Source of the DNA: Balamuthia mandrillaris
Lineage: Eukaryota
NCBI GenBank assembly: GCA_031835245.2
Contig: JAVKOQ020000054.1
Location: 62,001 to 126,000, forward strand
Direction: 5' to 3'
Length of the DNA stretch: 64,000 nt
Shown in pieces: positions 1-64,000 of this stretch. The number at the start of each line of letters is the position of its first letter. Positions within the stretch are counted from its first letter, which is position 1. The notes under the pieces were generated by a model, which did not search any database, was not told the origin of the DNA, and saw only the letters and a list, made by a program, of their open reading frames with translations. A program made the translations under genes and the position numbers.

Positions 1-695
1 CAAGGAAGCAGCTGATAGGAGGAGGTTGGGATGGCCTTCAACTGGTTGTTGGAGAGGTCACAGTCGGTGAGGGCGGTCAGCTTCCCAAACTCTGCGGGCA
101 AGGCCCTCAACTGATTGTAGGCGAGGTCGCAGTAGGTCAGAGCGGTCAGCCGACCAAACTCGCGGGGCAGGGCTGCCAGTTGGTTGTGCCAGAGCTCGCA
201 GCGGGTGAGAGCGGTCAGCCGGCCAAACTCAGGGGGCAAGGCCTTCAACTGGTTGCCGGAAAGGTCGAGGTGGGTGAGGGCGCTCAGCTGACAAAGCTCA
301 GGCGGCACGGCACTCAACATGTTGCAGGAGAGGTTGCAGCGGGTGAGGGCGGTCAGCCGACCGAACTCGCGGGGCAGGGCTTCCAGATTGTTGAAGGAGA
401 GGTTGCAGTGGGTGAGGGCGGTCAGCCGACCGAACTCGGAGGGCAAGGCCGTCAACTCGTTCTTCGAGAGCTTGCAGTGGGTGAGGGCGGTCAGCCGACC
501 AAACTCAGCGGGCAAAGCTGCGAGCTGGTTCTTGGAGAGGTTGCAGTGGGTGAGGGCGGTCAGCCGTCCGATCTCACCGGGCAAGAGGGTCAAATCAGCG
601 CCCGAAAGGCAGCAGGTGGCAGAACGTGCAAAGGGTTGGAGGAGGGCGGGAAGTTCCCCGCCACGCACCATCGCGTCCGCTCCCTCGTGTTCCAT
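1..695 (-). CDS. Leucine-rich repeat protein (5' part; runs off the left edge)
   Basis: Not in the ORF track. The reverse strand from ATG at 695 reads MEHEGADAMVRGGELPALLQPFARSATCCLSGADLTLLPGEIGRLTALTHCNLSKNQLAALPAEFGRLTALTHCKLSKNELTALPSEFGRL. It is a 69-bp (23-aa) tandem LRR unit of type LPxEFGRLTALTxCNLSxNxL. Confidence 0.9.
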   Translation of the reverse strand, partial: MEHEGADAMVRGGELPALLQPFARSATCCLSGADLTLLPGEIGRLTALTHCNLSKNQLAALPAEFGRLTALTHCKLSKNELTALPSEFGRLTALTHCNLSFNNLEALPREFGRLTALTRCNLSCNMLSAVPPELCQLSALTHLDLSGNQLKALPPEFGRLTALTRCELWHNQLAALPREFGRLTALTYCDLAYNQLRALPAEFGKLTALTDCDLSNNQLKAIPTSSYQLLP

Positions 696-1149
696 CTTCC
701 TTCCTTTAACCTGGGTTAATAATAATATTTGAAGCGCACCTAGTAAAAGCAAAGCACGGCTGATGAACGGCTACATAGCCCGTTCTTTCTTTCTTTTTTT
801 TTTTGTTTAAGGGGTTGGCATCAAGGAAGGGGGAAGCCAAACCTTCTCTCTCTTTGGTTGGTTTTTGCCGGGGTTAGCGCAGAGGGCAGGGGCGTTACAC
901 GCAGCGGAGAGGGATTGTCGACGGTGGGGGTCGAACCCGTAATCACCTTATTAGGATAGTTTCTTAAACCATTCCCCGCTTTGGAAATTTCACCTCCTCA
1001 TAGTGTCCTAGGATAAGCGCTACAGTGGTAATATAACAGCGATGCAATAAACAGGGCGGCACCTTCTTTTTGTTTTATTTTGTTGGTGCACGGAAGAAGC
1101 AGGGTTAGACTCAAAGGGAACAGAACACAACAGCACAACAACACAGGCA

Positions 1150-3871
1150 ATGAGCACACCGTTGGTATGTCCCACAGACCGCAAGAAATACGCGGTGAGG
1201 AGACTGCTGACCGACCTCAAGGAGTTGCAGCAACAGAGCCACGGCTCATGGAACCAAACGCACCTCATCAGCGCTTTGCCTCTGGACAACAACATTTTCT
1301 GCTGGCACGTCAACATTCGCTCCTCACCTCCGCTCCGCAGCCACAAGGAGGAGGAGGAGGTTGTCTATCATCTTCGTATTTGCTTTCCTGAAACCTATCC
1401 GTTGGACCCTCCCAACATTTTCACCTTCACGCCCATCCCTCACCCGCAAGTGTTCGGCTCTCGCGTTTGTTTGGGCCTTTTGGAGAAGGGAGGAGACCCT
1501 TTTGCCCCTCCGGAACAGAGAGAGTACAGCGGATGGTCGTCCGGCTACTCTGTTCTCTCCATCTTGATCCAGCTGAGCTGCTTCCTGACCGACTCGGAAG
1601 GAGCCTGCCCCTCCAAGAGCGTTCGAGAGGAGGCGATGAGCTTTCGGTGCAAGACGTGTCCTCATCATCCTTCCTTCGGACGTATATGGCCGCCTTTCAA
1701 CCACAACACTGTCGTCAACGACGAGACAAGTTTGAGGAATGGAGCAGCGGGTTCGGGGTTGACGAAAAAGAAGATGACGACGATAGCGGAGAGTCTTAAA
1801 ATACAAATGTTGAAAGCCGGTTTTGTGAAGCAAGGTGCAGAGAGCCAAGCAAAGGAGACAACCAGACACTTTCACCCGAATGGTGAAATGAGGAAGAACA
1901 GAAGAAGGCGGCGAAGAGGAAAACAGCCACCCAAAGGAACGAACGAAACGGAAGAAAGTCGTACCAAAACCGAACAACCAGAAGACGGACACAGAGGAGA
2001 AGAAGAAGAACCGCAGGAGCAACAAGAAGACACATCAGATTTGGAAAGACTTCCAGAAGAGTTGCTGCTGCACATCATCCGGTTTTGCCTTTCCGAAAGA
2101 CGCTCTCTGCCGACTCTCAGTTTAGTCTCTCGGCGTTGGAATCGGCTTTGCAAAGATAAGCTCGTTTGGCTCACTCTCTCTCAACTATACTTCCCCAAAG
2201 AGATGCTTCAACGTTGCGGCACCTCCGAGTTGACGCAGCGCTTCCGTCAAGGCATGGAGTGCATCAAAGAGGGTTTGCGTTGCTTCTACACTAAGCTTCA
2301 CGTGGATGATGAACACGCAGAAGAGGACGAAGAAGCGAAGAAAGGTGTGGTATTGGGAATGCCCCTTAACATCGAGTTGGGAGTGAACAGGCATCACAAC
2401 TGGAGCTTCATCAGCCAGATATCTTGCATCACTGAGTTGCTCTCCGCTCATGCTTTTTACTGTATGTCTTTTCCTCTTGCCTTCTGTGCTTGCTTGCTTT
2501 CCCTTCTTCCTCTTTCTCTCTCTTCCGCTTTCTCTGACCACCCTGTTCTCAAAGATGAGGGAGTTAGAAAGACGGCGTGGAAGAAACCTTTTCAATACTG
2601 GATACCAGTGTACATCTCTGCTGCCCATTGGCAAAAAGCAAGACCTTATTGGAGGCACGCCGTGCAGAGCATTACCGAAGCTCCCCGTTACAATCCGATG
2701 TTAGCTTTGGAAGTGCTGCCAAAGCTGATGAGCACCATGACTGTTCAGCTCATGACCGGAGAGACCTTTGCTTCGTTTCGCGCGTTAGAAGGTATTTGCA
2801 TCCATCGTATCTTCTGTACTCTTCATTCTACTGACGAAGATATCCACAGGTTACTGTAGTTTCCACCGATTGTTTTTGGAGATCGTAACCAACGACTCGC
2901 CAGAACTTCAAGAGAAAATCTCAGCTATCATCGACGACTTCATCTCCTCCTCCAACGGAAGAACGAAACGCGCAGTTCCTTCTTTGGGAGAGTTTCTCCC
3001 GCTTCTCTCCGTTAGCGACCGTTACACCTGGGAGCACGTGAAAGAGGCTTATCTGGACGAGAGCTTCGATCGGCACGCCAAATGGATCCTCCAAAAGTAT
3101 CCGCACTTGGAAGTGTTTGAAGGATTCGAAGAAGAGGAACTGGGGGAGAGATTGGAGCAAAGCTTCGAAGCTGTTCAAGTCGGAGCGAGATTGCTTCTCT
3201 TCAACGTCTACTTCTTAACCAAGTTTACAACTTCCAAAACAAACGTGCAAAGCAAAAAAGCTAAGGAGAGAAGAACAGAAGAGGAACCTTTTGCACAAGC
3301 ATTGGAAGAGGCCAAAAGAGAGTATGACGCTTTCTATGGAGCTTCCACACCGAGACAACAGGAGGAGCTGCAGCAAGAAGTAAGAAATATTGGCAAAGTG
3401 AGCGATTGGAAGGCTTTCTTCGAGTACTTGGGGATGGAGGTGCCGAGTCGAGAAAGAATGTGCTTCATCCTTAAGCAAGCGGTCGTGGAGTCGGAGAGAA
3501 AGTTTTATCATCAGCCTTCGATACAACGAGACGTTGAGGAAGTAGAGTTTTACAGACGAAGAAGTGCTTTAGAAATAGAAAGAGAAAGAAGAGAAAGAGA
3601 AAGAGAGGCAAGAGAAGCAAGAGAATGGGCACTAATACGAGAAAAAACAAAAGCAAGAGCACAAGAAGAAAGAAAAAGTCGCTATTCAGCAACTTCGAGA
3701 GATGAAGTTGGAAGCTGGAGATGCACACGAGAATCAAGAGGTTATCAACAACAACCACAACAACAACAAGCAAGAAGCTTCGCACAAAGACCTTCATCAT
3801 CATCGTCATCGTCGTCATCACCCAGAACTTGGGAAAGTATGGGAAATTGGAGAAGAGAAAGAAGAGACTGA
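1150..3871 (+). CDS. Ubiquitin-conjugating (E2/UBC) domain plus F-box protein with a C-terminal helical region, spliced
   Basis: UBC motifs RRLLTDLKEL, WHVNI, FPETYPLDPP and HPQVFGSRVCLGLL. F-box LERLPEELLLHIIRF..LSLVSRRWNRLCKDKLVW. GT-AG introns at about 2462-2553 and 2792-2849 join ORFs 1150..2859 and 2870..3871. Confidence 0.8.
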
Positions 3872-3929
3872 AAAACAAAAAAAAATTAAAAAAAAACAAA
3901 TTATTTAAACGGTTACTTACTTTTTTTTG

Positions 3930-4661
3930 TTACTTTGAAAGCAGCAATCCTCTTGTTGTTTGCAAAAAGGTCTTCACGTTGTTTCTCCACTGCTTCAAGT
4001 TTCGTTCCTCCTCTTTCCTCTCCTCTGCTCCTCCAATCCGAAGAGCAACGCCTCCAGCAGAAACCAGTTGATTGAAAGCATCCGCCAACCGTTCCTTCAC
4101 TCCTGTATCTTCCACGGAAGTGACGATACTTCCAACCATCTCCTTAAACTCTTCTCGATGGCAACAGATGAGAGCTAACAACGCGTTGGAAGCTGGGGCC
4201 AAAAGAGTCATCGTCAAGTTGTTTTTGCTGTTTGGCATTAACAACAGTTCCAAGAGAACTTTGAGCAGTTGAGCAAAAGGCCTTTCTTGAAGAATAAGTC
4301 TTTGTACGTCGGCGCTCGTCGCATCATTGTTGGATGTTTGTTGGATGTTGTGTTGATAGTGATACTTGGCGGCTGCTGTGATGCACTCTAAAGCTCTGTT
4401 GACTATCTCCTCGTTGGAAGTGCTGATATTTTGTTATGGACTACACAAAGAAAAAGCTGAACAATCAAGAAGCACAGAGGAAAGGGTAAAAAAGGTTGAA
4501 AAAGGATATTGTGTAAGGGTGTGCTGCAAGGAAAGAATCAACGCTTTGAAGAGAGGGGCATCCACGTGGAAAGCACGTCTGGGGTAGTCCTCAAATAATG
4601 TACCCAACAGAGCCACATAATAACGACTCACTTTTGGATACTTTTTCCGTGTTTTAGGAAA

Positions 4662-4705
<44 letters not shown>

Positions 4706-7699
4706 ATTGCTTTACCTTTAAGAGTTCAGCACTAAGATAAGGCAACAAAGCGCCAAGAGCTATGAATACGATGTGAGCACATGCTTCTGGAACTTGAGGC
4801 TCCTCCGCTTCGTCCGCATTGAAAGTCAGAGTGCATAACATCCAAAGCAAAGTGCGCAAAGCTCTATACGTTTGTTTTTCTTCCTGACTCCCTGCTTTTA
4901 CTTCCGATTTGACAATCCCTATTCGTTTGTTTGTAAGACAAAACAATGATGAAAAAAGCAGATAGCTAAGGAAATGTGCTTACGTTGGTTGCTTTCACTG
5001 TTGATTTCGGCATAAGCTTGAATCAACTGTAATACGGAGGTGAAGAACTCTTCGTATTCACTCTGTTCTTCAAGTTGGTCCATCTACAGAAAGCAAAGAA
5101 AGAATAGAAAAGAAAATGATCAGAACAAATTGAAGGAAGAAAGAAGAGCTCAAGGTAAGAACTGTACCAAATGTTCAACCATGTCATTGTAAAGTTGAAT
5201 TATATCAAAGACCGGCTCTTCGCAGTGTTTATAAATATGGAGCAAACGAATAAGAGGCATTGTTGTTGTATTCAAAAACTTGGAACAAAACGTGTAAGCA
5301 GCTTTGCCGTAACGTTCTCCTTCTTCAGCAGATCGAGCCACACCTCTTAATCCCTTTTTGGAATGTGAGCAAAGAGCAGAAGAGAAGAACAAAGAACAGG
5401 CAACAGTAACGGAAAAAATAAGACGAGGAAAATGTACATGAATCAAACGCGAAAGCTCGGACAGAACTTGGGTTTTTTGGGATATAGCCACAAAGTCGTC
5501 GCGTTGAAGAAGTTGTGATAACTGCGCTTCAAGCGGCTGAACGACGCGATGAAAGTATTGTTGCAGCATTTGTTGATCCTCTGAAAGAGCGCCCATTCGA
5601 ATAATAGCTTCTACCAAAGTCCTATTATTTATTTAGTTGTGGTTGTTAGGTTAAGCCAGATTTAAAAGGATAAGAGAGAATGAGAGAGACTTACATGTGA
5701 AGAGACGGCGGCAGCTTCATCAACGCTTCCTGAGAGGAAGCAAAAGCTTCGTAAAACTCGCTCCAGCGTGAAGACTGGAAAACAATGTTTCTGGTAGGTA
5801 GCCGCGAAACAGCCAACAACAGTTGACACGTCCTCTCGCACAACTTTTGCTCCGATGACCAGAACAGCAAAATATGAGCGATAGTCGAGACAAGAAGGTC
5901 TAACATTTGAACCACGTCACTGCCACTATAATAACGTAACAAAAGGATCGGAGAAGATGAAGATGGAGAAGAAGTGGCAACAGAAGCGGATTGTAGTTGA
6001 ACTCGTTCTTGTTCTTTCTCTTCCTGTTGTTGCAAAGTAAGAAATGTGCAGCTCCATCTGCGCATGAACCAAACTAATGTCTCGGCAAGTAAAGGGCTTA
6101 GCGCTTCTTCTTTTTGGGAAGGTGCCTCTAAGACTTGATTGTAAGCTTGAGCAAAAGCCATGATAGCGTTGCAGAGATTGATCACTTGTTCTGTGTTCTC
6201 TGACATTTTTGAGGAGTCGGAGCAGTGCCGACGAACTGGGGTAGGAAGGAATGATACTTCCATATCTCGGTGCTCGTCGGTGAGAATGTTGCCAGCAATT
6301 AATACCAACCAGTGCATTTCTTCCAACACCTTAACGATGTTGATGCCTCCTTTAAGCAGTAATGTTAACAACTAAGCGGAAAGAACGGAAACACACAAGA
6401 ACGAAAATAAGAGCAAATAAAGAAGAAACAACACGGAAAGAGAAGAAAGCAACCTGAAGGTTGGACGAGGAAAGTTTCCCATTGTTGCTGACGTTCCTTA
6501 AGCATGCCATACAATAAAGTTAATGAAGTGGTACAATCACAACGAGCCAAACGAGCTACCGCCGCCAATTGATCCGTAAACTCTTTCTATATTCATTCCG
6601 AGGAAGGGAGAATGTGTTAGCATGAAACTGAAAAAAGAAAATAAGATAACTAATAAAGAGGACCTCATCGTCGTATTCATCATCACTATCCAGCAAGCCC
6701 AACGCAAGTTCATCAGCGGCAACATTAAGCCGACTTCGCACGTAAAGCTGGAATATAGAACTGCTGCATTGATGCAGAGCATCACATAGCCGCTGTTGCA
6801 CTTCGTTCGGCACATCATCGTTTTCTTCCATGTCGCCCACTGTATTGAGTAAGCGAGGTATGGGTTAAAGAGAAGAAACATCAAGAAGAAAAAGAAGAAG
6901 ACGACGAGGGAGAAGAAGAACAAGAACAAGAACAAGAAGGAGCAGAAGAAGTAGGAGTAGGAAAAAAAGAATGTTATATGTTGAAGAATGCAGAGCGGAT
7001 AAGTTACCAAGAGTACCCCAAGCTTTGAGCAGTTCTTCAAAACAAGTCATGTGCCATGAACGTTCAACACCTTCCTCCCGTGCAGCCTCCGAAACAGCTG
7101 ATAGGGACTGCAAACAACCACAACTGAACGTGCGTAACTCTTCCAACAGAGCAAATGAAAGTTCACTTCCTCCTTCAGAAGCAGAAGAGGAACAAAGAGA
7201 CAGTAATCCCTCTAAACGATAGGTCCGCAGAAAACGAGCAAAGACAGAAGCCAGTTCTATCATCATTTGTTGTTGCGAAGAGGAGAGTGAAGATGGCGAA
7301 GAAGGAGAAAAGACGGAGAGTAAACAGTTGCGAAGTAGAGGAAGGGCTCCTTGTAAGAATGCAGAGAGATAATCGCGTTTGTCTGGCTCGTCGGTGAAAA
7401 TGCTTTCGTGAAGAGAAGCCATTTGCAAAATGCCCATTCGTGTTAGATGTGATAAGCGTTCATGTCCTACAACCATTTCGTGAAGCTAAAAGAAAAAAAA
7501 GGTTAAATGAGAACGAGAAAAAATAGATAAGGGGCCTACTTACTTTGAATAAAGTAGAAACGAGTTGCGAAGTAAGAAGAGGATCTCTCCACGAAGGTCC
7601 AGGTTGAAAAGGAGAAGCATCCACAGTAGTTGAAGCACACAAGAAAAACATCTCTGATGAAAAATCTTCAAATTGCAAATGAATAAAGATAAAATAGTT

Positions 7700-7734
<35 letters not shown>

Positions 7735-8714
7735 GAGAGAAAGAGAAAGAGAAAGAGAAAGAGAAAGAGAAAGAGAAAGAGAAAGAGAAAGAGAAAGAGA
7801 AAGAGAAAGAGAAAGAGAAAGAGAAGGAGAAGGAGAAAGAGAAGTTGAACAGAGAATGAGAGAGAGAGAGAGACTTACAACGTTCCTCGAATTCCCAGTT
7901 CAATATTTTTACAATGAGAGAAAGACATGGCTCCAATAAGACACTCGCAGCATCAGAACTACCATCAGAAAGGAGCTGTTGCTGAAGAAGAGCAATGTTG
8001 CAAGAGGCGATCCGCTTCAACTGAGTCTTTGCAAAGGAGCGAGCGCATTTGTGGTGGAACGCAAGCGGCAGTTGCATCTCGCTTCCTCTCCTTGTCGAGA
8101 ACTCGTCCACCATGCTCGACAATATTCCCAATCCTAACGCTCGTTTCTAAATATTCAAACTTTCATTAGAAGAGCAAACGTAATGAGGAGGAGGAGGAGG
8201 AGAAAGAGATAAAGAAACCGGAAGAGGATTCTCCGCGTTGAGCATTAATTGTAGGAGCGGAGATAGAATGGAGTCGCGATGCTCAGCAGCGGCTGCAGTG
8301 GAGGTGGTGTTATAGTCCAACCATCCTCTCTTAACTACTGCTGCGTAACACTGTTGGGCCTGCGTCTTCACAAAGTGTTCCAGCCTGTTTGCATCGTGTT
8401 AGTTTGTTCGGGTAATAGTAAACGACGCAAAGAAGAGAGAGGCCAGAAGCAGAGGAGAGCAGAGAAACAGCGAAGCACAGACGCAGAGAAGCGAACATAG
8501 ACGCATTCTAACAGTGAAACAGAGGAGAGAAGAGAGCACCTGTCCTCATTTTCAAAGAGGAGCTGAAGAAGGTAGTTACGCAGCGAGGCCTTGTGCTCCG
8601 ACGAGAGCGACGTCCATTCCCGCAGGGCAGCACAGCGAATGGTTCGAAGGGCGTGAAACTGCGCAGTGGGCACCTTGCTGTTCGCTGCCGCCACAACACC
8701 GTATCAGAGCCAAT

Positions 8715-8754
<40 letters not shown>

Positions 8755-9074
8755 AAAACTCTGTTTGTGGGTAGGTACCAAGAATGAACTGACAAGCACC
8801 ATAGGGAGAGGCAGACTGTTGAAACTCCAGACTGAGAGAGGAGAGAGGAGAGGAGAGAGAGAGAGGAGAGGAGAGAGAGAGAGAGAGAGGAGGGGAGAGG
8901 AGAGAGGAGAGGAGAGAGGGGAGAGAGAGAGAGGAGAGAGGAGAGAGGAGGGAGGAGAGAGGAGAGAGGAGAGAGAGAGAGAGGAGAGAGGAGAGAGGAG
9001 AGAGGAGAGAGGAGAGAGGAGAGGAGAGGAGAGGGGAGGAGGAGTGAAGCTTGAAACGCCCACTCATTGTCCAT
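3930..9074 (-). CDS. XPO4: Exportin-4-like karyopherin-beta, multi-exon
   Basis: Exon peptides resemble XPO4: [120 protein letters not shown]. The start codon is uncertain. Confidence 0.85.
4420..4509 (-). other. U12-type (minor spliceosome) AT-AC intron in the exportin-4 gene
   Basis: Minus strand: 5' site ATATCCTTT, branch-like TCCATAAC, 3' end ...cagcAC. Removal joins LQHTLTH to [21 protein letters not shown] in frame with the last exon. An AG 3 nt upstream of the AC is also in frame. Confidence 0.8.
7700..7872. repeat. Intronic compound microsatellite (GA)n/(GAGAAA)n
   Basis: Seen directly; pyrimidine-rich on the exportin sense strand. Confidence 0.95.
8834..9040. repeat. (GAGAG/GAGAGAG)n purine array in the probable first intron of exportin-4
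   Basis: Seen directly. Confidence 0.9.
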
Positions 9075-9191
9075 TCCGTTTTCTCTGTCTGAAGCAAGGA
9101 CAAAAAAATGAAGTGAAGAGGGAAGAAAAGGGTTTTCATTTTTTTTTTTTAACGAAAAGGGAGAACTGGAGGCTCCCGCGCAGAGCAACCC

Positions 9192-10718
9192 ATGGGTTGG
9201 TTCAGCAAGTTGAAGGCCGGGAAGAAGGAGAAGAAAAAGCACACGAAGAAGAACAAGAAGAAGCAGCAACATGACGAAGAGGAGAGAGCAACCACGCGAG
9301 AACAACAAGTAGCGGCAGACAAGAAGAAGAAGCAAGACGGCAACGCCGCAAACGAGCTCCATCCTCTCCACAAGGGCGAACCACCGGAACCCCTGCAGGA
9401 CAACAGCCTGTTGGCCCAGGCCGATTGTTGGAGCTCTGCCTGGCCGCGACGGGCGTTGTCGTACGCCTCTTTCGGCAGCTGCTACACGAGCCACGAACGA
9501 GTGGAAGACGACTTCTTGGGCTGCGACAGCATAATATTTTCGGCTTTGGCTCCTTCGGGGCCCTCCTCCTCGGTTGAGGGAAGCGAGCGGCTGCTGGTCC
9601 GTGAAAGCTACGAGATGGCGCCCAGAACGAATGCAGCCTCAGCTCGGCTGGCTCAGCTGCGTTGGGAGTTGCGAGTGTTGGACAGATGCAGGGAGCATCC
9701 CTGTTTCGCGCAGCTGGTGGAAGTTCTGGAAGTCATCGACGAGGGGCAACAGGCTGTTCCGAAGAGAGACAAACACAAGGTCTTGCTGGTGCTACGCTCC
9801 CTTAGAACGCAGCCGGACAGCCGCCTCCTGTTTGACTTTTTGGTGGACCTGAGCGAACAGCCGATGGAGCCAGAAGAACAGGAAGCACTGGTGAAGCCGT
9901 TGTTTTGGAAGCTGCTATGTGCTGTGGACCATCTTCATCGGCAAGGCTTGGCTCCCTTGCACCTTAAACCTACCAACATAACCATAAGACCTAGTCGCTC
10001 GCCCAACAGTGAAGAGCCCAGCAAAGATAGAAACATCGATACGAAGCAGAAGGGGTGGAACAAGGAGATACGGAGCGGCTGCAAGTGTTGGGACTTGGAA
10101 CTGAACCACTTGGAGACAGTGCTACTCTCCGAAGTGTATGACCAAGTGCCAACCACCGCAGGAAGCACGGCCAACGTAGACTATGTTGCGCCTGAAATCC
10201 TGGTATCAGAGCCAGACCTGGACTTGCGCAAAGTCAACATGTGGCAACTGGGAGCCTTGCTCTATACCATGCTGCTCCTGACACCTCCTTTCTCCTCCTT
10301 CAGCAACTGCATGAGCATAAACAAAATCTTTCACAACATAATAGGAGCAAAGTTCAATCAAGACGAACACTACGAGAAGCTCTCGCGAGAGGCGAGGAAC
10401 ATCCTGGGGGACGGTTTGCTTCGCAAGGATCCAAAAGAGCGATGGACCCTTCCTCAATTGATGCAACACGAATGGTTCGGAGGTTTGAGGGACGAGTTAT
10501 TTGAACGACCCAATGTGCCCAGCCTGTTGGACTTGTGCTTGCGACGTGTTTATGCGCTTGTGGCGGACGACCCAGAGACATGGGGCGAAGCGGTGACGGA
10601 GAAGACCCCCGTGGATATCAAGGAGCGGGTTATGGAAGAGGCGATGCTGAGAAACGAGGAGAAGCGGTGGTGGAAGCTGTACTTGGCACAGCTGGAGAAT
10701 TATGGTCTACTCACATGA
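9192..10718 (+). CDS. Intronless CAMK-like protein kinase, probably a pseudokinase
   Basis: Kinase C-lobe motifs: LLCAVDHLHRQGLAPLHLKPTNI, YVAPEIL, VNMWQLGALLYTML, LSREARNIL, KDPKERWT, HEWF. The HRD and DFG motifs are degenerate. Confidence 0.85.
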   Translation: MGWFSKLKAGKKEKKKHTKKNKKKQQHDEEERATTREQQVAADKKKKQDGNAANELHPLHKGEPPEPLQDNSLLAQADCWSSAWPRRALSYASFGSCYTSHERVEDDFLGCDSIIFSALAPSGPSSSVEGSERLLVRESYEMAPRTNAASARLAQLRWELRVLDRCREHPCFAQLVEVLEVIDEGQQAVPKRDKHKVLLVLRSLRTQPDSRLLFDFLVDLSEQPMEPEEQEALVKPLFWKLLCAVDHLHRQGLAPLHLKPTNITIRPSRSPNSEEPSKDRNIDTKQKGWNKEIRSGCKCWDLELNHLETVLLSEVYDQVPTTAGSTANVDYVAPEILVSEPDLDLRKVNMWQLGALLYTMLLLTPPFSSFSNCMSINKIFHNIIGAKFNQDEHYEKLSREARNILGDGLLRKDPKERWTLPQLMQHEWFGGLRDELFERPNVPSLLDLCLRRVYALVADDPETWGEAVTEKTPVDIKERVMEEAMLRNEEKRWWKLYLAQLENYGLLT

Positions 10719-10788
10719 ATGAACTGTATAACGCCTACTCACTCCTTTGGATGCTTGAAGAACAAACCTAAGATTTAGCAGAGAGGAG

Positions 10789-10827
<39 letters not shown>

Positions 10828-11122
10828 ACGTGCCATGCAATTAATCAACCCTGAACATGCTGGTCATGTTCTGAGTTATTTCCGACCGGTTTCGTGGGTT
10901 GGGTTGAACAAACTTCCAAGAAAAGTAGTTTCGTTGCCCACCACCACCCCCCTTGGCAGCCCCCCAGCCCCAGCAGCCTTCGTTCATCTGTGTTCATCAT
11001 TTTTAAGTGCTGTGAAATAACTTCGGAGAAGGAAGAACCCAAAGTTGGTTGGTCTGCCTCTTCATTGTTCTGTTGGAGTTCTTTTGACCCTTTGTTGTTG
11101 TTGTTGTTTAGTGTTTCAAAGG

Positions 11123-12199
11123 ATGGCTGCCAGCATCACAACTTTCTTGGATGGACTGACCTCGGCGCATGGGCTTGGCGCTGGTGACTCCTTCTACCTG
11201 GCCAACTTTCTGCCACAAGGGGAGCAACCGGAGTGGTTCGCTCGGCTGCAGGACGAGATAGAGTTCCTGCCCAGGCATGTCCTCACCTTTCGCATCTACG
11301 GAAGGACCATGCAACTCCCTCGCGACAAACAGTTCTTCGGGGACCTCATCAAACTTTCCAACAACAACAGCCACAACGACAGTGACAAGAAGAAGAAGGA
11401 GAAGAAGAAGAAGAAGAAGAACAAAAAGGATGATGGGGAAAAGGAAGAGAAGGAGGAGGAGCAGTACTATCATCCTTTGTATCGCTATGGAGGAGACTAC
11501 TACCCGCCAGTGCATTCGTGGACACCAGGGCTGGCCCGGTTGAGGGACAAGGTCTTGAAGAAGACAGGGCAAAGGTGCAACCACTGTGTGGTCAACAGGT
11601 ACTTGAATGGCAACGATCACATTGGGTTGCATAGGGACAAGGTCCGAGACTTTGTGGAGGACAGCTGCGTCATGACCGTTTCTCTGGGGGCAGCTCGTTT
11701 GTTCAGGTTGAAGCAGGATCGCCCTCTGGGGAAGGAGGAGGAAGACCAAGGACTGAAGCAGGTGGACATCATACTGCAGCCGGGATCGTTATTTTGCTTA
11801 GGACCAAAGACCAACGCCACGTTCAAGCACAGCATCGTCAAGAGGTCGGTGGCCGAGGTGCCTGACACCAGGATAAGCATCACGCTGAGGAGCATCAAGA
11901 CGATGTACATGCCGGACAAGGAGGGAGAGAAGGGGCGCATCTTCGAGTCGGAGAGCGAGCTGCTGCGGAGCGTAAACAAAGGAAAGCGAGTGGAGGAAGA
12001 GAGAACGAACAAAGAGAAGAAAGTGGAGGAATGTGAAGAAGAGGAAGAGGAAGAAGAGGAGAAGCACAAAACAAAGGGCGAGAGCAAGCAAAACAAGGAC
12101 GCAAAGAGAAAGTGGAATAAAGACAAAGAGCAAGCAAAGAGCAAAGCCAGCGCTACTGTAAAGTCAGAAAAGAAGAAGAGAAGAAAAGAGGCTGTGTGA
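11123..12199 (+). CDS. AlkB-family 2OG-Fe(II) dioxygenase (ALKBH2/3-like)
   Basis: CVVNRYLNGNDHIGLHRD (HxD), VSLGAARLF, FKHSI (distal His), RISITLR. The first ATG is at 11123. Confidence 0.9.
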   Translation: MAASITTFLDGLTSAHGLGAGDSFYLANFLPQGEQPEWFARLQDEIEFLPRHVLTFRIYGRTMQLPRDKQFFGDLIKLSNNNSHNDSDKKKKEKKKKKKNKKDDGEKEEKEEEQYYHPLYRYGGDYYPPVHSWTPGLARLRDKVLKKTGQRCNHCVVNRYLNGNDHIGLHRDKVRDFVEDSCVMTVSLGAARLFRLKQDRPLGKEEEDQGLKQVDIILQPGSLFCLGPKTNATFKHSIVKRSVAEVPDTRISITLRSIKTMYMPDKEGEKGRIFESESELLRSVNKGKRVEEERTNKEKKVEECEEEEEEEEEKHKTKGESKQNKDAKRKWNKDKEQAKSKASATVKSEKKKRRKEAV

Positions 12200-12784
12200 A
12201 AGAGCTAGAGGCATCATACCAGGCAAGAATGCAAAATATGACAATCATCAAAAGAATATTATGAAATTCAAAATATCCAAAGCATCCAAAGCATGAAAAA
12301 AATGGTACTTATGGAAATTATTTGAAATATGATAATAAGAATTTTAAATATTCGAACCATCCAAAGCATCCGAAGCATGAAAAATATGGGAATAATGGAA
12401 AGCATTTGAAAAATGAGGAGAAACTCGAAACAGAAAGAAAGTAAAACCGACGTAGAAGCCACAGAAGAAGCCACAAACAACCGGCAGAATTATCACTCCT
12501 CCCCTTCCTCCCCCTTCCTCTCTTCCTCTTGCTCTTCCTCGCAAGCAGCGAATAGTTCGTTGTTTTTTTTTTTTTCTCTCTCTCCCTCTCTCTCTCTCTC
12601 TCCACTATCAGGAAACAGTACCACACTTTTTCGTCTGAGATCAGATTTTAGAGATTTTTGAAGGAGAGAAAAAGAAAGTATTTGGTTGGGTTGGGTGTGA
12701 TCGTCCTCAAATCGTTTTTTAACTTTGGGAAGAAGATCAAGCAAAAAAAAAAAAAAGAAGGCCCGAAGAAGGAAACACAAAAAA

Positions 12785-14751
12785 ATGGGGCTCAATAGTA
12801 AGATGAAGAAAATGAAGAGAAAGAAAGCCTCGTCAGCTTCGTTTCAGAGGCTCAGCCCTGAGCTTCCCCCGTTGGTAGTTGATTGCATTGCTTGGTTGCG
12901 TGCTCACGACGGTTCGTTTTTTTTTTTTTTACGCATTTGTTTTGACCTTTCGCTTTGTTGTTGGCTTTTGGTTTGCGTTATGTCTGTTAGTTCTTGCTCT
13001 TGTTCTTCTTCTTCTCCTTGTCCTTCTTGTCCTTGTTCTTCGTCTTCTTCTCCTTGTTCGTCGTGTCTTCAGCCCCAATAACAACAAAAATAATGCAAAT
13101 AAAACAAACAGCCGTAAACTCAGAGGGTCTGTTTCGAGTATCGGGCAGCATAGAGGACGTCAACCTCATCAAAGCAAAGTACGACAAAGGCAAGAAGGCG
13201 GTCGACCTCGAAAAGTTGGCTGCTGGCCGGGAGCACGTTGTGGCTGGCGTCCTCAAGAAGTTTCTTCGCGGTATGAAGACCTTCGACTAATCTTTTCTTT
13301 GCCTGCTCTCTCTCTCTCTCTCTCTCTCATGTCTCTTCTCGGTTATCTTTCGTTCTTTTTTTTTTTTGACCTTTTACTCATGTATGATACAGAACTTCCC
13401 ATTCCGCTGCTCACGTTTGAATTGTACCCATGCTTTCTTGCCGTTATGTGTTCGTGTTCTCTCTTTTCATCCCTGCTCCTCTTTTCTTTCCGATTTCCTC
13501 ATAACTGCTCCATTGAAACTCCAACAACAGCAATACAAAAGGAAGAAGATAGGTTGGACCCGATTAGAACGGTTATAAAGCTGCTGCCGCCAGGCAACCA
13601 ACGCCTCTTGGACGTGCTGATGCGTTTTCTCAGAGAAGTTGCAGACCACTGCAGCGTCAACCAAATGCACTCGTCCAACTTGGCAATCGTCTTTGCTCCC
13701 TCTATTCTTCGCGATCAGAACGCTGATCTCATTGCGCAGCTATCGCAAGGTGGAGCTGCTGCTGCCATTGTGCAACTGCTGATTGACCACTATGACTACT
13801 TATTCGTATGTCTTTTCTCGCTTCTCCTTTAGATGCATTGGTCGCTTGTATCTTAATGTTAGTGCTTTTTTTTTTCGGCAGAAACCTGAAACCAAAGAAG
13901 AGACAGAAAGGAGGAAGAATTGCTTGCTGCAGAACGAGGATCCCCGCATGAATGCCTTTTATCAGACTCTTAAAAAGGGAACAATCCGTCTGGCCTCTTC
14001 CCTCCTTTTGGAAGCTGCGCAAAAAGCAGAACTGGAATCTATAGAGGAGGAAGAGGGAGCAAACTTCGAAAAGAAAGAAGAAGAGGAAGAAGAAGACCCA
14101 GAACAAGCAAATACCTTCATGAGAGATTCTCAAGAGCTTACTTATGTAGTTGGAGTAGTAGATGATGCAAACAGCACGCCTTCCTCTCAACTGTATTCTT
14201 CCGTGTCTGACGTCTCTACCACCATCCCTTTCTTTTCTCCTTCCTCCTTTTCTCCTTCTTCTGCTTCCAAAAAACAGCCACCAGCACCTTCTTGGGAGAG
14301 CCCAAGCTTTTACATGCCACCAGCACCTTCGGTAGCAGCTGCCAATCCAAAACCTTCAACTTCAACATCAACGCATAGTGAAGGGAACATGTTGGTTGGA
14401 GCAAAGAATCCTCGTGAGACAACGAAGCAAAAGGATGAAACAACTGAGAAGAAAGCTTCCAGAGATAACCATGAGGAAAAAAGAAACGACAGGGGAAAGA
14501 GAGATGCCGAACGACTGGAGAAGAGACAACCCACTGGTGGAGCTTTGAGCGGTAAAACAAATCTTAAAGAGAGAAAACGGCCTAGTAACAAGGAAACGCC
14601 ATCTTCTTCATCAGCAACGACAGCAGCTGTATTGGTTGATACTCAAGATAGCAGAGGCAGAAAACCTCCATCGCGCCATCGCCGCAGCGCTTCCGCTGTT
14701 TCTTTATCTCTTCCCATCGTGCCTTCTCCTTCTTCTTCTTCCTCTTCTTCT

Positions 14752-14783
<32 letters not shown>

Positions 14784-14788
14784 TTCTT

Positions 14789-14819
<31 letters not shown>

Positions 14820-15711
14820 TTCTTCATCTTCTTCTTCTTCTTCTTCTTCTTCTTCTTCTTCTTCTTCTTCTTCGTCTTCTGCAGCTTCCTCTTCTTCCTC
14901 TGTTTCAGTTTCGTTACTCAAAGATCATAACGACAACTCCCAGGGACTGTTGGTAGAAAGTCGGCAACGCAATGCCACGATTTCTACTGCTCTTTCCTCC
15001 TCTGGAAGTTCAACATCCACAAAAATAACGACTCTTGCATCTCCTGCTTCCTCTGCCAATGTGCCAAAAATTCGAGCCAAAGCAGCTGATGGTAATGCCC
15101 TGTTGGGAAGAGAACTTCGAGTCAACAAACGTTTTGCTCAACTGACTCATAGTTTACTTTTGGATGAGGATGAAGAAGAAGAACCCCAACAACCAAAAGA
15201 CAAGCGTGCGGTTGTTGCTGATGAAGAGAATGGTAAAGGAGATGATGAAGACGAAGAAGATAAAGAGCTTTTGAGAATGGGCTCAAACAAACCTGCAATC
15301 GTCATTCGTGCAGCACATAACAGTAATGAAAGCATCAACAAAAGTGCAAGTGGAGCGTTCAGCTCTTTGGAAGATTCTCGACTTGATGAGGAAGACTTTG
15401 AAGAACGTGATGACGATGATGACGAAGAGACGGGAGAAAACGAGAAAGAAGAAAGAGAAAAATGGGTACAAAATATGGTGGAAGGCAACCTCGGCTTCTT
15501 CGAAGATTACGTTAAAACGAGACAAAGAAATCCACGACGAAGAATCAAAGAGCGCAAGAACAATGACGGTGATGAGGATGAGACTGGCTCTGGAAGACAA
15601 CGTCGAGAGCGACGAAATGTTATCCGCGAGAAACAATATCACATTAAGCAGGAAGGAGATGGCGACCGCCTTGGAATTCGACCCAAAATTGTGCTGCGCA
15701 ACAAAGATTAA
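12785..15711 (+). CDS. RhoGAP-domain protein with a long low-complexity Ser/acidic tail, spliced
   Basis: PPLVVDCIAWL, NSEGLFRVSG (Arg finger), VAGVLKKFLR-ELPIPLL, LPPGNQRLL, NQMHSSNLAIVFAPSILR. Long last exon from about 13882 to 15711. Confidence 0.85.
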
Positions 15712-15874
15712 CTTCTCTATTTCTTTGGATTATTTCTCTGTCTTCGCTGCTGCTCTTCTTCGTTCCTCTTCCTACTCTCCTCTCTTCTCCTCTCAACGTG
15801 AGTACCAAAAGAAGAGTCCTTTCCTGCTCTTTTCTTAATACTAACAGAGGTTGTTTAAAAAATACAATTTGCTC

Positions 15875-16478
15875 TCACTTGCCGAATAAGGCGTCACGAT
15901 GTTGCTTGAGATACGCAGCCACGGCAGCAGGCACGACGCTCTCCTCCGCCTCCTCTCCCGCTTTTATCTTTTTCCTCAGCTGTACCGCCACTCCATCCAA
16001 TCCATCCTCGATGTCTCCTCCTTCCTCCATCGTTCCACTTGCCACCAAGTGAAACAACGCACTCAACCTTCCGCTCACTTCTCCTTCCACCACCAACCTG
16101 GTTTCTTCTTCCTCCTCCTCCTCTTCCTCTCCCTCATCTTCTCCCTCTGCTTTCTCTTTTGTTGGAACACGAGTTTTGATCTGCGCCTTTTTGCCGAGAA
16201 TCGCCTCACGGAGAGAGTCAACATGAGCGGAGCGAGCCACCGCTATCACCTCCAAAGAGGTCTGTGCGAAGAGATTGTACTGAGCGGCATGTTCGGCGCT
16301 GCAAACGAAAATGGGAAAGAGATTGGCGGAAGAGGAGGAGTTTTGTTCGATGTAGGCGGCGATGTGGTTGAGGAGCATCGTGGGGGAGCTCCAGCCGCGA
16401 TGACCCGACTCCCAGTCGCTTACATCTAACCAGTCTGAGTCTTGTACAGCTATTTTACACATTTCAATCCTTTTGTTT

Positions 16479-16518
<40 letters not shown>

Positions 16519-17082
16519 CAAAGAAGGTCGAAAAGGTGTTATGAGAAAAAGCAAAAACATAAAAAAAAAAAACAAACCAATACCAAAAAAGATCTCAAAC
16601 CTATGTTTTGCTTCGATCCAGTCGCCCTGAAGTTTTCCTTTAACGCTGCGGTCGTCAGAGGGAGAGAGGTAACCCGCCACAACCTTGCTCTTCCCGTCGC
16701 TCTCGCAGTACTTCTTGGCGTCCTCTAGCAGCTGGAGGTGCGACTTGTGGATGGGAGAGAAGGCGCCAGAGCTGACTAGCACCACCATGCGTTGCTCCTC
16801 GGAGGGAGAGGAGGCCAGAAAGGCATTCACATTTTTCAACGCCTTGTCCAACGGCACCTCCAGTTTGCTCTTCGGCACTTTCCACTTTACCTGCCCTATT
16901 GTATACCGTAGATTAGAAAAACCTTCTGCAAGAGAGAAGAGGCGAGGAGAAGAAAAAGAAACAAAAAGACGAGAAGACGAGAAGAAATAAAAAGGAGAGA
17001 GGAACAGAACGAGGGAAAAAAAGAAAAGAAAGGTACTCTGAATGGCCCACGGGCCTTCCGGTTGTGGCGGAGCGTCCGTCAT
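15875..17082 (-). CDS. Nicotinamide/nicotinate mononucleotide adenylyltransferase-like cytidylyltransferase
   Basis: SGAFSPIHKSH (HxGH-like), VVAGYLSPSDD, HR..MCKIAVQDSDWLDVSDWES, VPAAVAAYLKQH. The 5' end is uncertain. Confidence 0.8.
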
Positions 17083-17259
17083 GGCTTTTGCGTTTACTTT
17101 TGTGCTCGAAGAAGGCAACACAAAAAAGTCGGGCTTTCTTCTATTTTGGGCGAAGTACTCTATAGTGTAATTAAGTGATTGCTTGCGTCACCCATTCATC
17201 CTCATTGGCTGTTGAAATAACTTCACGTGCGCTGGTAGCCTCTTCTTCCTTCTTCAGAG

Positions 17260-17478
17260 GAGAAGAAGGAGAAGGAGAAGGAGAAGGAGAAGGAGAAGGA
17301 GAAGGAGAAGGAGAAGGAGAAGGAGAAGGAGAAGGAGAAGCAGAAGCAGAAGGAGAAGGAGAAGCAGAAGCAGAAGCAGAAGCAGAAGCAGAAGCAGAAG
17401 CAGAAGCAGAAGCAGAAGCAGAAGCATAAAGCATAAAGCATAAAGCATAAAGCATAAAGCATAAAGCATAAAGCATAA
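17260..17478. repeat. Compound microsatellite (GGAGAA)n-(GCAGAA)n-(GCATAAA)n
   Basis: Seen directly. Confidence 0.95.
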
Positions 17479-17576
17479 AGAGAAGGGGTAACAAGGAAAG
17501 CAGAAAACAAGAACAAGAAGAATAACCAATTGCATTCTTTGATTAGGATAGCAACACCAACTCGCAGCACACAGAA

Positions 17577-18218
17577 TTAATGCACATATCCAAAGACGGA
17601 CTGCTGAGGGAGAGCCTTTGCCCTCTCCGTCACCAGCAGGATACGCCTCGTTGCGCTGAACTTGTCTCCAAACCTGTTGTGTGATGATAGGAATAATAAT
17701 GGTATACCTATATCAGTGGCAAGATCAAAAAGAAACGAGCGGCCAAGAGGGGGGAAAGGGCGCCTGAAAAAAAGAAAGAAAACGACAAGAAGGAAAGAAA
17801 GGCAACAGAACATACGCATGAAGAAAGAAAGGAAATGCAAAAATAAAAAGACAGGAAAAAAAAAAAGAAAGCAAGTGCATACATGTCGAGGCCTTGCTGG
17901 CGCAAGGCAGGGGCATGTTGGTCAAAGTACTCTTGCAGGGCCTCACGAGAGCTCACACGGTATTGCACCACGAAAGAGCTTCGCTCAGCCGCCTCTGTAG
18001 TCTCCTCCTGGAAGAGCTCAGCTCCCTCAAAGCCTTTGCAAGCAATCACCTGTTCCATATGTCCCTTTTGTTTTTTTTTTTTTAAATTTGATAAGAAAAC
18101 GAATGATGCAGTTGTGTTTTTCTTTACTTACAGACAGCCATTCCAAGAAGTTAGGAACGATATCCTTGTTGACAGAGAGGTTTACTTCATAGACTACTTT
18201 ACCACTCGGCCTCTCCAT
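17577..18218 (-). CDS. DUF4286-like small protein, three exons
   Basis: VVYEVNLSVNKDIVPNFLEWL..HMEQVIACKGFEGAELF..VVQYRVSSREALQEYFDQHAPALRQQGL..FGDKFSATRRIL matches my recollection of the DUF4286 pattern. Confidence 0.75.
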
Positions 18219-18440
18219 CTTGTTTTTTTTTGTGTTTTCTCCTTTTTTTTTTTTTGTCTGCCGTTTTCTGTGACGACATGGGAAAGTGAAGACGGTAAAT
18301 CATGTCGTCACGGTGTTCACTGATTGGTGCCGGTGTTCACTGATTCGTGCCACAATTGCGCTGAATTGGTGCTACACTTGACTTCCTCTGCAATGTATCA
18401 TGTCTTCTCTCGCGTCTAGAAGGGTCTCTCTCCTATCCTT

Positions 18441-18450
18441 TTATATAAAA
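18441..18450 (+). promoter_or_regulatory. Putative TATA box
   Basis: TTATATAAAA about 30 bp upstream of the ATG at 18476. Confidence 0.45.
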
Positions 18451-18475
18451 GCAAAAAAAGAAAGCAGAAGAAAGG

Positions 18476-19256
18476 ATGGCGAACAATAACAACAAAACTC
18501 TTAGCGAGAAGGTAGTTGCAGTCGCTCATGTCATTTTCTTCCTGGAGGGTGTTCTAAGCTTCACCACCGGCCTCATGCTCATGTTCTGCCCTTCATGGGT
18601 CATGGAACAACAAGGCTTTGATTGGCGCGTTTGTTCTTCTTCATCTTCTTGTTCTTCTTCCTCTTCCAAGTTTTTCTCATCTTCCTCTTTTTTTTTTTGT
18701 GAACGTGACTCTTCGTTCCTCCTTGGCCTCTGTTTTTTTTTTTGTTCCAAAACAGAACCCGCTGGCCGCGGACAACCTGGCCCAATTCGGCGCGGTGGTG
18801 GTGCTGATGGGGTACATGGGGCTGCGCGCCCCCGTCCACCCGCGCGTCATCGAGGCCCTCCTCCTCGGCGACCTCCTCTGGGTCTATGTCTTTGCGCGCA
18901 TGCTCTGCACCCACCTCTGGGACGCGACCGTCCGGTGGACCCTGGCCGCCCATTTCAGCCTTTGGATCACCGTCTTTTTGGCCGTGGCGCGCACCCTCTA
19001 CTTGCTCTGCTACCAGGAGCAGCGGCACCCGCACCCGCAGCAAGCAAGCATGACTGAGACCACAAACACCACCAAACACAACAACAACGACCAGCAAAGA
19101 GAGGACAAGGAGGGAGAAGCAGGTAGCACGGCTCAACAGTTGGAGGAAGGGAGGGAGGCCATGGCGTTCTCTTCGCTGCTGCAAGTAGGAGACTGCTCTC
19201 TGCTACCCTTTTGTATTTTTCTCGATTTGATGGGGGTTGTCCATGTATTTTTTTAA
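18476..19256 (+). CDS. Small multi-pass membrane protein of unknown function
   Basis: Intron 18629-18755 joins exon 1 (..QGFDWR) in frame to NPLAADNLAQFGAVVVLMGY. About four hydrophobic segments. The 3' end is uncertain. Confidence 0.65.
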
Positions 19257-19282
19257 ACAAAAGGCTTTGTGTGGTTATTATT

Positions 19283-19800
19283 CTACTTGCTCTTCTTGGT
19301 TTCGGCGGCCAGCTTGCCTTCCTTCTGGTTGAGCTCTCTCAGGCTGTGCAGCTCCTCGTTTTGGCGGACGAGGTCCAGGTTGTGCTTGGCCAGGTGCTGG
19401 CAGCGGAGGAGGATGGCCAACAGGGTCCACGTGTAGGCCACGATGTAGAAGTTCCGCTCCGCCCGCCACTTGCGGTTGTGGATGATCTCTTTGTTGAGGC
19501 TGGTCACTTCATCTGGTACGGTTTCTTGTTTGGCCCTCATTTCCATGGTTTCATCTGTGAAAAGCAAAGAGGTGAGAAAAAAAAACAGTGTAATCTGGGT
19601 GAGAGTGAGAAAGAAAGGAGGGTGTTATTACTTCCAAGCACAGCGCTGACGACTGCAAAAATGACCCATAGCGGCTTCTTGATGCGATCAATGCCAATGA
19701 TGACGGCCTTGGTCAGGATGACGGGCAAGGGCAGCAGAAGGATGCTCAAGAGCAGGATTTCCGACACCAACAAAAAAATCATCAACACCCAGAAAAACAT
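19283..19800 (-). CDS. BAP29/BAP31-like ER membrane protein
   Basis: LVSEILLLSILLLPLP, KWRAERNFYIVAYTWTLLAILLR, a coiled coil and a C-terminal KKSK di-lysine ER-retrieval motif. One intron. Confidence 0.8.
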
Positions 19801-20942
19801 TTTTGTTTTTGTTCTGCTCCCAAAAATCTTTTTAAAAAAAAAAAAAACAAACAATTTATAAACTCTTTTTTGTTATATAGTAGGGTTTCCTCCTTTTTGC
19901 TCGCACTGCGCAAGACACTGGTAAAAGGGGGAGGAGGACCACTCACTCGTTACGTTTTCTCGCTACTCAAATATTTACCAGTTTGCCGTGGGTTTTCTCT
20001 GCCGCGCTGCCTTCTTTCTGCGGCTTTCAACACACGTCACGCTCCCACAGTACACGTCACTACGCACACGTCACAAAGTACACGTCACGGCGGCGGTCAT
20101 TCTTTTCTTTTTCCCCTCTTTTTATTTTTTTTAGTCTTTTTGTCTTTTTTTTTTTTTCTCTCTTTCGCGTAGCACAGCTAGTTACACTCCACTTGGTAGT
20201 GCTCGTTTCACTTTCCGCACTACGTCGCCCCTGAAAAACGCGGGAGGGAACAGCACACCCCAGCACCGTTTCTGTGCGGAAGGGGAACAACCCCAACCAG
20301 CACCGCGAAAATTTAAAATCTCCTCAGCACCGACCAAAAAAACCGAGCTAGAGAGAATCTAAAATCTTCATTTGATGAGGCTAGTTTGCCACGAAAGAAA
20401 CCAAACCCCTAAAAACGCGGGAGGGAACTGTTTTTTGATCGGCCCTGAGCAGATTTTAAATTTTTACTGGATGTGGGTAGTTGGGCCAATCTCTCTGGGC
20501 CCAGCTTCACTTCTTTATTTTAATCTTCACCCTACTCCCCCAAACACACACATTTTACACTCGCTCCACACATTCACTATTTTACAACGGCACGTTAACT
20601 AAAAAGGGCTCTGCGAACTTAAACTTCATGGTTCGCAGAGGGTATAGTTGTGCCAGAATGATATTACCCACTTTCTCTGGGGTTTTCGCATGGAGTGGAT
20701 GGAGCGGGAGAGACGGAAGAGACGGATAGGAAGGAACTTTTTCTTCCTATTTTGTTTCCTCTTCTCGCCCGCTTTCTTTTTCCCTCTGTGCTTTTTTACA
20801 CGAGAAAGACAATCCATCCATTTACTTTCTCCTTTCTCATTCATCTCCTTCTCTTTGCTGCTCTATGCTTCCAGTTTGATGAAGACAGAAAAAAAAAATA
20901 AAACTATTTTTACAAAGCAATCACTTTGTTATTCAAATAATC

Positions 20943-23296
20943 TCAGTACGCGTTATGGTTGACCCTCCTGTGCATCGGTCGGTCACCACCTCCCCCGTAC
21001 CCGCCACGACCTCCTCCATACCCGCCACGACCTCCTCCATACCCGCCACGACCTCCCCCGTACCCGCCACGACTGGTCTTTCCAGAACCAAAGCCTTAAA
21101 AAAATGAAAGAGAGGGTGAGATCGCTCACATGCAACACAGGAGAGAAAAAATGAGAGAGAGAAGAGAAGGGAGGAAAGGGAGAAGCTAGAAACGTACGAG
21201 AAGAGCCAACTAGAGAGTCATAGTGACTGGATTGTCGGGTCATGTCCTTGAGAGCTTGGGGGACCTCCTGGTTGCTGGCTTCCAGGATCTTGACGAGGCC
21301 GGCAGCCTGCTTGCTGTGCGTCTGTGAAAAGAAGCTGTAGGCCACACCCTTCGCTCCCGCTCTACCCGTTCTGCCAATGCGGTGCACGTACGCCTCGTTG
21401 TTGTTCGGGAAGTCGTAGTTGATCACAAAAGCGACGTCCTTGATGTCTGCCAGGGTTTCATTTGCAAACAAAAGGAGCCAAGTGATTGTTAACAAGTGAG
21501 AGGAGAGTGAGTAGAAAATAAAGAAACAAAGAAGCAAGAAAGCATACCCAATCCTCGGGAGGCAACATCAGTAGCTACTAAGACAGGGAGTTTTCCGTTC
21601 TTGAAAGCGAACAAGGCCTGATCCCTTTCCAGCTGTGATTTGTCTCCATGAATGGCAGCAGCCTGAATGCCGCTGTTGCGAAGCATGAATGATAGGCTCT
21701 CACAGCCGGTCTTCGTGCCGGCAAAGATGAGAATGCGCGGAGTGGCGCCGTTTTGGCTGAGGTGCTCCAGGATGTGCTTCAACTTTTGTGGCTTCTGGCT
21801 AGACTCCACCACGTCCACAATTTGGGTGACGTTGGGATTAGCGGTAAGGTCCAATGAGCCGATATTGATCTGAACAGGGTTGTTGAGGAACTCTCGGGCA
21901 AGAGAGTCCACAGCGCGAGGCCATGTTGCGCTGTACATCATCAATTGTTTTCCAGTAGGAGTCATTTGAAGGATCTCCCGTATCTGTGGCTCAAAGCCCA
22001 TGTCTGAATGAGAATAATATTTGTTTAAAGTTAGAACAAGAAAGAAGAAAGAAGGAAGAAGAAAAAGAAAGTAGCAAAAATGCACGGCGCACCTAACATG
22101 GTATCCGCTTCGTCCAGCACGAGGAAACTTACACGATCAAGTTTAGCAGCACCAGTGGAGCAAAGGTCAATCAAGCGGCCGGGCGTGGCCACCAAGAACT
22201 CAACGCCCCTATGCAGCGCAGAAATATGTCTTCCCTTGCCCACACCACCATAGACCGCAAGGCTTGACAGCCTTCTGTGCTTGTCCTTGTAGCCAAACTT
22301 CTCGCTCTCCATGTAGATCTGCTGAGCCAGCTCTCTGGTGGGCGCCAGGACGAGGCCGATGGGGCCATCACCCATGCGCAGCGGTTCCTGTCCCCTGATA
22401 TGCACGCAGGCAGGCAGCAGGAAAGAGAGAGTTTTGCCGGAGCCAGTCTCTGCTCGCGCGATGATATCGCGTCCGCTGAGTGCCAGAGGAATGCTTTGGC
22501 ACTGTACTGGCGTTGGTGCAGACATTCCTTTTTTTTTTGAATCGCGTTTAAAAACCGGGAGAAAGAGAGAAAAGGAAGAACGAAGAGAAGAGAGAAAAGA
22601 GAAAAACAGACGGCAATAAAGAGATTGAATACCGTGTTTTTTAAGAAGGTCCGTCAAGTATGAAGGCAGCCCCGTTTGTGCGAACGTGCGAGCGGGCCGC
22701 GGGATCTCGTCCGGCTTCGCGCCAATGATCTTGATGCCCAGTTCCTGTCTTAGCTGCTGCACCTCCTCCTCGGTCATGCTTTTCACTTCCTCGTGTTCCT
22801 CGTAAAAGTTCTTTTGCACGTTCAAAATCTTGGTGGTTCCGCTCGCTCCTTTCGAGACAGACTGCTGAGTCAACCGTTTCAACCAGTCATCAAAGGGTCG
22901 AGGCTCGGTGTCCGCGGCATTGGCCGTGGTTGTGCGTGGTTTTGAGGCGGAGAACGAGGAAGAAGGCTGCAAGTTGGAAGTGGGAGTGTCTCTCACTTTC
23001 TTCAAAAAGTCCAAGCTGTTCAGAACAGCGGCAGACGAAGAAGCTGAAGAAACCAAGCGGGCCTGACTGCCACTCCGCAAAGTTCGAAGCGACAGATTCG
23101 TAGTTCTTCCGGTTCCTTTGTTTTTTTGTTTTTTTAAAAAAACGAGTCAGCAACAAAAAGAGAAAGAGAATAAAAGAATAACAGAAAAAAAAAACAAATA
23201 GGAATACAAACCAAGTAGCGATCTACCGGCGTGAGAAGAAAGAGAAGATCGGACGGGAAGTAGCAGTTCGGAGTAGTGAGCGGAAGCGTGCTTCAT
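20943..23296 (-). CDS. DEAD-box RNA helicase, DBP2/p68-like, with an RGG tail
   Basis: Q motif [56 protein letters not shown]. The last exon encodes (RGGYGGG)x4 then stops at 20943. The Ser/Arg/Leu-rich N-terminus may be a mitochondrial presequence. Confidence 0.92.
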
Positions 23297-23859
23297 TTTG
23301 TTTATTTTTTTTTTGTTGTTGTTGTTCCGGGTCGGGCAAAAAATAAACAAATATAGGAGAAACTCAGCTAAATAAATAAATAATAAATAAATAAAATAGG
23401 GTGCGAGCGAGAGAGCGAGAGGCGCTAAAAGAAGAGCCAAAGAGAGAGAGAGAGAGAGAGAGAGAAGGCGCGGTTGGCGAAAAGGGCTTTCTTTCTTCTT
23501 TCTTTCCTTTTTTTGTTTGGCGGTCGCTTTTCTTGCGACCCCTCAGGGAAGCGGATTATTTTTTTTCTTGGAATGCCCATGCTTCACAATTCCTGCTCCA
23601 TTGCTGCAGCATGTGGATGACATCATACCGTCTCGAAAAAAGAGATAATGATGTCATATGCACCGATCGAGGGAGATTAATAAGAAAATCCATGGAAAAT
23701 CTGAAGAAAAAATCGGTTAATAAGAGCACGTGGGTCTCATTCATTTCCTCTCCTGAACAGGCGGCAAAAGAAGTTTCTCTCCATCTTGTTTTAAAGGGAG
23801 TGCTGATACGTTCGACTCACTTTATTTTTTTTGGTGCCTAACGCCTTTAAAAAAAACCA

Positions 23860-26653
23860 ATGAAGCAGCCCTCCTCCAGCAATGCCGAATTCGACCGCCT
23901 TGCCGAGTTTCTTTTGGAGGACGGCAGCAGCACCTCGCTCTCTTCAGGCCCGGCCGCCTCCCCCGCTTTCCTTACGACACGCTCCGCGCTGAGCTTGATG
24001 GAGCTGTGGAGCTGTTCTCCTCCGGAGGCTCCCCTCGCCTTCCTCCGTTTTCACCATCGTCACGGCCAATCTACCGCCCTGGTCACGGCCGTCGTTCGCA
24101 ACGAGGTGGCCAACCTGCAGTCCACCAACTTGCTGCTGAGGGAGTCGAGCATTGGGAGCGTCCTGTTGGCCCACTTGATGGAACTGGAGGCCGAGGATTA
24201 CCTGAACGCAACGCTGGGGCCGTTTGTCAAGGAAGTCATACGTGAGAAGAAAGGGTTTGAGGTAAGTTGTGACGAGTCATCCACTCCTTCCTTGTTTTTC
24301 TTCATGTCTTCTTTTGCTTCTTCTTCTTTCTCTTTGTCTTCCTCGCTTCCTCCTCTTCCTCCTCTTCTTTCTTGCTTCTTGCTGTTTTCTTCATTCTTCG
24401 TCTTCGGTTCTTTCCTTCGTTCCTTCCTTTGGTCTCTGTTGAAGCGCCTTCCAATTTGACCCATAGGTTGAAAGCTTTTGGGAAGAAGATGAAGAAGCAC
24501 GCCAGCAGAACGTGGAGAAGCTCAAAGACATGTGCCAGCTATTTCTGGATACGTTCGAAAAGTCAATCCCTCAGTTCCCCAAGTACGTTTATCGTTTACT
24601 CATTATCAGTACGTATCCCTTACCCGTCTCCGTCCTGCAAAATAGCCCACTGCGTGCCGTGTTGCGAGAGGTGGCCACAGCTACGGCGCAAAGATTCCCT
24701 GACATGCCTAAAGAAGAGGTTATGAGGTGCACCGTGGCCTCAATTGTGTTTCTTCGTTTCGTTTGCCCTGGTACGCACTCTTATTCGTCGCTTCTCTATT
24801 TCTATATTTTTGTTGTCCTTGCGCTCATTTTTTCTTCGAATGAAATGCAGGTCTGGTGGCGTATAAGATAAAAGGAAGTGAGGTTTTGCCGAAGGCAAGG
24901 GGCCTCGTTCTTATTTCTAAAGTTATGCTGACATTAGCTTCCGGACAAGAATTCACAAAGAAGGACTGGCTTCCACTAAACAGCTTTATCAAAGAAAACC
25001 AAAGACGAATGCTTCAACTCTGCGAAAGTCTCATCGTTAGCCTCTCTCTCTCGTTCTCCTCTCTCTCTCTCTCTCTCTCCAGTTATTTCAACACGTTATT
25101 ATAAAACGACTTGTCTGTAACAAAAACCAAACATACACAGAAAGTTGAAGGAGAAGAAATTACAGCGCCACGAGAAGAACAAAGAAGAAGCATCCGAACG
25201 GGCTTTTTTGGCAGCCCACGTGGCCGGAGCTCTGGCGAAATCGACTTTCCGGTAGATGAAGAGAAGGAACTGGCCACCATATTTGATTTCTTTGTACAGC
25301 ATGAATCAAAGATGAAAGACGCTCTTCGAACTCAAACATTCACCCAAAAGAAGGCGACTCCAAGGTTGAACACAAAGGAGGATCCATGGATTGACTCATT
25401 CATGAAATGTAAGTCCTTTCTTCTTCCATATTCTTGCTTTTTATACCTATTCAGATGGAACAAACGTGTTATAGGTTGGATAGCCGACGACTTTATTAAG
25501 TTTGATGCAGAGTTAATGGAGTACGTGGACAACGGTGATCCAAACTTTAGCAAGGTTCCAGTTCCAGAGGCCCCATCTTCTCCAAAAGAAAAGGAAAGGT
25601 GTTGTTCTGCTGAAGAAACGACAGTTTTGAAAGGTGAAGCAGTGGTCATCGACGCTGAACCTCTAACTGAGGCAGAGGAGGAATTTGTGCAACAAAAGTT
25701 CGAACAATTGATAAAGGTATTAAAGGAGACTTCTGAAGCTTTGAAGAGACAAGACAGCGGGTACGTTACCGCTTTTTTCCATGTACCTTTATTTAAATTG
25801 TTTTGTTTGTTTCTTTAGTTCATTGACTTCTCACGTAAGTGGACAACTGAAACTAACGACGTTGCTTCGTAGAATTCCTGCCGCTTATGACGCTAACGAG
25901 AATGATAATAAAAGGAAGTCTCCCCGCAGCGCATCATCCTCCTCCTCTGAGGCCTTTCTCCTCGATCTCCTGGCAGCGACATAGACAACACCACTGTTGG
26001 CCTTATTTGTGACCCAGTAGCGTATCAAACCTCGTTGGATTGGTTTGGAGAAGAGAGAAGGCATTATAAATTCTCCATCCTTCTCTACCACAAAGGAATG
26101 TGGTGTCCCTTTTGCAGAGTACGTTTGTAGCTCCTGCCTGCTCTTCTCTCCTCACTTCTCACTCTTTATCGCAGAGTTACATAAAGGTGTGGAATCGTTT
26201 TGTGGAACCCTGCAAAGAAATGGGAGGAGCAATCTTCAGCATGTGCAGCATGTCTCAAGAGGCAGCCTCAAAGGAAGCTCAAGACAACAAAGTATCCATT
26301 CCCAGCGTGGGAGACCCCGGCCTTTCACTTTTCACATTCTACGGCGGAGACTTTTTGAAAGCCAAACAGCTCGGCAGATCGTTCTCCATGTACGTCGAGA
26401 CGAAAGCTTATCCCACCAAAAAGATGGCCAAACCAGCCATCTTCGTCGTAGGCACGGAAGGAGAGGTGCTCTACAGCTGGACACCAGCTCCCAATCGGGG
26501 AAACTTCTTTGGCAATAGGTTTGTTTATCTTGTTTTGCTTGTTGTTAGTATTATTTTTGTTTTCGGTTATATTAATGCGTAGCTTATGTTGCGTGACACA
26601 GAGATAGACCTCATCCGAAGGACATTTTGCGAATGCTGCGAGACAGAGCGTGA
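23860..26653 (+). CDS. RasGAP-domain protein, probably fused to a C-terminal AhpC/TSA peroxiredoxin-like (CPFC) domain
   Basis: RasGAP motifs LLRESSIGS, YLNATLGPFV, VASIVFLRFVCP, LVLISKVM. Downstream exons read ILLYHKGMWCPFCR-SYIKVW...KPAIFVVGTEGEVLYSW..RDRPHPKDILRMLRDRA*. The junction near 25760-25980 is ambiguous. Confidence 0.7.
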
Positions 26654-26965
26654 AAGCCAAAAGGTAATTCCAAAAATCCATACTTGCACTTTTTGTTCTA
26701 CCGTTCCTTTTGCGGTAAGCTAATCATTAAAAGGGGCCTATATGATTGGTGGCTGTAACGTTGTCACCTTTTAATTTTATCATTTACATTTCGGGTATCT
26801 TCTGGGTTGTCTCGCCACCGGAAGTTTTTTTGGTTCGGATAAACTAAAAGTCAATGCGCACCTCCTGTTTCTTACGGGCTGTTCAAACTCCTCTTAACTC
26901 GTTATACAACGCTAACAAAAACAGCAGAGAAGACGCTGAAAAGAATTACTTGTAAGAGTATCAGA

Positions 26966-28441
26966 ATGCAAAGGAACGGGCAGTATTGCTGGTTGTTGGT
27001 AGGCCTTGCTCTGTCCCTCTGTGTGGCTGTTGTGGCTGGCAAACGAGAAGCACCCGCCAGCCAAATCTTTGCCTCTGAAGAAACCGACACCTACGTTCGT
27101 CTCCTGACGGACAACTTCGTGGCAGAGGTCTCCAAGGACTCTCTCACCTACACCCTGTACTTTAGGGAGTCTGTGGGCGGCGAGGTGGACCCGGCCTCCA
27201 CCCCTTGGGCCACCTGGACGTTTGTCTCCATAGAGGAATACGGAAAGAAGGACTGCGACGGCCTCTTTGATTTGCTTGGCTGTGTTGTTGATGCCCTGAC
27301 TGGATTAGTGCGACTGGTGGTCCTCGTTTTGGAGGACGTGATAAGCTTAGTGGTGGAAGACGTGTTAGGAAGCCTAATCACGGTAACACAGAGAATGGAG
27401 AACGCTGAAGGCAAAACCGGAGCCGTCTTCTCCAACGTGAACATCATCAACAATGAGACCCTGGCGAACTATGAGTTTGCTGGAGAGAGCAAGGACATTC
27501 CCTTTGGCTCCTACAAGTTCCAATTCGACATTGACTCTTGGTACTTTCCCCCTATTTTCCTTTTCTCTCTTAGTTCTTAGTACTCTATATTGTTTTGGAG
27601 TTAAAAAAATATTTTGGTTTTGTTTTTTTAACAGGGGAGGCTTTAAAGATAAAGACACAGGCGAGTTACAAGTAACGGCCAAGTTGGAGGTGAGCTCTGA
27701 CCTCACCGTGGACTTCCAAACGAGGGAGTCGGATGACTTTTTGGAAACCATCTTCTTCACCAAAGGGGACTACGTTTGGCAGCTTCGTCTCAACAAGAAG
27801 TTCAAGCACGATGCCGTCTTTACCAAATATCTCAACAGAATCTCTTATACCTCTTTGACAGAGACCAGTTACAACGTCATGTTCGCTTTTCCTCCTTTCC
27901 AAGAGTCTTTGAGGTTTGTTTTCTCCTTGTTCTCCTTTCCTTCGCTTCTCACTTAATAGTTTTTGTCTTTCGCAGTTATGACCCCGATTTCTCTGTGTTG
28001 CTGGGACCTTCGGACGGTGGCGATGGAGATGGAACTATCGACGGATATACTGACGGCTATGGCTACACCGATGAAACCACTGATGGAACATCCGAAGATG
28101 GAACTGCTGAAGATGGAACCGTTGAAGATGGAACTGCTGAAGATGGAACCGTTGAAGATGGAATCGCTGAGGATGGAACTGCTGAGGATGGGGCAACGGA
28201 TGGTACTGCTGATGATGGCATTGAACCTCTTCCCAGTGATGGAGAGACCAATGGTGGCAACCGCAATGACTCCGCGGAGGAGGATAACAGCGGGACCAAC
28301 ATGATGTGGGCCTATATCTTTGGTCCTCTTGGCGTGGTGGCAGTTCTTCTGGTTGGCGGGGTGTCCGCGATGGCCTACTTCCGTTTTCGTCGCTACAGGC
28401 AGTTGAAGAACGAATCTGCCATTCGTGCCGTTGAGTTTTAA
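26966..28441 (+). CDS. Secreted single-pass membrane protein with a YDPDFSVLL motif and an acidic repeat stalk
   Basis: Signal peptide, beta-rich ectodomain (SYKFQFDIDSW, FPPF, YDPDFSVLL), (EDGTA/V)n repeats, TM YIFGPLGVVAVLLVGGVSAMAYF and a basic stop-transfer. Two introns. Confidence 0.8.
28080..28215 (+). repeat. 15-bp coding tandem repeat (DGTxE)
   Basis: GAAGATGGAACTGCT / GAAGATGGAACCGTT units seen directly. Confidence 0.9.
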
Positions 28442-28647
28442 GTTTTTCGACTCCTTTTAAACTTTAAACGTTTTGTCTATGTATCACTTCTCGTCACCAT
28501 CCCTTCACTTCTCTCTCTCTCTGTCCCTCCCTCCTGTAGCTGCTGAAAAGTTTCACAAAAAAGAACAAAAGAGAAACAACCCTAATCGCTTACTTTGTCT
28601 AAATAAATAAATACATAAAAACAAAAAAAAGTACTCTTCCCAACGGA

Positions 28648-30119
28648 CTAAAACATTACAGCTCCTGCCTTGATTCGTGCCGTGCGATTGAGCCGCTGTC
28701 GGTGGCGGTACCGTATGGCGACAAAGGCAGCCACGAAGGCGACGATAGCCAGGATCAGGATGACTGTCGGCACTACGATGTAGATGTAAAGAAGAAACTC
28801 GGATCCTTCCTCTTTGGAGGAATCCCCAGAGGGGTCTTTGCTTTCATCCACCGTTCCAAGCCCATCATTTCCATCTGTTGCCCCATCGGCATCGCTGTCA
28901 TCGCTATCGACATAGCCATCATCACCATCGACAGTACCGTCGACCGTTCCGTCACCATAGCCATCATCACCATCAACGGCACCATCGACGGTTCCATCGA
29001 CAGTTCCGTCAATAACGCCATCCTCGTAGCCGTAACCGTCATAACCGTCGACGGTTCCGTCCTCTCCATCGTCAGGTGGCGGGCTTCCTCCAACCAATAC
29101 AGAATAGTCTGGATCATATCTTTAAACGAAAATAAGTAAAGAGAAAGTAACAATAAACGGAGGAAGGAAGAGGGATAGTTACTCGAATGAATTGTCGAAT
29201 GGCGGAAAGACAAACACTATTTTGTAGACACCGTTTGATACTTGGCTGTAGGTGATGCGCTTCAATGGGATGCCTTGACCGCCGGTGGCAAAGTTCTTGT
29301 TAAATCTCAAGAACCATACCATGCCGTCTTTCTTGAAGGTGACGCCGTCCAATAAGAGGCTGTTCGTAGAAGACACGTTAAACAGCACGGTCAGATCCGA
29401 AGTAACCTCTAACTGAGTAGTAATTCTCAACTCTCCATCCTGCAGGTCCTTAAAGGTTCCCCTATAGAATGTAACGAATTTTAGGAAAAAGAACGGTTGA
29501 TCAGTTTCAAAAACAACAAAAAACAAGGAAAAATGAAGAAAGAAATAAGTACCAGCCAGACATGCCCATTTGGAACTTGAACGAGCCTGCAGGGAACTGC
29601 AATTGCTCGTCAGCAAAGGAAACGTCTCTGTCCAACTTGTTGATGGTGTTCCTGACGATAAACGTGTTGCCTACTCTTCCCCCAACGTTGTTCAACTTTT
29701 GCACCACAGTGATCAACAGCTCTGTTAGGTCAGTCACTAGGTTCACCAACAATTGCAAAACGCCCTCCACCACAAAAAGGAGCTCTCGTAGAATGTTGAG
29801 GTTGAGGACAAGGTCAAGCAAACAATTGGGATTAAGGAGGTCAGCAAGAGTGCATTTTCTGTACTCTTCAAAGCTTTGGTAAGAAAACTTGACACGAGAG
29901 GTGCCTGTGGCCCAATTGCCAGCAGCGTCCTTGAAGTAGGTTTTGTGCACCAGTTGGTTCTTGAGGACGTCCGTAACGAAAGAGTCGGTGTATAGTCGCA
30001 CGTACGAGCCCATGTCTTCTTGCTCAAATATGGTGCTCTCCTCCACAGCTTCGTTGGTGGTGATGGCAAAAAAAAAGCACCAGGAGGGTCAGCCCGAGAA
30101 AAGCGGTATCTCTCCTCAT
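28648..30119 (-). CDS. Paralog of the 26966..28441 surface protein, with an apparent frameshift in the signal-peptide homopolymer
   Basis: Same motifs (YVRLYTDSFV, SFKFQMGMSGW, FPPF, YDPDYSVLV, DGTVDG stalk, TM) and the same two intron positions. The T9 run at 30068-30076 is one base too long to join MRRDTAFLGLTLLVLFF to AITTNEAVEESTIF. Confidence 0.75.
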
Positions 30120-30808
30120 TTGTGTAGGTTTATTGAGAGAACCGGGGCAAGCTGGAAGGGGTGGAGAAAAAAATATATATTTTCCTCCCCTGTCCTGCGT
30201 TGTTCTGTTTGCGGTGTTCACCTCCTTTCTGAAGAACAGAAAAAATAAAAAAAAAAAGGAATGCCGTAGTGGCGTTACCGTAATTATGAATTAATGAAGG
30301 GCAGTGAACGGATTTTACTCCATATCCGGCCGTAGCGACGGGCATTTCCATAGCAACCATCGGTAACCAGGAGAAGCAGATAGCTATCCCTCCTAATCAA
30401 CACCCCTTTTATCTGAAATTTCTGCGTAAAACAGATCTACTAACTCGTAAAATTCCCCCTTTTATTAAGGCGGCGCAAAGATCATAAGATCTAAGGACAA
30501 CGAAAAAAGAAATCACGACATTAGTCTTTTGGGCCAATGAGCATGTTTCCTTACCATAATACTGTAATTTTTTGCCCTCCACCTTAAACCGTTCCGAAAT
30601 CGGACAAAAGAAAAACACAACAAAGATTCCACCAATAAAGCCAACGCAGATCGTCGGTAGCCCAGACACGTCCGGCGGCGAATAGACCACCACTCCAGCC
30701 CACGGTTGCGATGGCAATGAGGGAGTGTTTTTTGTGCTGTGTTTATTTCACAGTTATTCGTACGTGCGATAAATATTCATAGTGGGGAGGTGTTGCAGAG
30801 CTTTTGCT

Positions 30809-31457
30809 TCAAGCAGACCGAGATGTGGAAGAAATAAGTGTGGGAGAGGTTTTGCCGGGGGTCGTTGATTGTTCGTTGGGATAACTATCTTCTGCGTCTT
30901 CCTCATCAGAGGACATCCTCCTCTTCTTTTGTTCTGTTCTGTTCTGATGCGGTTGTTGTTTTGAGTTGCTATTGTCCGTATCATCTTCATGATTGGTAGT
31001 GTCGTTGGTCCTTGCTCTTTTACCGGTTTTCTTTTCTCTTTCTTCTGTCTCGTTCTCTCCTTTGCCTCCATCTTTTACAAACGTGCTGTCATTATCACCA
31101 TCATAATAATCGTTTCCATCTCCGTCAAACGACATCTCTCGTTGGCCTTCTCTCCTCAAGGGTGCATCTTTGCAGTCACTCTTTCCATCTGTGCCTCCTC
31201 CCGTTGATCCTTCTTTGTCACGTTCGAAATGTTCCACCGATACAACTTTGGGTTCTTTTTGAGAATAGTTGCTGGTAGCCACGAAGTTATACTCTTCCAC
31301 GTAGACTACGTCCCAATAGGGCTCTCCAGTCGTTTCATAAAATATTTGGTGCTTGGTCAACGTATCGAATATTATTCCTTCTTTTGTTTGGTGTTGCGCT
31401 CTTAACCTACATTATTTTGTTGTAGTACAGTGTCAAAGAATGGCTCAAAAGAAAGTC

Positions 31458-31497
<40 letters not shown>

Positions 31498-34244
31498 ATG
31501 ACAGTACGTGAAAACAGAACTAGCAGAGTTTAGTGAAGGCTTGGTTAACGGGATACAGGCTTGTTTGTAGAGAGTGTACATATGAGGGGGTATCAACATG
31601 CGCCAAGTTTTTCCAATAAGTTCCTCCTGTTTTCCCGCAGAATAAAAAATAAGTAGGGTCAGCAGAGAAAGAGTGAAAGAGGCAAGAAGAGAGAAAAAGA
31701 AGAACAAGAGCAAAAACAAACCTCCTCGTAGTGATATAGTTTGCAAAAAGCGTCGTTCACGACAGTAATGATGCCCTCCCCGTTAAACTTCTGCATGATA
31801 GCGAATGGCTTTTGTGTGTCAGGGATGGCGATTTGGAGGTGCTGATTGCCGCTGTTAAGGAAAGAGGGAGAAGAAGAAAATGGTGGTGGCGCTGCTAGCG
31901 GAGAATTGAGTCCAATGCGAGCCTTGCCCTTTGCCCTGTAAGTTTAAAATAAGATACTAACGGAGAGTGAGCGAGAACTTGAGAGACGTACACAGCGGAA
32001 GAAAAGCCAGAAAAATGGGCGGACTTGGTAGGACTAGTGCCCATAGCAGTGGCTTTCGCGATGGAACTGCGGTAAGGCATCATAGCCCCCTCTGTGGAGT
32101 GGTCGTAAGTATCTCCGCTGGTGATGGTGAGCGGAGAGGACGGATAGGCAGAGGAGGAAGAGATTGAAGAAGATGGAGTGGGTGGGTAAAATGGTGGAGG
32201 AGAGAACACGAAAGGAGCAGAGCCAGAGAGAGGTGGTGACAAGGGAGCAAGTGAATAGAGCGCTGGAGAACAGGAAGGGGCGTACTCTATGCCTCGTCCT
32301 CCAGTACCACCTCCGCTCCCACCCGTCCCGACCTTACTGCCACCATGTCCCTCTCTGTCCTCCGCTGCGTTGGAGGAGAAAGAGCCGCTTTGCTGGGCAG
32401 GAGGGAGAGCGTAAGGAGGAGCTCCACCGAGCGAGAAAGAGGGAGAGGCAGGTGGGGACATCAATGGAAAATTGGAAGGATAAAAGAAAGGAGAAGAAGG
32501 AGGAGTGAAAGAAGATATATGTCCACTAGGGTTAGGATGGCCGAGGGCTAAGGAAGAAGTTGACGATGAAAAGGAAGAACCAGAAGATGAGGAAGAGCTA
32601 GAAGAAGAAACAGAAGCAGAGGAGGAGGACTCAGAAGCAGATGGAGGAGGACTGGGCGCTACTCCATTCGAAGCGAATGAAGCGGGAGAAAAGGGATATC
32701 CGAATTGAGGATTTGTGAAAGCCGAGGCTCTGAGCTCGTTCATTTCCTTCCGCAAAAGTCTTTGGTCTTCCCGTAGTTCTTCCTGTGACTGATTTAGTCC
32801 TTTGAGCTCTTCCAAAATGGCAAAGAGAATACTCTCCGTTCTTTTATCTTTTGAAAGGTCCGAGGCTGGGTTGGGGGCACCATTCGTAGCGGAGAACCAG
32901 CTTGAGGCAGAGGCAGGAGAGGGTGCAGATGCTGTAGCAGTAGAGGATGAAGAGGCCTCGCCGGACGGAGGAGAGGAGGAATCACCTGAGCCGGAGGCAG
33001 AGGCTGCACTATGCATGTTGCGAAATTGGATGAGAAGAGGAGAGGGAGAGGACGCTGCTGAAGTGGGTTGAGGAGGAAGAGGTTCTCCTTGTTGGCCTGG
33101 TTGCAGGCTGCTTGCGGCCCAACGACGAAGGGGATGTTCTGCTGGTGGTTGGCCGGGTGGACCCGATGGAGGAGCACCGGTATGCGGAGGAGGTCCTGAT
33201 CCTGGTGGCATCATCATCCAACCACCTATTATTTACCCACTGAAATTAACAAGAAGGACAATTGAACAAGAGACGGATAGAGAGAGGAGAGAGAAAGAGA
33301 GAGAAGTACAGGAAAGAAATCAAACCAGAAGGAGGATATCCTTTCACAGGAGAAGGAAAGTTGGCAGTGGCACCAAAACCAGAAGAGGAAGTAGGACCCA
33401 ACACAGAGCCAGTGGAGGCAAACGAAGAGGTCATGGCACCATCCCCGACCGGCGAGGAAGGGAGCATGCCACCGCCAAGCGAGTCGGCGTGAGGAGGTGG
33501 AAAGCGAGATCTGGGCTTGCGGCCTCGTCGCTTGGGCTCAGGGTCTCTGCACTCAGCGGCCTTGCCGTGTGAGACGCACCGCGTGCAAGGACGTTGCGTG
33601 TCGCAGGCAGCATGCGACTTGCGACAGAGCAGGCATGCTCGGGAGACTCTTGGCAGCTTCTTCTTCTTGTTGGAGGAGCCTTCACTGCCCTCGCCACCGC
33701 TGTCGCCTGCTTCCTCCTTTTCGTTGGCGGTGTTGGAACGATTGCTGCTGCTGTGGTTGTTTGTGCTGATGCTGTTGTGATAGTGGCGGTGATAAGTGTC
33801 GCTCTTGCTGTCTAGCATGTGTGTGTGATGGTGACGATAGTTGAGACCGTTGTTGTTGTTGCTGTAGTTATGCTTGCTGTTATGTACAACAGGTGAGAGG
33901 TGAGAGGGGGTAGCAGCAGAGGTCATAGCCGAAGACGAAGGAGAGGTTGGCGGTGAGGTGGAGCTCGAGTATGCAAAACGTCCTACAGCTCGAGAAGGAG
34001 AAGAAGGAGTTGGGCTAGGATGATGAGCATGAAACTGGTGATGGTGGTGCAGCGTGGGAGGTGGTAGAAGGGATCGTCCTGGCTGGGATGAGGCTGACGC
34101 TGAAAGAGAAGGTGAGGGATGCATATGCTCCTGATAAGGAGGATGGTGCGATGGTGCTCCACGCGGAGCGTACGCGTGCGCAGACGAAGATGACGGAGAG
34201 GAGGAAGTGGATGATACAACAGCAGCAGAAGGCGCACTGTTCAT
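30809..34244 (-). CDS. Zn2Cys6 binuclear-cluster transcription factor with a C-terminal PAS-like domain
   Basis: RACLLCRKSHAACDTQRPCTRCVSHGKAAEC, a coiled coil, and PAS-like exons KPFAIMQKF..ITVVNDAFCKLYHY..EELIGKTW. Multi-exon. Confidence 0.85.
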
Positions 34245-34861
34245 TTTTTGTTTCTTCCACGCAGCGAAAAAAAAAAAAAGACTGGCGATGCGAAGGAGGA
34301 GGTTTGATGAAAACGCAAAACCAAACTCTCCCTTTTTTGTTTTTTCCACCCAACGGGGAAGGGAAGGGAGGAGCCAGAGGTTTGGCTCCCAAAAAAAAAA
34401 AAAAAGAAAAGAGGGACAGTCTTTCTCCCCCAAACACACACACACACACACACACAAAAGTGTAGCGAGCGAGCGCCAAAGGCCAGAAGCGCAAGGGGAG
34501 GAGAGAGAGGGGGGCTGGTGGGGGGGAAGGGACCACCAATGGACCGTTTGTCTTCTTTTCTTCCGTTTTAATTTTTTTAGCCAAATTTCTATTTTCTTTT
34601 TTTAGCGCTTCGGAAGATAATGATTTAGCCGTTGTGGGGGGAGGGGGACACGGGGGGTGGGCCCTTCTGTCCAAGCTGGGGGTTGAGAATGCGCCGGGTG
34701 AGCGGGGGAGTCTGGAACGGACGGAAGAACTACAAAATGTATCCGGTATTTTCCATATTTGGGCTTAATTGAGATAATTGGGACAAGAGGCCTGTGTGGA
34801 ATGTTGAATTTATTTTTTTTATACAAAGGGATTGCAGAAGAGAGGGAGGGGGGCACGTCGT

Positions 34862-37247
34862 TCACAAAGCACGCTTGGTGGACAAGTCTCGGTACAGTAG
34901 GTATAGCTGCACAGCCATGACCAAAGGAGGAGGCACTCTGCGTCCAGCCACCGACCAGTTGTGCTGCCCATCCGAAGACAAGACGTCCTTCCCCACAAAC
35001 TTGAAACGAGGCAGAAGAGCGGAGGAAGGGGAGGCGTGTGTTGGCGGGAGAACTGCAGAGGAGGGCGAAGAGGCCACGTGATGAAACTCCTGCAACTTGG
35101 CGTGCCATTGGTAACGCATAAAGATTTCGCTCTTAGTTCCAGGCACATACCTATTTACATAATCTGTGAGCAAGAAGAGAAGAGAAAGCAATGAACTCAA
35201 GAAAGTTAATGCAGTACCAGTTGAACCAAACGCCATCCCAACTGCCGTGTCCGCCTGGAGACCCAGAAAGTTGTTGAACATGTTCGCCGTCCCATGAAAA
35301 CGAGATGGGTTCAGCACCCTCCTCGTTCTGGATCCTTTTGATGATGCCATAGCCATCAGTGGCCTTGCGAAGGTAGTGCCATTCGTAGGACTGGCCCTTA
35401 GAATTGCCCGATATGACCGCCTCGCTAAACTGATACAGATACATTTCCTGCATCAATGTGGGCTATTTTCAAAAAAACATTAGATCGCAGAAGCGGAAAG
35501 AGAGGAGAATAAAGTTCATTACCCTGCCTCGCAACTTGGAAATGTAGCTGCTGCTTTGTACTCGCTTTCTGTTGGCGGCAGTATCAACGCAAAGCATCCA
35601 CTTGATCATAACATTTCTGTGCTTACTATGCAGGTAAATATTGCCCGTTTGGAAGCTTATCTTGGTGCAGTACTCCGTCTTGTGAATATTTTGCTTGAAG
35701 CAGATTTCCTCCAGGTCGTAGAGACGATATTCATCAATGGGCCAGGCTGCATGCAGTCAAATCACATCAAAAAGAATAGTTATTAGTTAGTTAGGAGCTC
35801 ATCATCATTGACGAGAAGAGAGTTGATAGGGACCACTTGAAGCCACGCCATCCTCTCCAAGAGCATCGGTCGCTTTGTAGACTTTGAGTGATGAGAAATC
35901 CAGAGTAAAGTATCTGGTGACCCACTTCTTTTTCAACCCTTTCTTCTCCAATCGATTCAGATAGCCTGACAGAAAGATGAGATATTACGGAGAATCAGCG
36001 ATTTGAAGAAGAGAGGAGGCTTTTGGTGTGTTTTAAGAGGTACCTAGATGTACGAACGAAGGGGACTTTCCTTTGGAGAACGAAAGCTTGAGGAAACTGT
36101 CACCTCCGCCGTTGCTGTGGGATTGGTACTCGAGCTCGGTGCTGAACATTTTAGTTTTGTCCTTGGGCTCGAGCTCGTCGGGGTTGCTATTGCTTTGAGC
36201 CGCTCCACTTGGTTTTAGGGCACGAGTGCTAAAGACGGTGGTGGTTGCTATCGATTGAGATCGTTGTTGGCGGGGGCCTGGCTCCTGTTGAGGGGGATAC
36301 TTGAGAGAGCAGGCCAGTTCTCTGTCCTTTGGCCTATTGCAAGGTTCAGGGTGTCGTACTTCTTGTTCCTGTTCTTCTTCGTCCTCGTCGTATTCTTGTT
36401 CCCCCTCGTCCTCCTCTTCGTCCTCAGTCCCAGAAGAGGCAGTGGAATCCCAGAACGAGTCAGAGTCGTCCACGCCACTCCCTTCCTCGTCGGATGCTGC
36501 GGTGTCCTCTTCGTCTTCTTGTTGCTGTCGTCGCTTAGTGGCGTTGTCGTAACCGTCGGCACCGTAGTGGTGATCGTTACCACGTGCTTGACGTCTTTGA
36601 CTACCACGGAGCGACGGTTGCTTGGGGCCAGCGGCAGTCTTCGCAGTTCTTGTGGCGCCTCCACGTGGTTTCTCTGAAACTTCCACGGCAGCCTCCTCCG
36701 CGAATTTCTCGGTGCGGTATACGGTTTTGCCTCCGACTTTTCCTCCTCTTTCCTCCCTCTGTTGCTGTGGCTGTGATGAGGATGAGGTTGAAGCCCGAGG
36801 AGACGAGGAAGAGCCTTTGGAATCCCCTACCTGAATTCTGCCTCTGCCGTCAAAGCGTGGTTTCTCTGGTTGTGGTTGTTGTGATGGTTGTGGTTGAGAT
36901 TGTTGTTTTAACTTGTCTTCCTCGATGGAGGAGATAAGTTGGTTGGCCTTGACTAGGCTCTGAAAGGCCACGTTGACGCTGCGTTGCATGTCCAGCCACA
37001 CCATCTCCAGCGTCGCCCTGCTGAGGGGAAGCTCCACGTCGCCACCGCCCTCAGGGAGCTTCTCCTTCAGCAGGAAGAACTGGTTGGCCTTTTGCTTGAG
37101 CCTGTCGTAGGCGGTGAGCCATTGCTGGCGCATCGCCTCGTCCAGGCCTCCCGTGGCGGCTGCCTCGCTGATGGTGCTTGCCAGCTGTCTGCATTCGTCT
37201 GTCCGTTTGATAACGTCCTCTCCAACCTTTCGTAAGTAAGAAGACAT
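34862..37247 (-). CDS. PH-domain protein with an acidic linker and a Trp-rich C-terminal region
   Basis: Exons not in the ORF track read GYLNRLEKKGLKKKWVTRYFTL and GNIYLHSKHRNVMIKWMLCV (PH fold). They join ORFs 36033..37454, 35151..35456 and 34862..35356. Confidence 0.75.
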
Positions 37248-37669
37248 TCCCCTCTCTCTCCCTCTTCGTTTTGCTTGTGTATGTGTGGTGTGCCTGCTAT
37301 AGGGTTGTTTTTTTTTTTTGCTTTCTGTTCTTTTCCACCTCTTTAAAACGTTCCTAGCACAAACCACCCCTCCCTCCCTCCGATTCTTCAGAGTTGTGAG
37401 AGAAAGAACGCAGGGAAAGCAACCGAGGAGAACCACCGTAGAAATTGGTGGCAACCTCGCTCAACTTTCACCAACAGCTCTTGTGCTTTCTTAAAATTGG
37501 GTATATCCCCCCAGCGTCATGCCTTCCTGCATGCCTATCATGTCATAAGCCATCAGAAGTTTCAACGACGGTCCTTGCTCTGCTCGTTGGCCTTGCCCAT
37601 GAAATTCCCGCCTTCCCTTCCACCGCTTCTCTCCCTGTTTTCCCCATTGTTTTTCTCTCCTCTTTTTTT

Positions 37670-37890
37670 TCCCTGCTCTCTCCTCTCTGCTCTCTGCTCT
37701 CTCCTCTCTCCTCTCTGCTCTCTGCTCTCTGCTCTCTGCTCTCTCCTCTCTCCTCTATTCTCTCTTCTCGCCTCTCCACTCTCCTCTCTGCTCTCTCCTC
37801 TCTCCTCTCCCTCTCTCTCCTCTCCCCTCTCCTCTCTCCCTCTCCTCTCCCTCTCTCCTCTCTCCTCTCTCCTCTCTCCTCCTCTCTGTT
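37670..37890. repeat. (CTCTC/CTCTG)n pyrimidine array between divergent genes
   Basis: Seen directly. Confidence 0.9.
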
Positions 37891-37984
37891 CTCATGTCCT
37901 TTCTCGCTCTCCTTGCAGCCATTTTACTCTCTCTCTGCAACAGCCGATAGCGCAAAGGACAACGCCGGGCGAGTGTTGAGGAGC

Positions 37985-38536
37985 ATGAACGGCAGGGGGA
38001 GTAAGGTTGAGTTCCGGCTGAACGCGACGGCGGTGATGCAGGAGGCCGCCAAGCTGCGAGAAGAAGACCAGCGGCGCGAACTCCTAGAGAGCAGGATCTT
38101 GCCACCCTCTTGCAACTTAGACCCTCTCTTCCCGCCGCTCTCCATGTCCGCACTTCTCCCTCTCCTCCTCCTTGTCTCTCTTGTTCTTCTGTACTCACAT
38201 TATTCTCTTTTTGTAGCCGAGAATACGAAGCAATGGAAAGAGATAGAGGCAAATACTTGCTGTACATGACGGCCTTGTTCGCAGCCACTGCCAAGGTTAT
38301 CAGCCAACGGACGACGATGAAAGAGGAAGACGTGCTGCTGCGGTACTTTGTGTTGGGCCCTGGTTTGGGGCGCCTCATCTCGTTCTGCGTGGAGGCCGCT
38401 CGTCATTTTGGGGTTGGATTTCAAGTGCACGCCCTTGAAGCTAACCCTCGCTCAGTAGGTTCTTCTTCTTTCTTCTCGATCTTGTTCTTCTTCCTCTTCT
38501 TCTTCTTCCTCTCCCATGAGCCTTCTTTGTCTTCTT

Positions 38537-38579
<43 letters not shown>

Positions 38580-38960
38580 TCTCTTTCTTGTCGTTTTTCT
38601 TGTCATTTCTTTCTTTCTTTCTTTCTTCCTTCCTTCCTTCCTTCTTTTCTCCCTTTCTCTCTCTCTCTCTCTCTCTCTCCGTTTTTTCTTTCTTCCATTC
38701 TCACTTGTTGTTTCTTTCTTCCTTTACTTGCTTGTCCCTCGGCTAACGTTCCGTTTTTAACTGAGTAGAATTTCTAAAGCAACGGTTCAAGTCTGAACAG
38801 GAAGACGGCTTGGTTGTGCTTCATCCTCCTTGTACTCTCCACGCTGCTGCGGTCTCTCTCTCTTACCAAGAAGGAAATCAGGAACAAGAAGCAATTGCAA
38901 ATGAAGAGTTACCCTCATCGCTTCTTCCTCACCTTCAGTCGTTTGACATTATTGTAGCGG

Positions 38961-38998
<38 letters not shown>

Positions 38999-40163
38999 TC
39001 GCTCTCTCTTTTTCTCTCATTCATTCTGACTAATGAGCATATACCAGGTGTTGGGCTCATTTGGTGACAACGAGTTTCTTCCGGAATTGATGCATCGAGC
39101 CAATCGCCTCTTTGCCAAAAGCGATGGTTCTGCTATAACAATCCCGAGTTGGTGGGCTACGTACGTGGCTCCCATACATAGTCCTTCTCTCTACGATACC
39201 GTGATCCAGCAAGCTAAGCGACTGGCAACTACCTACAAGCAAAGAGCAAGGAATATGGGACGAAAACAGCCACCAACCAAGAAACAAAAGAGCAGACACG
39301 GCAATGAAGTAGAGAATGCTGTACAAGCGCAGGAACAGCATGAAGAAGAAAGAGATAAGCGATGCACCAGTGAAAGAGAAGAAGAGGAGAGTGAAGAGAA
39401 AGTAAAAGAGGAAGAGGAGGCGATACACAAAAGATTGCAACGATTCTACGTGACGGCATTACCACCAGATGCATATTTTCTGGCCCAGCCGAAGATGCTT
39501 TACTCTTTTGATTGCACCGTCACTCCACAAACAACCTATGCTGGTTCTGTGGCCTTTTCTATCGATTCTTCTTCTTCATTGCCATCATGCCATCACCACA
39601 GCAATGGCGAATTGGTAGTGCATGGGTTTGTTGGCTACTTTCGTTGCGGCTTATTTGAAGACCTGCACATAGACTCTATTCAGGGTTCTTCTACTCAAAA
39701 TACCTACCACTGGGAAAGCTTTTTCTTTCCTCTTGTCCAACCCATTCCTTTCCCTTCTGTGAAAGACAGAGAAGGCAATGACTCTTCTTCCCCACCGTAC
39801 AAGACACAACTAACAACAATCCAACTTCAGCTGTTCCGACAGACAGAACATCTTCCACAGTCACCATTCTTGCAACGGTCATCTTCCTCTTCCACCTTCT
39901 CTTCCGCTGCAGCATCGAACATAGAGAAAGAGCCACAAAAGGAGAAGGAGAGGGAGTACAATGAAGAGGAGAAAGAAGAGTTGGTGGTAAGAAGGATGGC
40001 TGTGTGGTACGAGTGGCAAGTATCTCACCGCAGTGGCAACGTGGTGACGAGCAACACTATTCTGCACAACATGGTTAGCTACTCTTTCAGATCGCTTTAC
40101 AAAACAGTATTCTTATTCTTATTGCAACAAAAGGGAGGAAAGCACCACTGTTTGTACTTGTAA
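37985..40163 (+). CDS. PRMT5-like protein arginine methyltransferase (catalytic Rossmann fold and beta-barrel only)
   Basis: YEAMERDRGKY, VLGPGLGRL, ALEANP, DIIVAE-VLGSFGDNEFLPE (double-E loop), IPSWWATYVAPI, VHGFVGYF, HWESFFFPL, VWYEW, LHNMGGK. Multi-exon; the start is uncertain. Confidence 0.85.
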
Positions 40164-40250
40164 GCAATGACAGAACGTTCGCAACCAAGCCAAGAAACAG
40201 CATCGTCTTGTTTCCTCAAGCAACACCACTCCAAAGAAGCGGAATTGCCA

Positions 40251-42399
<2,149 letters not shown>

Positions 42400-42528
42400 C
42401 TTTTCTCTCTTCTTTTCGTTTGTTTTCAGTTATAAACAAGTCCCTTAGTTATAAAGGGACCACAAATATAGTCTATATTAGGCACAATTATAGCAGCATT
42501 GCTGGACAGGCGTGCGAACGGAGCGGAA

Positions 42529-43397
42529 ATGGAGAAAGAGGCAGAGGGCAAGAGAGAGAAGCACCAGAATCAACAGCAAGAGGTCTATGAAGAGGATGAG
42601 GCCTTTGTCTTCGAGATAGTGACCGCCTCCAACTTCAAGGAGACGGGAGAGGCATGGGCACGCATTAACTCCACTGCGGAACCAGCCGCTTTGCACGTAA
42701 TACGCACCCTCTCGTTACCTCCCCTAACGTTCTCAACTCTGTTGTTGCGCTCCAACAGTTGGGTTTAACCTATGAGCAACACTTGGCGGCATGGCCAGAG
42801 GCCTTCGCGGCCATCCCCAAGCAAGGCCTCTCCCTGGTGGCCAGGGACAAACAGTCCGGCCGTTTGGTGGCCTTCCGCCTCGCCGTGGACCTTCACAGCG
42901 AGTCCGGGCTGCAACACTGGCTCGTGTCAACCTTGCTGCTGGGGGGCATGGCCAAAGGCTTCCGCCTGGCCCACATGCTTTGCCCTGAAACCCTGAAACC
43001 CGCTGCCGCCATGCCCTGGCTCATCAACCTTACCGTAAGCAAGTGGCGGGAAGCAACCGCCCAGAACAACAACGCAAGGAGCGCCCTCGGCCCCTCCCAG
43101 GTCCTTCACATGTATGGGGTGGGGGTGGAGGACGGGTTCACGGGGAAAGGCCTGGCCACCAGGATAACGGGGTTGACGGAGAGGCTGGCCAGGGAGAAAG
43201 GGTTTCGGTTGTCCCTGGTGGCCTGCAGCAACGCCATCTCGGCCCATGTCTTCGCCAACAAGCTGGGCTATGCGGAGCGGGCCAGGGTTTGCTACGACGA
43301 GCTGGTGTTCAACGGGGAGCACGTCTTTGGCGGCATGATGAACCGCCGGAAAGACGGCCAGGAGAGGTACATGATAGTGATGGACAAGGAGTTGTGA
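42529..43397 (+). CDS. GNAT-family N-acetyltransferase (arylalkylamine-NAT-like)
   Basis: GLSLVARDKQSGRLVAF, VGVEDGFTGKGLATRI (motif A), CSNAISAHVF-KLGY. Intron 42697-42758 is in frame. Confidence 0.85.
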
Positions 43398-43970
43398 GAG
43401 GCGGGTTTGTCCCTCTTTCATCGACCTTGAAACAGGTATTTGTTTTGGTTTTTATCCCTGGCTGGCCGGCCGGCCGGGTGGTTTGCTTTGTGGGTTTGAA
43501 CGGTTGGTTAGCTGTCGTCATTGGTTGATGCGGTAGGGCAGTTGCTTCAGATGCAGTCATCAGTCATCCGGCAGAAGGCTTCTCCGATGGGGCACCCTCA
43601 AAAAAGAAAAGTTGACCCTCCCTCCTGCAGCAACTTGTCCTCGAACTCCTCCTCCACAGCTTGGGTAAAAACCTCTAGATCCACAGCAACACACACGCTC
43701 GTTTACTAAGTTAAGTGGCCTTTGCGGAAGCACGTGATGGTGATATTGCCGGAGCTTTCCAAGGAAGGAGAACCGTTTCCGGAGGTAAGCACAAAACGAA
43801 CCGAAGGTCTCTTTCTATGCTGACGTTTTTTTTTGCCTTCCGGTCTACTTCGTTGAAGCCGCGGGCGATAGTGTCTTGGGCTACGGAGAGAGGGTCAACG
43901 CCCATCCATCACTTCCCTCGAAAGAGCGAGCCAACAACAAAGCGAACAGTTTGGAGGGAAACAAAGGAGA

Positions 43971-44285
43971 ATGGCGGCAGAAGCGGAGCAGGTCGTGCTC
44001 AGCAAGAGACAGGCCTTTGAGGGTTTGGCCAAGAACTTGGTTGCCACCAAGGATGACGGTACTGCTGCTCCTCTCCACTGTTGACGGATGGTTCAGAACG
44101 TTCGTTCTGGGCTTCTCTCCCATGGAACTGAAATAACATGCTTTTGTGGGCCGATCATACCTGCAGAGAACATGAAAGCGTTTCTGTTTTCCTACCATCA
44201 TTTTTTACCGGAGGACACTGACCTGTTTCAGGTGTGGATGGCTCAATATCCTTTCCTTGCTTTGTTCTCTATCCCTCTCCTGGCT

Positions 44286-44327
<42 letters not shown>

Positions 44328-45516
44328 GGCTTTCTCTTTAACGAAGCAACGTTCGAGCTGGCATGTGCCAACGAACAACAAGGCAACAAAAAATACAGCG
44401 TGGACAGGTTGGTTGTTTTCCGTCTGCTCTCGCAGAACCTTGCTGACCTACCTCGTTGTTATGTGGTTCTTCTGCAGAATGCTCGAATTCCTGAAAATGT
44501 GGTGGGACATGCACCCAGATGACTTCACCAGAGCTAACGTTAACTTGCTGCTTACCGCTATCAAAGCGCGTCGCCCCGAAGCATTGAACCACTTCAAACT
44601 CTTGTTTCTCAAGCCCTCCAATGGCAGCAATGGTGGAAGCACTCCCAAACTAAACCCACAGCGCTCCAGAGACCACTTCTCCTATGCCATACCTACAGAA
44701 GCATGCTCGTCTTCTCCACATCCAGAGAAGGAAGAAGCAAGCGATGGCACTAACGTTAGATTGAAGAGATGTTCCTTTGCATCCCAACTGAGAGGAGCGG
44801 AAAAACGAGCAGCGGGTACATCAGCGACAAGGGACTTTTTGGAGGTGAGCAGCAGCCAGTTGGCCAGAGAGATGACCATGCTGGACTTTGAGTTGTTCAA
44901 CAAGGTGCAGTGCAAGGAGTTCCTTCATCACGTATGGCACTTCTCTTCTCGTCATGTCTTGGCTCCCAACATCACTGCTTACATCGCTCGCTTCAACGAG
45001 GTAACCTCCTCCGTTTCACTTTTCATGTTTCTTGACATCTTGCGGTCCAGTAACTTACAAAGCAAGACGACCAAAGGTGAGCTACTGGGTGGTGACAGAG
45101 ATACTGATGACCCGAAGAAAGGAGCAAGCCATGGTGCTGCGGAAGTTCATTCGCCTGGCCAATGGGTTTCTTCACCTAAATAACTTCAATGGAATGATAA
45201 TGATTATGTCAGCCCTCAACAACAGCACCATTGTTCGCCTCAAAGACGCTTGGGCGGTGCGTTTCATCCATCCCCTCATCCAACCGCAGCCTTTGGAGGA
45301 ATATTACTTTATTTATGGTTGTGATTGCCTTTCTGTGGAAGGTGAACTTATTTGCTTGCTTGATGAAATAGGGGCTTGGAGAGAAAGAGATGGCCACATT
45401 CCGAAATCTGGAAGAATTGCTGTGCAACCAACAAAACTTCAGTAACTACTTTCAGGAGTTCAAGAAACGTCCCTTCCCCAAAGTTCCTTACTTTGGTTCG
45501 TCTCTCTCTCTTTCTC

Positions 45517-45550
<34 letters not shown>

Positions 45551-48500
45551 CTTTTTTCACGTTTTGTTCATCTGCCATGGTGGCGGTTAACTAACCACAA
45601 CAATGGAACAGCATTGTTTTTGAGGGACTGCACATTCATCAACGACGGGAACAAGCCATACAACCGACATGGGATGATTAACTTTGAATTCATGACCATG
45701 CTTTATCAATGCCTTTCTGCAGTGAGAGACTGTCAGCGCCATCCCTATGACCTACTTCGCCACAAGGATATCCAATCCTTTCTTTGTTGTCTGCAGTTTA
45801 TCGACGATGAGGTCTCTCTCTCTCTCTTTTCTTGCTTCCGCGAAGACATACTTACTCATTACACGTTCAATAGGATGCATTGTATTTGTTGTCATTGAAG
45901 GCTCAGCCAGGTCTTTGGACTAACGAAGCAGTCAGGTTCTTATCTTATTTATATCTGTTTCTATGTATATAATGACACCAACGATGTAGAGATGTGGCCA
46001 AAGAAGAGCGAGGCTCCAGCGACCGCTTATCTTATGACGGTCCCGTGACTACGTCCTCCAACATGGGAGATGCTACTAATGAAGACCTCACGCTCGATAG
46101 TTACTCTGAAGATGAAGCTTACGAGAAAGCCCAAGCGCGCGATATTGTTGGGGCGAAGGAGGCAACAGTGGGAAAAAAGAGAAGAAAGCAAAGAAAAAAG
46201 CTGGTGCTGGACACAGAAGCACTGACAAAAGAAAAGATGGTGCTTCGCACGGTGAAAGAGGTGCCTGCAGCATTGGTGCCCATGCTGTTAAAAGCAGAAC
46301 AGGTGGTAGACCAGTATTACAGCAATTGTGTTCGCTCTGTCCTTGATGGTCCGTTCTCTCTCTCCAAACTTTTGTTATTGTGTCTTTGGATGTTTTATTG
46401 ACATACGTTTTGTTTCCACAACAGGGACGATCAACATACACCTCAAGAATTGGATGAAGAATGGGGACGGGGCTGATGACGGTAACGAGAGGTTGATATT
46501 GTTGCGAGCCACAGCCATGTCAGTGGACTTCTTCACCAGCCTGCGAGAGAACTTTGGGTTCTTTGGCCTTGCCAAGAAGCAACTGCAAACTGTGGCTCAA
46601 ACCCATCAAGCTCAAGCCATGCTCACTGGCTTTGGCTTTGGTTCTGCTAGTCCTTCTTCAAGCAACGCGGCTGGAGGAGGGGCCGAAAGCGGGAAGCGAG
46701 AAGGCTCCTTTGCAGAGGAAGAGAGTGTGTTTCAAGATTACACGGAAGAAGTCTCGGCCAAAATGCTCTACGACTTTGGCTATCTGACAGCGATGGGGGA
46801 CTGCAAGGCCTTCTCCAAGTTCACAGGTGCAACTGGGCTCGAGCTTTGGTCGATGGGTCCCATATTGTGCAACTACTCTGGCCAATCCAAGGCCAAACTG
46901 AAGAGTCAGGACGACGAGAGTGGGCTGAACCCAGAGGACCCTTATTCCTTGGCAGAGCTGATCTTTTGCTTCGAGTCAGAGTCGTGGCTGCGACGCAAGC
47001 TTCCTCTGCCTAAGATGAATCCTGTCCTCTTCCCCAAAGGTAAAGCCAAACACACGTCTGTTTGCCATTCCACCTGTGGATACATAGCAGGATGGAGCAC
47101 AGCGGCGTTGGGCAAGGAGATTGCTAGTGTGGAGCCACTTTGCAGAGCAAGAGGGGATCCCATTTGCACGTTTGTGCTGGCCTTGCCTAGTCGCTTGAAC
47201 CACTACCTCCGATTCTTCTACCACCGCAACAACCTCCCTGACATGAGCCACCAGGTGCTCAAGTACAACGTGTTGGACACCAAGGAAGCCTTTGCCTTCT
47301 CCACCAAGGCCATCTTGGCTGGAGACCAAGTTGCTGCTGCACCTTCCAGCTCTTCAGCATCATTGCCCTCCTTATCTCCAGTGGTGAGCAAGGACAAAAA
47401 GAAAATGATGGCGGTGAAGTTCCCGGTGGTGGGAAGGAAGAGACTGCCAGGCAAGCTTGAATCCAAATTAGACAATGCGGAGCTGGTTTCCACCACCACC
47501 AGAGAGGACCTGGCCCAGCAAGAGGACATCAAAGCCAAACAACATGCCATCTTTGAACAGTTGTTCAGCAAGTTCGTTTGCGATCCATTGAACGGGGAGG
47601 TGAGCTTGGAGGGGAAGGAGAAGTACATTTTCATGCGAGCGGAGACCCTCTCCACAGGGTTCTATCAGGTCATCTCCTCGCTCATGACCCAGCGAGAAGA
47701 ACAGCAGAAGCATCGCCACGAAGAGGAAGGAGTTGCGGTGGTGGCGCGTTCCTTTGCCACAAACTTTCTGTATGATCTCGGCCGCTGCTTTGCTCACAGT
47801 GATTTCGCCTTCTTCAAACACGTTATCCCTTCTCAGAGACTAGCGTATGTACACCTCCTTTTCCCCCCCCCCCTCTGCTTCTGTCTACACATGCTAACAG
47901 TACGCTATTTGCAGGTCAAAAGAAGAGCAGTGGTTGCAGCAGGTATTCTCCTTGCCTGAGATCCTGAGGAATGTAGGGTGGGGCAAGCTCACCGTTGCCT
48001 CTTCTTTGTCCATCTTGAACTTTGATCCCAAGAACCACTTCAAGCACTTTCTTCTCAGGTTTCTCCTCTATCCTCTCCTATCTTGTTCATTCCTCCTCCG
48101 CTTCCTCCTGTGTAGTGAGAGCCATTGACAAGCGTGTGCGGACAGGTATACCGTGAAAGACAGCTTCGAAGCAGCAGCCTACCTCAAAGACCAGTGGACC
48201 AAAGCCAAGCACCAATACGACGCCCAACAACAATCCTCCAACAAAGGCAAGAGCAACGGATTGAAGCAGCTGCGCGTGCAACACGTACAGCATTCTCCCG
48301 TGTGCATCCTCAACTGTGGTTTTGTCAACTGCTTCTTGGAGGAATGCATTCATGAGTTGTCTTCCTCCTCCTCATCCACCAAGAAAAGCAAGGAGGAAGG
48401 AAGTGGAGAAGAGGGAAGAGTGCAACTGGGAACAGTGGAGGTGAGTTGTGTGGCATGTGGACATGAGAGATGCGAGTTCCTGGTGGCTCCAGCGGAGCTA

Positions 48501-48635
48501 ATGTTCGCCCACGTGATGAGGTACCTGAAAGAGAACGGGAGGGAGGGGGAGGTGAGCTGGCTGCGAGGCTTGGAGATCGTGATGAGGAGGTTCAAGGACG
48601 GGAGGGGCTATTTCTCTCGACTATTTCGCAAGTGA
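43971..48635 (+). CDS. RasGEF (REM plus CDC25) fused to tandem XylR-N/V4R sensor modules
   Basis: REM: KAFLFSYHHF..RMLEFLKMWWDMHPDDF. CDC25: LAREMTMLDFELF, RFNE-VSYWV, LNNFNG, PKVPYF, FLRDCTFINDGN, INFE. V4R: CHSTCGYIAGW..VEPLCRARGDPICTF and CILNCGFVNCF..VEVSCVACGHERCEF. Further 5' exons are possible. Confidence 0.85.
44246..44350 (+). other. U12-type AT-AC intron in the RasGEF REM domain
   Basis: 5' ATATCCTTT, internal (CT)n tract, branch-like TCTTTAAC 8 nt before the terminal AC. Removal gives VWMAQ-FELACANEQ in frame. Confidence 0.8.
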
Positions 48636-49240
48636 GTGACTGTTTTGTAAATGAACTGAGGCGGCGCCCTTTGTAAATGAACTGTTTCTTTGGCGAATGT
48701 TCGTTTTTGTGGAGCAGTGGTGGGCTAATGGTGGGTGGTGGTGTGTTGTGTGGGTGCAGTGCCCGTAGCACTGATGTGTGGTTTCTGGAAAAAAAAAATA
48801 TGATGTATGTATGTACGCAAAGGCAAAAAAAAAATGCCCTCTCTCCTTCCCTCCCTCCCTCCCCAACAAACAAACAACAAACAAACATAACCCAAAAAAC
48901 AAAAACACAACACACAACACAAAATAAAAATAAAAAAAGAGTGGAAAAAAAAAGTGCATATCCGCCATGAGCCCAATCCCTGTGTCCCGCTCCCCAATCT
49001 GCCAAGTGTACAGCCGCAGTCCTTCTCTATCCATCCCCTCACTCACCAGTTCCCGCTCCCCATCCATATTAGCCCTGGGTGGCTTGCCTCCTCCTCCCGT
49101 TGACGCAGCACCAGTCAAAAACTTGCGTGGTGGTCATGATTTGACCACCAGCGCCTTTGAAAGTGGTAGTGGCGGCAGCAAGAATGAAAAGGGCCACCAG
49201 GGCTGAATTGTGGTGAGTGTCGCTAAAGAAATTGTGTGAG

Positions 49241-50203
49241 TTATTGCTGACTATCACCACCACCATTTTGCTGGGGATGTCTGCTTCCAGCTGCTCCGCC
49301 TTGCTGGCCGCTGCTAATGGCTTCTTTGCTGCTGTTTTGCTGTTGGCTGTACTGCTCCTCCGCGTCGCGGATGAGGTCTTCGTCCTCAGCCTCAGTGGCG
49401 GCCTCCGCAAAGGCGACAAGGTCCTCCTGGAACTCTCTCTCCAGCTGGGCCTCGATTTCCCGCTCGATCATGGAATTGATCTCGTCCTCAACGGCCAAGT
49501 CCGCTTCCACCAACTGCCTGATCTCCTCGGACATGGAGGTAGGCCCCGTGTAGCCGGAGGAGGGATGCCCGTAGAGGTGGGGTTGGAGGTAGCTCAAACC
49601 CATCAAATGTTGGTTGTAATCGTCGGGTCCACCATGCGCGGGAACAGGAGCGTAGGGGTTGTAAGCCATGCCACCGCCACCCATGTAGAGGCCGCCGACG
49701 TCATCGCTTCCCATAGCGGCAGCAGCGTGGGAGTAACGGCAATGCTCTCCAAAACGACACCGACCCTGAGCAAAGTAGCGACAGGGTATGCTGCTTTCAA
49801 AGGAGGAGGAGGAGGAGGAAGCGGCAGAGGTAGAAGAGGAAGAAGCAGAGGCGGTGGCCGAATGGCTAAACCGACAGTCATCTCCAAACTTGCAGCTGCC
49901 TTGCGCAAAGTAACGGCATGGAGGGGCCTCAGAACCGTAGCCTGAGTAGTCGCCTCCACCGCCACCAGAAGAGTAAGGGGAGTAGGAGGAATAGGAGGAA
50001 GAAGAGGAAGAGTCGTGGTGATGGGGGGAATAGGTGGAACTGCCCGCGGCAAGGATTGCCTGATCTTGGAATACCTCGTAGGAGGAGGAGGATTGGTGAT
50101 AATTGTGTGGTGCGGTTGCTTGTGCGTAGCTGACGTGGTGAGGAGGTTGCTGGCCTCCGTCCTCGGACCTCGAACCCGAGGGCGTTCCTTGTGGTGGATT
50201 CAT
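49241..50203 (-). CDS. Tandem CCCH zinc-finger protein
   Basis: CRYFAQGSCKFGDDCRFSH and CRYFAQGRCRFGEHCRYSH (C-x7-C-x5-C-x3-H), with an acidic coiled tail. Confidence 0.85.
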   Translation of the reverse strand: MNPPQGTPSGSRSEDGGQQPPHHVSYAQATAPHNYHQSSSSYEVFQDQAILAAGSSTYSPHHHDSSSSSSYSSYSPYSSGGGGGDYSGYGSEAPPCRYFAQGSCKFGDDCRFSHSATASASSSSTSAASSSSSSFESSIPCRYFAQGRCRFGEHCRYSHAAAAMGSDDVGGLYMGGGGMAYNPYAPVPAHGGPDDYNQHLMGLSYLQPHLYGHPSSGYTGPTSMSEEIRQLVEADLAVEDEINSMIEREIEAQLEREFQEDLVAFAEAATEAEDEDLIRDAEEQYSQQQNSSKEAISSGQQGGAAGSRHPQQNGGGDSQQ

Positions 50204-51332
50204 AACTGTGAGGCATTTTGCAAAATCATCAGTGAGTGAGTGAACTCAACATTTGTTTTTTTTTCGCAATCAAAGTCGCTATCAAAATCACACTGATATA
50301 TTGTACCTTTCTATTTACTTGTTTTCAAAAGAGAAAAAGTGAACACGCACTCCAAACTAAAAAAAAAAAGACCCTTTCCGATCAACAAAAAAAAGGGGGG
50401 TGGGGTGGTGGAGGGGCGTGCTAGTTTCTTGCCCTCCGCGGTGAAGTGTGTGCAGCGGGGTTGGGTGTGTTCTTTTTGACGTAAAAGAAAATAACGGGCC
50501 TGCGCTTGGGCGTAAGGGGAGGGTTTTTAGGTGGTCGCGGGTTGCCAGCTGACGGCAGGGTGTTGAAGAGAAATGAAGCGGTCCTCTTCATGCTCTGTTT
50601 TTCCGTAGAAAAGAGGACATTCGGCTGTCCCTATTCCCCCTCCCCTGAATGCCGGCAATAGCTCACCCGTTGATTTTGTGTCGACTCACCCAACCCCTGA
50701 TGGAGACGGAGAGCAAAAGGAAGAATGCCTCGGGGGCGCTCTTCCCTCGTGCAACGATGTCGTAGTCTGCGTCAGCACAGGTAAAAGAGAACCACATCGC
50801 TATGGGTGCACTTCGCAAGAGGCCAGAGATTTCCTGTCCGGAATGGCCGTGCCTGCTACTACCGGAAGTAAGAAACACGAGTGGAGACCCCAAGAATACA
50901 GGCAAGCCCATTGGAGTTGGAACTCTCTGAGGATTGGTCACCACCACCCCCAGCACCGCAGGGATTTGAAGCTTGGTGAGAGGACCACGCTACCACCACG
51001 TCGTCTCGGCGGACCGCTCTGCGAAGCAACCAGATGTGCGGTAGACGCAGGTTGCGCTGCGAGTAATCCTTTTATGAGGAAAGGGGTTCAAAAGGGGGGT
51101 TGTCCTCGTCCCTACATTTTCCTAATCGCATCAATCGTGTCCTTTCGCGGACATACCGGCACTCTCTTAGATCAAAAGTTACTAACAAAGCACGCCGTTA
51201 CACACCAGTGTCAGCGGCAGGTAAGCAAACACGAACCCTTTTGTCAAGACAGCAAAAAGTTTCCCATACGCAATAGTACTCCCGTAGCTACCCCTGCCCT
51301 GGGCTGCACTGTTTTACTACTACGCTTGGAGG

Positions 51333-52788
51333 ATGACCAAAGTGATGCAAGCCTCCCCAGCCCACTTACCCCTTCGCCTGGAAGAGGTGGAAGACGGAGA
51401 TGAATCAAGCAGCTCCACAACTACGAGTTCCTGGTCCAGACAAGCCTCTCAGTTTTCGCTCGGCGCATGGACCGACAGCTCCTCCGGACCCGAATGTGAT
51501 ACTCCACGCCTTCCTGCGCACCTTCTAGAACTGTCGATGGAAATGACCAACTCTTTTTTTCTCAACTGTATATTGCGTGACGAGAGAGCAAGAGGCGTTT
51601 TCCTAAGCTTCCTCGAAAAGAGGCACTGCGAAGGTCAGTTTTTCTCCGTTCTCTATTTGTCTGTCTCTGTGTTGGCTAACAGGGCTGTAACACACTTCTA
51701 TCAGAAAACCTAATATTCTGGATGGAGGCCGAAGTTTACAGAAAGGTTAAAGAGCATGGCCAAAGAAAAATAAAGGCTGAGGAGATGGTGGAACAATTCA
51801 TAAGGGAAGGTGCAAGACATGAGATCAATATCAGCGCTGTTAGAAAGCAAGAGATAATCCAAAATATGGAAGAATCACCTTCGTGCCTATTTTCCAACTC
51901 GCAGAAGGATATCTTCCTTTTGATGGTGCACGGAACCTTCGACTTCTTTCTTCGAAGCCAACGATACAAGCAATACAAACGTATGTATTGCATTGCTTTG
52001 AAAGGTGAACTTCGAACTGATAATTGCTCCTCCTAAACTGCTCAGGACAAGAAGGCAAGTATGAAGGAGAATTGAGGCAAAAAGAGCTGCTCAAGGGACA
52101 AGCCAGCCCAAAGAGCAAGAAGCTGCCGAAGGAGAAGCAGAGCAAAGAGGAAGGAGGACACTCCCCCAAGGTGAAACAAAACAAGGTGAAACGGCTTTCC
52201 CGGCTTTGGAAGACGCGACATGAGAAAGCTTCCGACGAATTCGCATCTCCATCTTCCTCTCCAAACATGGATCGTCGGCGGAGCGGTTCGTCTTCTCAAC
52301 CAACGTTGCCTGGTAGCGAAATATCCCATCGTGAAGAAGACTCTACCAACATTCGTCTCGTCAACTCGTCGCCCTCTCTCTCTTCCTCTGCCGACATATT
52401 GCTGAATAGAATTGCTCGCCAAAAAACGGCTGCTGTGTTGGAAGAGGAGCAAGAAGATAAAGGGACTACCCTTCATGAAGACTTAGAGATGGGGAGCAGC
52501 ACGCCTCAGTCCGCCCGCAAGAACAAAGCCAAACGCCGAAACACAAAGAACAAAGAAAAAAAGCGCAAGGAAAGGAGAGAACGAAGGAGCGTGGGATTTG
52601 AACCTTACGCCAGCGGCACCATTACACACTCCAGCCAAGTAGACGTGCTTGTGGTTACGCCCACAACAAGGAATCGAGCAAGCAGTTGGATGCCCGCCGC
52701 TCAACCCTCCTCCTCACCCTCCACTGCTGAAGGAAGAAGACGAAGCAGCAGTGGGCTGGGAAGCAGGCCCACTGGACTTTTGCTTTAA
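51333..52788 (+). CDS. RGS (regulator of G-protein signalling) domain protein
   Basis: ILRDERARGVFLSFLEKRHCE-ENLIFWMEAEVY..FIREGARHEINIS..FSNSQKDIFLLMVHGTFDFFLRSQRY. Two introns; the 5' end is uncertain. Confidence 0.85.
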
Positions 52789-52997
52789 GGTCAGAGGACA
52801 CGACGGTTATCTTCTTGCGGTTTGTGTGGATGTTGAAGTTTGTGGCTTCTCTGTTGTTGTATTATTTAACAAGCAGGTCTATGATACCTACTTGAGAAAC
52901 GCTCACACCATGCCATCTATCTTTCTCTATCAAAAACAATAACGCAAATGCGACCAAAAAAAAAAGGCTGTGTATATGTAATATTGATCGGCGTTCT

Positions 52998-54828
52998 TTA
53001 GGCAGGTATGTCGATGAGAGTATTCGTTTCTCTAGACTTTTCTTCGTCTTCTGCTTCTTCGTCCTCTTCTTCATCGGTAAACGAAGGCTGGGTAGTCTGC
53101 GAAGAACCACCTTCGCTTTGCGAAGTATTGACCGTGACAGGCGCTGTAACCATATCCGATATTAGTGCGCGGGGAGAAGAGGGAGAGAAAGAGAGGGAAC
53201 TTACCCCAAGGAATATTTCGATGAGTGCTGTAATCAGAAGGCTTTCTAATGACAGTGTGAACAAATGGTATGGGCTGGAAGGTCGCCGCATAATCGGAAG
53301 CAGAAGATGAAGAGGAGGCGGTGGAAGGAGTAGAGGGTGGACAGCCGGCACCGGAAACGTTGTTGCTGAGTTCTTGAAAGGTATCCTTATCCAAATTGAG
53401 CTCAGCAAAGTCCTTCTCCAACTGGGCATAGGCGTCACGCCTCTTGTGTTCGGCCACTTCCTCCACGCTCTGGATCTTACCATCACGCATCCATATTACA
53501 CGATCAGCAAAGTTCTTAAGACTGAGCTCGTGTGTGACCATGATCAACGTCATTCCATCCTTTGAGTGTAAGTCGGTAAGAAGCTTCATGACAATAAGGG
53601 TGTTGATAGTGTCGAGGTCTCCTGTAGGCTCATCCAGCAACAGGATTTGGGGATCGTTGGCTATGGAACGAGCAATGGTGACGCGCTGCTGCTCACCACC
53701 AGACAACTGGGAGGGTACGTGGTTGAGACGACCGCTCATACCTACTCTTGACAGTAGTTCTCTCGCCCTCTCTCTGCGCTCCCTTCGACCGTACTTGCCT
53801 GCCAGTATCATCGGCAACATCACATTCTCGACTGCTGTCAACGAGGACAGCAAGTTAAATGTCTGGAAGACAAACCCTCTGTGGTAGCGTCCGGTGTTTT
53901 AAAAGTCATTGTTACATTGTGGCGATTCCTAAGTGCACAAAGGTGAAGCACGGTACGTACAATTTTGTCCGTCTGATCTCAGAGAGCTCAGCATCAGTGG
54001 TAGACTTGGATACTCCTAATAAGAGGCAGCAACAGAAGCTGCAATCAGCAAGCAAACCCCAACAACACAAAAGCAAAGAAGAGGACACGAACTGCAGTTA
54101 CAAATGCGCATGTTGCCTTTGGTCGGTTTGTCTATAGTTCCCATTATGTTCAACAACGAAGTCTTACCACCTGTCCATAAGAGCCAACATACACACTCAG
54201 TATCAAGAGAAAGGAGGGAGGGAGAAGAGGGAGTGAAGCTCCTTCTTGGTGGCCAAAGGTACCTCCCGATGTTCCAAAAATGACAAGAAACTCGCCTCGT
54301 CTCACGCTCAAGGACACTCCACGTAGCGCTGGTACTCCCTCCACTCCTAGCAAGTACGTCTTGTGGATGTTCTTCATCGTTAGAATGAGGGCCTCGTCCT
54401 CTCGTTCGTACTCATCCAGTTCCACCAACGCCTGTTATTGTTTTGTTTTTTTTGTAACGAGAAGAACATACATATGAACAAGAACATGAGAGAAAGCGCA
54501 AGAGAGAGAAACAAACGGAAGGACGTACGGTGACATTACCCCCAGAGAGGTATTGGTCAGCCTCGTACTCATGGTGTGCTTGTTTCATGATCTTCATGTC
54601 CTCTTGGTCTTCGATGCCGTCCGCCACAACATCGACCACGGTTTCTTCCTCTTCTTCCCCAGGAACCACCAGCTTTTCTTCCTCGTCACTCTCGTGCCCC
54701 TTGCCTTTGCCCTTGCCCTTGCCTTTGGCCTTGAGGTCCCTGCTGCCATCTTGCAGCATGGCTTTCCTCTTCTGCTGCGCCCGCAGCTTCTCATCAAACG
54801 TTTCCAGCTCAAATGTGTTGTGCTCCAT
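52998..54828 (-). CDS. Stand-alone ABC ATPase, LolD/MacB-type (like amoebozoan ABCH)
   Basis: ALRGVSLSV, Walker [50 protein letters not shown]. No TM segments. Confidence 0.9.
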
Positions 54829-55363
54829 TTCTCGCTCTCTATATAACCAATGAAGACGACTGCAAGCGGGAGAGAGTGGCAGGGAACCAGCTGCCAGGTG
54901 TGGGGGTGGCCTCTTGGCTGCCTTTGTGGCTGTTGGAAGGGCTTTCTCTTCTTTCTTTCTGTTGGTGGCTTTGTTGGGGGTAAAGCGGAGCAATGAATTT
55001 TTGTCGACGTGAAAGATCTCTGCTAGAGATGAGACAATGAAAAAGACAACAGAAAAGGCCTTTTTATGGTAAGTTTAAGCCTCTGTTTTGATTTTTGATT
55101 GGTGGTTTGAAACTTTCAGTCACAGATCAAAGCATTGCGCCGCTTTAGGGGGGGGGGCGCAGAATTTTCTTTTTGTTGTCTTTCGCTGACGTCATCCAGT
55201 GTCAAATTTCGTATCGGATAATTTTTATCCAGTGAAAAATCAAATCTGTAAAATTTCCGATTGGCCGAAAGTTCTCTTATATAAATTGATCGCGACCGAA
55301 ACAAAAAGCAGAGAAAACAAAAGGCGCAACAGCAGACAACAGAAGAGGAACGGCCCGTTACCG

Positions 55364-58300
55364 ATGAAAGGCTTTCGTGTGGTGGCTCTTTTACTTTTTG
55401 CTGGTAGGTTCCTACCTTCTTCTTCTTTCTTTATTCTTCGCTCAGGACGGTGATGGCTTGTTGCGAGACTTGTGCGTCGCGATGGAAGCCGACCGCCGTT
55501 TTTCTGACGTCAATTGTGTCTAACCGTGTTGGCATGGCCACTCCTGGCTGCAACAAACAACAGGTCTGCTGCTGGCAGAAGCACAACTAGTGAAGCAGCA
55601 GTCCCAGCTGCACCAGCTGCAGCGAAAGATACAACAAAGCTTCTGCATATCGCTTGGAGTGGAGAGCGAGGAGCTTTGTGCCAAAATCGCCCTCGATGAC
55701 ACCTGCCATTTTGTGAGTGGTCCCTCTCCTCTTCTTTCCCATTATTCTTTGTTTCTCTCTCTCTCTCTCACGCACACTCTTGCTCTACAGAACGTAACTT
55801 TGACAGCCGGTAAGACTCAAATCTTTGACAAGAGTTTTTATCAGCAGCTTCCTCCGAGCATGCAAGTATGTGCCCCGTGGAGCGAAGGCTGCGACCTCTG
55901 TCTCCGCTTTAACAACTTGGTCAGTCAGACAGAACCAGCCTGTATGGAAACCGCACTGTCTTGCTTTGGCGTTGAGCTCTCCACCGCCGAGTTGGGTTGT
56001 GTGGAGGGGTTGTCTGCTGGCCTTCGTGAATGCGGTAGCGTGTTTTTTCTATTCGTTATATTTTATCCTTGTTCTCCTTTGTTGTCTTCAGTGTCTTACA
56101 CCAGCAACATAGTCAAGTGTCCTCAGGGCTGCTCAGAACACGGCATTTGCGAAAATGGAGTATGCCGATGCGATGAGGGATGGACAGGGGAAGCCTGTTC
56201 GCAAGGTTGGCTATCTTTTTTGCCCATTTACAGTCCCTGCTTCACATTGACCAACCAAAAAACGAACAGCGAAACCAGAGCTGCTGTGGCACGCTTGCCC
56301 TTTTGGGGGTATCATAGGCCTACAAAACCTCTGCCTGGATATAAGCTATGCCTCCTGTGAACTGGTTTGTTATTGCACCATTCGCACCCCTCTATCAAGT
56401 AACTGCAGAGAGCTGATCACTTCTTCTTTTTGTTTTATTTTATCGTTATTGCGCCTATAACAGATTTTGGGAGTAGTGTTTAGAGGGTTAGACATTTTTG
56501 GCCAGAGTATAAGCCTTGCCGAAATGCTAGAGGACCCTACCAATCAGTTCTGCGTGGAGCCCATCGATGGCTGTGAAATTTGCGCATCAGTACCGGACTT
56601 TACTTTGGACAAGAACACTCACCTGGCCTCTGGTTGCCCTGCCTTGGCAGGCAATTGTTTTGGAATGGAACTTCCTGGAGATACCTATGCTTTACCGTGC
56701 TTCGAGGATAGCCAGATATTGGGCGAATGCGGTATTGATTTCTCTTCCCTATACGCATTGTTTTTTAAATCTTCCGTGGTACTCTTTTCTGCTTTGTTTG
56801 GTGATACTAAGCCTTGCTTGTGTACAGTTGGGTGTCCAAATGATTGCACTGCTCCAAACGGGGAATGTGTGGATGGCCACTGCAAATGCAAAGACGACTG
56901 GATTGGCCTGGATTGTTCCTACAGTACGTTTCTTTTTTATTCCGCCTCCCAAAAACACGTTTTTGTGATGTGGCGTGCATGCGATTAATTCGGCTTCAGA
57001 GGACTGTCCCCATAAATGCTCGGAGCATGGTCGTTGTGTTCGCGGTTTTTGCTTGTGTGATGAAGGCTGGTCCGGAATCGAGTGTTCCATACGTAAGTTT
57101 CGTTAGCTAACATCAGCTTCCTCCTCAATCAAAACCAGTCGCACCAGCGATTACCCCTTTTCCTGTCTCTGCCACTAATGGACTTTTATCAAACGCAGCG
57201 TGCACAACCTCTCCCACTGACACCATGCTTATATCCGAACAGAGCCAGGCTGTTATCCTTAAAAAGGGACAGCCTGCTCATTTCTTTATCACCACAGAGG
57301 AGCCATTGGGGTCCCTCTCCTTTACCTTTGCACGAATCGATGCCGGCACGTCCTTGTCTCTGCATGGATGGTTGAGAGAGTCCTGCCAAGCAGGGCCCGC
57401 ATTCTACGATGCCGATTTTCCTACCACTTCCTGGTCTTCCAGCGACTCCTCAGCTGTTAAGCTCTTCAACGCTCTCGAGGATTGTCCGCCTGAAGCCGAA
57501 AAGGGTGGCAGATGGTACTTCAATTTGACTTGTTCAGAAACTTCTGCGTCAGACTCCACCTGTCGTGTTCGTGTAACTCCTCATGGTATGTTGCTCTCCA
57601 TTCCTCCCTTACGTTGGAAAGTTTCTCTGTCCGTTAGTTGGTTGGAAGTTGAGTTGACGGTTTGATGATTTCCAGGCTGACCTTTTTTTCCCCCCTTTCT
57701 CTTTGCAGTGAGGACAATACAAGCACTGGGCAGTACACCACATGAGGCATTTATAACGCCTGAAGAGGTGCATTACTACTCTATCACCAGCACAGCCACA
57801 GGCAGCGGCCAGTTCCTAGTGCTGAACATATCTCAAGCACCCACTTCTTCAGTGGAGGAGGCCAAGCGTAAGCCACTTGGCCTCATTGCCGTGGAACGGA
57901 GTCGCTGTCCATTGCAGGCTGAGGCTCAGGCCGCCACTTCCATGGCCGTTATAAAAAGTCCCACCAGCCAGAGCGTCCAGTCAGGGCAACAAGGCACCAC
58001 CTACGTGTCCAACCATTACGACCTTTTGCTCGCAAATCTCACAAGAGGAGAATACTTTATCCGGGTGGCGGGGCCAGCTTCCTCCACTTCTGTCGCAACG
58101 GCAATGCGGTATACCATACAGGCTAGCCTCTCTTCTAGCTACTGCTCTGAACCCTGCCAGAATGAAGGTGCATGTGCTGGCCTCAATACTTGTCTCTGCC
58201 CAAAGGAATGGGCTGGCCATCTTTGTGAGCTGCGTACGTATTCCTTCATTTTCTTACAGGCGAGTTGGTTTGCTAACCTTCATTTGCGCCGTTGTTGCTT

Positions 58301-58608
58301 CGTTACTACCACTATGAGCAGCGCGGTGCGACCTGCCGTGTGAACATGGCGTATGCACAGCCTATCAAACGTGCAAGTGTGAGGATGGGTGGACCGGTTC
58401 CCAATGCAACCACCGTAGCTCTTCTTCCAATTCTCCCTCCCGCACTTCGCTATTCTTCCTGGGGGCCATCACGATGGGCGGCATTGTTCTTGTGGCGGCG
58501 TTGGGCGGTGGTGCCTACGTCTGGTACCGAAGAAGGAAAGCTAGCCGCCTGCAAGCTGACTTTCTTGAAATGGAGGAAAGCTTTATGTCAGCCGCCAACT
58601 TTGAGTAA
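55364..58608 (+). CDS. Cys-rich EGF-repeat (tenascin-type) single-pass surface protein, multi-exon
   Basis: Signal [16 protein letters not shown] repeats [82 protein letters not shown] and others. [32 protein letters not shown], ending AANFE*. Confidence 0.8.
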
Positions 58609-58673
58609 CTCGTTCATCTGTGTGCACACTAACAAATATTTTTGTACATTTTTCTTGTTTAGGACAATGCATT

Positions 58674-61035
58674 CTATGCTTCCTCTTCCTCTTCTTCCTC
58701 TTCCTTCTCGTCCCCCTCACTGTGGGACGACAACCCATCCACATCAATTTCATCATTTTCTCGTGTCAGCGCCTCAGAGAAGAAGCCAGTGCTGGCGGAG
58801 CTGCTAGCCCCTGAATCATCCTCCTCTTCTTGTTGGGGGTACGGAAGAGAAGAAGGATAGGAGACAGGATGACCGCTACGAGCGGGGTGTTGGGGTGGGG
58901 CAGGACCCTTCAGCAGATACCTGCACACCAGAAAGCCAGAAGGTCCCTTTTCCCTCCAGCAGCGCTCCACTGAGTAAAAGCCATCAAAGCGATAACCCTC
59001 GATTGGGGCATACAGCGAGTTGGATTGTGAGCCGCGTATCACTCGCACTTGCTGGTTCGTCTTACACAACTTCTTCAAACCTTGGGCAGTTCCGATGCAA
59101 AGGCGGAAGGTGAGAACAATGCGAAAAATCACCATGAAAAATTTGGCTAACCTGCATTGGCCCGTGTGAATTCTTGGTCTTTTGTTTGGACGCGAGAATT
59201 AGGTTCAAAGCCACCACTGCCCGTATAAACAATGGTATGACCCCAGTCTACGTCGCTATACCCGCCAGACAGTACCACTGACACAGCGCCATACTCCCCG
59301 CCCCATATGCCTGCTTGCATCGGCCGATGCAGTCCCGATACCATTAGCTCCCGCCTTTGGTAAATAACTCGGTTAATTTTGAGCGAACGTGAGAGAGAGA
59401 GAGAGACAGAGAGAGAGAGAGACAGAGAGAGAGAGAGACAGAGAGAACCGTGACATAAATATGGTGCCAATGGGTATCAAAAGCTCTAGGTCCACGTTGG
59501 AAGTAGGGTCAGGGAGAACAGGAAGAGGCTGCATGAAGCACCAATGCATACTTGTATCCTCCACCTGTGGGGCTTTGGTCTTGAATTCTCTCCTCTTTTT
59601 GTCGTTCATGCCTTCGTTTGATTCTCCCTTCATTTGTTTTCGCTCTACAGTGTCAACAAGTTTCTCTTTCTTGGGTTCTCGTCTCTCTTTCACCTTTTTT
59701 CGTTCAGGAATAACAGGCGGTCTTTTGTATTGTTTCGGTTTTTGCATGGGCATCTCATTCAAAACTTTGAGTCTCTGCAGACGCAGTGCTTCCTCCTTGG
59801 ACGTCATTATTTCTTCTGGAATGAGGGTATCATCAGGGAGTTGCGTTGGCGCTTGTTCTGTTGAACATAATGCTGCTTCTTTCAATTTAGCAGCAACCCA
59901 CAAGCCATAGAGGAAGAGACTGATGACTTGAAAGGAGAAAGCATTTACCCGCCTCTAACGGTAGTTTTGGTACTCCTTCTGGCGAAACTAGTTTCCACTC
60001 CTCCCTTGCTTTCAAATAGGCAGTATCCTGAGTGCATTGGGGGGGGGAGACGGGGTGTGGGAGTGGGTGTGGAGGTCAATTAAGAGAGATAGCAAAAGGA
60101 GAATAAAGACTTAAACTCCACAAGAAAGAGAGAGAGAGAGACCTGCTTGGCCTGCATGTGGTGCTCGTTGGAGATGGAGGGCCAACAGAACGAAGGAGCA
60201 AAGGACAGAGGCTCAATGCTAGCTCGCAGCTTAGCTTGGGATAGGACGTTTGCTAAGTCTATTTTCTGAATGCGGTATGGAAGGAGATGAGATGGACACA
60301 ATTCGAGGGAGCAAGAAGAAAGTAACATACCGTTAATTCCTCTGCAGAGAAATGATGTTTGATGGAATGGAGGAGCTTATGTGTAATGTAGAACAGCGGG
60401 TTGGCAAGGTAAGCCTCCCTGCATTAAACAACAAAACAAAGTAATACGTTACAAAGTGAACGTTGAAAAACGAGGGAGACTCATGTATGCAGTAACATGG
60501 CAGGAGTGTTACCTTCTTGCTTGGCTTAAAATGCTGCCGATCTCAATTCTCTGCAGAGCGATAGGTGTTTGAGAGTACTGTAAGGAACGAACGATCACAC
60601 CGGAACCAAGAGGAGAGAAAAGAGGTGAGCAGGTCAAACCAGTTGGTCTTCTTGAGAAAGAGCAGCTAAGCAATTATTTCTTAAGGCCAAAACTTGACGA
60701 AAAAGAGCGCGGGATGCCGCTTGTGCTTCATCTCCTCCTTCTAAAGACTTGTTGTTGTGTGTGCTGCCGGTATGACGAGCCGCTGGTTGGGAGAGAACTG
60801 ATGCACCACCGTTCTCCCTGTTGACTCGCCGCTTCCTTTGTCGCTTGCCAGGCGGCGGGGCGGATTGGTGGTCACCGCTATTGCCTCTGTCATCTTGTTG
60901 CTGCCTTGCCCGTTTTGCGGGGCTGGCGGGAACCGCACCTCTCTTACTCAAACGCTCAGCGAGAGCCAGGCTGGCGGGGCTGCCTTCCGTTGTGCTTGCT
61001 CCTCCCCTCAGAGGCTGCTCGTTGTTGTTGTGCAT
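58674..61035 (-). CDS. SRA-YDG domain protein, multi-exon
   Basis: GLHRPMQAGI, GAVSVVLSGGYSDVDWGHTIVYTGSGG, DQEFTRANA, VRVIRG, YAPIEGYRFDGFYSV, CRYLL. The N-terminal exons are uncertain. Confidence 0.8.
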
Positions 61036-61074
61036 GTGGCGGGGTGTGGTGGGGCTTGTTGTCGACACAAACAA

Positions 61075-61255
61075 GCTTCTCCTCTCCTCTCCTTCCTCTC
61101 CTCTCTTTCCTCTCCTCTCTCCTCTCCTCTCCTCTCCTCCTCTCCTCTCCTCTCCCTCTCCCTCTCCTCTCCTCTCCTCTCCTCTCCTCTCCTCTCCTCT
61201 CCTCTCCTCTCCCTCTCTCCTCCCTCCTCTCCTCTCCTCTCCTCTCCTCTCCTCT
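61075..61255. repeat. (CTCTC)n pyrimidine array between divergent genes
   Basis: Seen directly. Confidence 0.9.
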
Positions 61256-61498
61256 CCGCATTGGGGATGGCTGAGGGGTGCATCGGTTTTTTCAAAGCTT
61301 TATTTAATAAGGATAACAAGGCCTTATTTGGTAAAACATGGCACGCCTTTTCGTCGGATTTCCGTTTTCCGGCCCACTGACGACACGCCAAAAGCGAAAG
61401 GTAACAGCCAGTCAACTGTGCGACGCACTGAACTTGCTCAAAGCTCCCCCAACACAACAGAATTAACGTCTTTGCGCTTCCGAAGTGATCATGCAAAC

Positions 61499-64000
61499 AT
61501 GGAAGCAATAGCATCCCGATCATCAAATACAAACCCTATCAAATCACAACAGACAAAACGCGTGGGTGCAGACGCAGCAGCCCACTTATCGGTTGGGGCA
61601 GCCATCACCTTCTACGAAACCTTTGAAGTCCAACAAGAAAAACTGGCAAAGCAGCAACAGCAACAGCAGGACGGGGTGGCTGCAATACAATCCGACATGA
61701 GCGAAGGAAAACGAATGCGAGCCAACGCCTTTTCTGTTGTGGAGGAGGAAGAGGAGGACGTAGGGCTGGGCGACAAAGCAGAAAACACGATGCACTTGAC
61801 GGAGCAGCTATTGCGAGAGCATGCCATCCAAGTGTGGATGCGAGAGGTACTGATGGAAGGTCCCTTTGATGAGCCTCAACACGTAGAGCCCTACAGCCTC
61901 ATACCTGATTTGAGGGATGGAATAAGGCTATGCAAACTGATGGAAACCTTGAAGCCTAAGTCCATTCCACGGATAAACACCGGCACGGTCTTTTTTCGCA
62001 ACAGAGAAAATATAAGCTTCTTCCTTGCTGCCTGCGAAGAATGGGGCGTTTCACGGTTCGACAGGTCAGTACAGCCACCTTGAGCCTTACTTGGGGAGAG
62101 AAGGAAAGAAAAAGATAGAGTGAAAGAGAAAGAGAGCGAGAGCGAGGAGGGCTGGAGGGAAGGAGAGCCTCTTCATTGCCCTTTATAAGGCTTACATTAC
62201 CCCTGACAACCATTTAAAGATTCAGGCTAGAAGACCTTTATGAAGATGAAAATTTTGGTGCCGTGGCGTAAGTGGACCTCTCCTCACACAGACATAACTT
62301 TGATATCTAATACTGCTTCTCTCACTGGAAAATAGAAACTGTCTGGAAAGGATTGGGGCCAAGGCCCACCGTGAACATAACTTCATCTTTAGCATTGCTC
62401 CAACGGAATATTACAAAACACTCGACCTAACATTTCCAAAAAGCAAAAAGCTTTGGATGACGCGCTGCTTGAGAAAAACCTTTTCGAAACGAAGAGCTAG
62501 TTTGGCTGGCTTCAAAATTTCCTTCCCACCAGGGCTGGATTTGAAACCTAATGGCTTTGCTAGCATGCGAGGTTCAAGCCCTGCTCAGAATAGCTTTCGC
62601 CATGCAGCATCTCCTTGTACATCTGGAGCAGCGGGTGCAGCCCATTCTCCTCAAACCGGACAGCGCCTTCTTAAATCGACGCTTCACAGTGATAAGCTCT
62701 TAGTGGAAGTCGCCTCGCACGGTGCTAGCAATGATAGACGTTTCCCTCAACATTATGAGCTTGAAACTTCCATAAAACGTATTGTGAAGGTACAGTGCCT
62801 ATGGCGGGGCAAGCTTGCACGCAAAGAGTACGCAAAGAAAGGTACGCCCGCAAAAAACTTCTCCGCATACGCATGAGCTCATGGAATCCAAACCCTCCAG
62901 TTCGAAGGGCCGCCTACCGTGAAAAAGTAGCAAGAGAAATACTGAGCACTGAAAAGACTTACGTGGAAATCTTGTCTAGGCTCATATGTTACTACTTACA
63001 GCCCATTGAAAACTTCCACAAAACAACTCTTCGTTTCGAGGGCATTTTAACTTTGATGAAGAATGCACGCATCATCTTCAGCTTTAACAGCGACTTGCTG
63101 CAATCATTAGATCCCCGCATCCAGGCCTGGTATCCTTGCCAGCAATTGGGTGACATATTTGTCCACGTGGTACATATCTCGACCATTTCCTGTGGAGGGA
63201 CTAGTCATGCAGATGTGCTAACCTTCTTTCCACCCGATTTTCCAACTCTAATGTACTGCATTGGTGGAATGCACAACAGGCGCAGTACCTGCGGCTCTAC
63301 ACGCAGTACGTTCGCGATTATGGACAGGCCCTGAACGACCTTCGAAATGCTAGAAGAGAATCCCCTGAGTTTGCGGAATGGGAAGAGGTGGGTTTTCTCA
63401 TTATTTTGTTTATTGCTTACTGTGGTTTTTTTCCCTCAAGAGAGGTCACCATCTTATTTGAATTATGCCTACGGGGTGTGCCTGCTGCCCCCGATATTTT
63501 GTTGTAATAGGGTATTAAAAACTTGGAAGAGGTAAAGGGGCAAGCCTTAACCACGTTGTTAATACAGCCCATTCAAAGAATCCCGAGGTACCTTCTGCTC
63601 CTGCAAGAGCTGCAGAAGCATACGGAAGAAGACCATGCAGACCATCAAGCCCTTCTCGAAGCGTTGCGGCTGATAACGGAAGTAGCTGCATTCATCGAGA
63701 AAAAGGCGGATGAGTCAGAGAACATAAGCAAAATGATCAGCATTCAGAGCAGATTGCAGGGCAAATACGTAAGTTTTAATCCGTTTTAATCTGTCCGTGG
63801 CTCTGTCCGTTTGTCTTTGTTTATATTGTGTTTCTGCTATGCTCCTGTTTTGTTCGTGTTCTTTGTTAATATCTTGGGGATGCCAAAACAGAGCGTGATA
63901 CAACCAGACAGGAAGCTAATAAAGGAGGGCTACATGGAGGTGTGGTCTAGGCGGAGTCGGAAGCAAAAGAAAAGGGTCATGTTTTTGTTCAACGATATTC
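61499..64000 (+). CDS. CH plus IQ plus DH-PH RhoGEF (runs off the right edge)
   Basis: CH: WMREVL..LRDGIRLCKLM..ENISFFLAACEEWGV. IQ: VKVQCLWRGKLARK. DH: EILSTEKTYV, LGDIF, LLIQPIQRIPRYLLLLQEL. PH start: RKLIKEGY..VMFLFNDI. Confidence 0.9.

Follow-up and report, generated by a model that had tools for sequence, protein, structure and literature searches.

Positions 43971..48635 on the forward strand of the window (the whole 64,000-nucleotide stretch of Balamuthia mandrillaris DNA that was analyzed) are occupied by a single gene. Its 12 exons join into one open reading frame of 1241 amino acids (aa), with a sole stop codon at the end. The structure of the gene is as follows:

43971..48635, + strand: whole gene, encoding REM – CDC25 – acidic/basic linker – V4R module 1 – V4R module 2 – conserved basic tail
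43971-44058, + strand: exon 1
44167-44245, + strand: exon 2
44246..44350, + strand: intron 2, AT-AC, presumably U12-type, within the REM coding region; ATATCCTTT donor
44351-44407, + strand: exon 3
44478-45000, + strand: exon 4
45077-45256, + strand: exon 5
45372-45495, + strand: exon 6
45612-45811, + strand: exon 7
45874-45935, + strand: exon 8
45990-46348, + strand: exon 9
46349..46424, + strand: intron 9 (GT-AG, 76 nt); its splicing connects the exon on the GEF side with the main sensor exon
46425-47844, + strand: exon 10
47915-48058, + strand: exon 11
48146-48635, + strand: exon 12

RNA evidence was drawn from same-species raw runs X1, X4, X5 and X6, and joints were recovered for nine of the 11 introns (1, 2, 3, 4, 5, 7, 8, 9 and 11). 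The sole RNA support for intron 10 is a loose end of six reads matching the end of exon 10; intron 6, which contains a skipped repeat, was absent among the RNA joints. The joint of intron 2, which by the consensus is presumably of the minor-spliceosome (U12) type, is covered by seven reads across X4 and X5. An alternative donor of intron 8 at 45911 was ruled out by the reads. Splicing of intron 9 is documented by four reads with four starts in X4 (short side 59 letters), and the intron is retained in RNA contigs of X2 and X3. Exons 7 to 10 are linked in frame by successive joints, in agreement with the first-pass annotation, which had assumed one transcript across 45900-46430; no single RNA read reaches from the GEF part into the sensor part. 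The deposited protein P0001 (1216 aa) carries the same RasGEF-V4R fusion, and the gene is one of four B. mandrillaris paralogs (three besides this gene). The RasGEF and the tandem V4R modules are thus encoded by one spliced, expressed gene.

The following segments were distinguished in the encoded protein:

43971..44610 (end approximate), + strand: REM-like region, exon 1 to the start of exon 4; weak Pfam RasGEF_N match, helical in a paralog model
44833..45909, + strand: CDC25 (RasGEF) catalytic domain, exons 4-8, with the helical-hairpin motif at 45477-45652
45910..46245, + strand: linker of about 100 aa, acidic then basic, predicted to be disordered (pLDDT below 50 in a paralog model)
46246..47300 (end approximate), + strand: XylR_N/V4R module 1, starting in exon 9
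46868 (His site, Cys) and 46958 (Trp site, Leu), + strand: module 1 pocket positions
47063 (Cys), 47132 (Glu), 47141 (Cys) and 47165 (Cys), + strand: module 1 zinc-site codons
47480..48530 (ends approximate), + strand: XylR_N/V4R module 2, exons 10-12; second stretch of the Pfam V4R match
48303 (Cys), 48438 (Glu), 48447 (Cys) and 48471 (Cys), + strand: module 2 zinc-site codons
Module 2 pocket positions: Leu at the His site, Val at the Trp site
48525..48635, + strand: C-terminal 36 aa, basic and aromatic, the best conserved part of the four paralogs (86%)

On the basis of sequence and structural models, the gene belongs to the CDC25/RasGEF family and its product is predicted to have exchange activity. 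The catalytic domain matches Pfam RasGEF with an E-value of 3e-52 (177.6 bits against a cutoff of 23.1) and aligns over its full length to RalGPS1, RasGRF1 and Epac2; the catalytic helical hairpin is gap-free against the hairpins of these proteins, so the motif is intact. In a paralog model, the CDC25 fold matches RasGRP2 with a Z-score of 28.8 (rmsd 1.9 over 237). The earlier description of a complete REM-CDC25 exchange factor holds for CDC25, but the REM region is weak: RasGEF_N falls below the Pfam cutoff on paralog P0002 (E 0.007) and on the proteins P0005 (E 0.004) and P0006 (E 0.001), and is not listed on P0001. The linker varies from 62 to 192 aa among 10 RasGEF homologs. The full-length model of paralog P0004 (pTM 0.52), a weak one built on 10 alignment rows, places GEF and sensor relative to each other without confidence.

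Both C-terminal modules are assigned from their sequences to the XylR_N/V4R domains, each with a putative zinc site. All motifs quoted in the first-pass annotation are present, and it was correct in recognizing two modules in the region of about 46330-48500, but the start of module 1 lies further upstream, in exon 9 at about 46246. Of the two domain families it had named, V4R (PF02830) is found above the Pfam cutoff (36.5 bits against 31) in two stretches, whereas XylR_N stays below it (E 0.02). The two modules, described as homologous in the first-pass annotation, share only about 21% identity, and their direct BLAST comparison is marginal (E 0.004). A profile of 160 bacterial modules gave 124 bits for module 1, a score that is partly circular because the bacterial set was gathered using this module, and 61 bits for module 2, with 7 bits for the best of 600 shuffles. 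As had been proposed, the Cys/Glu/Cys/Cys residues of the zinc site occur in both modules; all four match MopR C155/E178/C181/C189, and metal binding is predicted. These residues are conserved in 17-18 of 18 first modules and in 19 of 21 second modules, the remaining two being alignment gaps.

The V4R fold expected from the sequence was also recovered by structure prediction. The model of module 1 matches PoxR (5frv) with a Z-score of 17.2 (rmsd 3.0, 195 aligned), MopR with 16.5 and DmpR with 16.2, compared with about 10 for Bet3/TRAPP, and Foldseek agrees with the aromatic-sensor fold. The model of the sensor half has a pTM of 0.79 over 718 residues, 119 of which have pLDDT below 50. In this model the order of helices and strands in module 2 equals that in module 1; the family assignment of module 2 is by profile only (61 bits). 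The model suggests that the two modules pack together as a fixed pair. Bacterial sensors of this fold are described, in the accessible part of PMC7264223, as interlocked homodimers restraining the output domain.

The binding pocket has diverged further. The phenol-binding His (Tyr in XylR), previously noticed as replaced, is Cys in module 1 and Leu in module 2; the second phenol residue, Trp, is also gone (Leu and Val, respectively), and the wall residue Tyr176/Phe170 is reduced to Ser/Thr in the B. mandrillaris modules. The available portion of PMC9556785 reports loss of downstream activation for MopR H106A and W134A, so the known His/Trp relay cannot be assumed for the B. mandrillaris tandem. 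XylR has its pocket His replaced and senses toluene/xylene (PMC7264223, in the part accessible). The pocket of the bacterial subfamily nearest to our modules is near-invariant, with Phe at the His site (163/163) and His at the Trp site (161/163), and neither residue is kept in the modules of this gene. Among eukaryote-type modules the same positions vary freely, with the zinc and glycine positions fixed, a pattern equally compatible with relaxed constraint and with ligand diversification. The pocket also differs between the four paralogs, which are 51% identical in the module 1 core, 66% in module 2 and 75% in CDC25. Their high 3′ similarity could reflect gene conversion. The C-terminal tail is not kept in distant homologs, and its extreme end has low pLDDT.

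Tandem V4R modules were identified in 22 of 190 relatives. The search for RasGEF plus V4R architectures, proposed at the outset, found the tandem on 10 RasGEFs; it also occurs on protein kinases (4) and on a weakly PP2C-like output (2). Its presence on three unrelated outputs is as expected of a portable regulatory input, and sequence comparison indicates that it is a mobile unit belonging to a wider family rather than a one-off. Kinship to XylR/DmpR/MopR, as originally suggested, holds for fold and zinc site but not for the nearest sequences (18-27% identity to XylR), which are V4R modules of bacterial PAS-histidine kinases and GGDEF/EAL proteins (32-35%). HHalign to this bacterial subfamily gave 100% and E 1e-64 over 240 columns, with a shared N-terminal helix. 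The homolog P0019 (source label EukProt) reaches 45-51% identity to bacterial sensor modules and keeps a pocket His. The bacterial subfamily covers many phyla (by estimate ~680 stored stretches), with the module at the N-terminus, the usual place of an input domain. Two modules in one protein were found in 0 of 166 bacterial sequences, a count that is partly circular, as we had sorted these as bacterial ourselves. One relative that stands alone is encoded in a Rhodococcus cluster whose genes are ordered as in the naphthalene-induced nar cluster, and is therefore probably the putative regulator NarR2.

In the trees, our modules and the histidine-kinase type split from the XylR-type rows at 100/99 (subject to a long-branch warning), and every second module falls in one clade. 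XylR of pWW0 and L005 were left out on account of short alignments, MsvR was absent, and the second tree was a quick tree with 26 rows removed. The expected phylogenetic link to bacterial homologs was recovered as kinship to the histidine-kinase subfamily, but not as nesting: eukaryote-type modules are not nested within the bacterial sample. An alignment-based homolog search at lengths 1146-3270 returned nothing, which is weak evidence. The Atlas returned V4R/XylR_N clusters at 0.85, a lead only. Among viruses, phage records gave only two Acinetobacter regulator matches; no relatives were found in viral contigs (weakly, with patterns from whole P0019) or in viral structures at E 0.001. The papers searched, a set outside which most subscription papers fall, contain no description of a RasGEF or eukaryotic kinase bearing a V4R module, and V4R is absent from the main text of PMC10471605, PMC4053784, PMC4758236, PMC6324907 and PMC11696275 and from the supplements of PMC4053784 and PMC10471605.

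We hypothesize that the protein is a one-component switch of Epac-like logic, in which a non-phenolic, small hydrophobic ligand bound in module 1 alters the exchange activity of the same chain; this reading may equally well prove right or wrong. The module pair, predicted to have a fixed arrangement, would be a single-chain copy of the interlocked DmpR/MopR sensor homodimer. Module 1, whose pocket varies from paralog to paralog, may be the specificity module; the conserved partner could be module 2 together with the tail. Control of the GEF would be exerted across the flexible linker, either by relieving inhibition or by recruiting the protein to a membrane. The module is presumably of bacterial origin and would have been duplicated once, then shuffled onto different outputs. 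It counts against this reading that the sensor follows the output in the B. mandrillaris gene and precedes it in bacterial proteins.

An unlikely alternative, to be taken seriously all the same, is that the tandem has lost the sensing of diffusible signals and acts as a zinc-stabilised scaffold or membrane tether, maybe holding lipid as Bet3 does, which positions the GEF or kinase at a membrane or at a partner. The unconstrained pocket residues beside fixed zinc and glycine positions would agree with this, as would the homology of V4R to Bet3 (stated in the accessible part of PMC2253512), the TRAPP matches at Z ~10 and the long flexible linker, which suits tethering. The basic, aromatic tail, which tops conservation among paralogs, points the same way but is lost in distant homologs. 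Fold and sequence are, however, far nearer to ligand sensors (Z 17 against 10), and P0019 retains 45-50% identity to bacterial sensor modules, pocket His included. Bet3, moreover, is not known to have this zinc site, which also counts against this alternative.

It is distinctly improbable that the zinc-cysteine site itself is the sensor, with oxidation freeing zinc or making disulfides and so switching the output, as proposed for archaeal MsvR. The MsvR V4R cysteines C206, C232 and C240 are spaced by 26 and 8 as in module 1 (PMC3729527, available part), no residues of the family are more invariant than the zinc-site cysteines, and extra cysteines lie nearby in the Balamuthia modules. The same site is nevertheless structural in MopR (according to the accessible part of PMC9556785) and equally invariant in XylR-type regulators (7/7), so cysteine conservation is no specific sign of redox sensing; the modules, moreover, appear to derive from the histidine-kinase subfamily rather than from MsvR. 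OrpR was discarded as a V4R iron-sulfur precedent, its cluster being assigned to a PAS domain in the portion of PMC8359166 consulted. That two adjacent genes, or an assembly chimera, were taken as one is extremely improbable and largely refuted: read depth is low, no read or RNA contig piece with at least 31 letters on each side links the CDC25 exons to exon 10, and in contigs of one other sample exon 10 lacks one base at 46795, but against this stand the continuous in-frame joints, one contig from another sample covering 45562-48300 unbroken, and the same fusion in nine further RasGEFs with CDC25 identity of 30-80%.

Returning to the ligand-gated switch, we tentatively extend it to a broader proposal, possible though somewhat short of probable: that these proteins form an undescribed class of intracellular protist chemoreceptors, in which a bacterial hydrocarbon-sensor fold, duplicated once to a single-chain pseudo-dimer, sits on RasGEFs, protein kinases and phosphatase-like domains. 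Small microbial or environmental metabolites would then control Ras and kinase signalling without a membrane receptor, paralogs reading different ligands. Ras is a hub of amoeboid movement and feeding, and known ligand-gated Ras/Rap GEFs are controlled by second messengers of the cell itself (cAMP, diacylglycerol, calcium). A GEF gated via a bacterial aromatic-sensor fold would provide a receptor-free path from an outside chemical to Ras. The recurrence of the tandem on kinases and a phosphatase-like domain suggests that a sensory module of eukaryotes has been overlooked, and that the V4R fold has another eukaryotic role alongside TRAPP. The analysis also draws attention to a large subfamily of bacterial sensors whose pocket is invariant and for which no ligand was found in the literature. 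The novelty lies in architecture and spread only, since each part was known before and database entries already show the two Pfam domains together.

With the A domains of XylR, DmpR, MopR and PoxR (PDB 5FRV, 5KBE, 7VQF, 6IY8) the modules share the fold (Z 16-17 for module 1) and the Cys/Glu/Cys/Cys zinc-site residues; a paired sensor may also be common to them. They differ in having two modules per chain, long insertions and the sensor after the output, which is a RasGEF here and an AAA+ sigma54 activator there (AAA+ sigma54-activator and DNA-binding domains gave no Pfam match at E up to 1). The V4R modules of bacterial PAS-histidine kinases and GGDEF/EAL proteins, for which no functional study was found in the literature, are the closest in sequence and share motifs, but are single and N-terminal with a near-invariant pocket. 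MsvR, which has a helix-turn-helix output, shares the three-cysteine spacing. TRAPP Bet3/TRAPPC3 shares the fold superfamily (Z ~10) and is part of a GTPase exchange complex (title of 3CUE); identity, however, is only 9-15% with no Bet3 Pfam match, and here the CDC25 domain is the catalytic GEF, separate from the modules, which cluster with bacterial sensors. Epac/RapGEF4 and RasGRP have the CDC25 core, with a putative REM region, in common with this protein, the autoinhibited 2BYV and 4L9M being among the structure matches; its naming in the database as 'Rap guanine nucleotide exchange factor 4' stems from the CDC25 match only. In Epac, a ligand domain controls exchange within the same chain; cNMP-binding, C1 and EF-hand domains are absent here in Pfam, and the regulatory part would instead be the V4R pair.

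The window DNA is eukaryotic, with short introns, and 12 exons between positions 43971 and 48635 join into a single ORF of 1241 aa. A protein search with the main sensor exon recovered a 100% identical match in P0001, the deposited Balamuthia mandrillaris protein, and three paralogs (P0002, P0003 and P0004) sharing 44-50% identity across this region. P0001 agrees with the 12-exon model except that exon 2, adjoining an AT-AC intron, is skipped, so part of the REM region is missing from it. The P0003 and P0004 models look irregular near the AT-AC intron as well; P0002 and P0003, which have nearby locus tags, may be tandem gene copies. This intron, matched to the U12 consensus, and the neighbouring features are as follows.

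39030-40163, + strand, PRMT5-like C-terminal domain
41400-42050, long tract of CAA-type trinucleotide repeats, giving poly-Q, poly-N and poly-T in different frames
42669-43397, + strand, ORF with a GNAT acetyltransferase match (E 6e-5), upstream of the RasGEF-V4R gene
44246-44350, AT-AC intron of the minor-spliceosome type (7 RNA reads)
49241-50245, - strand, CCCH zinc-finger ORF
51680-52036, + strand, RGS domain

No connection between the CCCH, RGS or PRMT5-like neighbours and the RasGEF-V4R gene was seen.

Nine of the 11 introns were recovered as RNA joints in four same-species runs, linking the last CDC25 exons in frame through exon 10; intron 6 was absent from these joints, and intron 10 was supported by a 6-read loose end. 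Intron 9 (46349-46424), which separates the GEF-side exon from the sensor exon, was joined in 4 reads with 4 starts (run X4). No single read of the four runs crossed the whole GEF-to-sensor distance, and a contig of run X1 contains exon 9 plus 17 loose letters matching the start of exon 10, too short for a bridge. A contig from another sample is unbroken over 45562-48300, with introns retained. The single ORF and the intron 9 joint bear out the first-pass annotation, which had placed RasGEF and sensor modules in one gene; two separate genes are highly improbable. Contigs of that same sample (X2, X3), however, lack one base at 46795, beside a few consecutive Gs in exon 10; if real, this loss would put module 1 out of frame, but it was not seen in the X4 and X5 reads. 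Single-contig gaps occur at 47045 (X3) and 47658 (X1), and at 48015-48050 the X5 reads fit exon 11 partly and then diverge, probably originating from a paralog.

The same annotation had described a complete REM-CDC25 GEF. Its CDC25 part was confirmed by a RasGEF Pfam match (E 3e-52) and by alignment over the full length of the domain, hairpin included, with RalGPS1, RasGRF1 and Epac2, whereas Pfam detection of the REM region was weak. A predicted paralog model matched RasGRP2 at Z 28.8.

In the sensor half, V4R exceeded the Pfam cutoff in two stretches, and the modules scored 124 and 61 bits against a bacterial profile built from 160 modules (600 shuffles, ≤7 bits). All four zinc-site residues are present in both modules, those of module 1 aligning with MopR C155/E178/C181/C189. 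An AlphaFold2 model of P0001 residues 499-1216 (21-row alignment; mean pLDDT 75.6, pTM 0.79) has the same order of structural elements in the two modules. Fold comparison, covering module 1, matched PoxR (Z 17.2, rmsd 3.0, 195 aligned), MopR (Z 16.5) and DmpR (Z 16.2), followed by an archaeal V4R protein (Z 11.2), TRAPP subunits (~10) and H-NOX (<7). The high pTM suggests that the modules form a fixed pair. According to PMC7264223, the sensors of DmpR, MopR and PoxR pair as interlocked homodimers and hold the output domain in check, so a single-chain pseudo-dimer would be the natural reading of the model.

Pocket positions were assigned by aligning the modules with XylR of pWW0. In module 1, the sites of DmpR His100 and Trp128 hold Cys and Leu, and aromatic wall residue 170 is Ser; in module 2, the three are Leu, Val and Thr. 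From sequence, neither module would be expected to recognise phenol as MopR does. The predicted V4R fold, the zinc-site residues and the replaced phenol His, all anticipated at first pass, were recovered. As the pocket His and Trp of MopR also initiate its activating relay (PMC9556785, in part), the same relay cannot be assumed here. Bacterial relatives (n=163) have their own near-invariant pocket, with Phe and His at the His/Trp sites; these sites are variable in the 39 eukaryote-type modules. Mean identity among the four Balamuthia paralogs is 51% in the module 1 core, 66% in module 2, 75% in CDC25 and 86% in the last 36 residues.

A representative search yielded 385 proteins at E ≤0.001 (150 listed), and Pfam scans covered 30 of the listed ones, then a set of 7 that included 3 new ones. 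Two modules were found in 22 of the 190 proteins compared. Ten of these belong to RasGEFs (the four from Balamuthia together with P0005, P0006, P0009, P0010, P0019 and P0112), with CDC25 domains 30-80% identical to that of the window gene. Four are Ser/Thr/Tyr-type kinases with the tandem C-terminal to the kinase domain (P0012, P0020, P0037 and P0094); P0012 and P0020 have a common N-terminal domain without a Pfam match. P0043 and P0013 add a third type of output, the tandem being followed by a C-terminal domain with weak PP2C likeness (E 0.012 in P0043, below cutoff; P0013 likened to it by eye). The remaining six are V4R-only fragments, and P0070, with two partial modules, fell below the counting threshold. 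The non-Balamuthia tandem proteins appear eukaryotic from their RasGEF or kinase domains and tree grouping; P0019 carries a EukProt label.

A tree of 71 rows, made up of 39 eukaryote-type modules, 26 from the 163 bacterial ones and 6 others, placed all 21 second modules on one branch (97/93) regardless of output domain, and a 45-row mixture-model quick tree again united 12 of 12 (96), which fits a single duplication preceding shuffling of the tandem. First modules formed three groups whose branching was not resolved, compatible with a single origin. All eukaryote-type modules grouped with the histidine-kinase subfamily, not with XylR-type rows, subject to a long-branch warning and an alignment fitted to a bacterial profile. 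Since they were not nested among the 26 bacterial rows, it is their distribution that suggests transfer of the module from a bacterial source; many such transfers are reported for Acanthamoeba in PMC4053784.

Other relatives scanned or Pfam-labelled carry a single N-terminal module, PAS-histidine kinases and GGDEF/EAL proteins being the commonest carriers, and the best 80 of 579 come from Deltaproteobacteria, Planctomycetota, Acidobacteriota, Bacteroidota, Nitrospirota and further groups. A relative consisting of a V4R module by itself lies on a Rhodococcus plasmid.

L009:5995-6666, the stand-alone V4R gene, within a cluster resembling nar

Genes for rubredoxin, GntR, V4R, a sterol-binding domain and a dioxygenase follow one another there in this order, the same set as in the nar cluster for naphthalene. 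In PMC4591350 and PMC5006600, narR2 of the nar cluster is given as a putative XylR-like regulator with transcription in cells induced by naphthalene; the protein on the plasmid is probably NarR2. It has the Phe pocket site in common with the histidine-kinase subfamily.

No description of a V4R module on a RasGEF or eukaryotic kinase was found in the openly accessible literature, and the available part of PMC2253512, which treats Bet3 as a eukaryotic V4R relative, does not mention the tandem. The RasGEF and V4R pair is already visible in precomputed Pfam labels. The fusion is real, and its novelty is an architecture assembled from known parts.

The most likely mechanism, at about an even chance, is that a small hydrophobic non-phenolic ligand would bind module 1 and change the shape of the module pair, altering CDC25 exchange activity or membrane access across the 100-residue flexible linker. 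The prey or quorum metabolite proposed at first pass is a conceivable ligand, but the analysis yielded nothing in its favour. In a full-length paralog model (pTM 0.52, 10 rows only) no GEF-sensor docking was evident. That the tandem instead serves as a scaffold or lipid tether is unlikely, and a zinc-thiol redox switch less likely still, although the latter has a counterpart in MsvR, whose three cysteines, in PMC3729527, are spaced as in module 1 of the window gene.
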